NCBI GenBank assembly: GCA_951406725.2
Contig: OX597825.1
Coordinates: 39,618,001 to 39,682,000, forward strand
From: Octopus vulgaris
Taxonomy: Eukaryota
Direction: 5' to 3'
Length of the DNA stretch: 64,000 nucleotides
In this document: in pieces, positions 1-64,000 of the stretch
Layout of the letters: each line of letters opens with the position of its first letter
Position numbering within the stretch: the stretch's first letter is position 1
Made by a program: the position numbers and the translations under genes
Notes under the pieces: model-generated
Databases searched by the model: none
Told to the model about the DNA's origin: nothing
The model's input: the letters and a program-made list of their open reading frames with translations, nothing else

Positions 1-253
1 CGTTACGGGACGTAAACACACCAGCATCGGTTGTTAAGCAATGGTGGGGGGGGGACAAACACAGACACACAAACACAGACACACAAACATATACATACAT
101 ATATATATACATATAAACGACGGGCTTCTTCCAGTTTCCATCTACCAAATCCACCCACAAGGATTTGGTCGGCCCGAGGCTATAGTAGGTACTGAACCCG
201 GAACCATGTGGTTGGTAAGCAAGCTACTTACCACACCACCACTCCTGCGCCTA
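1..253 (-). mobile_element. tRNA-type SINE (family A), 5' part
   Basis: The reverse complement begins AGGCGCAGGAGTGG...GGTAAGTAGCTTGCTTACCAACCACATGGTTCCGGGTTCAGT, with Pol III A/B-box-like motifs. It is homologous to the copies at 40675-41200 and 48005-48490. Confidence 0.75.
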
Positions 254-671
254 TTAGTTTATCTAAACTAAATAAGAGACCATTCATTTCTTTGTTAAGA
301 CTTGGATAGATATTTACATAAATAGACATTTATAACTCCAATCATACTTTATACCATCGAAATGCATATGTACTCACATACATAGCTATGCATACGTTAA
401 CAAATATACATACGTTGCACACCGTAAACGTACATCCAATGAAGTACATATAAATATACGTATGCATCAATTCCGATATATACAAGCATACTTGCATCCA
501 TGTGAATGTACATAATCTTGCATAACGTCAATAAATATATAAATATATATAAACACAGTCCCTCTTACAATCCAAATATACGGACACATGTACACTTTCA
601 AACAAGGCAAAAGTACTTTTGGTTTCTCAGTGTGAAATGAAAGTAATTTTTTCCATACAAAGAATGAAATT

Positions 672-1703
672 TAATCAATAATATATCTTCCATTTCGTTT
701 GATGATATTTTGCCATCTTTCTGGTTACTTCATGATCCCCTGCTTATAGAACTTCTTGGCATTATCAGTCAAAATCTGAAGCAATTGCGATTTGAGGTTA
801 TCATTTGTATTGAAAGTTTTAACATTCAAAGAATTTTGCAAGCTTCGAAATAAACGGTAATTTCGTGGCGCAATGTCAGGGCTATATGGTGAAAGTGACT
901 TCCCAACCAAATTCCAATAATTTTTCACTAGTTAGCAGAGACGTGTGTAGTCTAACGTTGTTATGAAGGAACATGATTCATTTACGATTTGCCAATTCTC
1001 GCTGTTTTGCTGTTATTGCTTCCTCCGGGTTTATTTGTTGTTGACAGTAACTATCTGAAATGATCGCTTGGTTTCTTGGAAGCAGCTCATAATACACAAC
1101 TCCTTTGTAATCCCAATAAACTGACAACATGACCATTTCTTGATGCAATTCAGCTTTCGATGAGGTTTGTGCTAGTTCATTACGCTTGGACCATGATCGT
1201 TTTCGACTGATGTTATTGTAGACAATCCAGATCTCATCACCAGTGATGATTCGTTAAAAAAAAGGTCGACTTCATTCCGTTTGAGATGCATATCACAAAT
1301 ATTGATTTGTTCTGTTAATTTAATCTATTTCAATTGATGTCGAACCCAAATATCTTGCTTCAGAATGAGCCCAAGATATTTTAAGTGATTTTCGGTGATT
1401 TTCAGTTGCTACATGTGATATATTTCATCTCTCTGCAATCTCTTGGAGAGTTATATGACAGTAAGCTTCACTTATGGCTTTGATTCGGCTATCAACAACC
1501 TCAGTAGGTCGGCCAGTACGCTGGTCAACTTTGATTGAAAAATCCCCAGAAGGGAATTTTTAAAACCATTTCTGATATGTGCGTTCTGTTAAGCAATCAA
1601 TACCATAATCTTCACATATCTCTTTGAGCTTCAGCAGCTTTCTTGCCTTTACCGAAATAAAAAAAAGCAAAATATGGAGAAAATATTCGATTTTACAGTC
1701 CAT
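672..1703 (-). pseudogene. Degenerate mariner (DD34D) transposase
   Basis: An N-terminal HTH-like segment (MDCKIEYFLHILLF...GKGKKAAEA) starts at 1703. ORF 725-928 has the mariner YSPDLAPSD-type motif (YSPDIAPRNYRLFRSLQNSL), and the C-terminus reads NGRYIID*. Many stops and frameshifts. Confidence 0.85.
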
Positions 1704-1895
1704 ATTAAAATTGCCACTTAACTAACTGCTGTCAACCAAATTACGCGTAATTTGCTTTTTTAGTAACATAAAAGTAACAGCTGTCAAATGTTAAAAAGAA
1801 AAAAAATCATAACATTGGTAAAAATCAACAGAATAACTCGTAATTATATTGTTGGAAAAACTAAATTACTGTCTTGCCAAATCTGTAGATATATA

Positions 1896-2127
1896 CAGGA
1901 TTGGCCAAAAGTCGTCCGACAGTAAGTCAAAATTCCCTAAATACATATCTGTAATTATGTATTGACTCGAATGGAAAAATATGTCGCTCAAGAAGGACTT
2001 CAGTTTCAACAATTTTCATGACGTTTCATATTTAGATGCTATTTTAAAATTCACTGAATTGTTAAACGTAAATAATTCTTGGAATTAAATGGTTTTGATT
2101 TACTGTCAGGTGACTTATGGCCAACCA
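1896..2127. mobile_element. Tc1/mariner-type MITE
   Basis: Imperfect ~33-bp TIRs (gattggccaaaagtcgtccgacagtaagtcaaa / tttgatttactgtcaggtgacttatggccaacc) in a TA context, with no coding capacity. Confidence 0.65.
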
Positions 2128-2209
2128 TATATATATATATATATACATACATAATATATCTAATGTCTATCTATCTCTCTATCAAGCATTCTATATATAT
2201 ATATATATA

Positions 2210-2249
<40 letters not shown>

Positions 2250-2338
2250 CTCTCTCATAACTCACACCGCCAAGTAGTAGTAATTCAAAAATTATAAAAT
2301 TCAAAAACATACCCTAATATATATATATAATTTTGAAT

Positions 2339-2382
<44 letters not shown>

Positions 2383-4194
2383 CGTTGGTATAAATTTCTA
2401 TTGAATTTTTTGCTACCCTAAATTGACTAATATATATATATATATATATATTGAAACAACATATAAACATGCGATTTTAGGGAAGTGCATTGTCGAAATA
2501 GAGTGAAATTTAAAGAGTAGAAATTTAACTATGTATGTGACTGATATAGAATACAGCACGCTTTGTGCTTATTTTAGGTGTTATAAATGATTATCGGTTG
2601 GACAGGTCGTGACATTTGAAAACTCGTAATATTTAAAAATATATATGTACTTCAGTTCCAATGTTTATTTTCAACCATTAATTACAAGGTTCAATAATGC
2701 GTGTGACTCATCGTGTTTAGGAACAATGTTCTATAATTTAAGCAATCGTAAAGAGCATAGGCATTTGAAAATGTGTCTTTTTTCTTGGCTGAACTTCAAT
2801 CGTATGTGTTTGAATTAAATCAGTATCTTTTTTCTGTGGTCTATGTATAAATATCGTGGATATTAAATAAGTATAATTTTTCTTCTAGTCAACCTTTTGA
2901 TGTTTTGTTAGCTTCACAAAATAAACATAAAGTAAAGTTGGCATCCATTGGTTTTTAGTTTTCTCATTTGGCGCGTACATGATTTTTTCTTGTTAAATTT
3001 CCATTCCAAATCTAGTGTTGTTTACATTGTTATTACCTTTTCTACTTAATCATCGTAATATTCACCAACATCACTTTCACTTAAGAAAATGGTAGAATAA
3101 TTTTATTCAGCACAAATATTATTATGCAAATCAATATAAATAATTTTCATTTTTATTAACATAACTCTCTCTGGTTGTAGTCCAAAGGTTATATTGTCCC
3201 ATCGTTTTCTTAATGACTCGAATGAATTCTTTATAACGTATCGTGTATGCATGCATATATGTTTCCGATTCCTTGCAAAATATGATAATCACTGAATAGC
3301 AGAGAAAATCTGGTGTAATGACGAATATCATTCGTATCATCCAATTATTGTCGTCATTCATATATATGTATATTTCTTTTCCTATAATCATCTTGATAAG
3401 TGTAAAGAAAGCCTGTGGGACATATATTAAAATTTCTTATCTACATATACATTGTTTTTTATCTTTAACTTCTATATGCGACAAATAAGCGGAATGCTTT
3501 AACCAAGCGTAGCTGTGTTACGGTTTATTAAATTCTATCAAAGCAAACAATGTAGGAGAATTTAAAGGGCTTAAGTTGGTAGTTCTTCATCCAGTTACAC
3601 AGGAACCACCATCAAAATTATTGTTATTATGGAAACATTGCATTTATTATCTATAGATTTAAGATAAATTTTATAATCATAGAATAGCTTTTCTAAAATT
3701 AACGTGGAAACTGTGATATCCAATACAGGCAAAATAAATACAGAAGCGCTACAAATACAAGGAGACTTAATGGATAAAATCTAAATTGACGTATTAACAA
3801 CAAAATTTAATTAAATTTGTTTGAAGGAGAAATAACCGATGTTTTTGATATATAAAGAGATGACATAAATTCTACAGAATACGACATACTGGAATACTTA
3901 TATTTTTATTGGTTTCTAACTTTTTGCACAAGGCCAGAAAATTCGCAGTGTAGGTAAAACTTGGTTGGGATACCATTCGTTCATTTGATTGCAATTAATA
4001 GATTAACTATAAATAACTTTCGACACCGAACAGCGTGTTTGCTGCTAACCCGGCTTCAAATAATCAACGTCACAGACATAGAGATATATTTACACATACA
4101 TGTAGATTAAAAATAATAAACATCCCAACCACTCACAAATCAATCTCTTCTACACACGCAAGTAAAAAAATTCAGATTTGTTCCAACTCGCTCA

Positions 4195-4534
<340 letters not shown>

Positions 4535-4535
<1 letters not shown>

Positions 4536-5500
4536 CAAATCAAAAAAGGAAAATACGCACACTTACATAGTTTTAATATAATTTTTAATATATCGACCGG
4601 TTTTGCTATCGCTATTCATGATATTATATTTTACTTACTTGAATATATATTTTTTTCTTAAGAAGAAATTTTGTCCATGTTGTGTGTAATGAAATTCACG
4701 AGTGAATGACATCACAAGTACATATATAAAGGGAGGTAATTGGCTGTCGTTATTGTTATTGTTGTGGGTAAGGGACATATCTGTTCAGCTTTCGGTAATG
4801 GGAGGGGAATATATATGTTTACAGACAGAGACAAGTTTGAAAAACCTTGTTTAGTGAGGGGATTTATGTACAGTGATGTAATCGTGAATTAAAATATGTA
4901 AAAAGATAAAAGTTGTTTATGCGTGCATATTAAGACGTGTTTTGTATTTTTCACTGAAAAAAATGTCTTTATTTAAACATTCTAGTCGATAGATTGTGTG
5001 TTTGCACTGGTAGAAAAGGAAGACTGTGAAAATCTGTTTAATTTTATCTGTACATTTTTCTTTATGTTCACTGAGAGGAATTTGTCTGTATTGCGGGAAA
5101 CGGATTTGCTTCTTTATGTAGATTGGGTTTCTTTCTCAAGGTCATACTCGTTTGTCCAATATAGTTGTGTCCGCAACCCGAGCAGGTTATTACATAAATT
5201 AGGTTCTCAGAGGCACAAGTGAAACTAGTTTTAATTGTGAACCTCTGCCCTTATTTGAAAAGGAAATCCGAGCCTTCAAGCAGGTTGGGGCCGGTTCCAC
5301 AATTTGGGAGTCCACATTTTTCAACCCTTGGTTTCGTAGTTGTTTTGTAAAGCATTTGTTTGTAGTCTCTTTAGCGATTTGCCTTGTTATTTCTTTGCAT
5401 TTGATGAGTTTGTGTGTCTTCAGGATGTCGTTCATTTTCGGATTTCTTGTTCTGAAATCAAGAGTTTGCACAATAGTGCTAAATGCCTCACTGTTTCTGA
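4535..5500 (-). mobile_element. Penelope-like element 3' fragment (GIY-YIG endonuclease plus terminal repeat)
   Basis: The minus strand at ~5130-5200 translates IYVITCSGCGHNYIGQTSMTLRK (GIY-YIG). The terminal segment 4540-4730 recurs in opposite orientation at 58680-58875. Confidence 0.85.
4590..4624 (-). ncRNA. Minimal hammerhead-like motif, A3-U8 core variant (G12 mutated in this copy)
   Basis: Minus strand reads ATATC-ATGAATA-GC gata GC-AAAA-CCGG-TC-GATAT. Helix I is ATATC/GATAT and helix III is the palindrome ACCGGT. Confidence 0.5.
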
Positions 5501-6520
5501 GTATATATATATATATATTATTTATATATATACATACATACAAACATGTATGTTTGTACTTAATCACATACATACATGAATGTATGTGCATGCATGTATT
5601 CAATTGGACTTGTGTGAATGTGTGTTTACATAGTTGTCACTATATATTTATATATATGTGTTCTTATATGTGTATTTACTGCTTACATACTTTATATACA
5701 CATGTATACGTAATTTTATCTTATGAACATTCGTTACGTATAGTCAGACTTTTTTCTTTTTTCTTTCTTCCTTTCTTTCGTTATTTTTTCTCTCCCTATT
5801 CGTTACTTGTATAGAGGCCTGTAACTTTAGGCCCTCTCCCCCGTCTTACTCAGGTCTTTAGCTTTCTGTTGCTTACAAGATCGTTACCTTTTCGTTTCTT
5901 CCCCCTCCCTAGGTTTTACTTATAGTCTATATGTATACACCAAGTGATTTTTGCATGCGAGCAAGATTGCGTATACATATGTGTACATGTATTTGTGTGT
6001 ATATTTTCGTTTTGTATTTATATGTCTGTATATGTATGTGGTCTGCGCACATCTATCTGTGTATTTTGATGCATACATGTATATTGATTGTTTAGTATGA
6101 GTATGTACTGTTGTGAAATATTTTGATATATTTTAATTTGAATTTTTATGTATTAATTTTATTAATCGAATTATATTTTCTACCTTATGAAAATATGTAT
6201 TTGAATCAAATCTTCGATTTACGATTTTTCCTCGATTTTTATAATTTTATATTGAACTCTTTTATTTGTTTTGTTTATTTTCCTTTATCGCTCGTATATA
6301 ACCATTATTTGAAAGGACCAATCAAACAAATCCATTTTTAAAGGTGTGTCGTTTATACTATTCTTGATAGAATTGTCATATCGGTTCTATTTTAACAAAA
6401 CTGTCCGACGAACGGGAACGTGGAACTCCGAGTAACAGCTTTTGTTAAATTTCTGATGATTTTAAATAAAGTATATATATATATAGATATTTTACAAAGA
6501 AATTATAATTATATATATAA

Positions 6521-7574
6521 TTAGTAGTATCACCCAGTGTTGCTTGGGTTTGTTTCAACCCTTTAGAATTGGAATTTTTGAAAAGTAAACATTTTGCATT
6601 ATGCAACTTGTTATTCTCTTCAAGTGAATATTTCTCCAGTTGAAATACACCGAAAAATGGTGACGCAGCAGTCAAAAATCTTAAAAAATAGGGATTTTCA
6701 TAGAAAAAAAGCACCTTTTTGATGTAAATACTTTTTGGTGTTAACATGCTCCGATTTGAATTTTATCTGCTACAGAATGAAGAGCAAGTCTTCTTCTATC
6801 ATACTCTCAATTTTAGTCAACTTGCACTGTACGGTCTCGAATGAGATATTTGCTACACACTACTTCCCATCTTTAATAATGAAACTTGGTAGATCCAAAA
6901 GTTAAACACACAGACACACACACAGATACACACACAGACACACAAGTTGAGTTTTATATATATAGATTTCTCAACGGGGATTTCAGGGGAGAGCTTCAGG
7001 GAGTCGCTGGCGATGTATCGTAATAATCAAAATTCTGGCCTGCTAAAATTTGGTTAAAGTGATTCAGACTGCAGACTCAAGGCAAAATGGTCACATTTAT
7101 TTCAAAAGCGTTGAAAATGTTATGAAAACAATTGGTATGTGTTCAAAAAGTCCAAACGATTAATACGAAAAAACCCTCCAGGCTACATCCCGAAAATTCA
7201 TTTCTTTGCCGAATTTCTACAATGTTTACGGCGATTCGTTTTTATATCTCGACTTTTTATTTTTCATGCAATTTACGCATGCTTGCACGCGTGGTGAACA
7301 CAGTTCACGTCAAACAGCTGACTGAGTAAAGTTCCCTATTCAATTCATGGGATAAGGCCTAAACAAACACATTATCGATTTTTGCAATTGCGAGATGAAT
7401 TTCGGAACAGAAATAGCGCAGTTCAATTTTCATTCGCCCACACTTTAGGTGACCCATTTTTTGTGGTTCTACGATTTGTTGGCTAGGAAGAGATGTGCCG
7501 GGAAGTTAAACACACAGACACACACACAGATACACACACAGACAAACAAGTTGAGTTTCATATATATATATAGA
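6521..7574 (-). mobile_element. Non-autonomous Helitron-like element with duplicated 5' end
   Basis: The minus-strand 3' end has a hairpin (acccaagcaacactgggt) followed by CTAA|T, a degenerate CTAG. TC-starting 5' ends (tctatatatat...aaactcaacttg) occur twice, at ~6966 and ~7574. Confidence 0.6.
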
Positions 7575-8191
7575 TTGCAACAAGTGATTGGCTATATGTC
7601 TCTCCCCGCGCAAGAAAAATAGACGCCTAAAGACGCTATTATCACCTTAAAAACTCCGAAAAATAAAACACGGGCTGTAGTCAGGCAAACGAAAGATAAT
7701 GAATTAAACTTTTGGTTAACCGTATAGAAGATCCTATTTCAAACTTAAGGTAAAAATATTATGCTAATTCCTCTCATCATGAACGATATTCCATAGCACA
7801 TATTGACGAGTATCTACACATACATATACGAGCAGCGACTTCGAACAGCAATATATATATGTACACACTAGTAGAAGTATCCAGTAAAGTAGAATTCTCA
7901 TCTCTCTTTTCATCTACTTGTAGTATATATATATAAAAAAGAAACTCTGCTGTTAATGCTATTTTGATAAAGGTGTAAATGCTTCAAATATTAATTATAA
8001 TAAATGTTAAAAATCATTAATGATTTTACTAAGGGTTCAGCGAGGTAATATAACCCTTATAGGTAAATGTCACAAATATTTTAATAATTATATACATAAT
8101 TGTAGCAAGGTATTGACTATAGGCCTCTCCACGCGCTTGAAAAATAGACGCCTAAAGACGCTATTACCACCTTAAAAACTCCGAAAAATAA
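7575..8191. repeat. Partial tandem element; ~92-bp direct repeat with 525-bp period
   Basis: 7575-7666 and 8100-8191 share gaaaaatagacgcctaaagacgctatta(t/c)caccttaaaaactccgaaaaataa and diverged upstream sequence. Confidence 0.75.
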
Positions 8192-8897
8192 GAGAGGAAT
8201 ATAGGTAGATAGATAGATAGATAAATGAATGAAATAGAATAAGAGGCATTCAGGAATGTCGATGAATTGTGTTACCTTTCTAGAAAAGGGAACTCCTCTG
8301 TTTAGCTGCAATTCACACGTGACAGAAAACTCGAGCATGAGTATATATCTTTGTAACAACAATGTAATAACGCTAATGAGCTGAGTGCCAATATTGCAAT
8401 TTTTCAAAATTCCGATCAATTTTGTAGCGCTAAATTTCATTACTTTCACTGGAATTCGATAATTATTTAGCAGGATAGAGATTGCATAGAAATATCTCAT
8501 GAAATATTACGTTATAAAACGATGCATATCGACATTTTCTTCCAAAGTTGATGTTACTTAAATATAAGTGCAACTACTCTGCACATGTTTTATTTTTTCA
8601 GACATTGTGTTTAATTATTGCTCTTTCGCTTCAAAATATATTTATACTTTAATTCTCTTACAAATACTTGGTCGTTTATTCCAGTTGTAATAAAGTCGTA
8701 ATCCCATACTTGCTGCAGTTCAATTAAAATAGTTTTCATCATTTTAATAACACATCAAAAGTGGTGCTATGAAATACAAAATAATAACCTTGTCTCACCA
8801 CCTTAAGATGCAGCTCGATAGACAAAAGACATTTTTAAAAGAAGTGAAGATGAGGAAAACTGCATGCTAATATTTATTTCTGAATATTGTGTCCTAA

Positions 8898-9525
8898 CGA
8901 AGGCGGGAGCTGGCAGAAACGTTAGCACGCCTGGCGAAACGCATTGCCGTATTTCGTCTGCCGTTACGTCCTGAGTACAAATTCCGCCGAGGTCGACTTT
9001 GCCTTTCATCCTTTCGGCGTCGATAAATTAAGTAACAGTTACGCACTGGGGTCGATGTAATCGACTTAATCCCTTTGTCTATCGTTGTATGTTTGTCCTC
9101 TCTGTTTTAGCCCCTTGTGGATAGTAAAGAAATAGGCATTTCGTCTGCCGCTACGTTCTGAGTTCAAATTCCGCCGAGGTTGACTTTGCGTTTCATCCTC
9201 TCGGGGTCGATAAATTAATACCAGTTACGCACTGGAGTCGATGTCATCGACTTAATCCCTTTCTCTGTCCTTGTTTGCTCCCTCTATGTTTAACCCCTTG
9301 TGAGCAATAAAAAAATAAGAAACTTTAGCACGCCGGGCGAAATGATTAGTAGTATTTCGTCAGTCTTTGAATTCTGAGTTCGAATGCCACCGAGGTCGGC
9401 ATTTGCATTTATCTTTCGGGGGGGGGGGGGGGTTAGATAAATTAAGTACCAGTTGCGTACTGAGGGCGATCTAATCGACTGGTGTCGCCCCCTACATTTC
9501 GGGTTTTGTGTCTGAAGTAGAAAAT
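8898..9525 (+). mobile_element. SINE family B, three tandem internal modules
   Basis: The module ttctgagttcaaattccgccgaggtcgactttgcctttcatcctttcggggtcgataaattaagtaccag is repeated three times. The B-box-like GTTCAAATT is present, and the same family occurs at 45680-46070. Confidence 0.75.
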
Positions 9526-10229
9526 AACATTGTGTCCAAACGTCAATGCTTTAACATATTTTTTCTATATCAAATTGCATTAATCTTAGGCGACAGACTG
9601 ACGACATTTTCTCTTCCTTTTTGATTATTCTCGTTACATATCTTGCCGTCGAAATATATTAAGAATTGATATGAACGTACCTCCTGCGTATAAATAATTG
9701 CCAATCATTCGTTGAGTTTAGCAGAGATCCACCCTTTACGATAATTAGAGCTTCTAATCTGGTGGGATGTTACATTCTTCCATAAGAGTAACAAAACTGC
9801 CTTAGAAATATTTACATATTTTGTATGTACATATATTTTTCTTAATTAGATGATAAATTAATATACCTGTTCTGTTATTACATTATATTCTATCAACTAG
9901 CAATCCTACACATAATTTGGAACAGTTCCCTTGTAAACACACATACTACTAGATATATATTTAATAAGGATAATTTTACATGTATACTATTTCTTATTCG
10001 TTTATGTGCGAATTATTTTATTACATAACATGTTATATACCTGCATGATAAACAGACATATCGTCGTGAGTTCTGACAAACAAAGAGTATTTGTGGGTTA
10101 GTAATACTAGAGGACCGAAAAAATCTACAAGTGATCGCAATAACGCTACTTACTAACTTTTACAGTATTTCATCCTTAACTACATGTATTCTTCTTTATT
10201 TCTAATTTGATAATAATAATAATAATGAT

Positions 10230-10345
10230 CTCCAATTTTGGCACACAGCCAAACTGGTACTTATTCATCAAATCCGAAAGAATGAAAGGCTATGTCTACC
10301 TAGGTGGAATTTGCACTCAGTATGTAACGACGGACGAAAAACTGA
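10230..10345 (-). mobile_element. SINE family B fragment
   Basis: actggtacttatt...gaaagaatgaaaggc...ggtggaatttgcactcag is the reverse complement of the family B module. Confidence 0.55.
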
Positions 10346-10502
10346 TAACTCGCGTGCTAGCGTGCACTACTAGGTACTGCACACATCCTAGGTACTGCAC
10401 ACATCATGATGATGATGATAATGGTGGTGATGGTGGTAGTGATGATGATGATGATGGGGGGTGATGTTGATGATGATGATGATATATACATATATGCATA
10501 CA

Positions 10503-10700
10503 TAAGGTGGTTAAAAGTTCCTGACTCTAAGGCTCTCACAAAAGGCCTGGTTCTTACCGAAAATTTTCGAGTTCATTATCAGGACTTAGAAAGACTTAGG
10601 AATCATTACAATAACTGTGTGAATCTGAAAGGCGAATATATTGAATAACATCATAATTAACTGATCCACTTGCATTTTCTGCAACTCCAATTAACGCTCG
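10503..10700 (+). mobile_element. Mariner-derived MITE / deletion derivative
   Basis: Encodes a mariner C-terminal remnant (LERLRNHYNNCVNLKGEYIE*). The left end resembles that of the element at 16850-17017. Confidence 0.55.
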
Positions 10701-10762
10701 TATACATACAAACCTTTAACCCGCGTATACAAATTTCAGTACCGTATACACACACACACACT

Positions 10763-10814
<52 letters not shown>

Positions 10815-10828
10815 GATAATAGTATCTT

Positions 10829-10997
10829 TATTAATAAATAATTGCAACATAAATATAAGTGGCCAGCAAGCTTTACAGACAAAAAGGCAAATTTATAATT
10901 TTATAATTTATCATTAATTATAAGTTTATAAATTAGCGTATTTTGGCTTTAATGCTTCCTGGCCACTTAAAATATTGTTGTTCTTATTTATTAATAA
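10829..10997. repeat. ~170-bp imperfect palindrome (foldback/MITE-like)
   Basis: ~70-bp inverted arms containing aagtggccagcaagc and gcttcctggccactt around an AT-rich spacer. Confidence 0.7.
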
Positions 10998-11256
10998 TAT
11001 TAGTAATATGTTTATATATAATTATATGCTAATATCGTTTGAATTTGCAGCTGGTATTTAAACGATTTTGAAATAAATGCATTAAACCCCACTTCTCGTG
11101 AGACCTACTGATGTTAACTAAGGGGAATAATTCAACGTTTGAATTACACCATTTTTCGTTACTTCTTTTTATTTCAAGTAAAATACGTCTATATACGCAC
11201 GCACTCGCATTTACGCACACACGCACACACCTATATACACATCTCTTTATGCATTT

Positions 11257-11295
<39 letters not shown>

Positions 11296-11744
11296 TATAT
11301 TTTTATACATATATTTCTTACATAGTATAGAGATATTGGTTTATAGTTTTATTGCTTATATATTTTTTACAAAATTTTTCTGTTTCTACCTTCCACCCTG
11401 CATTTTCCCTGTGCATATATAGACGTGTATATAGTATCGTTTGAGCGCGCGTGTGAATGTGTGCGTGTGTGCGGGTATGTGCGTATATAGATATGTGCGT
11501 GTGTGCGTGCTTGTGTGTGTGCGTTCACATGTGTATGTGCGTATATAGACATGGTTTACTCTTTGTATACTCCCTTATGCCTTTTTTTCTGTATTGTTAA
11601 CCTTAACCCTGTTTTTTCTTGTGCTTGTGCGTATATAGACGTGTGTTCAGCATTATCCGGTGGTGCAGACATATCTCGTCGGGTGATAAATTAATAAAAA
11701 ATAAGTCATTAAAATGACTTGTGTGTGTGTGTATGTGTATGTGT

Positions 11745-11807
<63 letters not shown>

Positions 11808-12775
11808 GAAAGAGAGAGAGAGAGAGCGTTGGCGCATGAAGCATGGCGGGTGGCACAGTGTGCATTAGTTCACTCAGCATCGATTTGCTAACGTGCAGCA
11901 CGAACATTTGTATCTCCCGAAACAAATCATCTCTCCAAATCGGTTGGGGCAAAAGCCGAACGCTCATACGTCTTCTTCGACGGGACAGCCCATCATATGT
12001 TTCTGTGTGTGTGTGTGTTTGCTTGATACTGCATTTGATGTCGTTTCTTGATTGAAAACATAGATTGAAATTATTACAATCTTTGTTTCATTTGTATCGA
12101 CCTCATAACTTTATAGTATCAACTTTTGGTTGACGTTAATTTCGAGGTGTTCCATTATAAATATTATGTTGCTAAAATTATTTTAATGTGCAATGCGCAT
12201 TGGTTTGAATCGATGCGTCAACAAAATATGTAAAGGCTGCAAATGCTTAAAATCCATACGTCGCAAGAGGAAAATTAAATATAAGTAATTATCCATATGA
12301 AGTAAATTTCAGCGGCAAATGGAGGGATGTGCTGGTGGCAATCGTTTCTAATTTTTGCAAAATGTTCTAAATTTTTAGGGGAGTACGCGAATGGAAACCA
12401 TTAACATCAGTATAATCAATGCTTGACAATTATTCATTTTATGGAAACCTGAAGTCAATAGCCAGCTTGGTAGAAGTTGTAGTGAGAGCGTAAGTAAGTG
12501 GAATAATTATTCCAAATCCCTTTGGCAGACGTGCAAAGGTTTCTGGCAAAACCCAGACTAATAATAATGATATCCACTTGGCTCTTTAATAATAAATTTT
12601 GACAGGAGTGACGTAGACACATTAAAGATATAAGTTAACTTCTACCATATCGCCCGAGACTTAGTGTATTGCCATCATTAAGGAAAAGGAAAACTCAAAG
12701 CACATACTAAAAAAAGAAATAATTCCAGTGTGACCTACAGAATGAGAATCATAATAAAGCAGCTGCATATATATA

Positions 12776-12891
<116 letters not shown>

Positions 12892-13224
12892 CCTATATAG
12901 ATATAGATATATATACACATACATACATATATATGTACATATATATATATATTTATGTATGTATATATATATGTAGGTATGTATATAAATGTATACATAC
13001 ACACATATATATTCAATTATGAAATAGAAACAGCGGTGGTGTAATAAACACTATCAAGCACATATAATTAAAGTATAGGTTTTGTGTAATTGCTGTTAAG
13101 CTGCGAAAGGGTGTGGTGGAGGGTTCTCACTCTAAGTCTCAATATCAAAACACCTGATATCAAAACACCTGAATGTCATGGAAAGACAAGAAAGTTACCA
13201 CTAGTATATACTTTTTGCCTTTCT

Positions 13225-13420
13225 CCTTTTGCTCTTTTCACTCATGAGACTGCGGTCATGCTGTAGAATGAATCGACAGGTGTATATACATGAGTTTATT
13301 TTTCTTTAGGTCTAGTAGATACTCTTTGCCGAATCGCTAAATTGCGGGAACATAAACAAACCAACACCGCTCGTGGGGGACACACACATACGTAAAAACT
13401 CACACACGCACACACAAAAC
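13225..13420 (-). mobile_element. SINE family A 3' fragment
   Basis: gactgcggtcatgctg...ctctttgccgaatcgctaa...caacacc matches the reverse complement of the family A tail. Confidence 0.55.
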
Positions 13421-13426
13421 ATATAC

Positions 13427-13481
<55 letters not shown>

Positions 13482-13565
13482 TATACACACACACACATTT
13501 ATATACATATATATATATCTACACATGTATACACACACAAACACACACACACACACACACACATA

Positions 13566-13603
<38 letters not shown>

Positions 13604-13604
13604 G

Positions 13605-14160
13605 AAAATAGTAAAAAGTGAAAAAACTACAGAAGGCTTGTTTTAAAAGGTTAAAAAATATATATTTGTGTCATTATGTCTGAAGAATGTTATAAATTTT
13701 GTTCATACAATGCCATAGTTTTTGAAGAAATGACCGGTTTCCCGTTCAGCTTTTCAAATTTTTTACATCGGTATGTTTATGTTGAGAAGTGTGAAGAGAG
13801 TTCCAGATAAGGGGAGGTAATAAGTGATTTCTTCTGGTGTAAGGGACGTAATCGCTTAATATTTCTTGCCTTTTTTCTGGAGTGAGTTTCTCTGTATAAG
13901 AATGTTGGAATCGTTAAGTTTGGGCTTGTATTTTTCAATGAAGAATGTTTCCTTGTTTAGTCTAATTTGTGTTGGTGTTCCGATAGCACATTGGTAAAAT
14001 GGAAAGATTAAAAGTTGTGGTAGTAGTTGCTTTGCGCATTTCTCAATGTGCTCAGTAAAGGGTATCATTCTGTATTCTGGGAATGCAATCTGTTGTCGAT
14101 GCAGTGTGCATCTACGTCTGAGTGATAGTCCCGTGGACCCCATGTAGTTTTGGTGGCAAT
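13605..14160 (-). mobile_element. Penelope-like 3' end (GIY-YIG C-terminus plus terminal repeat), inverted relative to the adjacent body
   Basis: ORF 13856-14143 reads (YM)GSTGLSLRRRCTLHRQQI...EH...KETFFIEKYKPKLN. It is a near-identical inverted copy of 15345-15700. Confidence 0.85.
13725..13763 (-). ncRNA. Minimal hammerhead motif, U3-A8 variant (helix II mutated)
   Basis: Minus strand reads AAAAAT-TTGAAAA-GC tgaac GG-GAAA-CCGG-TC-ATTTCT. Confidence 0.6.
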
Positions 14161-14164
14161 AATT

Positions 14165-15293
14165 GTGAAACCTAACAATGGGCTACCTGGAAATAATCAT
14201 TTACCAGGAATCTTTATCAATCTTTGGAAACCCCCTCTCTCAATACATAAAAGAGAATTGGAAACGATTCCTGGACGATTGTTTTATACTCTGGAATGAA
14301 AACACAGATAAACTCCTAAAATTCAAAAACCTATTGAACAGCACAAACCCAAATATACAGTTCACAATGGAATCCAAAAAAAGAGCGCCCATTTTTGGAT
14401 ATACTAATTTAAAAAATTAACCTTAAAATAGAAACAGACATTTTTTACCAAGCCACAGACGCCAAACAATACCTACTTTTTGATTCATGCCACCCAAGAT
14501 ACATTAACACACACATCCCCTTCAACCTTGCAAGAAGGATATGCACAATAGTGTCAGAACAAAATACCAGGAACTTTAGACTGCAAGAACTCAAAAACAC
14601 CCTAATTGACAGACATTACCCAGCTCAACTCATAGAGGATGGGATCAGACGTGCAACAGAAATTGACATAGAAACTTTAAGAAAAGTTCAACACAACAAC
14701 ACACATTCCCCGAAAATACTACCTTACATATCCACATACAACCCCAGAAACATAGAAGCCTTCACCATCATCACCCAGAATTTACCAATACTTCATAAGG
14801 ACCCCAAATTAAAGGAAATTCTAAACATACACCAAATCATTAAAAGCTACAAACAACCTAAATCACTTAAAAAGATTCTCACAAAGGCAAAATTGTTTTC
14901 TGAAATTACGGATACAAAAGTTCAAAAATGTGGTAGACTGAACTGTGCAACATGTCCAAACATGCTGAAGGATCAGAATTCACTCTTCAATGTCATGGAA
15001 AGACAGAAATTCACTAGTATCATAACTTTACTTGTGCCTTTCTCCTTTTTGAAAACATAATTTCATGTCATAAAACTGCTCGGGTCATGCCACTAGAATG
15101 AATCGACATGTGGGGTCCACGGATACTATGCGTTTACTTTTCTTTAGGTCTAGTAGATGCACACTTTGCCGAATCGACAACAGATTGCATTCCCAGAATA
15201 CAGAATGAACACCGCTCGTAGTGAGACACACACATTGACGTAAAAACTGCGCACACAGCACACACACACATATACACAATATATATATATATC

Positions 15294-15327
<34 letters not shown>

Positions 15328-15736
15328 GATACACACAACACAAATTTAGACTAAACAAGGAAACATTCTTCATTGAAAAATACACACACAAACACACACG
15401 ATTCCAACATTCTTGTACAGAGAAACTCACTAAAAAAAAAAGGCAAGACATATTAAGCGATTACGTCCCTTACACCGGAAGAAATCACTTATTACCTCTG
15501 GAACTCTCCTCACACTTCTCAACGTAAACATAACGATGTAAGAAATTTGAAAAGCTGAACGCGAAACCGGTCATTTCTTCAAAAACTATGTCATTGTATG
15601 AAATTTATAACATTCTTCTGACATAATGACTCAAATATATATTTTTTAACCTTTTAAAACAAGCCTTCTGTAGTTTTTTCACTTTTTACTATTTTCTATA
15701 TATTCAACCACGTGTTTTCACACACCAACTTTCTCA

Positions 15737-15740
<4 letters not shown>
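14165..15740 (+). mobile_element. Penelope-like retroelement, 5'-truncated (RT C-terminal half, linker, 3' terminal repeat)
   Basis: Motifs WKRFLDDCFILW, NPNIQFTME, SCHP..IPFNLARRICTIVSE, PYISTYNP and CGRLNCATC are typical of PLE RT and the pre-GIY-YIG linker. The frame is disrupted. Confidence 0.9.
15540..15579 (+). ncRNA. Minimal type I hammerhead ribozyme, U3-A8 core variant
   Basis: AAGAAAT-TTGAAAA-GC tgaac GC-GAAA-CCGG-TC^ATTTCTT has a 7-bp helix I, a 2-bp helix II, palindromic helix III ACCGGT and a GUC site. It lies in a Penelope terminal repeat. Confidence 0.75.
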
Positions 15741-15774
<34 letters not shown>

Positions 15775-16687
15775 ATGAGCTTCTTTTCGTTTCCTAGTTT
15801 CTGTCAACCAAACCCACTCAGAAGACTTTGGTCAACCCGAGGCAATAGTAAAAACATATGCCTAAATTTTTGTGTTTGTGAATGTGTGCTTGGTGAGTGT
15901 GTGTATATATACATACATGCATAAATACGTACATATACGTACGTGTTAATTTTACTATTTCCTTGTATAAGGACGTTCAAGCTTTCACATGCTTCAGCTC
16001 TTTTTATTTTTCTTTAACATTTTCTGCGAAAGGTAAATTATACATCTTAGCAATGAAGAATTAGATGCCTTTGTTATAGTTTGTGATATTTTGAGACTAT
16101 CTAAGCGGCGAATAAATCGTAACATCTTTGATATCCATATACCGGAGAGGAAAAAGCATTTAGAGATGCTTGTTTAGAAAATCGTCAATTACAGATTTAT
16201 TACATCGTTGGATAAAAAGTGCATTAGCATGTATACCTTTTCTGAGTATATGTACTAAACATCACTTTGTAATGGATTTGCTTCTTGCAATTTCCTAACA
16301 GGGCATTATACGTAAATACGCATATATACAGAGTATAAGCACATAGAAGCAAATTATGAGATTATGCTGAACTAGTACGCGAAAAACTCCACTATGTAAA
16401 CACATTTATGACATTTTCGTTCAAACGAAGTATAAGAAGCTAGGAATAAATTTGGTTATACTTTTATAGTCATCTTTACCTAATGACTTTCTTCTGTTAA
16501 AGACATTTCTGCTAGGGTACTCATTCAAACTGCTTATACTCTTGTTGAAACAATTGCACTTTCTTTTTGTGTCTTAGATTGTTAAACCCAAATATATGAC
16601 CAGTTTACTTTTCTATTTTAGGTAGGGGCTTATCTACGAGCGGCAAACATTACGTAGGCATACATGTATGCACACACAATATATATG

Positions 16688-16787
<100 letters not shown>

Positions 16788-16849
16788 AGGAGAAAGAGAG
16801 AGAGAAAGGGACAAAGGGAGAGATAGAAAGAAAGAGTGGAAAATACAGA

Positions 16850-17017
16850 GAGAGGGAGCACTGAGAAGTTCCTCGCTTGGGTTAAAGGAGATACAGGATG
16901 ATCAATTAATAATGATTTTAATCAACATTTTCCCTTTCAATTTTACTCAGCCCTATAAAATGACTCGAAATGACTCGCGATACCCTTAAAGCCAGGATAT
17001 TTTCAGTGGCCCCCTCG
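16850..17017. mobile_element. Mariner-type MITE
   Basis: Imperfect TIRs (gagggagcactgagaagttcctcgctt / aagccaggatattttcagtggccccctcg) followed by TA. Confidence 0.6.
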
Positions 17018-17471
17018 TATACTTGTTATATCCATAAACACAACACATTTATGAGAGATATTATCGGAGGAATAATACAGCCGGAAATAGATGCATTGTT
17101 ATTTTAATGTAAAGCTGCTTTTGTAGCATATAATGGATTTTATTCAGCAAAGCGGTAGTTGGCAACACCCGTGAATATTTATTCTCAATTTTGTTATATA
17201 CCGGTGGGGACATGTTTCGCCTAACGATGCGGTCTTATGTGAGTAACCTTTATTGACAGTATTCAGTAGGAAGAATGCATTTGGCGATTTCACTACCTTT
17301 TGCGTGAATGATTTTCTTTTCTTTGCGATCTATATTGAGTTTCCGAACAGAGCAGGCCTTTACGAGTCATTTTTTTCGAGCAGAATACCGATATAAATTG
17401 CCGTTCACGATGTATTTACATTATGTATGATACTCAGATGAATATATATAAACATATAACACCTCCCCCCA

Positions 17472-17526
<55 letters not shown>

Positions 17527-18099
17527 CAAATTCATACACATATATTCATATACACATACATACACATACATATGCATGTGTGTGTTTGTGCATTATGAAT
17601 ATTCTTCTTAGGCACTTTTCGAAAATCATTTCGGGTTAGCGAAGGAATGCATATTGTCATGGATTTGTGACATGATGACCTTTCTTTTTACATGCACATA
17701 ACATTAATCATGTGTGAATTGATTATATCTGCTCTCACATATGTTAGAAAGTTTTTTTTCTGCAATCTTTGTAATCCGTGATTTCTTTAACCTTCAATTC
17801 ATAGATTTCAGAAATCTTATGGAACTTGAAAATATGTACATTGATTGTAATTCATGAGTGTGAGTAAATGTAGAAGCATAAATGTTCCCATTAGCCCTGT
17901 ATCACCATTGATCGAGTGCATTGTTGTATGTAGACGTTGTCACCTTAATAGTGTCGTATATCTCTGAAATTGACTTCATCGGCACTACCCTAAGATTAAA
18001 AGAAGCGGTGACAGACGGAAAGAATAACCAGGAACAATCCTTGGAAAATTTGGCGAGGTATATCCACGTCGTTCAACAGTATTGCAAATTGCTTGACAG

Positions 18100-18850
18100 A
18101 AACACTATTTAAATTGCTCTGCTTCAGTCCAGATCACTAGTTGGACAAGGACGTGGGTGGATCTCAGGGCGTCGCCAGGAATTAGTGAGATGATCTCTTA
18201 GAAGGAATTTCGGGGGAAATCTGGGCGCTGGCAAGGTTCAATTAGATCATCTTTTAAGAGGAATTTCGGGCTGGGAGCTAGATATAATTTCCAAAAGACC
18301 CTGGATTGGCAGTGGATAAAATGGGGTCTGTCGCGTTCGCCACAAACACGGAAGTGTTTTTATACAAGCCGCTCAGAGATATGTGCCCGGCTATATATAA
18401 CCGTCATACAGCATGCACTCTTCAAGTGTTCAGGCATTACTGCCTTGTGGAGCTTTGTCGAAGATCATTACACCTCTTTTGGCTGGGACGGTCAAGCCGT
18501 TTTCTTCTGCCTAGTGGCTATGCCGAAAGAGGTGATGCGGTACACGAGTTTCAAATTATTGAAAACTGACACCTTCCACTTCGGCCAAGGTGTCATCGGC
18601 TTTTCCATGTCTAACTTGAAAGGAGGCAGAGGAGAGGGCTCACCCAGTACTTTTGTTAAATCTTGGGGGAATGTTGTGAAGATGACCCATGTGAATGCGT
18701 CTAATTTGAGCATGCGTCAGAAGGCCGGAGAGAATGCAAAGGAGAGGAATACATGTCCGTGGTGCTCGTTCGATTATCTTTTACCGTTCGTGTTGCCCAG
18801 GGTCAGTTGCCCTTGAAAGAAGCTTCTTCAACTTAAGGAATATTATTGTT
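18100..18850 (+). mobile_element. Degenerate 3' fragment of an L1/Tx1-like LINE ORF2
   Basis: TVIQHALFKCSGITALWSFVE resembles the H..C half of a C-terminal zinc knuckle. It is followed by GQAVFFCLVAMPKEV. Confidence 0.5.
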
Positions 18851-18979
18851 CGAATTTTTACTGTTGTTACTAAATTTTTAAATATTTGTACGCACGATTT
18901 GCAAATAGTCAACAACATTCGTCTGTGTGTATGGCTACTTGTTTTTATGAGCAGCCCCCTCCAACCAATAAATAAATGA

Positions 18980-19112
18980 TTCTTCTTCTTCTTCTTCTTT
19001 TTTTTTTTTCTTCTTCTTCTTCTTCTTCTTCTTCTTCTTCTTCTTCTTCTTCTTCTTCTTCTTCTTCTTCTTCAACTACCTCTTCTCGTTATTATTATAA
19101 TTATCATTGTTG

Positions 19113-19165
<53 letters not shown>

Positions 19166-19177
19166 ATTATTATTATT
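18980..19177. repeat. (CTT)n followed by (TAT)n microsatellite
   Basis: Directly visible. Confidence 0.95.
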
Positions 19178-21577
19178 CAGTAGTTTTATTTTTATACCGT
19201 GCTTTCACTTCACTACCGAGCGCAGCTCTGTGTGCCTTGAGTATGTGCTGTGATTTGTTGTGATGCTCTGGTGGTTATTGTATGGAAAGTGCTCTGCGTA
19301 GGATGTGTGCAGTGCCTAGTAGTGCAATTTTCTATATTTTATATGTGTTAGTAAGTCCTGGTAATTTTGTCATGTATTTGTCTGAGTATTTTTTTTATCA
19401 TGACTAATGCACCTACTATGATAGGAATTGTTTCTGATTTTAGATTCCACATTCTGATTACCTCTATTTCCAGGTCTTGGTATTTTAAGAGTTTCTCCAT
19501 TTCTTTTAGAGACACGTTGTCATCTGCCTGTATTTTTACGTCAATTAGAAAGCATTTTTTTCTTCATGATCTCTGACAACTATAAGTGGTCTGTTGGCCT
19601 TAATTTATCTATCTGTGTGTATCGGCATATCCCAGAGTATGGTTGCTTTCTCGTTTTCTGTGACCTTTACTGGTGTGTGCCTATACCATCTTTTTTCTGT
19701 TGTTATTCCATAATGTTGGCATAGCTTCCAATATATGTAGGTTCCAACTCTGTCATGTCTGTGAATATATTGCTTCTTAGCCAGGACTGGGCAGCTAGAG
19801 ATAATATGATTTATTGTTTCTTGTCCATCTCCACATATACTGCAGTTACTTGTTGTATTTCTTTTCATTACATAATTTTGGAAATTTCTGGTGGGAAGGC
19901 TTTGGTCTTGTGCTGCAATTAAAAATTTCTCTGTTCCTGCTTTGAGTCCTGAGCTTCCCAACCATTGCTGGGATTTTTCTTTGTCTATTTCTTTTGCGTT
20001 TACTTTAGTCCAGTATTTACTATGAAGGGGCTTTTCTTGCCATCGTTTTATCATGGTTCGTTGCTGTTTTATTTTTAGTTTGGATTTCATTTGTTTTATA
20101 GCTTTTGTTGTTTCTTCTTCTTCTTCTTTTCTTCTTCTTCTTCTTCTTCTTCTTCTTCTTCTTCTTCTTCTTCTTCTTCTTCTTCTTCTTCTTCTTCTTC
20201 TTCTTCTTCTTTCTATTTGTTAGGTGGTATGAATTCTTGTTTCTATTTGTCAGCTTCTTTAAATACTGAGAACAGTGTTTTGTTTTGCTCGTGTTTTGCC
20301 GCTATTTGTATCAGTTTACATTCCTTCTGAAGTAGATATTTTTACAGTCCTGTGGTGGTTATTTTATAATGGTTTTCCAGCTGTATAATGCCCCTACCAC
20401 CTTCTATACGTTGTATAGATAGCTTTTCTATGTCAGATGATGCATCCTAGATCCTGTCATTATTTTTCTGGTTTTCCTATCTATTTTAGTCAGTTCATTT
20501 AATGACCAGTTAAGGATATTGTAGCGGTAACTTATAACTGGGACAGCTAAAGTGTTAATACCTATTATCTTGTTTTTAGCATTGAGCTATGTTTTTAATA
20601 TTGATCTAACTCGTCTATAATATTCTTTTTTTATTTTCTCTTTCATTTGTGTGTGTTGTGTCTTATCTAGTTCATGGATTCCTAAGTATTTGTAAGTTTG
20701 GCTTTCGTCTAATTCTTTTATTTCATTGGTTTTATCTAGTGTGATGTTGCTACTCTTAACTAGTTTTCCTCTTTTTAGGGTTACTTTGGCGCATTTTTCT
20801 AATCCAAATTTCACATCTATTTCTTTGGTAAATCCATGAACTGTCTTTAATAGTGTTTCCAGCTGTTTGTCATTTGCAGCGTATAGTTTTAGGTCATCCA
20901 TATATTAAAGGTGGCTGATCGTTTTGCCGTAACATTTATATCCGCATCCAGTTCTATTTAGTATATCAGATAGGGTTGACAGTGTCAAGCAGAAAAGGAG
21001 TGGAGAGAGCGTCTCCCTGGAATATTCCTCGTCTAATGAGGATGTCTTTGGTTTTCATGAGTCCCTCTTTTGTTTGGAGCTGTAGCACTGTTTGCCATTT
21101 ATTCATAGAGTGCCCTATGAATTTCATGATTGTTGGTGCTACTTTGGTAATGGCTAGTGTTTCGAGGATCCATGTGTGGTGGATGCTATCAATTTTGTAG
21201 TCGATCCAGGCCATACTGAGGCCTTTCTTCTTTCTGTGGCTGTCTTCAATTATGGCTTTATTAATCATTAGTTGATCTTTACAGCCATATGAGCCTTTGC
21301 GGCATCCTTTCTGCTCTTCTGGGAACAGTTTGTTTTCGTGCAGGTGCTTGTTCAACCTTTGCGATATCACTGCAGTAAATACCTTGAACATAGTAAGGAG
21401 GCAGGTTATTGGTCTGTAGTGCTCTGGTTTTGCTGTCTCAATTGATTTGGGAATTAAGATGGTTTTCCCCTTCGTGAGCCATTCAGGCATTGTCTCAGGC
21501 TCTGCTAGAATGTTGTTAAAGTTTTCAGCCAACTTTTTGTGCATTCTTGTTAGATATTTCAACCAGTAGTTGGGGAT
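19178..21577 (-). mobile_element. R4/Dong-like non-LTR retrotransposon (RT, CCHC, restriction-like endonuclease), 5'-truncated and frameshifted
   Basis: RT motifs YRPITCL, EEQKGCRKG, GIFQGDALS and YMDDLKLY; CxxC...HIISSC zinc knuckle; RHDRV and WDMPIHTDR RLE motifs. Both ends abut (TAA)n. Confidence 0.9.
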
Positions 21578-21609
21578 CTTATTATTATTATTATCTTTAT
21601 TAATATTAT

Positions 21610-22414
21610 TATTCTATGTTTGACTTTTGCTTTATATTTGTACAAGTTTGCTCTAAGTCTCACCCAGATACCTCAAGAGACAACAGGGTTGGAAGTTCAT
21701 GTTGTTGTTATGCCTAGTGTGCCATATATTTGGGGGGTGGGGGTGTTGTACTGATGAATGTCTAAAAAAAGTTTGTTTTTTTTAAACCGAAAATTATGAT
21801 TCTTTTAAACCTTGAGATTACATAGAAAGTATTTTGCGTAGGATATGAGCAGTTCCCATGAGCACTATCTTTTGAATTTCTGCCATTTTTGGGTTTCCTG
21901 GTATCTGAGTTAGGTAGCTATCAGCCCCTTTTGCTATCATTCCCAGGGCACCTATGACAACAGGTATTGTTTTAGTCTTCAGGTTCCACATTTTGCTGAT
22001 TTCTATTTCAAGATCTTTATATTTGCTCAGTTTTTGCTAGGTCTTGACAGATACGTTTATATCTATTGGGACAGTCATATCAATGAGGAGGCATGTTCTT
22101 TGTTTGAAGTCTTTCAATATGATGTCTGGCCTATTTGCATCTATCTTTCTGTCAGTTTGAATGGTGAAGTTCCAGAGGAGTGAGATGTGGTCATTTTCAA
22201 GCACTGGGGGTGGTTTGTGTTCCCACCATTTTATTTTCATGGGGCAAATCCAGGTTTTTACAGATTACCCAGTGAATATATTGGGCAGCTCTATCGTGCC
22301 TGTTGAGATACTCTGTAGGCGCTAGATGACTGCTCTTGGAGACCACATGGTCAATGGTTTCATTTTGTTGCTTGCATACACGACACGTTGGACTGCTTCT
22401 GATCTTTAATATGT
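21610..22414 (-). mobile_element. R4/Dong-like LINE 3' fragment, second subfamily
   Basis: WNFTIQTDRKIDANRPDIILKD...LIDMTVP carries the RLE PD-(D/E) motif. The fragment is bounded by (TAA)n. Confidence 0.85.
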
Positions 22415-22427
22415 TATTATTATTATT

Positions 22428-22920
22428 ATTCAGTAGTTTTATTTTTATAGCGTGCTTTCACTTCACTACCGAGCACAGCTCTGTGTGCCTTGGGTATGTG
22501 CTGTGATTTGTTGTGATGCTCTGATTGTTATTGTATGGAAAGTGTTCTGCGTAGGATGTGTGCAGTGCCTAGTAGTGCAATTTTCTGTATGTTATATGTG
22601 TTTGTAAGTCCTGGTGTTTTTGTTATGTATTTGTCTGAATATATTTTTATCATGCCTAATGGACCTACTATGATAGGAATTGTTTCTGTTTTCAGATTCC
22701 ACATTCTACTGACCTCCATTTCCAGGTCTTTGTATTTTGAAAGTTTCTCCATTTCTTTTAGAGACACGTTGTCATCAGCCGGTATTGATACATCAATTAG
22801 AAAGCATTTTTTTTTTCTTCATGATCTCTGACAACTATATCTGGTCTGTTGGCCTTAATTTCTCTATCTGTGTGTATCGGCATATCCCAGAGTATGGTTG
22901 CTTTCTCGTTTTCTGTGACC

Positions 22921-22921
<1 letters not shown>
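22428..22921 (-). mobile_element. R4/Dong-like LINE 3' fragment
   Basis: Encodes KEMEKLSKYKDL...RMWNLKTETIPIIVG and has the same 3' UTR as the copy ending at 19178. It sits in (TAA)n. Confidence 0.9.
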
Positions 22922-22959
<38 letters not shown>

Positions 22960-22973
22960 CATTATGATTATTA

Positions 22974-23008
<35 letters not shown>

Positions 23009-23247
23009 GAGTGAGAGAGCAGTTCATGCCATCAAAGTGACACTGGGGTAAAATATACGAAGCCCAATATACCCATCATGACTACCCGTCTGATAAAGGT
23101 ACACCAGGCACATGCATCACAACCATATGTGCGCGACATGGTGATCTATTTTGACCTTGCAGGTGGGGCCCAGTTAGAATTTTCTTCAGGTTGAGTAGCC
23201 CATCCCGTTATCATTTATTTCAAACCCCATGGCTATATCATTTTGCT

Positions 23248-23590
<343 letters not shown>

Positions 23591-23791
23591 TTTATTTATT
23601 TCATCATTAACATAATCATCATCCCCTTCATGGTCCCAATATGGAAGCATTTATATCGATATATCAAATGTGTTTTACAAGGATTATATTCCACGTAAGC
23701 TGAATGTGTATTATACATACATGACTAATTGAAAAACACAATATTCGTTTCGTGTGCTATCACGTAATTATTTATTTATTTACGTCTTCCT

Positions 23792-23887
<96 letters not shown>

Positions 23888-23951
23888 ATTTTAATTATTA
23901 TTATTATCATTCAGTTATTATTATTATCATTATTATTATCATTTTTATTAT

Positions 23952-24623
23952 TATGTGCCTTGGGTATGTGCTGTGATTTGTTGTGATGCTCTGATGGTTA
24001 TTGTATGGAAAGTGTTCTGCGTAGGATGTGTGCAGTGCCTAGTAGTGCAATTTTCTGTATGTTATATGTGTTTGTAAGTCCTGGTGTTTTTGTTATGTAT
24101 TTGTCTGAATATTTTTTTATCATGCCTAATGCACCTACTATGATAGGAATTGTTTCTGTTTTCAGATTCCACATTCTAGTTACCTCTATTTCCAGGTCTT
24201 TGTATTTTGAGAGTTTCTCCATTTCTTTTAGAGACACGTTGTCATCTGCCGGTACTGATACATCAATTAGAAAGCATTTTTTTTCTTCATAGTCTCTGAC
24301 AACTATATCTGGTCTGTTGGCCTTAATTTCTCTATCTGTGTGTATCGGCATATCCCAGAGTATGGTTGCTTTCTCGTTTTCTGTGACCTTTTCTGGTGTG
24401 TGCCTATACCATCTTTTTTCTGTTGTTATTCCATAATGTTGGCATAGCTTCCAATGTATGTAAGTTCCAACTCTGTCATGTCTGTGAATATATTCCTTCT
24501 TAGCCAGGACTGGGCAGGTAGAGATAATATGATTTATTGTTTCTTGTCCATCTCCACATATTCTGCAGTTACTTGTAATATTTCTTTTCATTACATGTTT
24601 TTGGTAATTTCTGGTGGGGAGGC
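23952..24623 (-). mobile_element. R4/Dong-like LINE 3' fragment with open CCHC + RLE domain
   Basis: ORF 23998-24639 reads CRICGDGQETINHIISTC, RHDRV, NRPDIV, LIDVSVP, KEMEK. It is flanked by (TAA)n. Confidence 0.92.
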
Positions 24624-25333
24624 TTATTATTATTATCATTTTTATTATTATTATTATTATTATTATTACTGTTCTTCTGACTCTACTTTATCTCCTTCTT
24701 CTTCTTCTCCTTCTTCTTCTTCTCCTTCTTCTTCTTCTCCTTATTATTATTATAATTATTATTGTTGTTGTTGTTGTTGTTCTTGTTGTTCTTTCTGTTA
24801 ACATCATCAGCATCGTCATCATCATCATTATTATTATTGTTATTATTACTCATTGTTAATCGCATTTAGCTTCCAGAATTTGTCACAATGTAGTTTTAAC
24901 AGAGTATAGATGTCTGTTGAAATGTTAAGCAATGTTAAATACAAATTTTCAACTCTGGATTGTTCAAATTTCTTTTCCAATATTGATATTAGAAGTTTGT
25001 ATTTGGATTTCCTGCATTGTTGGAAGATGATTTTTTTCCCTTTCTGACATTTACCGCTTTGCTTCGTATTTGTTCGCAGCTTTGTTCCTTTTGAATTTAT
25101 TTTCATCACATATATTTCGAACACATTTCAGTTTTATTGAAGTTCAACTGATGAAAATATTTGCTATAAGTAAACAACAAATGCAATGATTATTAATTTA
25201 GATAAATAAACCAGCATATATCGTTGTTTTGCAATAATTTTGCTAAACTTTTTACTTCGATGTGTATTTACAAATAAATATTATTTTGCCGATTAAGAGA
25301 ATATGTTGTAGTTTAAATAAAAATGTCAGAATG

Positions 25334-25379
<46 letters not shown>

Positions 25380-27208
25380 AACATGTATATATATATATAT
25401 GTATAAAAACATGTATATATATATATACATATATATATATACATATGTTTACATATACATGTATATATATATATTTACATATATATATATATGTATATAT
25501 ATATTTACATTTATATATATGTATATAAATATGTGTATATACATATATATATATATATATATGTGTGTGTGTATGTGAGTGTGTGTGTGTTTGTGTGTGT
25601 GTGTGTCTGCGTGTGTGCGATGGCTAATCAGATTGGTAGATAGATAGATAGATAGATAAATGTCTCAACAACCTTACTGCGTCGGTGGTTCTGCGGGTAA
25701 GAGAGCAATTATGACTCAACAATGACTCGAAGGTATGCTGCCTTGTTTCATTTATGCTGAAACATGTCCACCTGGATTAAACTTGTTTCTCAATCTGTGT
25801 AATATTTCTGCAGTATGAATTGATACAAAGTTACTACATTATATATGCTTGTGAAATATTTCCGCCAATTCTTTAAACTTGCACAGACAGTAATTTCTAA
25901 TATAGTGTAAACGACATTTGTACAAATCTTTACTGATTTCATTGCTTGTTTCCTTGATACACAAAATTCAAACGCTTTGAAATCTTAATACGGAAACAAA
26001 TTTCAAGAAGCTTTAAAATAAAATTATTTTTCCCCCCTTTTTTTAATGGAAACGTAATTCTGCTTTCAATGTGAAAATCTTATAAAACGATGGGAGTTTT
26101 AGAGATTACAAGTTCCGTTTAGAGTTATTAGGATCATTGATTACAACAATTCACAAACTATTCAGGTATCAAAGATAATTGATACTCTAATTGAAATAAT
26201 ACAATGAAAAAATTTATTGTTAGTCAGCTTGTTTTCTTATTGTATTAAATCTAGTATAATGCGATATGATTTGTTTACAATATTTGCAATTTAAACAACT
26301 GATGGTTTGAACCGTGTATTAAAACAAAGTTAATTTTTCTGTTCCGTTTAATCAAATAAAATGTTTTGGTACGCATGGAAACACCAAAATATGATTTTGG
26401 AATTTAGTAGATTGTTTTAAATAAAAGAGGACCTTAAGCTGCATTGAAGATTCTCTTTAATATTCAGCCTGTAAAAAGAGTGTGTTAGCCTATCAAAACC
26501 TACTCATCAGGTCTGCAACATATTAATCTCCAAGATTTTTCTTCTCAATATAGTGCATATATAAAACCCTCCCATGCAATTCTAGTGAAATCAGGATTAA
26601 GGGTTGTCTCAGAAACATGAATTTTAGAAAATATGCCTCTGAAAACGTATGTTTAATTTTTGCATCTTTGTATGTTGAGATATCTAATATAACCAAGCTG
26701 TGGGGAGCAAGTATTTACACGTTGCACTACTATTACTACTACAAAAGATTCAACGCTCTCAACCACGGATGACAGTTAACTGCTTTCCAACCCGATCAGC
26801 CAATCGCTCACAGTTATTTCTTTATAACAATGAGGTTGTCCACAGTTTGTATCTTGAGGGTTGGTTAGAATTTTTCCACAACAATAATGATGAAATAAGT
26901 AAGAAAATAGGATTACTTAGTATCCCATGTTTAATATTTTTGGTGTTAGTATGAAGTTTTATATAAGAAACTAATATATTATCTGTAGAAGCAGCAACAG
27001 TTTACCTTCCCACCTCTGAGCAATTCCTATTCATCAATTGAATTATACCACTGAGAAAATTCGATAAACTCTGAATCGATGAGGTTGCAGACTCCAGGCA
27101 TGATTTCCTTCTTCACTTCGGTTTATGAATTTTGACGTATATACATACATACACACACATACACACACAAACACGCACACATATATGTACACACACACAC
27201 ACACACAC

Positions 27209-27247
<39 letters not shown>

Positions 27248-28571
27248 ATCTTAATATACATGAATATAGGCATGATTGCTAAAGTGCGCATTTAATGGAC
27301 CCAGATCTGTGTGTCCTTCTTTGTTTTTAGAGATTAGAAAAGTAAAATCTGAATTCTCTCTGAAATAAATCTAAATTCAAATTTTCTCTGCCGTGTTATT
27401 GGAACGTTCAACATAGCTCTTCCAGTGAAGAATATATTGATTATTTCGGTGAGGAAATTTATGAAGCAGATGATTTCTGTAATTGAAGATTGTTATACAA
27501 ACAATAATAGAAACAGATATATGTCTCAAAGTGATTAATTCACAGAGATATTATTCATAGAGATTTGATTTTCTTGTAACATTGAATATTGGCGGAAATA
27601 TTGCCGAATGAACATGGAAATTATTGGCTCCCTGCAGTTAACTACTGACATCAGTGGCAAGCAAATTGAATATCTAACCTTACCAATCGATTGGCATTTC
27701 TGACAGAAACATGTTCGGCATTGACAAAGTTGTTTCACTAGTTTAATCCTCATCACATAATGTCTCCTACTTGAAAGCAGTGTGTTTCAGGTATGCTAAT
27801 TCCAGACAGGGTGTCAGGTATGTGACACCCTGGTTCGTTTGGAATTAATATTTACTTCTGGAAGAATAATATTCACTGGATTAATTGATACTTCATCCAA
27901 CTGATATGCAACCTCTTTTTATTTCATGAGGAAGTTCAGATTGACAAAACTTTTCATATTTATTCGTATATATTATCGAATAGATATAGTAAATACCGGA
28001 AGATATCATTGTACACATGTTTATCCATCAAAATGTGTATTTTAAACGTCAATGGAAAAACAATTGCAAACAACCATACTATACACCTATGCTGTCTGCA
28101 ACTAAAAGCATTCATTATCTATGTATATAACACTGAGAATGTGTGTGTGTGTGTGTGTGTGTGTGTCTGTCTGTGTGAATCCCTAAAACTTGAGAACTAC
28201 ACAACCAATTTCATTCAAATTTTACACATGCCTTACTTAGGCTCCATGTAGTGGCATGGGCAAAAACATTTTTAACTTCTTGCCAAGGGCGAGCCCACAG
28301 CAATATCATATCATCTCCACTATTTCAGTATTATGCGTCAAAAGTGAAAGAAAAACATCACTCTATTGTAATGTCTGATTCTTTCACTTTAATACTGAAA
28401 CTATTAATTAAAGTGAAACTATTATATAACAGGGATAAACTGTAACTGGACATCAATTCTTCTAGAAGATCCGCTATGGTCTTATATGCTACACCACTGG
28501 TTTTAAATTCATACTAATCAAATCTATATTAAATTTTTCACCCTTGTTATTTTAAATTTTAATTTACATGC

Positions 28572-28652
<81 letters not shown>

Positions 28653-28657
<5 letters not shown>

Positions 28658-28916
28658 GTGATTAAAATTTCATCAACAGCAAAAATATATGAATTGTCAA
28701 AGGGGTTATGGCCCTTATGCATAGAATATAAGTTCCAAATTTCATAAAGATCCATTCAGTACTTCTGACCTAGTTTTGGATCATGAAAGAAATTACTAAA
28801 ATTTACGAGTTAAGGAATATTATTGTTAATTAATATTCTAGAAATAGCTGTAAGACATTCTATCTATAAATGCTCTAATATCTATACAGCCTTTTTTTTT
28901 TATCTCATTACGCAAA
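28653..28916 (+). repeat. Left arm of ~265-bp inverted repeat
   Basis: Closely matches the reverse complement of 31282-31548. Confidence 0.9.
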
Positions 28917-28922
28917 AATTTC

Positions 28923-28993
<71 letters not shown>

Positions 28994-29216
28994 TCTATAT
29001 CAAGGTAGCAAAATATTCAAGAGAAATTTTTCGCAACCAGCGGTCTAGTGAGAAAGAAAAAATAGTCAACAGACAAAATATAATGTACATTCAACAATAA
29101 TATTAAGGAATGGCCTTGATAGGCCATTCAACTCACTAAAACGAGCAGCCAAACTCAAACCACTAAATAGTATTAATTCAGAATTAAAGGAAAATTAAAA
29201 ACATTTACCCTTATCA

Positions 29217-29314
29217 TCTTTGGACTATGCATAGTTTCGACGTAGATCTTGGCAAACCAGCTTAAGTAAATTAAATTAAATCAATTTACCACTGACCCGT
29301 CTCATCAGCAAAGA
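29217..29314 (-). ncRNA. Type I hammerhead ribozyme, intact core
   Basis: Minus strand reads TCTTTG-CTGATGA-GACG(55 nt)CGTC-GAAA-CTATGCATAG-TC^CAAAGA. Confidence 0.88.
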
Positions 29315-29556
29315 AGCCAGGGGGAATATATATCCCACGAGGCAACAGCATCGATGCCTCGGGAATATATACTCTAAACTTTCTAATTCTACAGTCATCA
29401 CGCCAACTTATCAGCAGCAAATAAAAACTGCCGATTTAATTTCAGAATTAGCCAAAAAATCAATAATTAATCAATATCAGGGTAGCAAAAAATTCAAGAG
29501 AGATTTTTTCGGCACCAGCGGTATAGTGAGAAACAAAAAATAGTCAACAGACTTTA

Positions 29557-30818
29557 CGAGGGGCGTTCAATAAGTAATGCCCCTGACCCACTTCCCTTAG
29601 CAGTAGAGCAACGAAACTTGGCACAGTTATTAGTCTTTCTCTGCATAGGAACCACCCAGAGTTATGCATTTCTCCCATCGTTTGATGCAGCTCTGGAGAC
29701 CATTTTTGTAGAAGACCCCAGCTTGGTCCTCCAACCACGACGTGACTTCAGAAATCAAGGCTGCATCATCTGGGAAACGCTTTCCTTTCAAAAACAACTT
29801 CATGGCTGGGAAGAGGTGAAAATCAGAGGGTGCAAGGTCAGGAGAGTAGGGGGATGGGGGAGGATTCATAGCCGCACGCCTGTGCTTCTGATCTGGCGAC
29901 ACGCGAGTTGTGAACCGGAGCGTTGTCCTGCAGGAGGAGGATGCCTTTGCTGATCTTGCCCCGCCTCTTGATTTTGATAGCTTGTCTTAATTTCCTCAAA
30001 TGTGAAGCAGAATAGGATCCTGTAATTGTGTTACCCTTTGCCAGGAAATCTGTCATTACTACTTCGTCCTGGTCCCAGAAGACTGCACCCTTGCCTTCTT
30101 TAGAGGAGGTAAGTCACGGTGCTTCCACTGCATTGACTGGGCTTTGGTCTCTGGATCAAAGTGATGGACCCAGGTTTCATCCTGTATAATCAGTCTTTTG
30201 AAAAATTTTGACTCATCTTCTTGGCACATCTCCAAATTCATCCTCCAGGACCCGACGCGTTCTTGCTTCTGGAAAGGTGTGAGCAACCTGGGAATCCATC
30301 TGGCAGACACCTTTTGCATATGCAAATGGTCGTGAATGATAGTTTACACAGACCCGGTACTAATCTTGACCTCATGAGCTATTTGGTGAATAGTTATGCG
30401 TCGATTTTCCAAAATGGCAGCCTCAACTTGACAGACAGATGCCTCATCAATGGCAGAAGGGGGCGACCAGATCTGGGAGCTGTTTCCACAGAGTTCCGAC
30501 CATGTTTGAATTCACGATGCCAGCGTTTTACAAGGTCATATGATGGAGCATCATCACCATAAGTTACTTTCATTTCATCAAAAGTCTCCAGTTGTGTGCG
30601 TCCTTTCAAATACAAAAACCGGATCACTGCCCGACACTGAACAGGCTCCATTTCACACTTGACTCATTTCAAATACCTGTAAATCAAAAACCACAATTAG
30701 TTTAGAACTGTAATTTGCTACTTCATCTATAGAGATATAAATATTTGCACATGCAAAATTTCAACTAGATCAAACAAATGCAAGTGGGTCAGAGGCATTA
30801 CTTATTGAACGTCCCTCG
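29557..30818 (-). mobile_element. Full-length mariner transposon (1262 bp), frameshifted DD34D transposase
   Basis: TIRs cgaggggcgttcaataagtaatgcccctgacccactt / aagtgggtcagaggcattacttattgaacgtccctcg with TA on both sides. Motifs WIPRLL, QDETW, LQDNAP and YSPDLAPSDFHLF lie across ORFs from 30651 to 29630. Confidence 0.95.
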
Positions 30819-30957
30819 TATAATGTACATTCAACAATAATATTAAGAAATGGCCTTGATAGGCCATTCGACTCACTAAAACGAGCAGCCAAACTCAAAC
30901 CGCTAAATAGCATTAATTCAGAAACTAAAGGAAAATTAAAAACATTTACCCTTATCA

Positions 30958-31064
30958 TCTTTGGATTATGCATAGTTTCGACGTACATTTGGCAAACCAG
31001 CTTAAGTAAATTAAATTAAATTTAATTAAATCAATTTACCACTGGCCCGTCTCATCGGCAAAGA
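30958..31064 (-). ncRNA. Hammerhead motif, probably inactivated
   Basis: TCTTTG-CCGATGA-GACG...CGTC-GAAA-CTATGCATAA-TC-CAAAGA; U4>C and G16.2>A relative to 29217-29314. Confidence 0.75.
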
Positions 31065-31202
31065 AGCCAGGGGGAATATATATTTTCCACGAGGCAACAG
31101 CATCGATGCCTCGGCAATACATACTCTAAACTTTCAAAATCTACCGTCATCGCGCCAACTTATCAGCAGCAAATATAAACTGCCGATTTAATTTCAGAAT
31201 TA

Positions 31203-31271
<69 letters not shown>

Positions 31272-31281
31272 ATATGATATG

Positions 31282-31548
31282 TTTGCGTAATGAGATAAAA
31301 AAAACCAAGGCTGTATAGATATTAGACCATTTATAGATAGAATGTCTTACAGCTATTTCTAGAATATTTTATTAACAATAATATCCCTTAACTCGTAAAT
31401 TTTAGTAATTTCTTTCATGATCCAAAACTAGATCAGAAGTACTGAATGGATCTTTATAAAATTTGGAATTTATATTCTATGCATAAGGGCCATAACCCCT
31501 ATGACAATTCATATATTTTTGCTGTTGATGAAATTTTAATCACAGATA
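31282..31548 (-). repeat. Right arm of ~265-bp inverted repeat
   Basis: Reverse complement of 28653-28916. Confidence 0.9.
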
Positions 31549-33252
31549 ATAGACACAATAAAGTAATATTTATAAAATTTCATCTTCTCATTAGTTAGAA
31601 AGACCCCTCCATGGTGACTTAATGCCCACAATTTTTCTTCATTTTATATAAGGAAAGACGAATACAGTTGTACTCTTGGAAGCTGTACGGTTACCCGATC
31701 ATAAAATATGAGCATTATTTTGTAATTCAATGGCAAAACAGCATAACGCTTTGCTTTGACATAATGTGGTGCATAAATTGTCAAATAAATGAGAGGCATC
31801 TTTGCCTCCACTGATTCAGTTGCAAAGGGTTGAGTAAAGTTGTTTGATTATAGACCTCCTTTCAGTCTTTTTATTATTACTGGGTCACACATAGTCCCCA
31901 CATGGTAACATTGATTTCAAGACCTTCCCAGGTGAGTGACTGGTTATTCAAAGACATTTATAGATTGTAAATTTATTCTGTCCAGTTACGTATCAGTATT
32001 GTGGTCATTTGCAAACTCCAGAGGTGACAATTTCATTTGTCCTTAGCACTTATGTCACACAGTTGTTAATGTTTATTTCAGTTGGGTCGTGCCCTTCCAA
32101 TTGCTATAGAATCGTAATGCATCTTACTTCTGTGCCAGTCACTTAGATGGTGAGGAATCTTACATTGGGAGTGGCAACGACTAGGGTAAGGTAGCTGACT
32201 GCTTATTGTGATCATTCCTCCTTTGGTTTGCTGTAGCTTTGCTCTATTTTCCAAACCCAGTGAACATGTATTTCCCATTTCAAAGAAATTCAAACAATAG
32301 ATATAAAACCCAAGTTAAAAAGATTCTCAACAATTCAACATCTCTGATTGACATTAAGACACCCACACCCAACAGGGGCCTTAACTCTCACATTTTAGAT
32401 CTCCATGACCTTCATTTCTCAGGTGCAAAATCCTTTTAACAGGTTCAATAATAAGACTGGAATTTTGGAGTATGCATATAAAAATCAGTAGTATAGGATA
32501 CATGTGACACGATTACAATTTTTTTATGGTGTGTAAAGAGGGAAATAACGCTCATCTGCAATTTTGATGAAATCCGAAACATAGATATTCCAGTTCATTA
32601 CAGAAAATATAACAGAAAAGTCTAATTCCTCAATTGAATGTAACACTGGCAACGCCGGCCAACTCTGCTAGTATTTCATAAAATGCCCATTTAGAGGAGA
32701 ATTTTTCTTCTATTTGATTTACAGAAAAGTGCGCTAATACCGTAAATTTTTCATTACTTCGTTAGAGATATTGGAATTACTTTTTTGAAGTAATGATACG
32801 CAAATTCATTATAAACATACATCCAAACGGACTACAATACGATGATAGCAAGGATAAGAACAAAAATAAACTCCGCATCACAAGTGAGTATGTTGCAGCT
32901 AATTCCAAACAGGAGGTATGACGTAAATATTAATAGACAGCATGGTATCTTCACCTATAATCCATTAATATTACAGTACATTGCAGCAATTGGTTATAAT
33001 TAAACAAAATATATTTTGACATCAGTCATAATATATATCGCAGATTCATCCAGCAATTCACTGATACATCAAGCACAAGGGAAAATATATGTTTGTGAGT
33101 GATATAGAAATGCATACTCACTAAATTATATTAATGTAAATATATATACATACATGTATACATACATATACATATATATATACATATATATACATACAAA
33201 CGTACACATACGTATACCAACATACATATATGTGTATATATATATACATACA

Positions 33253-33321
<69 letters not shown>

Positions 33322-33337
33322 AAACCTCGCTTTTTTT

Positions 33338-33406
33338 AATCACCTGAAGATTCACTGTAACTCGAATTATTACGAATTGGACAGCCATGAAACGATCGTT
33401 GTGTTA
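33338..33406 (+). ncRNA. Degenerate hammerhead motif
   Basis: ATCAC-CTGAAGA-ttcactgt...acagccat-GAAA-CGATCG-TT^GTGTT has palindromic helix III ACGATCGT and an imperfect helix II. It is in a ~120-bp insert between (TA)n tracts. Confidence 0.55.
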
Positions 33407-33530
33407 TACTCATTATCTTTTTTTAATAATTATGATATATATGTAAAATAATATAAATTAATTAATCTTATGTATTGGCTTAAGTTTTGCATTGTATGAT
33501 TTGCCTAGTAGTGGTTTTATCTCTAATTTA

Positions 33531-33572
<42 letters not shown>

Positions 33573-33849
33573 GGCATACACATGTGTATAGACATGCACA
33601 TTGACTCACACACATACGCACAAACAGGCAAAATGAGGACAGCTCTCATAACTGACAGAGTCAACAACTGTTGAGGAGGTAGCAAGACGCAACGAAAATT
33701 TTAGTAGAAATTAAATAAATGAGCATAAATCAAACCGCTAAGTGTGCTTAGTTATGAGGCAATAAAAGAGAATGACTCTCCCCAGACAATAATATATATA
33801 TATATATACATATACATCTATATGTATATAGATATATATGTTTATATAG

Positions 33850-35400
33850 GGAATGTTAACAAAAACAAGACGCAGACATGTGGTGTAGACAACGAAAAAT
33901 GTATTAGTTTAACGCTCGGGAATTGAAAAGGTCTTTAATGTTTCGAGCCGACGCTCTTCCACAGAATGGAACACAGAAAGAAACAGGTAAATAAAATAAA
34001 GAATGGGTAGTGGCTAGCGATCTCCCATGGTGAATGGTTGACAGAGGGGTCGCACAGGAGAGCTAGGAAGAGGGGGAGATAATAAAGTGGTGGAGATCAC
34101 AATACGAAGGCCGGCGTGTGTGTATATAACAGCATGTATGTGCCTGTGGAAGAGGACTGGTGATCTTGACGTGTGCGTGTGTGCATGTGTATTTGTGTGG
34201 GCGCTGGTGTGGGGCTAAGAAGTGGTCAGTGCTAGTGTGTACGTGGTGCTGATGTAAAGTGGTATTGTGTGAGATGGTGGTGAGTGGTGTGGTGGTGTAT
34301 GGTGTGTGGTGTTGTTAGGACGTGGGGGACTTAAGTGAAGGGAAAGCAAGGGTGGGGTGTAGTTTAGGCTGAGGGTGGGGTATATGGGAGTTGGTGTAAT
34401 GGATGGATAGGGAAGTTGGGGTTGGATTGTGTAGGGGTGATGTTACAATGGAGGGGTGAAAATGAAAGAAGAGTGGAATGGGAGAAGGTGAGTAGGAGTG
34501 AAGAGAAGAGAGAAGGAGGGCAGGAGTGAAGAGAAGATGTTGGAGTCGGAGCAAGTGAGGAGAGGTGGGTGGGAGGAAGTATATGTGAGAGGAAAAGAGG
34601 AGAGGGGAGGAGAGTTAGATGAAGCGGGGAGGAGAGTTGAGCCCATGTGGGGCAAAAGAGCGAAGATAGAAAACTAATCTCCGTTCACAGCTAAGACGGG
34701 ATTACAGATGACCCCTGTGCAAGAATAATCCGAACACAGACAAGTGTTGCAAAGAAAGACCAGTAGAGCGGAAGTGGCGTGAGACCGTGGTGCCATTGCC
34801 GAGTCGGGTGCCTCGTAGGTGTTCTGCGAATCGGTTAGCCAAGCTGCGTCCCGTTTGCCCGATATATAGAGAAGGGCAGAGAGAGCGCGAGATGCAGTAG
34901 ATGACATTGCTAGGAGTGCAGGTGAAGCAGTTGGTTATATGATAGGTTCGATGATAGGTGCCGGTGAGGAGAGTGGTATTGGAGAGGTAAGGACAAGTGC
35001 AGCAGCGTGGGCGGGAGCAGGGGAACGAGCCGGGTTGGGAGATTAGGTTAGGGAAGAGACTGTGGACCAAGAGGTCTTGTAGGTTGTGGGCACGTTTGAA
35101 GGAGGGGAGGGTCCAGTTAGGGAAGATGTGCAAAGTGGAGCGGTCGAACTGGAGTCGCCAGAAGGCTCGAAGAATGGTGCGTTGGGAGATGAGGAGAAAC
35201 GGGAGGCGGGGGATGTCGCGGTGGGTGCGGTGGCAAGGGCTGATGCACGGTCCACGGAAGTGCTCTAGCAAAGGCGGTGTGAATAGTGGTGAGGGGGATA
35301 GCCATGTAGGATGAAGCGGTGAAGTTATGAACAGATAGAAGAGACGGGCTATAATTACTTGGAGATTGTGGTGAATAAGAAAGAAAGAACATGCATGATT
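33850..35400 (-). mobile_element. Penelope-like element 3' fragment (GIY-YIG)
   Basis: ORF 34702-35457 reads FKRAHNLQDLLVHS, CSRPRCCTC, NVIYCIS..LCPSLYIGQTGRSLANRFAEH. A long pyrimidine-rich 3' region follows on the minus strand. Confidence 0.88.
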
Positions 35401-35454
35401 ACCGACATAGCATGCCCCGATGACAACAGGATCAATGTGTAAGATGAAAAAAAA

Positions 35455-36012
<558 letters not shown>

Positions 36013-37330
36013 AGCTGTTTAACTCAGCTCCTACAACACTATGACTGGGTGCTGAAACGACTGCTCAACCACTCAAATGTGGAAGTCATATATCTCGACT
36101 TTGCAAAGTCCTTTGATAAAGTCGACCATGGAATGATATGTCACAAACTGAATGATCTTGGCATAGTTGGAAAATTGGGAGAATGGCTTCATGACTTTCT
36201 GAAGGATAGAAGTCAGGTGGTAGTAGCCACTTCCATTAACACGCAAATAGTGAGCGGTGTTCCACAATGCACTGTTTTGGGACCACTACTGTTCATAATG
36301 GCCCTCTCAGACATGCCCTCAGCCATGCAGAGAGCCACGATCACAAGTTATGCAGATAATACAAAAGTTTCACAGGCAGTACAGAACCCTGAAGACACTA
36401 TGCACCTGCAATGTGAGCTGGACGAAATATACAAATGGGCTGAAAAGAATAGCATGCAGTTCAATGCTGAAAAGTTTCAAGCTTTATGCATGCAAAACTA
36501 AATGCAATACCCAATAAATACACTGGACCTGGACGGATTGCACTCCCAGAGGCACAATCAGTGCGAGACCTGGATATTTACATTAGTGATGATGCAACCT
36601 TTCATGTGCATGTTTCTAAATTGGCAATGAAATGTAGGCGGCTGACCGGATGAATTCTTAGAACCTTTAGAACAAGAGACCAGGAAACCATAATGGTTCT
36701 CCTAAGCCACTTTGACTATTGCTCTCAGCTATGGTCAACATCCAGGGTCAAGTTAATCACAGAACTTGAGGCGATCCAACGAAGCTACACGAAGAAGATA
36801 GCCTCTGTGCAGCATATAAGCTATTGGGAAAGACTCAAGAGATTGAGACTCTATTCCTTAGAGCGTAGGCGAGAAAGATATGCCATAATATACATCTGGA
36901 AATCCTAGAAGGACTTACCCCAAACTTTGGCATCGAGAATTACACGAATGTCAGAAATGGACGCCACTGCACAGTGTCAAGGACTCCAAATTTGCAATCA
37001 AGTTGTAGGACACGATACTGTGATAGCCGTGGCTTCCGGGGCCCACAGCTCATCAATATCCTCCCGAAGAACCTGAGAGACCTATATGGAGTGGGTGCAG
37101 ATGTCTTTAAAATAAAACTCGATCTCTTCTTGTCAGGTGTCCCAGATGAACCCACTTCACGTCAGGAGGTGCAGATGAGGGTAGCTGCATCGAACTCTCT
37201 CACGCACCAAATGGCAATTGCTAAAAAGCATTCGTGAAGTAAAGTCATGTAGCAACACCAAATGGCGGTGCCCCAGCATGGCCACAGCTCGTTAGCTGAA
37301 TCTAGATTAAAATAAAAATAAAATAAATTA
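36013..37330 (+). mobile_element. CR1/L2-group LINE, 5'-truncated RT and 3' tail
   Basis: Motifs SCLTQLL, IYLDFAKSFDKVDH, SGVPQCTVLGPLLF, YADNTK, DYCSQLW and LYSLERRRER. The 3' tail ggcggtgccccagcatggccacag is followed by (TAAAA)n. Confidence 0.9.
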
Positions 37331-37360
37331 ATCATAAGAATAATAATAATAATAATAACG

Positions 37361-37482
37361 AGAAGAAGAAGAAGAAGAAGAAGAAGAAGAAGAAGAAGAA
37401 GAAGAAGAAGAAGAAGAAGAAGAAGAAGAAGAAGAAGAAGAAGAAGAAGAAGAAGAAGAAGAAGAAGCAGAAGCAGCAGCAG
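37361..37482. repeat. (GAA)n microsatellite
   Basis: Directly visible. Confidence 0.95.
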
Positions 37483-37484
37483 CG

Positions 37485-39350
37485 TGTCAAAGTATCCACC
37501 AGACATCAGATGGTAATATACACTGCTGGTTCCAACGCGTATCTTATTCTCTCTTGCTTGCCCCATTTTTCCATTTTGCCAGAAATCTCTTGACTGAAAT
37601 GTCTTCCCGTTTCCGTAGACGCCTTCTATATAAATGTTTTCCGATTTCTTTAATATCAGTCTGTATCTACATGGATCGCTGATGCTTTCTGTAAATTTGC
37701 AACATGTTCAACCTAGCAGATCTTGTACTTTCTGTTTTCTGTCGTCACATTGTTCACTCCACTCCACTCCATTCCACTCTCGAACTGTCTCATATAAAAT
37801 ATACTTTTGTAATGATATTCCTACCATGGGTCTTCCCATGGCCCTTTGTGCCGTAGCCAATTTATGTCATTTCCATTTCAGAGTAACTCATGTCTCACAT
37901 ACGTATAAAAGTGCTGGTAGGCGGGTGCTACTGATGATTCTGTCCCGTGTGGCATAATCTAGCTTTGCATTGAGGTCAATATTAGTTAAACACCTTCCGT
38001 TTTGCCCTTATTCTGTTTGAGATTTCAGCTTCTATATTTCGATGCACATTTACTGAGTGCCCTAAGTAGTCGTATTCATCTATTTGGCTTGTATTACCTC
38101 TCCGACAGTGTATATTTTGGTTTCATAAGGTTCCTTTTATGCTATGAGTGTCCAGCCGCGTCAACAGGACGTGTGACTGGTCTGTGGTTTCAGCAATGTG
38201 CACAATGTCATCTACAAATCGCAAGAGAGTTAGTTACTCGCTATTGGCATACACGCCACCTATCCTCACAATGTCCTGATGACCAATACAAGTCATTCTG
38301 TAATGAAATTCGGAAAGATGGTATTTCCTTGCTTGACACAGTTCTCAGTTGCGATCATTACTGGTTGTGATGGCAAGGCTATGTTATTCACTTAGCGTTT
38401 GATGCATTGAACCGCGATACCACCTTGCTTTTCCAGAGAATTTAACACTGCGTTTATCTTGACGCGATCGAAAGCCTTTTTAAAGTAAAAAAAATTGATT
38501 CACAAAGGATGCCGGTATTCGTTCACTTGTTGTATGAAGTGTGTAAGGTTGATTACGTAACGCCGTACTGTTGTTCTTACGGAAACATACTTGCTCTGTC
38601 GCCTGTTGGTCGATGGGGTGTATCGACCTTTATGAACATCTTGTAGAAGTGAGAGAAAATGTAAATCGCGTGACAGTTTTTAAATGTTCTTTACTGCCCT
38701 TCTTTTGTAGCAAGATGTAATTCCACTCTTTCTTCAGTGAGAGTAATGTAATATCTGTTAGATAGCAATCGAAGCGTTGAGCAAGGATACTCCACAGTTT
38801 TTCACCTTGGAATCAAGTAATAATATTGATGAGGACTAGAATTTCCTGGTCAAAATATTAAAAGATGCATATGGAAAGCAAAAACTGCAAAACCAATGAT
38901 GCACTGGTGGAATAACCTCAGAGAAGAGGAAAATGTTTGACGAAAAGAAAAGTAGGTAGAGGAACATAAAAATCACCTCGTGTACTTAGCTCTGAGTAAA
39001 TTAGGAAAGCCACATCTATGAAATGACTTCCCGAAACATGGACCGACTGAAGAAACTAATGCAGGCTACAGAGGAAATGTTTAAAATGATTAAGGAGAGG
39101 GATGACTATTTAAAGTTCGGAAATGACTCCAATTAAAAAGAGGCAAAGGGGAAATGGAGAAAGTGTGCAAAATCTTCTGCTCTAAACGTTTTAAAATCAT
39201 CAGTGAATTACGATCATCCACCGACAGTAATGTTGGAAGAGGGGGGGCACCTGTTCCTATCAGTGGAATCAAAAATTAATAGAAACTGGTGCCAACAGAC
39301 AAATCTCTAGGGGGAAAATGGCATCATAACTGAAATATTAATGGGTGGAA
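37485..39350 (-). mobile_element. Degenerate RTE-clade LINE with inverted 5' segment
   Basis: Minus strand 37490-38810 has FKKAFD, RFVDDI and KLATAQRAM remnants. Plus strand 38850-39350 ends in a KS.GENGIITEILMGG-like pre-RT motif. Confidence 0.65.
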
Positions 39351-40674
39351 AAGAAAACAAAATTACAATAGTTTACAAGGTACTTCACGCGCACGCATAC
39401 AAAGACAAATGCACGCACGTACACAAGCATAGATACTCATATAAGCCTATACACGAACGAACACAAAAATACACACGTGCACATACATACACTCACACAT
39501 ATAATGGCATTTTTTCTGTAGTTTCAGCTCAGAGCTGCCGCCATGCTGATGCACCGCCATTAAAAGTGACGATTGATGAGGATGAGATATATATATGTAT
39601 ATGAAGGAAATATATGACAAAATTCAATTAGAAATTCGTGAAATTTTGCTATATGGATTGAGGGAAGATAATGCACAAAATATATTCTACAACCAACATG
39701 CATATATCAAACTATGTTCATATCTTATTTCTGAAATATAAAGAACTCTAATCTTTTCTGGAAGGCTGCCTTTCATAGAATCAATATTTACCCGGAAAAC
39801 ATTGCGTAGAATTATGTTTACTTATATTTCAAATAAATACAGACAATAGAAAATGCAGCAGTATAGAATTTCTTTTTACTCACAGCAGCAACATTTGAAA
39901 AATGTCTTTATTTTGAAGCAATGATTTTATTTGGAAGCAAACAATTTATATAATTGTTGTATTAAAGTTTATTACATCTTGTTTTCTATGGTAGTTTTGT
40001 ATACCTGACATATCGCTTTGTGTCACTCGCAAATGAGACACTTATAGCAAAGCCAGCATCAAATATACAACATAAATATTGAGTGCTATAATACTAGAGG
40101 ACACTTCTTTCAATAATATATTTAAGCAATGAGTATAATTGTTTAAGCAATTTTCCCAGAATCTATGTGAGCAAAATATATTCAAGTATAATTGTTTTAG
40201 CTGGTAAGTTTCAAATATTTTGTTCGAAGTACGTTTGTTATCTATATGATATCCTGTACAATAGAATGGTTTGAGGAAATTAGAAAAAAGAAACAAATCC
40301 ACCCGTAATTTAATGGAGGACGTTTCCTTTCCTCGGGAATACATGAGAATTCATATATTTCATAGCTAGCGAAAACCTTCTGGCCAATACATAGTTTCCT
40401 ACATCAAATATAAATAAATCCTATATAAATAATTTAAACTAATGCATGATATTTACCGATGTACTTCATGGTAGAATCTGAAAATAATTTTTGAGGTCAA
40501 TATCATATCATATTGCTACGTACAATGAACATTACTTTGCATTTCAGGAATAATTGTTGTCCTTAGAATAATGTGTTTACCAATGAGTTACAAATAGGTT
40601 TTAAGTGATTGAGGGTATAAGCTCATTTATCTGACTGCACCAAGTTTTGCGCAATAAATAATACTCGAACATAA

Positions 40675-40895
40675 CTGCAGGCGTGGCGTTAAAAGGCGCT
40701 CGCATAACTGTAAAAAATTTCCTCCCAGCCACAGGCTTCCGGGTTCAGTCCACTGCGTGGCACCTTGGGCGAGTGACTTCTAATATATCCCTCGGCCGAA
40801 CAAAGCCTTGCGAGTGGATTTGGTAGTCGGAAACTGAAAGAAGTCCATCGTGTATATATGCGTGTATATATATATATATATATATATATACACTT

Positions 40896-40932
<37 letters not shown>

Positions 40933-41200
40933 CTTACATATTTATTTGAGTGTGTATGTGTGTGTGAGCGTGTGTGTGTCTTTGTCTCTGCGTCTGCCCT
41001 CCCTCTTCGTTTGACAACCGATGTCGGTGCGTTTACGTCCTCGTAACCTAGCAGTTCGGCTAAAGTGTATATAGAATAAGTGCTAGTCTGACAAATAATA
41101 AATTTTGGGATCGATTCATTCGACTAAAACCTTTTCGGGCGGTGTTCCAGCACGGTCGCAGTGAAATGACTGGAACAAGTCAAAGAGTAAAAGAATAAAA
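40675..41200 (+). mobile_element. tRNA-type SINE (family A), near full length
   Basis: Contains ttccgggttcagtccactgcgtggcaccttggg (B-box-like) and an internal (TA)/(TG) tract. The 3' tail is ggcggtgttccagcacggtcgcagtgaaatgactggaacaag followed by an A-rich end. Confidence 0.8.
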
Positions 41201-42199
41201 TAATATCGTCGAGACGTATTTAAATTTGTCGTAGCACACCTAAGTTTCATATCTTCTGCAACGCCTCACAAACGCAATACATTGGAAGTAAATTCGTTGA
41301 AATGATATTCACCGTAATAGGTATTGTCTATGAGAAGGGCTTGCAAGCATCATTTTCGTAACTAAATGCCAAAACAAAATTAACAAAGCGAATCATTTGA
41401 TCATTAGTATAAGCTCTACTGAAACGTTCATTTGTAAAGAAAGTAAACCTTTCTGTCTTAATCTGTTTACTCGCTAGAATGATATCGTTTTCTATAAAAT
41501 TTTTGCAATGGATTTAATATAATATGTTTTTGGATTTATATATTTTCTTGAGAATATTCTGCATCATATTTGTTTAGATAAATAGCAAATTAATTAAAAT
41601 ATTGGTTATAGCAGTACATGAGAAACTGTTTGCCGTTGCTACGGATGTAGCCTAGAATCTGTAAACGGTTGCCTAGTTCAACTAAGATGATTAAATCACT
41701 CAGTGGATGTAGTGACGGTTCGATATATTGTAAAGCCTGTGAATAATACAGGAACTAGTTACATTATGTACAGAGAAATGAAAACATTATTTTGTCCAAT
41801 ATAAGTTTTATAAGGCATTTATGTGTGGATTTTGGTAACCATGTCAGAAGGACTGCTATAAAAATAAGGTTTATTAAAAATGTTGTTGTATTTAAACACA
41901 CTCGATTAATTATATGCAGTGTAACGTCGCCTCAAAAGTGTTAAGTAAAATAGTTTTGACAAAACACATATATGTAACATAGGTCTAGTACTCTGCAGTA
42001 ACAATTGAAGTACCATATGAAGTGGGATCACTTTCTGACAGTTTCAGAAGTGACAAAACACTCATTAAAATATATAAGTGCGAATAATTATGTATACTGT
42101 GGGCAATGTTGCTTTTCTTTTAGTTACCAAGTTCTAAATTCCCTATAGGAGGGGATAGCAACTAGACACACACCAGGCATTCTATTCATTTGCCAGCTC

Positions 42200-45150
42200 A
42201 AAGAGGCAAGCTCCATCCTTTGTTCAGGTCAAAGCATAGAATGCAACCCCCGATATCAGCAGTGGGGCCGGGCAGCATATGCTGGTTTACCCCCGCCGCA
42301 TCATGATGGTTCCGTACCCCTTTGAGCAGCATCAATTCACTCGTCCGTCCAAAAGTACTTTCCAAGTTTTCCTCTGATTAATAAAATCTCTTGACTCTCT
42401 CACTCTAACACCTATAATCACCAAAGCTCTCCTCACTCCTTCCATCCACACAACATTTGTCTATACATTCTGCGATATAGATTTTCTCTCATTCCTGCTC
42501 GCCTTCTCATCTCTCATTCCGAATCCTGTCCATCCCTGTCACACCAACCACAACCCTCAAATATCTCATCTCAAACACATCTAGTCACCTCTTTTTCGCC
42601 TCTTTCAGACCCCACGTCTCTGCACCATATAACATTATCGTCACAATCACGTCCTCATACACACCTCTTTTCGCTTTCGTACTCAACTTTTCATCTCGTA
42701 ACATACCTTTCACAACTCCAAGTATCTTACTCCTCTCCTTCACTCTATATCCCACTTCCCCAGCCGTCGTGTGATTCCAGATACTTCAAAACACTCACTT
42801 CCTGTAACATTTCTCCATTTATACTCACATTCATCCGACCAGCCATTCCAGTTCTCGAACTTCTCATCACCCTACTCTTAACTACATTCACTTTCAGTTT
42901 CCTCCTCTCACACACTCTTTCAAACTCTGCCACCAATCTTCTCATTTGCTCTTCCGAATCCGCCACCAATGTTGTATCATCACCTGCCATTTCCCTCCAT
43001 TTTCTCCCACCATTCGGGCTCCCCTAACAAAGGTTCTAGCATAGACCTCTCTCACCACACCACTCATTTATAGATTAAACAGCCACAGAGGCATCACACA
43101 ACCCTGTATTAATCCTTTCACATCAAACTACTCACTTATTTCACTACCCAGCCTAGTGTACGCTTGCTTTCTCTATAGAAACTATACAGCTCTCAACAAT
43201 CTACCATCTACTCCCTACAACCACATTGTCGTATGCCTTCTCTTGGGCCATAAAGGCCCAATATATATCCCTCCCTTTTCTCCAAAACTTCTCACACATC
43301 TACCTTACTACAATTTTCTAATCTGTACATCCCACTCCCACACTGTTCCTCCCCTAGTACATTCTCTATATTGTTCCTCACCCTTACAATCAGAATTCTC
43401 CCTTACATTTTACCAACGATACATAACAGACTTACACCCCTGAAATTTTCACACTCACATTTATCCCCTTTTTCCCTTGTACAGTGGCACTATACAGGCA
43501 CTGCATCAGTTCTTTAGTACTCCTTCATCCATATTAGAATCATTCACAAGCTTCACTAACCTTTCAATCACTGTCACTCCTCCTTTCTTTAGGCATTCCA
43601 CTGTACACCTATCTATGCCTAGCGCCTTCCGGTTTGGTATCTTCCGCAAATATTCCCTCACCTTCTCCTTTTCAGTTGATCCGTAGTTACATTCCCCACC
43701 CATCAACAGACATCCCCCTCTTTCTTCCTACAGCCGTTATACTTGCATCCCTATCATTTAACAGCTCACTAACATACTCTGCTCATCTTTTTTGTTATCC
43801 TCACTTCCTTTCAACAAATTACCGTTTCTATCCTTTACCCCTACTTCTAATCCTCCAACCACATTATTTACCCTCTGTACCTCTTACCTATGTATCTCTT
43901 ACGCTCTGTACTTCTTTCTGAAAACATCTTTTTATTCATTACAAAATGTTTACTCAACTTTTTCCCGAACTTTTCACTCGCCTCCCATTTCGCCACCTTC
44001 ACATCTCCCTACACTCTACTCTTCACTTCTCTGTAACGATCATAAGTCTCTCCATCCCTTTTCTGCAACTACTCTTCAAAGGCCCATCCAACCACTTGTG
44101 TATAACATGCCTCAGAGGCACATCTAATTACTGCCTCTCTAAAGGTCTCCCACGTCTCCTCCACATCTCCTATCTCCCTTTTCCTAATCTGTTTATATTC
44201 ACCTCTCTAATTTCTCCACACACTCCATCTCCTTCTCTCTCCAATTAAGTTCACTCTCCTTCACAACCTCTCTCATCCCTGCCACTCATCTAGTATTCCA
44301 TTTTGAGCACACCTTGAATTTACCCTGTACTAAGCAGTGATCTGACACTCCTCCATCCTAACCTCTCATGACATGCACATCTACAAACCTTCCGACCACT
44401 CTCTTATTAATCAATACATAATCCATCAAGGCCCTATCCACTGCTGTTCCTCCCTCCACCTTCCACCAAATGAACTTGTTTTCCTCCCACTTTTTAAAAT
44501 GACTATTCCCCACCATCAACTCCAGCTCCATACACATTTCCAACAACCTCCCTCCATTCTCATTCCGACAAGGTACTCCACATCTTCCCGCTACATTTTC
44601 TTCTTTCTTATTTCCCACTCGCGCATTGAAATCACCCGGCACCACCGCTTAGTCACGTTTCCCCAGCCTATCGACACACTCTGTCAGTTCCTTTCACTCC
44701 ATGGATCATATGCACTAAAAAACATTCACTGCTCTCCTCCCCACCTCATCTTAACCCGCATTAACCTTGAAGGCAATTCCCCCAATCCACCACACTCTCC
44801 TGCACACGCTAACTCACCAGCAATGCCACTCCCTTACGATCACCCCTCCGCTCCCGATACTCGTCCAGTTACATCACGAAACTGGTATTCTCTCTTATCT
44901 TTCATCTTAGTTTCGCTTAGTGCAAGCACATCTATCCTTCTCATCATCATCACACTCCCTATCTCTCTCCTCTTTAGCTCACTTGTACTGCACCCACACA
45001 CATTCCGTGACCGTAGTACTAGGGTGGGATTTGGTGCTAACGTTCTCCAAACCCCTTTCTTGTTGTCATTTTAGCAACTTTTTACTGGGAGGAGTGAATT
45101 CCCAGTTCCTTTATACCTGACCCTTTTAGTCGCCACGCAAGGAATACGGT
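42200..45150 (-). mobile_element. RTE-clade LINE (APE + RT), degenerate, near full length
   Basis: APE motifs GDFNARVG, NENGGRLL and MDYVLI; KALGIDRCTVECLKKGG; QGCVMPLWLFNL; DDTTLVADSEE...LKVNVVKSRVM. Confidence 0.88.
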
Positions 45151-45679
45151 AACTGTAGTTGGGTTTGCTAGTTAACTCATAGTTGAGACCTTGTAGGTAG
45201 ACCTGGGAACAATAGTGGTTCCACAATCCTCAAACTCTGAAACCAGGGCCCCAGTGTCCTACTACCGGATGTAGTTTAGAGTCATATCCAGGACAACTCA
45301 TACCCAGGACAATGTATGTTAATATAATATATAATTAAGAATGTATCTTATCGCAATCGACTGAGAAAAATGGAGTAATTTTGCTATATTTCTGAAAAAG
45401 GACGTTATTAATATATTTAGGGCTATGACGTACACAATCGCGTCCTTTACGAATAGAAAAGAAACACATGAATGCCCGCGAGCGGTTTTCTGTATTCACC
45501 TTAGTCTTAGTGTTGACGCATTGCACACAAATCAACATATAGATAACTATATATCCTATAAACGAATATATGCTTGTGTAGAAGAATAGACAAAACGCTA
45601 TGCAGCATTGTTCTGTGAAATTGTTATTTTAAATACATGTATTTCTTTATGGGTACGTCTTAAAAAAAATACACAAAGC

Positions 45680-46070
45680 AAACACGTTAGCACGCCGGGC
45701 GAAACGCTTAGCGGTATTTTGTCTGCCGCTACGTTCTGAGTTCAAATTCTACCGAGGTCGACTTTGCCTTTCATCTTTTCGGGGTCGATTAAATAAGTAC
45801 CAGTTACGCACTGCGGTCGATGTAATCAACTTAATCCGTTTGTCTGTCCTTGTTTGTCCTCTCTGTGTTTAGCCACTTGTGGGTAGTAAAGAAATAGTAA
45901 TAGGTATTTCGTCTGTCTTCACTTTCTGAGTTCAAATTCCGCATGGATCGACTTTGCCTTTCATTCTTTCGGGGTCGATAGATTAAGAATCAGTTGCGTA
46001 CTGGAGTCGATCTAATTGACTGGGCCCTTCCCCCAAAATTTCGGGCCTTGTATCTTGAATAGAAAAGGTT
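45680..46070 (+). mobile_element. SINE family B, two modules
   Basis: Homologous to 8898-9525. Confidence 0.78.
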
Positions 46071-47560
46071 ATATATGAAATTGATAATTCGGTGTTCATA
46101 CGCCGAATTTATGAGGTTAGAAATTGGTTTTGCATGGTAATAATAATATTTTCTGCCATGCTTCAATAATAAACAAAATCAACAAATATTTTAACGTGAT
46201 AATGTGACTCGCAAATGTATAAAATGCTCAAAATTGAGAGTTAAGAATGTATATTTACCAGCTATATTAAGTGTAACAAAAGAGTAAAGAATAGGAATTA
46301 ACAAAAGTGAAACCATACACACGAAGTGTTAAGCATCAACATGTTTTGTATATTTGTATTAGAAGAATAAGAGAAAACAAGCCTACATTGTTATTTTATT
46401 ATTTCACTCTCTGTCCAGCATGTTTTTAGAATTAAATTAACATTAGACGCAACGGTATAAATATGTCCTCTGTACATAAGAATTCATGATTGTAAACGTT
46501 TAAGGAGATGGATAAACAAGGAAGAGAATTAAATTATGGCGATATTTCAATTAGTAATCATTAATTAGTAATTATATGGATGACGGTGTTTTGTGTTTAC
46601 TATAACCTGAGTTATTGTTCCTAGAATGAAACGTTGGTATAACAGCGAGATATTTGCTTTGATTCGTATAAATATTTACCCTGAACAATCGTTTTATCAA
46701 ACTCTACCTCTATGTAAACGAAACGTATAGAATATTATAGTCAAGTATTAATATATCTGAGCTCAGCGATGTAAAAAGTTTCAACACTTGATTTCAATAC
46801 ACATATATTTATAGAGTCTGAGCACTATTTCTGTATATCAATATACCATATGTTTATGTATATACTATATTTCACAGGGTCAATAATGCTCTCCTAAATA
46901 AACGTTACGTTTATACTACTTACACTTAACTCAGAAATAACAAAAAAAGTATCGGATTGAACGCATTCATTCATTCTGTTAAACGAATTTAATATTCTAA
47001 AGGTACAGAAAGTGAATGAAATGCAAGACTAGATCATTTATTATTTTTATATCATTTTAAACGATTTCCTCAACAAAATTACTTTGACTATGCAAATATA
47101 TATGCTTAACGGATGTATTCAAAATTATTTTCTTCCTGATATATGCGTCTACAAATTACATATCTAGTTACATATAACGCCTTACCTATAAATAAATAAA
47201 AATACTTTAAAATGTGTGAATATATGCTTTTCATCTAACTATATTCAATTGCATAACATTATATATAATATTGTACACCATATATTATTAGAAAATGAAA
47301 TAGTCTTATTTGATGAACAGACAATAAAATTACGTAAAAAAATATTCCGCACTTAGAAAGCTGGATATGGTAAAAACATATTTCTCATTTCTAGTATAGT
47401 ATATCTTTAAAAAGTACTAAATAAATGGCTGTTAAAGGGTTCATTCAAATATAGAGGAACGATACACAAAGCGAGTGAAGTGTTTAACAAATTCAGCATC
47501 GAAACCCAGAAAATAAGTATAAACTACTTAAAAAATATTGATTTCTCATAAAAAGACAAC

Positions 47561-47635
<75 letters not shown>

Positions 47636-48004
47636 GTATGTATGTATATATATTACACGGTATGATTTATAATATATCTATATTTATAAAGATTTCACCA
47701 TGACATAATATTTAGAAAATTTTTAATGGATGGGGAAAAAATAATGTATATACATACAGGCCACACACACACAAACACATACGCACACAATCACACACAC
47801 ACACACATATACATGCACACGTACGCCATATGCATTCACACACAAATATATGAAAATATTTACAAGCATCCATACATATATATGTATATACGTGTGTGTG
47901 CCGCTGTGTGTGTCTGTGTTATGTGCATTACGGTGAAATCATTTGAATGTTTATTAAAGATTACAGGTGAATACATACGCATATGTATAGTGAGAAGGCG
48001 TGTC

Positions 48005-48226
48005 TATATGATGAGAAGCTTGCTTCCGTTCTTCATGCTTACGAGTTCAGTCCAACTCCGGGTCACCTTGGGCAGGGTTATTCTTCTATAGCCTCGGGCC
48101 GACCAGATCCTTATTAATGGATTTGGTAGATTGAAACATATCACACACACACACGCACACGTGTCTATGTATCTTTCTATCTATATTTCTATCTATGCAT
48201 CTATCTCTTCTCTACTTATCTACCTA

Positions 48227-48268
<42 letters not shown>

Positions 48269-48490
48269 TGTGTCATTGTGTTTATGTTGTCCCCCTCTCA
48301 TATCGTTTGACAAACGGTGCTGATGTGTTTCGTTCCTTGTAACTTAGCGTTCGGCAAAAACAGAAGGATACAATAAGTCCTAGGCTTTAAAGAGAATATG
48401 TCCTGGGGTCGAGTTCTTCGAATAAAACCCTTCAAATCGGTGCTCAAGCTCACCCGCTGTCAATTGACTGAAATAAATAAAAAAATAAAA
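48005..48490 (+). mobile_element. tRNA-type SINE (family A), diverged
   Basis: gagttcagtccaactccgggtcaccttgggc...ttctatagcctcgggccgacc...ggatttggtaga, with the family A tail. Confidence 0.75.
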
Positions 48491-49636
48491 ATTAAAAGTA
48501 TATATGCAACTATAATAATCGATGTGCGGTTCGTACATACGATCCAAATTCAATCATGTTTTACCTGATCTTGCTTTTATTCTTCAAAACAGTAATTGTT
48601 TTCTATTGAGAAGTAAAATACCAGCACCCACGTCATTGATTGATGTGTTGGAAAATATCGCAGGAATACCCAGAGCTTTATTAGATGCGATCTATTATTT
48701 CAGATTCGGTCAACTTCAGCTAACGTGAACTAAATAACATTTTTACGCTAAATAGGTTAGTGTTTTTAATATTTCACATTATTTCTCACAACACATACTG
48801 TTGGTTACAAAGCTAAAATTGCTCTCCTTGAAGGCAGTAAAAGATTTTCCTGGGGAAATTCTACGCTAATAATAATATTTAGGTTTTCATAAATAACTTT
48901 AAATCTTAGTTCACTTGGACTTCGTATAATATATCCCACTCATTGCTCCTTTTAGCATTAGTAATATTTGTATCCTATTTCACTCCCCTTTCGTCATATT
49001 AACTTATATAGTTGCTATATTCAATCGAAAGTTTGTTTAATATTTTCAGTGTGCTTTCCCTTACTATATTCATATACTTAATTACTCAAATGCTTTCTTC
49101 ACTTTGAATTTTCTATTTGCAGAAAATATATTAAATGCCCTCTAAAATATATATTTCAGTCGTTGCTAATATCTATATTCATTTCGTCAATGGTCAATAG
49201 AATCACCTAAAAGATTAATTCATTTGCAAATATCATGACTGCCATCCATATACCCTCCTGTATGCGAACCGGCGACAATGTTACTCCACTTACTTTGTAT
49301 GGAGTACAGTTATGTATCTTTAAGAGAGTATATGTTAGTTATTTGCCTTGTGAAATAGCCCAAAAAAATATTATAGTAATTTGATTATAGGGCCCAAACA
49401 ATTTGGCAGCCGAGTAACATCTCTAAAAGTGCCTATAGACAATCTTTTCAATATTATCAAAAATACATTTTGCATTACTCAACAGTTCCTACGTGTATTA
49501 TATTTCGGTGTAACCTTGTTAATAATTGTGATATAAGGAAGAGAATATTTAACTCTCCTAGTGTTGGCTTCAAGATTTGGGCAGTTGCACTGGCAATTAT
49601 TTCTCTTATAACATTATCCTTATCAAAATCGAAATA

Positions 49637-49699
<63 letters not shown>

Positions 49700-49905
49700 T
49701 TTCTAAATCTCTTAGAGAGTTATGCAGTAGCAGTACGATAAAATGATTGTTTGGTGCCAACGTAATGTGGCAGTCACAGGAAAGGGAAGAATGCTACTGC
49801 TATTTAGCCCCAACAATTAATATAAGGGTTGCATTGTTCAATGAAATGGTGTTGCGTGAAAAGATCGTACTGTATCACTTCTGGATATCCTTGTTGCTTA
49901 TTTTG

Positions 49906-49960
<55 letters not shown>

Positions 49961-50015
49961 TTATATATATATATATAAATATATGTATGTATGTATATAT
50001 ATGTATATAAAAATA

Positions 50016-50137
50016 CAGTGTACATTTAAACACATAATAGATGTCCATAACAGGACATCTGACTCGCTAGAAAAAAGTAGTTAAACTACAACCCTATAAT
50101 AGTTGTAATAGACACTTATGTGCTTAAATGTACACTG
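50016..50137. mobile_element. Tiny Tc1-type MITE
   Basis: TA|CAGTGTACATTTAAACACATAA ... TTATGTGCTTAAATGTACACTG|TA. Confidence 0.7.
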
Positions 50138-50236
50138 TATTTTAATATGAATAATATATAGTCTATTGACTAGCTTTTTCTTCTCGCTAGACCACTGGTA
50201 GCAAAGACATTTTCTAAATTTTCCTGCCATCCTAAG

Positions 50237-50302
<66 letters not shown>

Positions 50303-51359
50303 TATATATAATATGCCTACGTTTATCTAAGTACAAACATAACAACATGTAAGAAATGGGCTATTTTCGCGTTACTCATAGCACCTGGAGCTATATACAA
50401 ATTTTGCTTTTGTACATGCGTATACTATATTCCAATATGTGAATGGGAGCTAGGATTTTCATAAGTTGATGATATGTGTGTCTGCGTGTTTATTTTCTTG
50501 CGAATGAGAAGCTGAATTTGATAGAATAGAAGATAAAAATTCCCCAACTTTACTTCAGTTGTCTATCATAACGTGCATTTTTTTTCAAAATCATATATCA
50601 ATGTAAATAAAAGTCTTAACAGATGAAAATATAAAAATTACATTTTATCTGATTTCAAGGTTGTAATTCTTTGATGTACACATGTCTTAACTACGTATTT
50701 AACTATACATTTAACTATGCATTTACTGTAAATGTCACGTTTGATTAATCATTGAAAATAATTGCAAGCGGAAATGGAAAAATACCTTGCAGAAGTAGGG
50801 CGTGTTTGCTGAAGGGTAGAAATTGAATTTAAATGCATCGTTCCGTATTAAGTTTGAAATTTTGCATGATAGGAAATAAAAGTGTACATATATTTGCCAT
50901 TTCCTAGATGCTCCTTCTGCTGTTGACAAATTTAAAGGAATGATTTCTTCCATTAATTGTATCAACAGATGTGGCATGTGTAAAATAATACTGCATATAC
51001 AAAATTCAATTTCCTGATTTTTGTTTTATGGAGCTTTTCATAATATTTCTTAGTGAGTAAGTACATATATGTTTGTGTGTGTTTCTGTGTAGGGGTTGAG
51101 TGTATAGGGATAAACTTATCCAAGCAGTTACCGTTGGAGCTGTCGGGTATATTCCAGGCAATCGCTAACCGCATTAAGTAATACTAAGCGTCAATAATCG
51201 CTAGATATTTGCAATCCCGCTGTAATTCTTACAGTGGATTAACTTAAGGTTCACATCCAGGGATTAGGAATATTATTGATGATGAATATATATTATTGAT
51301 GATGTATATGTCCCCGTATTCTCTATAAGTATCTAATATGTATGAACCATGTCTGTATG

Positions 51360-51363
51360 TCTG

Positions 51364-51449
<86 letters not shown>

Positions 51450-51507
51450 AATCTATCTATCTATCTATCTATCTACCTATCTAACTATCTATCTATCCAT
51501 CTTTCTT

Positions 51508-51572
<65 letters not shown>
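51360..51572. repeat. (CTAT)n microsatellite
   Basis: Directly visible. Confidence 0.95.
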
Positions 51573-51594
51573 ATATATATATATACAACAATTT

Positions 51595-52261
51595 ATCTTT
51601 CAATTTCAGAATTACTACTATTTAGCGGTTTGAGTTTGGCTGCTCTTTCTAGTGTGCCGAATGGCCCATTATGGCCATTCCTTATATTGTTGAATGTATA
51701 TTATATAGTCTTTGACTATCTTTTCTCTCTCACTAGACCGCTGGTAGGGGATAATTTTTTTCTAGAATTTTTTGCTACTCTTATATTTATTAATTAATGA
51801 TTTTTTGGCTAATTTTGAAATTAAATCGGCAGTTTATATTTGCTGCTGAGAAGACCGCGCGGTGGCTGTGGATTTTGAAGATTTAGAGCATATAGACTGG
51901 AGGCTACTTTACCATCGCCTCGTGGATATATACTCATCCTCGGCTTCTCTGCTGACGAGACACGGCAGTTGTAAATAAATTTAATTTAAATTAATTAATT
52001 TGTTTTCCAAAGTTTGTCGAAACTATGCATAGTCCAGAGATGAATGGGATAAACGTTTTTATTTCTCTTTCAATTTCAGAATTACAACTATTTAGCGGTT
52101 TGAGTTTGGCTGCTCTTTCTAGTGAGTCGAATGGCCTATTATGGCCATTCCTTATATTGTTGAATGTATATTATATAGTCTTTGACTATCTTTTCTTTCT
52201 CACTAGACCGGTGGTAGCGGATAATTTTTTCTAGAATTTTTTGCTACCCTTATATTTATTA

Positions 52262-52262
<1 letters not shown>
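51595..52262 (+). mobile_element. ~1.4 copies of a 470-bp hammerhead-bearing repeat (retrozyme-like)
   Basis: caatttcagaattac occurs at 51601 and 52071 (period 470). Homologous to 28991-31205 and flanked by (TA)n. Confidence 0.8.
51946..52040 (+). ncRNA. Type I hammerhead ribozyme, intact core
   Basis: TCTCTG-CTGACGA-GACA...TGTC-GAAA-CTATGCATAG-TC^CAGAGA. Confidence 0.88.
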
Positions 52263-52292
<30 letters not shown>

Positions 52293-52582
52293 AATGTATA
52301 TTATATAATTGTTGAATATTATATTATATTGTTGAATGTATATTATATAATTGTTGAAATTATAATTCATATCTCTCTATTTAATGCCTCGGATTTTACC
52401 GAAAAAAAGCATGTTGTTTGCTGATTTTAACCCACGCTGGTGGAAGGGGGAGAGCAGAAATTCTTCGCTTGCATGTTCGAATTTGCTGGCACTGTTAGTT
52501 TCGAGTAGATCTTCGGAGACGATGGGAAGCCGAAAAGGTATGCTCCTACTTTCAGTGTTTTCAAATCCAAACCAGGGAGTTC

Positions 52583-52634
52583 TGAGCTGATGATAGAAAT
52601 GTCTTTTTGACTAATCTTGAAACGTACGTTCTCA
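52583..52634 (+). ncRNA. Type I hammerhead motif (second family), copy 1
   Basis: TGAG-CTGATGA-tagaaatgtc ttttt gactaatctt-GAAA-CGTACG-TT^CTCA has palindromic helix III ACGTACGT and an imperfect helix II. Confidence 0.68.
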
Positions 52635-53140
52635 AATAACCTTTGCATTTGATTTTTTAATGTTTCTACCCTCATACTTTCGTGAGTTGAATTGAGCAAA
52701 CACTTTACGAGAGAGATTTTCTTTAAGTATTGGAAATAGTTTTTAAAAAAGTTTTTTTAGCTGCTATTTCTAATGAGTTCAGTATGCGGCAAAGTAATTT
52801 ATTTTACTAAGCCCTTTTATATAATGTAATAATTTGAATTCGCCTTAAATGGTCCCTTTGCATACTGAATACTTGGTGAAATTGATTAATTAATTAATTT
52901 TACCCTCAATTGTTGAAATTATAATTCATATCTCTCTATTTAATGCCTCGGATTTTACCGAAAAAAAGCATGTTGTTTGCTGATTTTAACCCACGCTGGT
53001 GGAAGGGGAGAGCAGAAATTCTTCGCTTGCATGTTCGAATTTGCTGGCACTGTTAGTTTCGAGTAGATCTTCGGAGACGATGGGAAGCCGAAAAGGTATG
53101 CTCCTACTTTCAGTGTTTTCAAATCCAAACCAGGGAGTTC

Positions 53141-53192
53141 TGAGCTGATGATAGAAATGTCTTTTTGACTAATCTTGAAACGTACGTTCTCA
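53141..53192 (+). ncRNA. Type I hammerhead motif (second family), copy 2
   Basis: Identical to 52583-52634. Confidence 0.68.
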
Positions 53193-53375
53193 AATAACCT
53201 TTGCATTTGATTTTTTAACGTTTCTACCCTCATACTTTCGTGAGTTGAATTGAGCAAACACTTTACGAGAGAGATTTTCTTTAAGTATTGGAAATAGTTT
53301 TTAAAAAAGTTTTTTTAGCTGCTATTTCTAATGAGTTCAGTATGCGGCAAAGTAATTTATTTTACTAAGCCCTTT

Positions 53376-53453
<78 letters not shown>

Positions 53454-53481
53454 TTGTGTGATTGTCTGTCTGTCTCTCTGT

Positions 53482-53540
<59 letters not shown>

Positions 53541-53619
53541 ATTCTGGAAAATTTCGGCGCTCAACCTCTCTGTTTCGTTAACCACTTAATTTTCCTATAA
53601 ATTGTTAATTAGTAGCCGG

Positions 53620-56600
53620 TTTTCTCTGTGGCTGTGCCTCATCGGCTTCTGCTAGAAAATAGGGCTGATACAGTGCTTTGCCGTTCGTGGTGTGCACATC
53701 CTCGTCCCACCTCACCACCTATACCGGAAGTCTGTATCCTCTAACGTCAAGCGGATGTTTTCCCTTGAACACCTGTAATGGCTTATTAAACGGAATGCTT
53801 TCCCTCAAACTCTTCCCACTCCATTCTTACTTTGTGTCTATCTCTGCTGGAGGTTGTTATTACGTAGCGGATAAAATGATGGTGCAGTGTATGCTGGTTG
53901 AATGCTATTTGTATGTTTACGAGATCTGCCAAATGCGAGCTTTCTATTCGGATGCAAAATGCTGCTGTACTCCTTCCCTGTGTCTTGCCGGCCTAAACCT
54001 TCCACACTGTCAGAGTTGGCACATTGAAAGGTAGGTCTGATGAGATTGTTGAGATGCCTGAACGGAGACGTATAAATTTGTGCTATATCCAAGAAGTTAA
54101 GTGGAGAGTAAGTTCTGCTATGTTCCTCACAGGCAAAGAACAAAGGTATAAGATTTTCTGGGTAGGGAACACTGATGGTGTTGGGGCGTGGTTATACTCC
54201 TTGCGGAGAAATGTGTTGATAAGATAACCGTAATCGATGTGGTCAGAATCTGTGATAGAATACTTAAGCATAGACTAGTGGTGTAACATGGATCAGCAAC
54301 ACGTATCTCGGCCTATTCGCCTCAGCCAGTGCTACCTGATGAACAGACAGACTGATTATATGACACCCTCTTACACACACCTTGTCGAGAAAAAAACAGG
54401 GACATTCTCTTTGTGGATAGCGACTTCAATGGTCATGTTAGAAAATATCCAGGGAGCTTCCATATTGTACGTGGTGGCAACGGATTTGGTTCCCGGAATG
54501 GGGAGGGAATCACGCTGCTAGAGGTCTCTGAGGCAAATAATCTTATGATCTGTAATACTAACTTCAGGAAACCTGCCAGCCGCCTGTTCACCTATCAGCA
54601 TGGTGAACACACTAGTCGGATTGACAACATTCACGCCAGGAAACGGGGAAGTAGGCTTCTTATAAATGCCAATATTTTCCAAGGTAATGATTGCACCCCA
54701 CAACATAGATTACTAGTTACCGACTACATATTCAAAGCAAAATGGCTGCCCAGAAGACAACCAGCATGGAAAAGAAGGGACTGGAAACTTAAGGATCCTC
54801 TGAAGGGACAGAGATTTAAAGACGTATTGAATCTTTTGAAGAAAAAGTGGACATAGCGTCACATAACGTGGAAGCCAACTGGAGGTTCCTACACAACAAC
54901 TTGTTGAGGGCTACTGACCAGATATGTGGCTAGAACGAAGTCCCCTCTCGACCTAAAGTAACGTGGTAGTGGAACAATGTAGCTGACAGGGCTATTTGGA
55001 AAAAAAACAATCATGGAAGGAGTGGAAGTATGGTGGTAACAGGGAAGTGTATCAGATTGCCAGGAGGGAAAATAGGAGACAGGTTTACGTAACCAAAGGG
55101 GAAGCAAATAACAAAAAAAAATGCCCATGTTCTGCGTCGTGAGAACCAGAGACTTGAAGTGTTCAGTTTATGCAAAACAATGTGTGAGAGAATGTCGTGA
55201 TCTCATAGAAGATATATGTATCAGCATGGATGGCTCACTTACAGTTAATGATGCTGCAAAGAGAGATACTTGGAGACGCCACCATGAAAGGATCGTAAAT
55301 GAAGAGAATGAATTGGTGAAAGAAAGTCTGCCAAATGTCGACCCAACAAAGGGACCAGGTATTCGAATTGACGGTATCTTGGATAGATAAAACAGTTAAA
55401 GATATGAAAACAGGGAAAGCCCCCGGCCCATCAGGAACCATTGCTGAGATGCTTAAAATATTTGACGGTGTAGGCTATAGTTTATTCACCCTTATAGTCA
55501 ACCGTGTGATACATGAAGGAGTCATACCCAATGGCACGTGTAACAACTCCATAGTCAAGTGCTACAAAGGTTAAGGTGATGCATTAGATGGCAATAATTA
55601 CAGAGGTATCACATTGTTGAATAGGTGATGAAAGTCACGGAGAGAGTCATAGCTCAACTCATTAGGGAGAGAGTTAATTTAGACGAGATGCAGTTTGGGT
55701 TTGTACGAGGGAGAAGCACCACTGATGTTACATTTCTGGTACATCTGGTGCAGCAGTAATTCCTAACAAAATATAAACCTCTGTACTTGGCTTTCGTTGA
55801 CACGGAGAAAACTTTTGACAGGGTCCTCTGATCCCTTATCTGGTGGTCAATGCGGAAACAATGGATAGATGAGTGATTGTTGGGAGCTGTACAAGCCATG
55901 TGCAGGCATGATGCCAGTAAGACGAGGGTTGGCAAACAGTACGGCGAAGAATTCCAGGTAAAAGTAGGAGTTCACCATTGAACAGTCATCAGTCCCCTCG
56001 TATTCATCATCGTTCTCCATGCATCATACAGTCTACCTTTCCCTTTGAACGAGAAGCCCGTTGTTACTAGCAGACGTAGGAGCCCTCGGGACTTTGCTAG
56101 AATAAGAATAGACTGGGGAAAGTCCCGAGAGCTCCTACCTCTGCTAGTAACAACAGGCTTCTCGTTCAAAGTGAAAAGTAGACTGTATGATGCATGAGCG
56201 CGAACAGGCATGCTACACAGCAGTGAAACACGGGCTTTGACTGCTGAAGACATGTGTAGTCTTGAAAGAAAGGAAGCTAATGTGATCCGCTGGATGTGTA
56301 GTGTCAGTGTGCATACTCGACAGACTGTAGGCGCCTTGAGATAAAAGTTGGACATAAGAAGCATCAGATGTGGTGTGCAAGAAATATGATTGTGCTGGCA
56401 TGGATACGTTTTTTGTAGGGATGAGGACAGCTGTGTGGAGAAGTGCCACACCCTAACAATGGAAGAAACCTGTGAAGGAGGCAGCCGTACGAAAACATTG
56501 AATGAGATGCTGAAGCACGATCTTCGAACGTTGGGGCTTACATAGGCAATAAGATGCTACCGAGACCTTTGGATACATGCTGTTATTAAGACCTGGCCAC

Positions 56601-57025
56601 TCAAGTGAGATCGTAGCCGGAGCCGATACCAGTGTCGCATAATAGGTACAATTAAAAGTATACCCCAATCGTCATGCAAGATGCCGTGCTTGAAAAGACC
56701 TGTTGAGTCAAGTGAAATCGAAGTCGTGGCCGAAGCCAGTTATGCTTGTCTGGCTCCAGTTCCGGTGGCACGTAAAAAGCACCATTCGTGGGTGGTCGAT
56801 GTCAGTGCCGCTTGACTGGCTCCAGTATCGATGACACGTAGAAAGCAACCACAACACTCGCGGAGTGGTTGGCGTTAGGGTGGGGCATCCCGCTCTTGTA
56901 ACTTGCCAGAGCAGATTGGAGCCTGGTAATGACTGTTGGCTCTCCAGTCTTCTGTCGAACCGTCCAACCTATTCCAGCGTGGAAAGCGGAGTTTAAACAA
57001 TGATAATGATGATGATGATGATGAT
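53620..57025 (+). mobile_element. RTE-clade LINE (APE + RT), degenerate, with internal deletion/foldback and (GAT)n tail
   Basis: Motifs VGTLKGRSDE...IQEVKWR, DSDFNGHV, KTGKAPGPSG, QFGFVRGRSTTD, YLAFVDTEKTFDRV and SPLVFIIV. The 3' UTR ends in a (gat)n tract. Confidence 0.88.
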
Positions 57026-57607
57026 ATACATACATACATATATATACACCCTCACACGCACACACACACACACACACATATATATGCGCGCGTGCGAATG
57101 TATGTGTGCAGTAATGTAAATCCTTCTGGAAAAGATGTGTTTTAGGATGGTTTGTTGATAGTGATTGTAAAATAAGATTGAAATTATCGAGAAATTATCT
57201 TCGGTGTCACTCTTTCATAAACAGTTGCATTCTCGTCTAGTATGTTTACTTGTGTTTACAGGTAATGTTCGTTTGTATCACACACATTTTAAAAATCTTC
57301 ATTTACGTATGTAAAGATGAGGGGCTTAATAGATTATGAAACCGAATATTAGCTTCACTGTCATAAAAAAAAACAGGCTATAATAATATATGAATATTAG
57401 AACAAAATAAATCCGTTATTGGTTTCAAAATACTCGGTTAACATTATCTGTTTGTCCATATACGTATGTGGATGTATTAAGTGTCTGCCTGTGTATATGA
57501 ACGTATGAATGTACGTACTTATATATATATATGTGCGTATATGTATATACGTATAAATGTATATATCTGTGCATGTGTATATGTTTCTGCCTATCTAAGT
57601 TTATCTG

Positions 57608-57674
<67 letters not shown>

Positions 57675-58679
57675 GTCTATCTATCTGTCATCTATCTATT
57701 TATTTAAGTAAACATATAGGCAATGGCAAAACGCCGAAGCAGCCATCCTAAGTCTCATCATGCTAGCCAAAGATCTAGTAATCTACTTCAGAATAACAGA
57801 GCCTTCTCATGTCTTATAGAGAGTTCTGGAGATAGTTCACATGAAGAGATGCGTACCTGCTTAAGAAGTGACCGTTGCTGGACTATATACATGTGTGTGT
57901 AGTGCGCGATTTTGTGTGTGATTGTGTTATGAGAGTATGCGTGTGTGTGCATGTAGAGAGAGTGAGAGAGAGAGAATAATAGATCGATACATTCATGAAG
58001 AAATTATATAACTCGCATACATATAGAAAGTATACTTATATACATGGCTGCGTGTGTATGTGTGTGTGTCTGTCACTCTGTCTGTGTGTGCTTAGGTGTG
58101 TATATAAGATAATGCAAAAAACTAATTTAGCGTCAAATTTTCATTCGTTACTATTGTGATTGTTTATTTCTATATTAATAGATATTGATATGAGTAATAC
58201 GAGTGTGCCTACTGGTGTTTCTCTTGTGATTGTACAAACTTGATTTAGGATGTGTGAGTCTATATATAGTTTTTTACTTACGTAAAATATGAACTGCCAA
58301 TAGGCACGCGTGTGCTCTAGCGTCGAGTATGGCGACAGTTTATGTCTTCTGACCTCAAAGTCAGAAATCTTATAACAATGATCTTCCTAAATTACCATGC
58401 CTGCTACCCGCTAGCTTTCCACTGAGCGAACGATGCCTTCCGACATCAAAGTCAGAGATGTTACATCAACGATGCTAGCTTTCCTCAATGCTTTCCGACC
58501 TCACCAAATCTGAAAAATCTGTGGTTGTTTCTAAATAGAATTATTCATATATATAGCAAGCTAATTTCAACGTTTTTGTTCCTCAAAGTTACAAGTATAT
58601 ATAAAAAAAGGTGATTTTAATAGAGTGGAAAAGTACCAAATGATAAAGCAGTCATCTAGGTGTCTCTTCCAATTTTCTC

Positions 58680-58875
58680 TTTTATATCTACTTGTGAAAT
58701 CATTCACTCGTGAATTTCATCACATCTCACACATCATGGACAAAATGTCTTCTTAAGAAAAAATACATATTCAAATAAGTAAAACATAATATCATGAATA
58801 GCGATAGCGATACCGGTCGGTATATCAAAAGTTATATTAAAACTATGTAAGTGTGCGTATTTTCCTTTTTTAACT
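58680..58875 (+). mobile_element. Solo Penelope-like terminal repeat fragment
   Basis: Reverse-complement homolog of 4540-4730. Confidence 0.75.
58789..58823 (+). ncRNA. Minimal hammerhead-like motif, A3-U8 variant (A14 mutated in this copy)
   Basis: ATATC-ATGAATA-GC gata GC-GATA-CCGG-TC-GGTAT. Confidence 0.5.
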
Positions 58876-58930
58876 TATATACATTACCACTCACCGTGTT
58901 GGGATAATCGAAATTCCTCTTTTCTGTTGC

Positions 58931-58989
<59 letters not shown>

Positions 58990-59002
58990 CATACATACGT
59001 AA

Positions 59003-60242
59003 CAGATCATCCCATAAGTTGTATCTTATTTTAGCATTTTTAACATTGAATGACATTTAATAGTATTTTAGGATGTCTAATGTAATTAAAATTTATTTTT
59101 TTATGCATTTGTGTACATTTAAACTAGTCAAATATCATTTTACAGAATATTAGAATTAAAAGTGCTTCGATTATAACACTTTCTAACACAGAAGTATCCA
59201 AAGATCATTTGAGGCACATAATGCTTTATGAATACAAAAAAGGAAGCGACTCGAAACATACACTCAGTTGAATGCTTGAATGAAAGAACTTGCAGAAGAT
59301 GGTTTGCAAAATTCAGAACTGGAAGTTTAAGCCTTAAATATGAAGATTGAACAGGACATCCAGTTGAGTTTGATGATAAAGTCCTTGAGGCATTACTTGA
59401 AGAAAATCCTGCATTATCAGTTGCAGAATTGGCAATAAAGATTAGTTCAAACCATACAACTGTTCACCGTCATCTTCAACAACTTGGAAAGGCTCCTAAA
59501 CTTGAAAAATGGGTACCTCATGAATTGTCCAAAATCAACAGCAAATCCAGAGTTGACATTTGCTCTTCTCTCCATTCTCGCTAGATAGAATTTTGACTGA
59601 TAAAGAAAAATGGATTTTATATCGAAATGCTAAACGTCGTAAACAGTAGCTTGGTAAAGGGGGAATTGGTAAAAGCCGAGAAGGGAATTTCATGGGAAAA
59701 AGTTTCTACACTAGTCTGTTGGGATTTCAAATGCGTAATTCCCTTTGAATTGCTACCACCTAATGCAACTATTAATGCTCAAGTCTACTGTCAACAATTA
59801 GAGCGTTTGGACCAAGCTTTGAAGCAATATGACCCGCTTTAGTGAATCGAAAAGGATTGATGTTTCATCAGGTCAATGCACGACCCCACACTACAAAGAT
59901 CACATCACAAAAGATCAGAGAGCTTGCTTGGAATAAAATTAAAATCCTCATCCATTCCCCCGACCTTGCTCCTTCAGACTAACATTTATTTCGTAGTTTC
60001 CAGAATCAATTGGGTGACATAAATTTCGCAATCCAAGAGGAGGTTGAAACTGACATTTCAGAGTTCTTCACTTTGAGACCAAAAGAGCTTTACATTGATG
60101 GGATTACAAAGCTTGTAAATAGATGGAAGGAAGTCATAGATAATCAGGGAAAGTACATTGATGATTAAATTTCAATTAAATATAACATTAAATTACTTGT
60201 TTTCTTTATTCAAAATTCGGACAGAACTTATGGGATGACCTG
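59003..60242 (+). mobile_element. Full-length degenerate mariner transposon
   Basis: TIRs cagatcatcccataagtt / aacttatgggatgacctg. Remnants DHLRHIMLYEYKKG, WVPHELS, HQVNARPH, HSPDLAPSD*HLFRS and RWKEVIDNQGKYIDD*. Confidence 0.92.
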
Positions 60243-60719
60243 ATATATATACATACATGTATATACATATACATTTATAAATACATATATATAAGCAATA
60301 ATAAATTTCTGACCGAGGTATAAACAGTAGCTGCACGACAACGTTTTGTATATTGCTTGTTTCCACTTTTTCGAGATCAGTGACTTTTCGGCATTGGAAA
60401 AAAAGATATATTATATATTTGCATTGGGATCCACTTCATATCACAACCCGGCTATTTTGCGTCGTTCATCTATTATTATTGTTTTTTAGTTTGGAATTTC
60501 TGCTACCCTGTTATGTGAATTCGCCTTTGGCTTGTTACTTGTTTGATATTATTTTGTTGATTTGTGTTTAACGTAAATTTGAACTGGTGTCCGTTGTAGG
60601 ACATTAATTTTCGCCCTAGAGGACAGAAAATTATACCGAGGAACTGTGTAAAATATTTTGTGAAATATTTATTAATTTTTTACTCGTTGACGGATTGTGT
60701 ATTATCAAAAATTTTGTCA

Positions 60720-63700
60720 TTTTTATCTAAGTTGTAAAAAGTTGTAATGGAATACAATATTCAATCCCAAAAAAGACTTTCCCAAGATGGGAAAAGGAAA
60801 TGAAAATTCAAGTCTAAATGAGTCGCAAAAGGAGAAGGAAAACAGTTTGTCAGATGCAGTGGGTGGCAACGTCACAGAGCTAGAAATTAAAATGAGACAG
60901 TTGTTCAAGTTACGCAGTGTAGCTTAAAAAAAGTAATGGCAATATAAAATTTTTGCTTCCCCCTGAAACACTACAGGCGATAAACGCACGTGCTGTAGTG
61001 TACCAAATATACAACTTAAAAGGAGATGAAAATTAAAGACGCAAAAAATGAGATAATAGAGAGGTGTTTGACACCAATATGAAATTTAATATGCTACATT
61101 AGCCGTGGAACAAGAAGTGCTATTGTTGAAGTATAGTTCGAAACGGCTAACAAGAATTATTAAATAAATGTGATACCCACGTGCTTGCGCCGCAGAACAG
61201 CGAAGGTTGTAATCGACGAAATTCCGGCAGGCTACGATGTAATGTGGGTGCCGGTAGCCGTTATTTATGACGTCGAAGAAGCGGTAACAATTAAAAAGGC
61301 GAAACGTTAGAAATGTTCTTACAGGCCTGAAACGAAACCCTGGAGAATTTGCCAGATAGAGTGTTTGTAGGGAAGGAACTAACGATGAGAATAGCCGTGG
61401 AGAGACGTAGGTCCCGTTGCTTCAAGTGTGGAGAGTAGGGCCATGTCCGCTCCAACTGTACGAAAAAGAAAACGGAGAACGAGGTTCCTCCCCAAAACTT
61501 GAAAAGAAAGCGGAGAGGAGAACAAGCGAGAGTGCAGAAAAATAACAGAAGCCAGAGAATACGACAGAAGGAAAAGCAGACGAAGAAAATAAAGAAACAA
61601 ATGACGCAATGGACTACACTACAGTAACAAACAAACAAAAAACACTCGTCCTGGACTCACCTCCCCAAACACCAAAGTGACAAAAAACACCACAGACACA
61701 CACTAAAATTCCCCAATCCAAACCCATGGTGGAACCTTTCAACAAACCCCTCACCAAAACAAGAAAAAAACCGTCGCATATCTAGAGACGAATACACCAT
61801 TAAACGCGAGAATAAGGGCGAACCATTAAACGCGAGAATAAGGGCGAACCATAAAACGCATGTGCTTAAAAGGACAGCGCAAACGCCCCCAAACATCAGG
61901 TATGCAAAGATGGACGTTGGTCTATTTTTGGAATTTAAAGGGTGATACCCAGACGACATCCGGGATTTTACCACAGAAATGGCCAACACGAAATTTATAA
62001 TTAGCCCTGCGGTGACACCAAGAAAAAGCGCAGTGGCTACACCAAGAAAAGGGAAGGAAGAGGAGGTAGGTGAATTGGCACAGCCTCTCCCCAAGTTTCA
62101 AATGTAAGTAAACTTTTATTTCTGCCATGGCGATTAAGTAAGGGTGCATAAATATGCGTGGGCTGGGGTCGAAATGGAAGCAATGTTGTCTCCTGGACGA
62201 CCTCAGGTCACAGGATATAGACGTTTACATTGTCACGGAGTCCAAGATGTGTGAGCCAGAAGCGTTCTCACCTCTTCTACTAGAGTGCTATAATCTAGTA
62301 GACCGTTACAGACACGATGAGCCGATCGTTCCACAATGGACGTGGAGTAATAACGACGGCTCACGCAGATCTTACATCGAGTATTCGTTAGGGAAAGAGA
62401 TAGGAATACTTTTAGCTGTCCACAATTTTGTATTGTGCCTTACACAAATTTGTGACGTGTAAGGTACATATATATATAAATGCCATAGACAAGGACCCGG
62501 GTACTGGAAGATGAATAAATCTATTTGAACTTGTTAAGCATTCCGTACCAGGATTAAGGGTTTAGCACAGAGGACATTATGTGGCGCCATCATTAATAAT
62601 AGATGGTTACACGCCCTCAAGATGGCCATTCGTTTAGAGTCTGCTAGCTTTAACAACCAGCTAAGTTCAGATAGATCTAGAATAGAAGAGGAACTAGTTA
62701 AGAAATTAGACGACGCTTTGGAATCTGGCTCTGCAGAGAGATTGCTGGCGGCGAGAACGGTCTTGTACCGTCACCTCAAAGCCGAGCGCGAAGAATGCAG
62801 AGTTATATGTAAGTTACATGCAGTGGGCCGAGAAGATACTAACGTTGCCGGGCGGGCTCGTCGTGTGGATTGTCAGAGGAGCAAAAAAGTCACTAAGTCT
62901 TTAACTGAGGAGCAAGAGTGTAAGATCTATGAACAGAAAAAATGCAAGAGGCCTTTCACCAGCATTTCGCCGTCTTGTTCGGACAGGTCGACTCGCTTGA
63001 GAGTGAGGAGCCCTTAAAGGACTTCCTCGCCGGCATGTGAGGTTAAATGCAGTGAAGGACCGATTACACTTGTGGAGGTCAAAGAGGTTTTGGCTGAGTG
63101 CGCCGGAGATAATTCGCCGGGGCTGGATGGTCTCCCCTATGAGTTTTATCGTAGCATGCCGGACTTCTTAGGAGACCTGCTAGCGGGCATCTACACAAAT
63201 TGGCAACAGAATGGGAGGATTACCTGCCTTGTGAGTCGAGAAATGGTAGAGTTAAAAATTTTGGTCAAAATGTTAGCAAAAAGGGTGACGCGTGTTGTGG
63301 AGAAGCTTGTACGGAAGGTGCAGACATGCGCCATTCCGGGCAAGTCGATCCAGGACAATTGTCACCTTATACACTACACCTTAGGCAGGGTTGGTAAATT
63401 AACCGGCAAAGGTGGGGCACTGTTCCATTTAGACCGAAGTGAAGCGTTTGGTAGACCACCAGTACCTGGCGGCGGTTCTCGAAGCGGCTGGGCTGGGACT
63501 GGACTTCTGTAGGTGGATCTCCACAATGTATAGCAACATCCAATCCACCATTCAGATAAACGGCTACCTGTCGTAGCCGTTTTCGATCAAGGGTGTCCTC
63601 TATCCCCCTTCTGTTTGTTTTGGCTTTTGAGCCATTTCTGTGGAAGTTGAAGAATTTGGGACGCACCCCCATTGAAATAGAATGCGATAAGTCGGCCTCT

Positions 63701-64000
63701 GCTTTTGCAGATGACGTCACCATCATCATGTCCAATGAGGCTGAGCTACCTTGTGTAGAAGACGCTATCAAATTATACGAGTCGGTTGTAGGAGCAAAAG
63801 TGAACAAGGACAAGTCCATCGGCTTGCGCCTCGGAACCTGGAGGAGCAAACCGGTATTTTCCAGCGTCGCGGGTTACTGGACAGATGGCCTTGTTAAGTT
63901 GCTTGGTGTTTGGTTTTGACCGGACTTTCAAACGGAGAAGAATTGGAGCGAGGTGGCATACAGGGTGGAAGCTCAAGTTCGGATTTGGTCCGAGCGGGCT
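60720..64000 (+). mobile_element. L1/Tx1-like LINE (ORF1 zinc knuckle; ORF2 APE + RT), degenerate, continuing past the window end
   Basis: CFKCGE*GHVRSNC at ~61418-61459; CINMRGL at ~62145; WTWSN; SPGLDGLPYEFY; QTCAIPGKSIQDN; LLFVLAFEP; AFADDVT. Confidence 0.88.

Follow-up and report, generated by a model that had tools for sequence, protein, structure and literature searches.

The pair between positions 3 and 8 in a hammerhead ribozyme (HHR), C3-G8 in its canonical form, came from the crystal structure of the full-length hammerhead and has been tested by laboratory swaps. Przybilski and Hammann reportedly found in 2007 that all four 3-8 pairs are cleavage-competent in vitro, with a preference for a pyrimidine at position 3 in one ribozyme. 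Among natural hammerheads, covariation from C3-G8 to U3-A8 was described by Perreault et al. 2011 (PMC3088659), in the text of which A3-U8 and G3-C8 are absent. The closest described systems are the minimal type I hammerheads of Penelope-like elements (PLEs), including the U3-A8 Cercyon variant of Schistosoma mansoni (Cervera & De la Peña 2014, PMC4209133). The hammerhead family of our study is like them in being type I, in its location in the terminal repeat and in having G10.1-C11.1. The palindromic helix III for dimers, the mostly single 5'-truncated copies, the inverted pairs and the natural U3-A8 core described there are also common to both. Both the ribozyme and the type of element of which the A3-U8 motif is a variant were known before, and the U3-A8 form has been published.

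In the window, which is the whole 64-kb stretch of octopus DNA analysed here, the original prediction had placed two A3/U8 motifs with a different single GAAA defect in each. Both motifs were found at exactly the predicted coordinates:

4590..4624, minus strand: hammerhead copy 1, reading ATATC ATGAATA GC gata GC AAAA CCGG TC GATAT
4624-4620/4594-4590, minus strand: helix I of copy 1, with A3 at 4619, U8 at 4614, helix II as GC/GC and CCGG at 4600-4597
4595, minus strand: C17 of copy 1, after which the cut is predicted
58789..58823, plus strand: hammerhead copy 2, reading ATATC ATGAATA GC gata GC GATA CCGG TC GGTAT
58794 and 58799, plus strand: A3 and U8 of copy 2, with the predicted cut after C17 at 58818

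In both copies, ATATC forms the 5' strand of helix I and is followed by A3 U4 G5 A6 A7 U8 A9. The second half of the family motif consists of a 2-bp helix II with the loop GATA, then G12 A13 A14 A15.1, CCGG and U16.1 C17, and GATAT forms the 3' strand of helix I. The two defects are indeed different, as G12 (4604) is lost in copy 1 by a CG-to-CA change and A14 (58811) is lost in copy 2, where one helix I pair has also turned into U.G. The copies are alike over ~290-330 bp at 78% identity. Judged from the sequence, both motifs are decayed copies of a hammerhead, predicted to be of type I and of the dimer type, that lies in the 3' end of a PLE. The window copies are dead, each having lost one core base after insertion. 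The Rfam hammerhead models gave no match in the 64-kb window at E up to 10 (best 150 of 154 rows).

The elements carrying the two motifs are composed of the following features:

4504..5499, minus strand: 5'-truncated A3-U8 Penelope-like element (ORF end and 3' UTR/pLTR), 86% over 1005 nt to the long copy L068
5007..5498, minus strand: broken coding stretch for RT thumb, CX4CxxC linker and GIY-YIG with frameshifts and stops, tblastn identity of 79-80% to the family protein
58687..58879, plus strand: short 5'-truncated copy with 3' UTR only, 86% to L068
58880..58933, plus strand: optional ~54-nt 3' tail and then (TA)n, from the comparison of 3' ends
58636..58681, minus strand: inverted piece of the RT region directly adjoining copy 2 at its 5' end, 85% identical to the RT DNA of L068 over 46 nt

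The element at 4504..5499 ends in (TA)n without the optional tail, and copy 1 sits ~310 nt behind its broken GIY-YIG coding end; in most family copies the motif lies ~270-350 nt past the end of the frame. Copy 2 is a ~200-nt 5'-truncated piece with the tail, and the fragment abutting it is a typical inverted piece of a PLE. The motif had been expected downstream of GIY-YIG, which is seen directly for copy 1, whereas copy 2 has no GIY-YIG. The ~54-nt tail was present in 35 of the 79 distinct 3' ends examined, and the family copies have a fixed 3' end and variable 5' ends. Long copies encode an RT with the DKG motif, a CX4CxxC linker and then a C-terminal GIY-YIG with CCHH, which is the order of an EN+ Penelope-like element, and Pfam found RVT_1 and GIY-YIG in sister-family ORFs. 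Moreover, 5' truncation, inverted partner copies, the optional tail and (TA)n targets, all of them EN+ PLE hallmarks, are present, the last three being described as such for PLEs (PMC8557442; PMC11167929). The linker reads CGRPNCGTC and has the CX2-5CxxC form of Neptune, a form common to Neptune and Nematis (PMC8557442). The genome shows what had been proposed from two damaged copies, a related Penelope family whose ancestral hammerhead had A3-U8 and GAAA. The family looks extinct, because its copies are ~8-14% apart and the longest open frame has 635 aa (L203); no copy with a complete ORF was found among those examined.

The genome searched comprises 2.8 Gb in 227 contigs. An exact 25-mer containing A3, U8 and GAAA gave 326 matches genome-wide and 0 in the control. 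For a set of 30 copies (one with a deletion and three being segmental duplicates), nothing but the sequence downstream of the motif was used for selection; GAAA was found in 27 of them, A3 in 28 and U8 in 29. The inferred GAAA ancestor is borne out by these copies and by the exact matches; a consensus lacking GAAA had been named as the adverse outcome, and the family majority has GAAA. The family majority carries the type I core (U4 G5 A6 N7/A9, G12 A13 A14, A15.1-U16.1 and H17) with A3 and U8 in place of the literal consensus C3 and G8. The same core is kept in loci chosen without the motif, and the window copies each deviate from it at one position. In contigs of four public runs with four organism codes, no variant at 1% or above was found at positions 3 or 8 (places 1577 and 1572), and in the same contigs there is variation in loop II, at N7, at CpG sites and in one pair of helix I. 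Among dead copies of one family, positions 3 and 8 mutate singly at ~1-3%. Independent variation of the two positions among copies had been put forward as evidence against the pairing; this was mis-aimed, since such single changes belong to the within-family level and the covariation is found between families.

The window also contains hammerheads with other 3-8 pairs:

14097..15702, plus strand: copy of a PLE related to the A3-U8 family (52% aa, 68% nt), its U3-A8 hammerhead lying at 15541-15578
13598..14115, minus strand: inverted partner of the U3-A8 element, with a hammerhead at 13763-13726 in which C11.1 is mutated
52583..52634, plus strand: C3-G8 type I hammerhead-like motif with helix III CGTACG, in a 559-bp tandem unit
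53141-53192, plus strand: second C3-G8 copy in the tandem unit

The U3-A8 cores lie at 15547 (plus) and 13757 (minus), and the C3-G8 cores at 52587 and 53145 (both plus). The 559-bp tandem unit with the C3-G8 motif (52349-53386) is retrozyme-like and has a (TA)n end, and a PLE protein match was looked for in this repeat and none was found. The C3-G8 motif of the window is outside this Penelope lineage; its helix III is different, it lies in a tandem repeat and there is no PLE protein match. All three cores claimed to coexist in the window are therefore present, but the C3-G8 core does not belong to the Penelope lineage. At 34804-35097 on the minus strand lie the remains of a distant GIY-YIG (30% aa), which belong to another Penelope-like family.

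For a genome census, each of the 16 states of positions 3 and 8 was searched with a pattern that fixed only the intact core, G10.1-C11.1 and helix III as CCGG. It gave 7384 matches, 6868 with a Watson-Crick pair at 3-8 and 516 others, against 1-12 per pattern in the controls; copy number is reflected in these counts, and neither helix III types other than CCGG nor a young family with GAAAA are caught by the pattern. U3-A8 accounted for 5438 matches, A3-U8 for 1210, and G3-C8 and C3-G8 for 110 each. A3 was found with a non-U8 base in 104 matches and U8 with a non-A3 base in 64, the states with neither A3 nor U8 numbering 6006. About half of the 516 non-Watson-Crick matches belong to U3·G8 wobble families, which are young and multi-copy and make up 84 of the first 100 listed G/U-G/U matches (282 in all). 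The other mismatches listed are single mutants that occur here and there in the big families. A3-U8 had been predicted as a third pairing; it is real, but further pairings exist in G3-C8 and the young U3·G8. Of the 100 G3-C8 matches listed, 97 have A17, 3 have U17 and none has C17, a bias that fits avoidance of a G3-C17 trap (PMC3884650) but comes from one clade. A general rule that positions 3 and 17 avoid pairing fails, as the largest U3-A8 family has A17.

Several families deserve separate mention. A young, homogeneous U3·G8 family nested in the U3-A8 clade (L151, L152, L153) has an intact 775-aa RT-EN frame in L152 and an upstream frame of 483 aa in L151; in this youngest U3·G8 family, helix I is without the 1.1-2.1 pair next to the cut site. 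Another young PLE family (L217-L230) with many open frames of ~753 aa has a U3-A8 hammerhead reading GAAAA, which is either an extra A or, in the other register, G17. Tandem, direct and inverted arrays of 359-360 bp (L130, L165, L166) carry a C3-G8/CCGG hammerhead whose helices I and II resemble those of a U3-A8 family (L128), possibly reflecting a further 3-8 swap. Three G3-C8 copies (L146-L148) are nearly identical, carry a deletion inside the RT and sit in a cluster on one chromosome; they are a non-autonomous derivative or a segmental duplication. When metagenomes and viruses were scanned for the A3-U8 pattern, a helix I of at least 4 bp together with a helix II of at least 2 bp was present in 4 of 123 loci among the matches listed, which is near chance. 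One metagenome contig (L312) has an A3-U8 motif with a 4-bp helix I and a 5-bp helix II and may be due to chance or to a stray eukaryotic element.

The predicted natural covariation of positions 3 and 8 was borne out between families by the census, by selected representatives and by a clade chosen through its endonuclease DNA. In 32 representatives, 92.7% of cells pair and the covariation score is 0.873 as compared to 0.187 when shuffled and at most 0.22 when slid, the set being hand-picked and the score inflated by relatedness. Helix I is paired in 91% of cells with all 5 pairs changing on both sides, 10.2-11.2 covaries, and 3-8 pairs in 32/32; helix I and 10.2-11.2 were absent from the search pattern and are thus independent of it. 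One of the 10 A-U rows of this set is a lone copy (L089), so that a third A3-U8 origin inside the U3-A8 clade was rejected as a family. In 30 loci chosen by the endonuclease DNA of a G3-C8 copy, the motif could be located in 24 (6 were without it), giving 16 A3-U8, 5 G3-C8, 2 A·A, 1 A·C and 0 G·U. A second endonuclease-selected set of 30 gave 15 A3-U8, 3 single mutants, 1 deletion and 11 without a locatable motif. The A3-U8 and G3-C8 sister subfamilies differ in 6 of 712 columns, two of which are positions 3 and 8; once position 3 has changed, one of the five other diagnostic changes would fall on 8 by chance with a probability of ~0.7% (~5/711).

On a DNA tree of 38 endonuclease-end rows, 6 state changes at 3-8 are needed. 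These rows were drawn from ~135 motif records after dropping near-duplicates, three nested mis-associations and rows whose coding DNA was not contiguous, and the tree is unrooted and gives no direction or number of pyrimidine/purine flips. The window family belongs to a group of 13 A3-U8 rows (82/96). A further two rows with A3-U8 fall within the G3-C8 group (100/100), and U3·G8 branches from within U3-A8. The G3-C8 rows also group on a tree without the ribozyme columns (support 79/87, not starred). A single A3-U8 clade was rejected (p-AU 2e-6). A single clade of the purine-3 families is weakly rejected by the DNA tree (p-AU 0.029), and the protein trees disagree on a single purine-3 origin, which is recovered when the tree is threaded on an A3-U8 master (0.995) and not on another master.

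The motif can be modelled as a minimal type I hammerhead in the PLE 3' terminal repeat with A-U as its core 3-8 pair. Unconstrained RNAcofold of two family motifs gave the exact double hammerhead at -15.3 kcal/mol, with two helices I, two helices II and a 6-bp ACCGGU duplex. The monomer hammerhead is at +2.5 kcal/mol, and its helix III cannot close. All three helices around the core have their indication, as helix I and 10.2-11.2 covary and helix III forms in the predicted dimer. The double hammerhead is likely formed through the ACCGGU palindrome, and this predicted cofold matches the dimer model for PLE hammerheads (PMC4209133; PMC6765202). Helix II has only 2 bp, its 4-nt loop II varies and no contact between loops I and II is apparent. 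Cutting would occur after C17 and would be slow or helped by the protein of the element; a PLE hammerhead has been described to cut only with its protein present (PMC11167929; PMC8495972), and C3G/G8C double mutants made in the laboratory partly restore cutting in such a hammerhead (PMC11167929). Selection in the active lineage may have kept 3 and 8 paired, with A-U and G-C interconverted by two transitions through a likely G.U wobble step, as U-A and U.G appear to have done. The possible role is the processing of tandem read-through transcripts. On the modelled fold and the covariation, it is probable that the active ancestors had a catalytically competent dimer ribozyme which was slow or protein-assisted.

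An alternative is that the fold was retained because it serves the RT-endonuclease as a signal, for binding or for folding, near the start sites of reverse transcription, with negligible cutting and any 3-8 pair that keeps the fold being accepted. It would suit the location of the motif, 60-120 nt from the two 3' ends of the element, and the genomic 5' ends, as 0 of the 30 downstream-selected copies start at the predicted cut and a further check of 5' ends showed no excess there. Catalytic HHR mutants did not impair insertion in vitro in the work of PMC11167929, in which no RNA-seq reads ended at the cut. The odd junctions of young families point the same way; the constraint may be loose, because the youngest U3·G8 family is without the 1.1-2.1 pair and another young family reads GAAAA. 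However, the catalytic positions G5, A6, A9, G12, A13, A14 and H17 keep their canonical bases in loci that were selected through the protein or the endonuclease DNA instead of the motif, and we consider the signal explanation unlikely. That a few master elements fixed the 3/8 changes by chance in an already dispensable ribozyme is more improbable still: the few independent events (6 on 38 rows), census counts inflated by copy number and an A3-U8 double change occurring as a lone copy in a U3-A8 background would agree with it, but every multi-copy state pairs (four Watson-Crick and one wobble), no unpairable family is repeated among the mismatch matches listed, a chance hit on position 8 in the A-U/G-C sister pair is rare (~5/711) and helix I covaries too.

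Within the reading of a competent dimer ribozyme, a wider scenario is put forward only tentatively from the sequence comparisons. The Penelope elements of one genome might have taken 3-8 through all four Watson-Crick pairs and an intermediate wobble without losing activity, which would give the first natural purine-3/pyrimidine-8 hammerheads, slow and protein-gated and with position 17 co-adapted (A17 in G3 families and no G3-C17 trap). A natural series within a single lineage that comprises A-U, G-C, U-A, C-G and the wobble U·G amounts to phylogenetic proof of the 3-8 pair, and the covariation is evidence of selection on the active fold in PLE hammerheads. Standard descriptors (CUGANGA) miss such motifs, the canonical C3-G8 making up 110 of 7384 matches with a CCGG helix III; hammerheads are therefore undercounted in such genomes, and a 'no HHR' call likewise understates their number. 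Further, sister pairs that differ at little else than 3 and 8 can be used as they are for assay constructs.

A full-text literature search, the text of Cervera Fig. S3 and Craig File S2 yielded no natural A3-U8 or G3-C8, the large PLE-hammerhead survey of Lünse et al. 2017, figures and bioRxiv supplements being outside this scope, and the novelty of both as first natural examples is provisional. Unlike the hammerheads of PMC4209133, those described here have a purine at 3 and a pyrimidine at 8 (A-U, G-C), which are absent from the Fig. S3 rows as text, and their helix II has only 2 bp with no extra base between 9 and 10.1. The element itself is like the Neptune/Nematis-type EN+ PLEs (Craig et al. 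2021, PMC8557442) in having an RT and then a C-terminal GIY-YIG, GxKF and DKG motifs, a CX4CxxC linker, CCHH and (TA)n targets. This likeness is one of motifs rather than of clade placement with reference sequences, and the hammerheads of Craig File S2 (PMC8557442) are all C3-G8. It also resembles PAc, a Poseidon element of Anolis (Frangieh et al. 2024, PMC11167929), as both are PLEs with a hammerhead and an optional 3' tail from two RT start sites. PAc belongs to the Poseidon clade (PMC11167929), whereas the octopus element has the CX2-5CxxC linker; and G3-C8, a partly active laboratory mutant in PAc (PMC11167929), is natural in this genome.

What the first reader, a model, noticed from the sequence alone, without database searches (positions are those of the whole stretch)
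15540..15579. Penelope terminal-repeat hammerhead with a non-canonical U3-A8 core
Seen: AAGAAAT-UUGAAAA-GC ugaac GC-GAAA-CCGG-UC^AUUUCUU has full minimal HHR geometry, but CUGANGA is replaced by UUGAAAA. The same core is in the inverted copy at 13725-13763. Established: positions 3 and 8 form a tertiary Watson-Crick pair in the active hammerhead, U3-A8 is a known rare functional variant, and Penelope-like elements carry minimal HHRs in their terminal repeats. Searches requiring CUGANGA would miss it.
Basis: partly seen in the sequence, partly recalled or inferred. Interest (0 to 1): 0.75.

Follow-up and report, generated by a model that had tools for sequence, protein, structure and literature searches.

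The report
Known-variant hammerhead in Penelope retroelement
This is one of hundreds of copies of a small, probably self-cutting RNA motif at the tail of a Penelope-type jumping gene; its swapped core base pair is already published, but some genomic copies of this and related families begin exactly at the predicted cut, a few fused to other RNAs, which suggests the motif really cut in living cells.

Summary
The motif is real (1 descriptor hit in the window, 0 in 100 shuffles) and its two-copy minimum-energy fold is the double hammerhead. It lies in the terminal repeat of a 5'-truncated Penelope-like element (RT, C-terminal GIY-YIG, inverted arm, tail, TA target). U3-A8 is the inherited family state (401 exact copies) and outnumbers C3-G8 about 6:1 genome-wide under one descriptor. 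It is not new: Cervera & de la Pena 2014 report about 1,300 U3-A8 motifs in Schistosoma Penelope elements, and this scan noted U3-A8 repeats in this genome before. The inverted copy carries two helix-breaking changes; this locus is probably inert. Added here: element ends cluster modestly at the predicted cut (9 loci versus 0-5 at five control positions in a sister family, p about 0.01), including sense fusions to 18S rRNA and U2 snRNA and head-to-tail joins of the element to itself, as expected if cut RNA was ligated and copied. Against strict need of the pair: a U3-G8 subfamily and about 46% of the lineage with a shifted helix I kept spreading. Cleavage was not assayed.

The parts
15540..15579 (+). 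Minimal type I hammerhead motif, U3-A8 core, palindromic helix III; predicted cut 15572/15573
   Evidence: identical in 24 of 38 anchor matches in the first 30 loci
13725..13764 (-). Second copy in the inverted arm, with helix I and helix II mismatches
14169..15740 (+). Main arm of a 5'-truncated Penelope-like element: end of RT, linker, endonuclease region, 3' terminal repeat and tail
   Evidence: matches to longer copies L041 and L106
14169..14420 (+). RT core end (LDD motif), followed by a frame change
   Evidence: the same region of L041 hits Pfam RVT_1, E 9.9e-09
14413..15060 (+). RT thumb and linker with CX4CxxC motif
   Evidence: motif described for Neptune and Nematis clades
13604..14158 (-). 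Inverted 5'-truncated arm (endonuclease C-terminal part plus terminal repeat, without tail)
15701..15740 (+). About 40-nt tail present on one arm only
14989..15400 (+). Mosaic of element sequence and left-flank sequence (13172-13548) in 10-30-nt blocks; probable assembly or polishing artefact; does not reach the motif
15741..15772 (.). (TA)n target microsatellite, right side (left side ends near 13603)

Best explanation
The motif is the inherited minimal hammerhead in the terminal repeat of an endonuclease-bearing Penelope-like retrotransposon, with U3-A8 replacing C3-G8 across the family, and it likely cuts slowly when two copies pair through the palindromic helix III, probably helped by the element's protein. 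Shown: anatomy, family-wide U3-A8, position about 90 nt after the endonuclease stop, two fixed 3' ends 130 and 170 nt past the cut. Inferred: a tandem source element yields an RNA with two hammerheads; most templates are copied uncut from two internal start points (cDNA runs back through the motif); a minority are cut, and the freed 5' end is either where copying stops or is joined to another RNA end (its own downstream part, 18S rRNA, U2) before copying. This particular copy is probably inert: it is truncated, has no same-strand partner in the window, and a read-through transcript would pair with the inverted arm.
For: 401 exact 26-nt copies, control 0; 95 of the first 100 of 334 core-free matches have the same core, none C3 or G8. 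Two-copy minimum-energy fold equals the designed double hammerhead, -13.3 kcal/mol against 2 x -3.0. Helix I sequence differs among U3-A8 families whose RT-EN proteins are 42-56% identical yet stays paired: 71 of 80 first-four positions in the 20 loci (hand count); 38 of 40 in 10 representatives chosen after seeing those data, against 18 when strands are permuted. 3' ends fall at two sites in 77 of 83 copies aligned (41 at +142-149, 1 at +152, 35 at +189-191 of the reference), the signature of PMC11167929. 5' junctions at the cut: own subfamily 4 loci, controls 0 of 7 matches; sister subfamily 4 of 7 matches; distant family B 9 loci versus 0, 3, 5, 1-2 and 5 at -10, -4, -2, +2, +4, binomial p 0.006-0.012. 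Sense fusions at the cut to 18S rRNA (E 5.4e-16) and U2 nt 57-94 without microhomology; element-to-itself joins +459 to +1 and +1910 to +1. Literature: U3-A8 natural and active (PMC3088659), present in Penelope elements (PMC4209133); a Penelope hammerhead is protein-assisted (PMC11167929).
Against: No cleavage assay and no usable RNA reads. Helix II is only 2 bp. In this lineage 937 matches lack one nucleotide at the cut junction against 1081 that have it, and a U3-G8 subfamily forms one clade (98/96) with young two-repeat elements (L105 repeats 99% identical), so spread does not need the canonical geometry. C3-A8 (136) and U3-G8 (115) matches are as many as C3-G8 (136) beside the same helix III. 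The junction excess is about threefold on small counts; 2 of the 4 own-subfamily loci are fold-backs that helix I complementarity alone could explain; the SINE-like fusion has an extra base and nearby microhomology; two-armed junctions also occur at control positions. Only 8 of 20 family representatives give all three helices as the minimum-energy dimer. PMC11167929 found no RNA reads ending at the cut and no need of cleavage for insertion in vitro.
Confidence: 0.72

Rival explanations
1. The motif is a hammerhead-shaped structural signal (protein binding, template positioning or dimerisation) whose chemistry is largely relaxed; U3-A8 drifted in through A+T mutation bias and cleavage is rare or irrelevant to transposition.
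For: Subfamilies with U3-G8 or a one-nucleotide-short junction spread; nearly all copies were made from RNA uncut at this site; cleavage mutants still insert in vitro in another Penelope element (PMC11167929); Naiad elements are reported to lack hammerheads.
Against: U4, G5, A6, A9, GAAA, U16.1, non-G17 and helix I pairing persist across families whose surrounding 3' sequence no longer aligns; junctions and RNA fusions sit at the exact cut. This rival is compatible with occasional cutting.
Confidence: 0.22
2. The cut-site junctions arise at the DNA level: reverse transcriptase stalls at the 3' edge of the stable dimer or helix I and switches template, with no RNA cleavage.
For: Fold-backs at helix I (L132, L133); junctions also at -4, -2, +2, +4; template switching is a recognised route to retroelement chimeras (PMC11838501).
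Against: Copying towards the 5' end would meet the 3' strand of helix I first (+6 or +7), not its far edge at +1; the same foreign join occurs on both arms of L136, L138 and L145 and the same self-join in both orientations at L126, which points to a join already present in the template.
Confidence: 0.2
3. The motif is a chance match or a product of the local assembly error.
For: A mosaic, probably artefactual stretch lies 140 nt upstream.
Against: 0 hits in 100 shuffles; 401 exact copies elsewhere; contigs of four public runs cover the motif with no listed change at positions 3 or 8.
Confidence: 0.01

Closest known systems
Minimal hammerheads of metazoan Penelope-like elements, U3-A8 variant of Schistosoma mansoni Cercyon (Cervera & de la Pena 2014, PMC4209133; parts 1-2 of 4 read, supplement file 2 term-searched, file 1 not available)
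   Same: Type I, in the terminal repeat, palindromic short helix III, G10.1-C11.1, U3-A8 in place of C3-G8, mostly single or opposite-strand copies of truncated elements.
   Different: Helix II is 2 bp (7-8 bp there), helix I 7 bp (4-5 there), no extra nucleotide between 9 and 10.1 (frequent there but not part of the descriptor); here U3-A8 is the majority core under the descriptor used, there about 1,300 against about 2,000.
PAc Poseidon hammerhead of Anolis (Frangieh et al. 2024, PMC11167929; passages and second part of the main text read)
   Same: Hammerhead upstream of two internal RT start sites that define the tail; copies made from uncut RNA.
   Different: C3-G8 core overlapping the ORF start there; here U3-A8, about 200 nt before the first ATG, in an element with a CX4CxxC linker; here genomic junctions at the cut are seen, there no RNA reads at the cut were found.
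U6/LINE-1 and other RNA/LINE-1 chimeras (Moldovan et al. 2019, PMC6789731, abstract read; PMC11838501, passages read)
   Same: Cellular RNA fragment fused in sense 5' of a truncated retroelement; RtcB joins 2',3'-cyclic phosphate to 5'-OH ends, the end type a hammerhead leaves.
   Different: In LINE-1 the element's breakpoint is variable; here it falls at a ribozyme's predicted cut.
Animal non-LTR retrozymes (PMC7229834, passages; bioRxiv 10.64898/2026.07.22.740005, part 1 of 5)
   Same: Type I dimer-type hammerheads; 359-nt tandem families with U3-A8 occur in this genome.
   Different: The finding sits in a protein-coding element, not a short non-coding tandem repeat.

Membership tests
Minimal type I hammerhead of Penelope terminal repeats | Core boxes N3-U4-G5-A6-N7-N8-A9 and G12-A13-A14 with complementary 3 and 8 (C-G or the published U-A) | tested here: met
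   variant in PMC4209133
Minimal type I hammerhead of Penelope terminal repeats | Helix I closing the open end, supported by covariation | tested here: met
   7 bp here; 71 of 80 and 38 of 40 pairs across families
Minimal type I hammerhead of Penelope terminal repeats | Helix II with G10.1-C11.1 | tested here: met
   2 bp kept while the loop takes five sequences in sister subfamilies; only 8 and 7 of 10 pairs across distant families
Minimal type I hammerhead of Penelope terminal repeats | A15.1-U16.1, H17 and palindromic helix III allowing a dimer | tested here: met
   (9 of 10 representatives palindromic)
Minimal type I hammerhead of Penelope terminal repeats | Location in the terminal repeat of a Penelope-like element | tested here: met
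   present in both repeats of tandem elements L045, L046, L105, L106
Minimal type I hammerhead of Penelope terminal repeats | Self-cleavage as a dimer | not testable with these tools
   only indirect genomic junctions
Endonuclease-bearing Penelope-like elements | RT followed by C-terminal GIY-YIG endonuclease | tested here: met
   RVT_1; homologues of L107 protein carry PF00078 and PF01541; the window's endonuclease fragment alone had no Pfam hit
Endonuclease-bearing Penelope-like elements | Partial tandem repeats, inverted 5'-truncated arm, 30-40-nt tail on one end | tested here: met
   description
Neptune or Nematis clade | CX2-5CxxC linker between RT and endonuclease | tested here: met
Neptune or Nematis clade | Placement in an RT tree with named reference elements | not tested
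   no named references were at hand; 'Neptune-like' is a lead only
Non-LTR retrozyme | Short non-coding tandem unit | tested here: not met
   the motif follows RT and endonuclease coding sequence

The most novel reading that the evidence does not exclude
U3-A8 Penelope hammerheads cut in the germ line, and the 5'-OH product is ligated to its own downstream ends (circles) or to cellular RNA fragments (18S rRNA, U2) and then copied by the element's RT from its two internal start sites; the genome thus holds a fossil record of in vivo cleavage and ligation that can score every natural core variant (U3-A8, U3-G8, C3-A8, C3-G8, shifted helix I) for activity.
Probability: 0.5. Interest if true: 0.62.

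Novelty: new member of a known kind. Interest (0 to 1): 0.36.

Why it matters
The variant itself is known, so the finding as filed is ordinary. Two points carry some weight. Searches that demand CUGANGA would miss most hammerheads of this type in this genome (21,169 against 3,901 raw matches). [quoted passage not shown]

Tried and rejected
Rfam scan of the window: no hammerhead family, only simple-repeat microRNA matches. Pfam SIR2 matches to the linker are below cut-off and rejected. The look-up of sequencing runs: no RNA holder listed; contigs cannot show ends or expression; the mosaic stretch had no cover in 19 of 30 bins in three runs, which proves nothing by itself. First subfamily tree had two partial rows with long branches and was rebuilt without them. 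Retrozyme tree did not resolve the order U3-A8, C3-A8, C3-G8 (62/85, 74/98). Two control patterns were looser than intended (allowed the family base at -1; one search allowed two family bases): 39 of 43 matches were set aside by their printed letters, 3 of the other 4 were checked (1 true junction), 1 had no locus. A regular expression for second arms failed and was replaced. Rfam scans of whole junction loci missed the 18S and U2 positive controls, so controls are not shown free of RNA fusions; three control upstream pieces match other repeats. The foreign pieces of L136 and L208 were not identified; ARAGORN found no tRNA in the SINE-like piece. None of 20 C3-G8 loci had an RT-EN match within the stretch fetched, against 8 of 20 U3-A8 loci; their parent elements were not traced. 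Lunse et al. 2017, Przybilski & Hammann 2007, Martick & Scott 2006 and Arkhipova et al. 2017 are not held; I know them only through citing passages, and Lunse et al. may already list such variants. Searches for prior reports; none of the listings showed cut-site junctions or RNA chimeras for Penelope elements (listings only, most papers not opened).

Full report
Observation. A relaxed descriptor finds only this site in the window and nothing in 100 dinucleotide shuffles. One strand alone folds weakly (-3.0 kcal/mol); two strands give, as minimum-energy structure, exactly the double hammerhead (-13.3). The inverted copy (13725-13764) shares the core boxes but has a helix I mismatch and G.G at 10.1-11.1, and does not fold this way. 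Rfam does not see the motif.

Context. The window lies in a 2.8-Gb, A+T-rich animal genome; earlier scan notes call it an octopus, which I did not test. The motif is about 90 nt after the endonuclease stop of a 5'-truncated element: inverted arm 13604-14158, main arm 14169-15740, a 40-nt tail on one arm, (TA)n on both sides. Longer copies carry RT, a CX4CxxC linker and a C-terminal endonuclease whose homologues bear the GIY-YIG family, and tandem copies have the motif in both terminal repeats. This is the layout described for endonuclease-bearing Penelope-like elements, with the linker of the Neptune and Nematis clades (bioRxiv 10.1101/2021.04.23.441226, passages).

U3-A8 is inherited, and common. 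The exact 26-nt core occurs 401 times, control 0. With the core left free, 95 of the first 100 of 334 matches have the same seven letters; none has C3 or G8. Beside the same helix III the genome has 2,658 U3-A8, 136 C3-G8, 136 C3-A8 and 115 U3-G8 matches (controls 17, 13, 13, 10). With a looser helix III the counts are 21,169 (control 2,250) for U3-A8 and 3,901 (control 1,019) for C3-G8; this descriptor misses other helix III forms, and copies are not independent events. U3-A8 families with RT-EN proteins 42-56% identical to this one have different helix I sequences that still pair: 71 of 80 first-four positions over all 20 loci (hand count), and 38 of 40 in ten representatives that I chose after seeing those data, against 18 for permuted strands (two of the ten are related). 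Flanks of 7 of the other 9 representatives do not align with this family. That is the pattern of a maintained RNA structure.

Signs of a relaxed core. Within this lineage 1,081 matches have the full junction and 937 lack one nucleotide there, leaving an extra U before the core or no N17. A U3-G8 group is one side of a branch at 98/96 in a tree of 28 upstream segments, at most five per type, and includes young two-repeat elements. So elements kept moving with non-canonical cores. Also, 77 of 83 aligned copies end at two sites 130 and 170 nt past the cut in this subfamily's numbering, so copying starts downstream and runs through an uncut motif, as shown in vitro for an Anolis element whose hammerhead was protein-assisted and dispensable for insertion (PMC11167929).

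Signs of cutting. If some RNAs are cut, some copies should begin at +1. In the window's subfamily 13 matches lack C17 against 149 with it; 6 are point changes and 7, at 4 loci, begin at the cut: a TA-flanked insertion built from a 459-nt unit running from +1 into ORF1 and joined head to tail, with the same join on the inverted arm (L126); a foreign piece joined at +1 on both arms (L136); and two fold-backs that helix I complementarity could explain. Two control positions gave 0 of 7. In a sister subfamily 4 of 7 matches are true junctions, among them +1910 joined to +1; no controls were run there. In distant family B (2,390 copies) 10 of 13 matches, 9 loci, are junctions at the cut, against 0, 3, 5, 1-2 and 5 at five control positions; binomial p 0.006-0.012, a rough figure on small counts; three of the -2 cases end in TA and could be cut-site events. 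Among the nine are a sense fusion to 18S rRNA on both arms (L138), to U2 nt 57-94 with no microhomology and no remainder of U2 downstream (L141), and to a SINE-like repeat with one extra base (L145). Hammerhead cleavage leaves a 5'-OH (established chemistry), and RtcB joins such ends to cyclic-phosphate ends in U6/LINE-1 chimeras (PMC6789731, abstract); template switching is the alternative (PMC11838501). Controls were not shown free of RNA fusions.

Mechanism. Most likely (0.72) the motif is a slow, dimer-dependent, probably protein-assisted ribozyme: tandem source elements give RNAs with two copies; most are copied uncut, a few are cut and the new 5' end stops copying or is ligated first. 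This copy is likely inert, having no same-strand partner in the window and an antisense arm beside it (inference). Rivals are a structural role with relaxed chemistry (0.22), DNA-level template switching as the source of the junctions (0.2, a rival to that step only) and chance (0.01).

What is known. [quoted passage not shown] Perreault et al. 2011 report natural U3-A8 and cite in vitro activity (PMC3088659, passages). Earlier scan notes on other DNA of this genome reached the same verdict for other U3-A8 repeats, noted four versions of the pair in the retrozyme family, and reported copies beginning at a predicted cut for a differently wired hammerhead. I found no report of cut-site RNA chimeras for Penelope elements in paper listings or scan notes, but four relevant papers, Lunse et al. 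2017 among them, were not available.

Verdict. A new member of a known kind; interest 0.36. The flagged variant is ordinary; the cut-site junctions are the part worth a full census.

Noticed in passing
window 14989-15400: Alternating 10-30-nt blocks of element sequence and of the left flank (13172-13548, 76% over 420 nt); probably a consensus or polishing artefact between two unrelated sequences.
   Followed up: partly
L038, L039, L053, L054, L055, L056, L059, L077: A 359-nt tandem retrozyme family with C3-G8 (youngest), C3-A8 (93-94% to them) and U3-A8 (84-90%) subfamilies and U3-A8 outgroups, suggesting a return to C3-G8 through a mismatch; tree support weak.
   Followed up: partly
L105, L106, L046, L123: Full-length elements (about 4 kb) have an upstream ORF of more than 400 codons overlapping the RT-EN frame near a run of six T followed by A and a G+C-rich stretch, a possible ribosomal frameshift site.
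   Followed up: partly
L106, L065, L066: In U3 cores with A17, folding pairs U3 with A17, a potential inhibitory pair analogous to C3-G17; family B has A17 and still shows cut-site junctions.
   Followed up: no
tree: The full-length junction (A1.1 present) appears in two separate subfamilies nested among short ones: repeated restoration, repeated loss or recombination between subfamilies.
   Followed up: no
L051, L052, L062: An abundant family matching the C3-A8 pattern has no clear helix I or II in the standard wiring; it may be a differently wired hammerhead, so the C3-A8 count overstates standard motifs.
   Followed up: no
L208 (about 185 nt upstream of the cut, 69% G+C) and L136: Unidentified foreign pieces fused at the predicted cut inside TA-flanked insertions.
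   Followed up: partly
G000:C3:20.77-20.84 Mb: Cluster of at least 12 matches to a U2 fragment at roughly 2-15 kb spacing, probably a U2 gene array.
   Followed up: no
L041, L107: Near-perfect palindromes of 2.4-2.6 kb arms, in L041 extending beyond the element end into flank; could be real inverted insertions or fold-back assembly errors.
   Followed up: no
window 9000-9480: Two to three copies of a 30-66-nt dispersed repeat at about 186-228-nt spacing.
   Followed up: no

What the first reader, a model, noticed from the sequence alone, without database searches (positions are those of the whole stretch)
29217..29314. Intact hammerhead ribozyme supported by compensatory changes in a second copy within the window
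Seen: the minus strand reads TCTTTG-CTGATGA-GACG...CGTC-GAAA-CTATGCATAG-TC^CAAAGA. The diverged homolog at 51946-52040 reads TCTCTG-CTGACGA-GACA...TGTC-GAAA-CTATGCATAG-TC^CAGAGA. Both strands of helix I (TTT/AAA to TCT/AGA) and helix II (GACG/CGTC to GACA/TGTC) change together, while the core differs only at the free N7 position. Established: this is the type I HHR consensus, and a palindromic helix III (ACTATGCATAGT) marks HHRs that fold as dimers. Inference: the fold has been selected for self-cleavage. The ~52-55-nt AT-rich helix II extension is long for this class.
Basis: partly seen in the sequence, partly recalled or inferred. Interest (0 to 1): 0.9.

Follow-up and report, generated by a model that had tools for sequence, protein, structure and literature searches.

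The report
Long-armed hammerhead in mini Penelope-type element
This is a real self-cutting hammerhead RNA motif, with an unusually long second arm, carried by a short jumping element that has hundreds of copies in this animal genome and appears to borrow the enzymes of Penelope-type retrotransposons; it is a new variant of a known kind, not a host gene element.

Summary
The motif is there: a type I hammerhead at 29217-29314 (-), cut site 3' of C29223. The second copy lies on the plus strand, and a third copy sits at 30958-31064 (-). All belong to a ~470-480-bp non-coding repeat (494 exact motif matches genome-wide, 0 in control). Across subfamilies only 63-96% alike, helices I and II covary while the core holds, so the fold was selected in the replicating elements. 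The copies show Penelope-like (PLE) insertion marks: (TA)n targets, two fixed 3' ends, partial tandems, inverted 5' arms, no ORF. The 40-73-nt helix II is a short stem, an internal loop and an AU-rich hairpin; that loop may pair with the helix I loop. Hydra-clade PLEs of this genome carry hammerheads with equally long helix II, and are the likeliest helper. Corrections: this copy's subfamily has U4C (31 of 32 copies), so its canonical core is probably a CpG mutation; helix III can fold as a monomer; no sign of cleavage in vivo was found. Rfam misses the motif. Verdict: new variant of the known PLE/retrozyme hammerheads.

The parts
29217..29314 (-). Type I hammerhead, copy 1 (subfamily A); cut predicted 3' of C29223; carries U4 where its subfamily has C4
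29239..29301 (-). Long helix II: 4-bp stem IIa (29301-29298 with 29242-29239), internal loop, AU-rich distal hairpin
29292..29296 (-). Helix II loop strand of the proposed loop-loop pairing (GUCAG here, GCCAG in the subfamily)
   Evidence: pairing is inferred
29316..29320 (-). Helix I loop strand of the proposed loop-loop pairing (CUGGC); a distal helix I closes beyond it with 29211-29208
29224..29235 (-). 12-nt palindromic helix III: 4 bp plus UGCA loop as a monomer, 12 bp as a dimer
29075..29552 (-). One full 478-bp unit of the non-coding element
28989..29074 (-). ~87-nt 'tail' (repeat of the unit's first part) forming the long 3' end; holds the motif that resembles Hydra PLE tails
28923..28990 (.). 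(TA)n tract at the 3' end of the insertion
29557..30818 (-). Mariner-type DNA transposon (TIRs, TA duplication at 29555-29556 and 30819-30820) that split one head-to-tail insertion into copies 3 and 1; family label from motifs recalled, not from a library call
30819..31206 (-). 5'-truncated upstream unit (copy 3) of the same insertion; hammerhead at 30958-31064 with C4 and a G-to-A change in helix III; (TA)n at 31206-31280
51946..52040 (+). Type I hammerhead, copy 2 (subfamily B1); C17 = 52034; a private change (GGCAG) breaks the proposed loop-loop pairing
51591..52263 (+). Second insertion: 113-nt partial unit, full 470-bp unit (51704-52173), ~90-nt tail, then (TA)n
50013..50240 (.). Short inverted pair of fragments of another subfamily, without the hammerhead, ending in (TA)n

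Best explanation
The hammerhead belongs to a ~470-480-bp non-autonomous element that is copied by the reverse transcriptase-endonuclease of a Penelope-like element (PLE), most likely of the Hydra clade. Shown: a non-coding head-to-tail unit, hundreds of dispersed copies in several subfamilies, PLE-type insertion structure, and a covarying hammerhead fold with a long two-part helix II. Inferred: a tandem master copy is transcribed; the PLE protein nicks (TA)n DNA and starts reverse transcription inside the RNA at one of two sites, about 145 or 230-265 nt past the cut site, giving the two 3' ends, 5' truncation, partial tandems and inverted arms. The template must be an uncut multimer or a religated circle, since most copies run through the cut site. 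The ribozyme most likely cuts slowly or with protein help, releasing unit-length RNA from tandem transcripts. Its helix II loop (GCCAR) probably pairs with the helix I loop (YUGGC) at the spacing where hammerheads make their loop-loop contact, with the AU-rich hairpin as a free-length appendage. About 0.85 for PLE dependence, 0.55 for Hydra as helper, 0.7 for retained cleavage, 0.45 for the loop-loop pairing.
For: 494 exact motif matches, 0 in the reversed control. Among 34 aligned copies, 93.9% of cells pair, 0 of 500 shuffles reach that, and 4 of 6 helix I pairs change on both sides. In 102 copies sorted into 8 groups (63-96% alike) pairs I.1, I.3, I.4, I.5, II.2 and II.4 swap as pairs; 107 of 227 columns vary between group majorities, none in the GAAA-helix III-UC box (partly selected for). 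Copies found by DNA outside the ribozyme keep an intact core in 17 of 21 placeable cases. Of 87 copies, 17 end at +131 to +154 and 61 at +207 to +271 from the cut, 78 end in a TA run and 43 have an inverted 5' arm; these are the PLE marks described in PMC8557442 and PMC11167929. No PLE ORF runs into the element in 20 loci with about 6 kb upstream. Hydra-type PLEs here (775-aa ORF with RT and C-terminal GIY-YIG-like domain; young copies) carry a hammerhead with a 55-56-nt helix II in 40 of 47 ORF ends examined (35, 5 more), also with two 3' ends and (TA)n targets; one family also has C4. A model built only from the short element ranks the Hydra hammerhead as best non-family hit in 4 of 5 Hydra loci, E 0.0007-0.05.
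Against: No direct parent was found: the element aligns to Hydra 3' regions no better than shuffles in most of 20 comparisons; only subfamily A against one Hydra family reaches 2-3 of 200 shuffles, over a 35-nt tail motif. Neptune-like PLEs also abound at (TA)n here. The model hits on Hydra are weak and rest mostly on the core. No cleavage evidence: 5' ends lie at the cut site in 4 of 57 A/B copies and 1 of 36 Hydra copies. Subfamily A has fixed U4C, described as lowering activity in vitro. The loop-loop pairing has no pair changed on both sides against the commonest type, has a C-A mismatch in subfamily B1 and in half of D2, and the same bases can form a core-trapping hairpin instead. Related copies are not independent, so shuffle counts overstate significance.
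Confidence: 0.72

Rival explanations
1. The hammerhead fold is kept as a structure that the PLE protein recognises, or as a weak relic, and cleavage is not what was selected.
For: U4C is fixed in subfamily A and in the youngest Hydra family. No excess of 5' ends at the cut site. In a lizard PLE, ribozyme mutants did not affect insertion in vitro and no reads ended at the cut site. 8 of 9 frog retrozyme dimers did not cleave in vitro.
Against: The catalytic positions and the cleavable position 17 stay fixed across groups 63-96% alike while helices covary; U4C is reported to keep enough activity in a viroid; the lizard PLE ribozyme does cleave when protein is added.
Confidence: 0.2
2. The helper is a Neptune- or Naiad-type PLE rather than Hydra.
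For: Such elements also prefer (TA)n; Neptune-like fragments are common here and lie near several copies. Some Naiads have hammerhead half-cores with 35-50-nt spacing.
Against: The one Neptune-like 3' region read shows, by eye, only a short hammerhead-like motif, and the model finds no long-arm hit there besides the element itself. The helix III motif is absent from the published Naiad and Hydra consensus files, and two cephalopod Naiad 3' ends read by eye do not resemble the element.
Confidence: 0.25
3. The unit is the orphan terminal repeat of an autonomous PLE that I did not find, not a self-standing element.
For: PLE insertions are mostly 5'-truncated, so solo 3' ends are expected; only about 100-200 of at least several hundred copies were read.
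Against: Tandem copies join the unit's end to its own start after 470-480 bp, which leaves no room for an ORF; at least 8 subfamilies have evolved in this form; nearby Hydra ORFs are separated by (TA)n and unrelated DNA.
Confidence: 0.08
4. This particular copy is a host-adopted ribozyme whose canonical core was restored by selection.
For: It is the only one of 32 subfamily A copies with U4.
Against: The change is a CG-to-TG transition, one of several between copy 1 and its tandem partner (17 differences in 367 nt); the copy is 6.7% from the subfamily majority and its insertion was split by a transposon.
Confidence: 0.02

Closest known systems
Metazoan non-LTR retrozymes (PMC7229834; bioRxiv 10.64898/2026.07.22.740005)
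   Same: Non-coding units of a few hundred bases with one type I hammerhead, low GC, head-to-tail arrangement, self-paired circular fold (z about -4), proposed dependence on PLEs.
   Different: Unit is slightly longer than the 150-450 bp described; mostly dispersed 1-2-unit insertions at (TA)n with PLE tails and inverted arms rather than long arrays; helix II is 40-73 nt; no circular RNA shown; no sister PLE terminal repeat found, unlike the frog families.
Hammerheads in PLE pseudo-LTRs (PMC4209133)
   Same: Type I topology, palindromic helix III, extra base between positions 9 and 10.1 in some subfamilies, copies in opposite orientation a few hundred bases apart.
   Different: Described PLE hammerheads have helix II of about 6-8 bp and little or no helix III; here helix II is a two-part arm and helix III has 4 bp.
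Hydra-clade PLEs (PMC8557442)
   Same: (TA)n target, 3' hammerhead, tail, tandem and inverted copies. The autonomous elements found here fit by motifs (RW-, DKT, CxxC, CxH, under 3 kb).
   Different: The short element encodes nothing. Published Hydra hammerheads have short helix II (table read); those found here have 55-57 nt. The longest listed there are two spike-moss PLE-X motifs marked as deviating.
Pseudoknot-stabilised hammerheads (PMC3088659)
   Same: Base pairing between the helix I and helix II regions in place of the usual non-canonical contacts.
   Different: Here both partners would be internal loops of a repeat-type animal hammerhead; untested.
MRC1 and other non-autonomous Chlamys elements (passage in PMC8557442)
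   Same: Non-autonomous PLEs with pseudo-LTRs and head-to-tail insertions.
   Different: Algal, without canonical hammerheads, and generally similar to their helpers at the 3' end, which is only weakly so here.

Membership tests
Type I hammerhead ribozyme | Core CUGANGA, GAAA and UH around three helices, helix I open | tested here: met
   for both window copies; subfamily A and one Hydra family carry the U4C variant
Type I hammerhead ribozyme | Helices supported by covariation | tested here: met
   helix III nearly invariant, with a few paired changes
Type I hammerhead ribozyme | Match to an Rfam hammerhead model | tested here: not met
   no hammerhead family among the matches; the long helix II is the likely cause (inference)
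Type I hammerhead ribozyme | Loop 1-loop 2 tertiary contact | tested here: inconclusive
   5-bp complementarity, 87% of cells paired, three pair types at one position, mismatches in two subfamilies
Type I hammerhead ribozyme | Site-specific self-cleavage | not testable with these tools
   Needs a bench assay; the genomic proxy (5' ends at the cut site) gave no clear signal
Dimer-dependent hammerhead | Palindromic helix III | tested here: met
   12-nt palindrome, duplex -15.9 kcal/mol; one further subfamily copy has a non-palindromic helix III (L287)
Dimer-dependent hammerhead | Helix III too short (1-2 bp) to form in a monomer | tested here: not met
   4 bp plus tetraloop; the full hammerhead fold is within about 1-3 kcal/mol of the minimum for most subfamilies, though the isolated hairpin does not fold
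Non-LTR retrozyme | Short non-coding repeat with a type I hammerhead in each unit | tested here: met
Non-LTR retrozyme | Tandem copies with two complete hammerheads | tested here: met
   Same-strand pairs one unit apart in L046 and L081, and window copies 3 and 1 before the mariner; most insertions hold one
Non-LTR retrozyme | Abundant circular RNA | not testable with these tools
   Only contigs were on offer
Non-autonomous Penelope-like element | 5' truncation, partial tandems, inverted 5' arms, optional tail | tested here: met
Non-autonomous Penelope-like element | (TA)n target as in Hydra, Naiad and Neptune | tested here: met
   78 of 87 copies end in a TA run
Non-autonomous Penelope-like element | Sequence shared with an autonomous PLE's terminal repeat | tested here: inconclusive
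   Only a ~35-nt tail motif near chance level and weak model hits
tRNA-derived SINE | Polymerase III A/B boxes and tRNA-like head | not tested
   No dedicated scan; Rfam found no tRNA match in the window; the insertion structure is PLE-like

The most novel reading that the evidence does not exclude
A distinct hammerhead architecture, with a 40-73-nt two-part helix II whose internal loop base-pairs with the helix I loop, is shared in outline by Hydra-clade PLEs and their non-autonomous passengers, is invisible to Rfam and to standard descriptors, and may account for some PLE families reported to have only 'half' hammerhead cores. The same pairing could first trap the core in an off hairpin until the PLE protein refolds it. 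The element would also be a retrozyme whose insertions carry the full PLE signature, tying the two kinds together by mechanism rather than by sequence likeness.
Probability: 0.3. Interest if true: 0.7.

Novelty: new variant of a known kind. Interest (0 to 1): 0.5.

Why it matters
Hammerheads in PLEs and retrozymes are known, but what they do in transposition is open. This genome holds a young, ORF-intact Hydra-type PLE and a 470-bp passenger with natural variants (U4 or C4, different arm lengths, loop-pairing intact or broken), a ready set for testing whether cleavage, dimer folding or protein help matters. The long helix II shows that descriptor- and Rfam-based counts miss whole families, so statements that some PLE clades lack hammerheads need rechecking with long-arm searches.

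Tried and rejected
Rfam scans: no hammerhead match. Pfam on three Hydra-type proteins: 0 families. Nearby PLE ORFs as the element's own coding part: rejected, they are separate insertions behind (TA)n. Deletion derivative of the Hydra families found: not supported. 5' ends at the cut site as proof of cleavage in vivo: no excess in A/B (4 of 57) or Hydra (1 of 36); subfamily D shows 10 of 41 arms from 7 insertions, but 5 of the 7 are inverted junctions at a local hairpin and the query began at +5, so I do not count it; the D figures were mis-anchored and replaced. Genome-wide pattern for the loop-loop pairing: 695 matches against 6, but 12 of 15 divergent hits read had no full hammerhead, so the count is inflated by unrelated repeats and is not used; the other 3 were further subfamilies of the element. 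Expression: no RNA holder listed; contigs of four coded runs from three organism labels cover the element, which shows presence only. Priming by homology to the (TA)n target: considered, since both 3' ends fall at AT-rich sites, but not testable here and not what was found for the lizard PLE. Earlier scan notes: none for this genome or sequence. Literature searches for an existing description found none of this element; subscription papers, Repbase and Dfam entries and bioRxiv supplements were not visible.

Full report
Observation. The minus strand at 29217-29314 reads as a complete type I hammerhead with the cut 3' of C29223. The homolog at 51946-52040 is on the plus strand. A descriptor scan finds only these two sites in 64 kb, against a mean of 0.02 in 100 shuffles. 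A third copy at 30958-31064 (-) has C at core position 4 and a broken helix III pair. Rfam reports no hammerhead, and folding energy alone is unremarkable.

The carrier. The motif sits in a 470-480-bp AT-rich unit. In the window, copies 3 and 1 are one head-to-tail insertion later split at a TA by a 1,262-bp mariner-type transposon (family label recalled). Copy 2 is a partial unit, a full unit and a ~90-nt tail before (TA)n. The window lies in a 2.8-Gb genome, G000; no call established the host, and my guess of a cephalopod is recalled and served only to choose literature terms. A pattern spanning both core boxes has 494 exact matches and 0 in the control; DNA searches had 1,145-2,561 first-look candidates, which are not copy numbers. 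No PLE ORF runs into the element in 20 diverse loci with about 6 kb upstream or in 60 loci with 1.5-kb flanks (that output and one search were partly cut). Of 87 copies found with DNA downstream of the cut site, 17 end at +131 to +154 and 61 at +207 to +271, 78 end in a TA run and 43 have an inverted 5' arm. These are the PLE marks given in PMC8557442 (passages, section 11, supplement parts 1, 2 and 24); PMC11167929 (parts 1-2 of 4) ties the tail to two internal start sites of reverse transcription.

Selection on the fold. In 34 aligned copies 93.9% of cells pair, no shuffle of 500 reaches this, slid controls give 24-43%, and 4 of 6 helix I pairs change on both sides (helix IIa was left out because the aligner put it out of register, and one row was cut short). 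Anchored counting on 102 copies, in 8 groups of which several are not single clades, shows paired swaps at I.1, I.3, I.4, I.5, II.2 and II.4; group majorities are 63-96% alike and 107 of 227 columns vary, none in the GAAA-helix III-UC box. That box was partly selected for, so I also took 38 copies found without the ribozyme: 17 were truncated or unplaceable, and 17 of the other 21 had an intact core. Core positions differ from the majority at 1.6% and 2.3% of cells in families A and B, flanks at 5.4% and 7.6%. Copies are related, so these figures overstate independence, but the pattern is that of master elements that kept the fold while the flanks drifted.

This copy's core. In subfamily A, 31 of 32 copies have C4; only the window copy has U4, while 34 of 35 placeable B copies have U4. 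Copy 1 differs from its tandem partner at 17 of 367 positions, several of them CG to TG, including this one. Its canonical core is therefore most likely an accident of decay. PMC3088659 (passages) notes that U4C lowers activity in vitro but suffices for a viroid.

The long helix II. The stretch between the core boxes is 40-73 nt and folds as a 4-5-bp stem, an internal loop and an AU-rich hairpin of free length. The loop's 5' strand, GCCAR, is complementary to YUGGC in the helix I internal loop, each at the distance from the core where hammerhead loops normally meet (6 and 4 bp). Support is modest: 87% of cells pair, the outer pair is C-G, U-G or U-A by subfamily and C-A in none of 102 copies, but B1 and half of D2 carry a mismatch and the inner pairs hardly vary. 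The same bases can close a hairpin over the core. Helix III is a 12-nt palindrome, yet forms 4 bp in a monomer, more than the 1-2 bp of dimer-dependent forms in PMC4209133 (parts 1-2 of 4).

The likely helper. Next to some copies lie PLEs with RT and a C-terminal endonuclease. One family has a 775-aa ORF, 95-100% identical among the 150 best matches, with Hydra motifs as listed; feature neighbours include GIY-YIG proteins (a lead only). In 40 of 47 ORF ends examined (one locus counted twice) the 3' region holds a hammerhead with 55-56 nt between the boxes, and a third, decayed family has 57 nt. They too end at two sites before (TA)n; the young family has C4; their helix III stays palindromic through a paired change. 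Published Hydra hammerheads are short-armed. A model built from the short element ranks these motifs first in 4 of 5 Hydra loci, weakly. Against: sequence likeness is near chance except for a 35-nt tail motif, the Hydra motifs lack the GCCAR loop, and Neptune-like PLEs are also common. No parent element was found.

Does it cut? Not shown. Copy 5' ends are not enriched at the cut site in A/B or Hydra, and the excess in D is confounded. Most copies run through the site, so the template was uncut or religated. This matches the lizard PLE, whose ribozyme needs protein and is dispensable for insertion in vitro, and frog retrozymes, of which 1 of 9 cleaved (bioRxiv 10.64898/2026.07.22.740005, parts 1-3 of 5). 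The unit folds well as a circle (z -4.3 and -3.9 against 40 shuffles), as retrozyme RNAs do (PMC7229834, parts 2-3 of 6).

Novelty and verdict. PLE hammerheads, retrozymes and their proposed link are in print. Six searches and passages of PMC13725137 and PMC13282606 showed no description of this element or of a 40-70-nt helix II in animal PLEs; 'long helix II' there means 6-8 bp. Repeat libraries, subscription papers and bioRxiv supplements were not visible and may list the family. It works like a PLE-dependent retrozyme and is best filed as a new variant of that kind.

Noticed in passing
G000:C5:2191500-2199500 (L113), also L114-L116: Young Hydra-type PLE with intact 775-aa ORF, pseudo-LTRs and a long-arm U4C hammerhead; 17,575 first-look candidates for its endonuclease part; a candidate active element.
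   Followed up: partly
L117-L148: Second Hydra-type lineage, 74-100% protein identity among 150 matches, whose helix III varies among CAUAUG, CAUGUG and CACGUG, keeping self-complementarity; supports dimer folding in that lineage.
   Followed up: partly
L018:1300-1345 (approximate): Neptune-like 3' region with what looks by eye like a short hammerhead carrying the U3-A8 core variant.
   Followed up: no
window 52272-52364: Directly after copy 2's (TA)n, about four repeats of a 22-nt piece that matches the element's short 3' end, as if reverse transcription restarted several times.
   Followed up: no
window 52349-52420 and 52908-52979: Exact duplication of at least 72 bp about 560 bp apart, next to copy 2.
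   Followed up: no
window 29321-29373 (-): GC-rich hairpin just upstream of the hammerhead; similar hairpins occur in the other subfamilies.
   Followed up: no
window 4920-5498, 13913-15060, 34702-35457: Fragments of Neptune-like PLEs (GIY-YIG and RT pieces), including an inverted pair near 13.9-15.0 kb.
   Followed up: no
window 19605-24687: Broken non-LTR retrotransposon ORF on the minus strand, interrupted by trinucleotide tracts.
   Followed up: no
L277, L278, L287: Further subfamilies of the element with GUA cut triplet or altered helix III, one of them not palindromic.
   Followed up: partly
PMC8557442 methods and File S1: Eight Naiad families are listed with hammerhead 'half cores' 35-50 nt apart; long-arm hammerheads could explain some. 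Two cephalopod 3' ends read by eye gave no clear case.
   Followed up: partly

Follow-up and report, generated by a model that had tools for sequence, protein, structure and literature searches.

Type I hammerhead ribozymes combine a CUGANGA ... GAAA ... NUH core with three helices, of which helix I is open, and the base of helix II is typically a G10.1–C11.1 pair. Non-LTR retrozymes of animals were described by Cervera & de la Pena 2020 (PMC7229834). They are presented as non-autonomous derivatives of Penelope-like elements (PLEs) by Li, Clavereau & Pollet 2026, whose set of 35 genomes has no mollusc in it (bioRxiv 10.64898/2026.07.22.740005). The axolotl ribozyme HHR_Amex2 is reported with a 2-bp helix III closed by a tetraloop and a U·U at the base of helix II; its monomer reaches 22% cleavage within an hour, and its dimer performs far better (PMC7229834). 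Eight of nine predicted Xenopus retrozyme dimers reportedly gave no cleavage in vitro. Among the PLE-type motifs displayed, mostly not assayed, GUU ends 12 of 44, including two from the limpet Lottia (PMC4209133). Cleavage by the Anolis PLE ribozyme is reported to be aided by co-transcriptional folding or protein (PMC11167929), and insertion biases are given for Naiad PLEs towards (TA)n and for Neptune PLEs towards microsatellites (PMC8557442).

The repeat annotation of Octopus vulgaris reports 893 recently active unclassified SINE families, and a term search of its text and supplement returned 0 mentions of hammerhead, ribozyme or retrozyme (PMC13282606). No paper was found in a literature search on cephalopod hammerheads and retrozymes, although supplementary listings may still include the repeat reported here. 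On its testable features, this 558-bp repeat is a new family of a known class, the animal non-LTR retrozymes.

A tandem repeat within a compound microsatellite

The window, the whole 64-kb stretch analysed, is AT-rich animal DNA with GC mostly 27–43% and with microsatellites and broken transposons throughout. The locus comprises the following features.

51360-51589: (TCTA)n(TA)n, left part of the compound microsatellite target
51590-52263, + strand: 470-bp hammerhead repeat, 1.43 units, core at 51952, predicted cut after 52034
52284-52349, + strand: 5′ junction, about 3 copies of a 21-22-nt piece also found in the 470-bp unit (52154-52177)
52350-52908, + strand: repeat unit 1, complete, 559 nt
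52909-53386, + strand: repeat unit 2, 478 nt, ending early and passing into (TA)n, with 2 differences from unit 1
53376-53540, no strand assigned: (TA)n followed by (TCTA)n, the right-hand portion of the compound target

The first-pass annotation had described two near-identical tandem units, each with one hammerhead and with predicted cuts after 52630 and 53188, 558 nt apart, and this was borne out. The units differ at two places in 477 nt: a G-run near 52446 varies in length by one G, and 52661/53219 is T/C. Unit 2 is 3′-shortened to 478 nt, so that the locus amounts to 1.86 units rather than 2. Read instead as repeat-spacer-repeat, it would have an 82-nt spacer between 477-nt repeats. An autonomous PLE at the locus was rejected, with only this 82-nt spacer available and no RT/GIY-YIG domain.

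The 470-bp repeat lies on the same strand, as had been noted, but the two are not in direct contact: a TA run and a 66-nt scrambled junction intervene, the latter (52284-52349) having at its end 9 nt that match the beginning of unit 1. Both repeats sit inside one and the same compound microsatellite of the form (TCTA)n(TA)n ... (TA)n(TCTA)n. They stand side by side because they share a target and not because they form one element.

The minus-strand open reading frames had been reported to lack a recognisable domain. All four frames tested indeed matched no Pfam family at E ≤ 1, and a coding role was rejected. A reading as a tRNA-derived SINE was likewise rejected, as no tRNA was found. The repeat may be linked to the octopus 'Twin' SINE.

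Both units carry a type I hammerhead

The motif TGAG-CTGATGA-25 nt-GAA-ACGTACGT-T-CTCA occurs in each unit; its two cores lie at 52587 and 53145.

52583-52634, + strand: type I hammerhead 1, predicted cut after 52630 (GUU)
53141-53192, + strand: type I hammerhead 2, identical to hammerhead 1, predicted cut after 53188

The type I core is intact in both units and the site is GUU. Hammerhead 1 is composed of helix I TGAG/CTCA, the core CTGATGA (52587-52593), GAAA (52619-52622) and a palindromic helix III, ACGTACGT. Helix I has 4 bp and can be extended to about 52572/52645, with an internal loop possible. Helix II is built from a U·U base, 3 bp, a 3x3 internal loop, 3 bp and a 5-nt loop. The G10.1–C11.1 pair is thus absent, replaced by U·U both in this copy and, judging from the variant tables, across the family. 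Helix III has 2 bp alone, or 8 bp as a dimer.

A strict type I descriptor with a palindromic helix III gave 4 matches in the window, 2 here and 2 in the 470-bp family, and 0 matches in all 300 block-wise dinucleotide shuffles. With the palindrome rule removed, 5 matches were obtained against a shuffle mean of 0.08 and a maximum of 2. An Rfam search of the repeat returned no hammerhead family even at E ≤ 10; its matches, to hairpins and microsatellites, were rejected as chance. Families of this kind go unannotated because Rfam misses the motif. A metagenome scan for the motif gave 0 matches.

The earlier suggestion that the palindromic helix III would favour a dimer fold agrees with the computed energies. 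The palindrome gave −9.8 kcal/mol as a duplex versus +2.4 as a hairpin, and the forced double hammerhead fold reached −157.8 kcal/mol versus −145.7 for two single folds. The free minimum was −170.7 kcal/mol, placing the active double fold about 13 kcal/mol above it, so that cleavage would need co-transcriptional folding or protein. Efficient cleavage by this particular copy is given a chance of under one half. GUU and U·U had been listed as warning signs, a concern that is weakened by the occurrence of both in natural motifs already described (PMC7229834, PMC4209133).

Conservation across family copies

Unit 1 was contained in 20 public runs from 8 studies with 3 organism labels, at word shares of 0.31–0.92. 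One 558-nt period (52480-53037, with the unit junction inside) was compared with the contigs of 4 of 24 listed runs at 80% likeness. Run X1 may be the source sample, while X2 (same label, other study) and X8 (other label) are independent. None of the runs containing the repeat is listed as RNA. Run X5 is marked 'RNA?'; this mark is a guess and the run was not counted as evidence of transcription. Contigs fitting one unit numbered 3998, 377, 2607 and 180 in the four runs, and all 30 bins were covered. Summed depths reached 10^5–10^6 against single contigs near 20; depth itself is no copy number, but we infer from this contrast at least hundreds, and probably thousands, of copies.

The head-to-tail junction 52908/52909 was bridged in X2 (52756-53032) and in X8 (52789-53035; 52848-52936), where the first contig is 630 nt long and goes round more than one unit. 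Joints from the period end back to its start were present in all four runs, in each of which the junction and the 82-nt spacer were among the deepest-covered parts of the family. The repeat is thus one insertion of a very high-copy family. The worry that the dimer might be an assembly duplicate is removed for the family by the bridged junctions in other samples, though not strictly for this locus.

Variation was examined through the 40 best supported of 49 variants, which fall at 39 places, and through 12 of 39 junction-letter entries. The remaining nine variants are A>G, G>A, G>T, T>C or T>G changes, which could in principle hit the core; the hammerhead core is deeply covered. Among the variants listed, only 52599, 52604, 52606 and two small insertions vary within 52583-52634. 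These three places all fall within the 11 positions of the internal and terminal loops of helix II (P about 0.007), and none of the 41 core and stem positions varies (P about 0.05), in line with the earlier expectation that other copies would conserve the core. A G/A variant at 52575 keeps its pair in the extended helix I. The confinement to loops, again among the variants listed, holds in DNA runs from three studies with two organism labels. It had also been asked whether a family consensus would restore a perfect helix II. It does not: no A>T or T>A change occurs at 52594-52600 in any of the four runs. All A>T, T>A and C>T changes tallied in these runs are among the variants listed and are placed elsewhere, so a perfect helix II is not the consensus. 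Judged from sequence, the U·U, the GUU and the palindromic helix III are family traits and not decay. The ribozyme is not unique in being conserved, since the unit also has longer invariant stretches, of 63, 52, 44 and 41 nt, that lie outside the hammerhead or extend past it. Decayed copies exist, as one contig of X8 lacks 52562-52640 and with it the hammerhead.

This copy differs from the X1 majority at 14 of 558 places. The two units have in common alleles that few family members carry; the one at 52705, for instance, makes up no more than 0.2% of depth in any of the three DNA runs. This indicates that both were copied from one template, which could have been a circle copied more than once around or an array of uniform units, unless one unit was duplicated later. 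A block of variants at 52927, 52933, 52939 and 52947 (52927-52974) was common in X2 and X5 but seldom seen in X1 and X8, which suggests that samples with the same organism label differ in the subfamilies they contain.

Predicted structure of the monomer RNA

Folding was computed for the RNA between the two predicted cuts.

52631-53188, + strand: predicted cut-to-cut monomer RNA, 558 nt, 34% GC, strongly folded
52664-53012, + strand: predicted long-range rod formed by 52664-52716 and 52929-53012, spanning the genomic unit junction
52777-52870, + strand: 11-bp stem 52777-52787/52860-52870, from fold prediction and variants

The monomer fold of −150.2 kcal/mol (z −5.0) was better than all 100 shuffles. 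Its z was −5.9 on the + strand and −3.5 on the − strand, compared with −2.7 to +1.3 for 13 background windows. The predicted rod encloses hairpins at 52729-52774 and 52875-52904. Rotating the unit changed the linear fold energy little (−144 to −152), so that folding neither singles out the cut site nor proves a circle.

Variants at the inner pair C52787–G52860 of the 11-bp stem had matched frequencies across the four runs (0.49/0.44, 0.54/0.46, 0.53/0.45 and 0.75/0.69). A compensatory C–G to U–A swap, unphased and the sole two-sided change, is probable here. Placing 17 majority letters across runs into the sequence improved the circular fold from −144.6 to −154.6, while random changes of the same types worsened it to −133.1 ± 5.8, with 0 of 60 as low, although any family built from inverted repeats passes such an energy test. 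The improvement indicates that the source copies have more structure than the present copy. Of 18 variants at positions that are paired in the fold of this copy, 10 break the pair and 8 keep it. A bias between strands among G·U-tolerant changes did not reach significance (8 keep, 4 break).

The predicted monomer has the 5′ arm of helix I paired elsewhere, and the GAAA box is able to base-pair with a common loop-2 variant. On this model, hiding the helix I arm or the GAAA box is a possible off-switch in the circle.

A shared 3′ end with the neighbouring family

The 558-bp repeat had been called apparently unrelated to the 470-bp family. That description has to be revised, as the two have colinear blocks and a 3′-end motif in common.

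52760-52777, + strand: motif common to the 558- and 470-bp families, second copy at 53318-53335
53360-53386, + strand: 3′-end motif TTTTRCTA(AG)CCCT...TAAT, common with the ends of 470-type insertions, first copy at 52802-52827

Monomers aligned from their cut sites gave colinear blocks with a best local score of 39, versus a maximum of 38 in 1000 shuffles. A second colinear block scored 31, and scores of at least 30 were seen in 37 of the 1000. For the shared-motif patterns, drawn from the same sequences, shuffle counts are inflated. All three full-length insertions of hammerhead repeats, together with two fragments, stop 10-15 nt past a similar TTTTRCTA(AG)CCYT-like motif and then pass into (TA)n, the motif being looser in the 50.2-kb fragment. 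(TA)n is reached 227 nt after the cut in the 470 type and 198 nt after it in the 558-bp repeat. From these sequence comparisons, the two families may be distant kin or clients of one enzyme.

The window holds two more-than-unit 470-type insertions. The second is a dimer on the minus strand split by a mariner-like element (28991-29556 and 30819-31206). The inserted element spans about 29557-30818; its label is our reading of its ORF, which had no Pfam match. One hammerhead of this split dimer is intact and the other has core and helix III changes. Between the 28991-31206 and 51952 copies, helix I differs on both sides (C–G versus U–A). Helix II is here unusually long, at 60-63 nt. Short, partly inverted fragments at 2259-2431 and 50013-50245 are more distant relatives of the 470-bp family and end in (TA)n.

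Two PLE remnants are also present. The first, at 13659-15641, includes the C-terminal part of an RT (14413-15057, + strand), which has RT/GIY-YIG relatives, and an inverted copy of its own 3′ end. Both of its repeat copies carry a minimal hammerhead (near 15566 on the + strand and 13738 on the − strand) with a U3–A8 core variant and a palindromic helix III, ACCGGT. The second, at 33900-35454 (−), has a GIY-YIG domain with a CxxxxCxxC linker and a degenerate hammerhead-like motif near 33950; its GIY-YIG match (34702-35454) is weak, with E 0.0006, below the curated cut-off. The 558-bp repeat has no sequence similarity to these two remnants. Named relatives of the LINE and PLE pieces of the window are from marine invertebrates at 54-63%, and molluscs; among the latter, Octopus bimaculoides reaches 56% over 63% of the query. 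Three near-identical 3′ LINE pieces (92-97%) with a zinc-binding C-terminus lie at 19198-24687 beside (ATT)n tracts. A further stretch, 53990-56560, we take to be a broken RTE-like LINE; the one piece of it tested had no Pfam match.

Discussion

The repeat is non-coding, lacks a tRNA head, is multi-copy, has a GC content under 50% and a self-paired monomer, and comes as at least two units in tandem. We consider it likely to be a non-LTR retrozyme: non-coding, non-autonomous and mobilised by a PLE-type protein. Direct support exists for its tandem architecture, conserved hammerhead, abundance, strong fold, ends and (TA)n insertion. In the proposed mechanism, a multimeric transcript would be cut by a double hammerhead in which two palindromic helices III pair, possibly with protein assistance. 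The 558-nt monomer may then be circularised by a host ligase; RtcB is reported to ligate axolotl and mussel retrozymes into circles in vitro. A PLE RT/GIY-YIG protein would nick (TA)n, and target-primed reverse transcription would begin at an internal position of the RNA some 200 nt past the cut (start region 53360-53386). Copying for more than one round would yield the 1.86-unit insertion. The 5′ junction (52284-52349) might be left by template slippage at the end of reverse transcription, or by repair. A target-site duplication is unreadable because both ends lie in (TA)n.

A broader reading is more tentative, and we regard it as possible but doubtful. The 558-bp and 470-bp families and the distant fragments would form a very high-copy superfamily of undescribed cephalopod retrozymes, present to this day as abundant, structured circular RNAs with a common cis-signal. 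The monomers would hide the ribozyme in the manner of viroids, and the signal would fix the start of a Penelope-type RT and direct the repeats into (TA)n. If this were true, these families may be among the 'unclassified SINE' of the octopus genome, and they would offer a direct handle on which enzyme mobilises animal retrozymes.

It is unlikely that the 558-bp unit is instead the pseudo-LTR of an autonomous PLE, the locus being a truncated or ORF-less PLE insertion made from PLE transcripts with no circular monomer. Several properties would fit such an origin: GUU and a palindromic helix III are common in the PLE hammerheads reported (12 of 44 with GUU, PMC4209133), PLEs are described as leaving partial tandems, starting reverse transcription at fixed internal sites and targeting AT-rich DNA (PMC11167929), and retrozymes are themselves reported as derived from PLE repeats. 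However, no coding trace was found in the 4 frames tested, the predicted fold pairs across the unit junction like a closed non-coding unit, and helix I extends as in canonical, not minimal, motifs. Contigs running into unlike sequence numbered 0 in three DNA runs, a weak argument because high-copy contigs are short.

Still less probable is a once-active retrozyme whose hammerhead is now idle, spread by PLE-type read-through RNA copying or by DNA-level tandem amplification, with the motif conserved only because the burst is recent. The missing G10.1–C11.1 pair, an active fold that is not the ground state and the small number of differences from the X1 majority (14 of 558) are compatible with this, as are the report that hammerhead mutants leave PLE insertion in vitro unimpaired (PMC11167929) and the inactivity of eight of the nine Xenopus dimers tested. 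Against it stand the confinement of motif variation to loops in the DNA runs of three studies with two organism labels, among the variants listed, and the two-sided helix I change in the neighbouring 470-bp family. It is very improbable that the family is real and only the dimer here is artefactual, through duplication in the assembly, or arose when a monomer was duplicated locally at a late stage. In favour of this, the units show just 2 differences in 477 nt, one of them in a G-run, long microsatellites flank the locus and no contig among those listed spans the stretch. Against it, the junction and the 82-nt spacer are deepest-covered in all four runs and bridged in other samples, and the 470-bp family is twice present as more-than-unit insertions in the window.

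As a non-LTR retrozyme, the repeat belongs to a class already known, and another family is no surprise to a specialist. The repeat is of value as a test case through its size, which is large for an invertebrate retrozyme, its very high abundance and its occurrence under three organism labels. The 3′-end motif and (TA)n target common to two families make the copying retroelement and its recognition signal testable.

Comparison with known systems

The repeat resembles the animal non-LTR retrozymes described in PMC7229834 in its head-to-tail, non-coding arrangement, its GC content under 50%, its single type I hammerhead per unit, its self-paired monomer and the co-existence of PLEs. Like axolotl HHR_Amex2, it has a 2-bp helix III and tetraloop and a U·U at the helix II base, the axolotl ribozyme working best as a dimer (PMC7229834). 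Unlike the families tested there, of about 170-400 nt, the unit measures 558 nt, and its helix II has a 3x3 internal loop (PMC7229834). The predicted hiding of the 5′ helix I arm, and of the GAAA box with the common loop-2 variant, is described in that source for plant retrozymes, viroids and some mussel circles, and not for most animal ones (PMC7229834).

With the PLE pseudo-LTR hammerheads of Cervera & de la Pena 2014, the repeat has in common the type I fold, a palindromic helix III, the frequent GUU and the dimer model (PMC4209133). It differs from these reported pseudo-LTRs in having no RT-GIY-YIG ORF between the repeats, no G10.1–C11.1 pair and a helix I that is extendable with an internal loop (PMC4209133). 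The Poseidon PLE of Anolis is described with fixed internal RT starts downstream of the hammerhead, as inferred here, and with partial tandems (PMC11167929). AT-rich or (TA)n targets are common to our repeat, Poseidon (PMC11167929) and the Naiad and Neptune PLEs (PMC8557442), although those elements are protein-coding and autonomous. The 3′ end here matches the target by a few TA bases, while the Anolis start site is reported as non-homologous to its target (PMC11167929).

The 558-nt unit size lies above 150-450 bp and inside the 51-972 bp of described retrozyme families. This wider range and the dimer, a listed form, are both given by Li, Clavereau & Pollet 2026 (bioRxiv 10.64898/2026.07.22.740005). 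Under their definition as published there, two consecutive units with complete motifs place the repeat among the putatively active non-LTR retrozymes.
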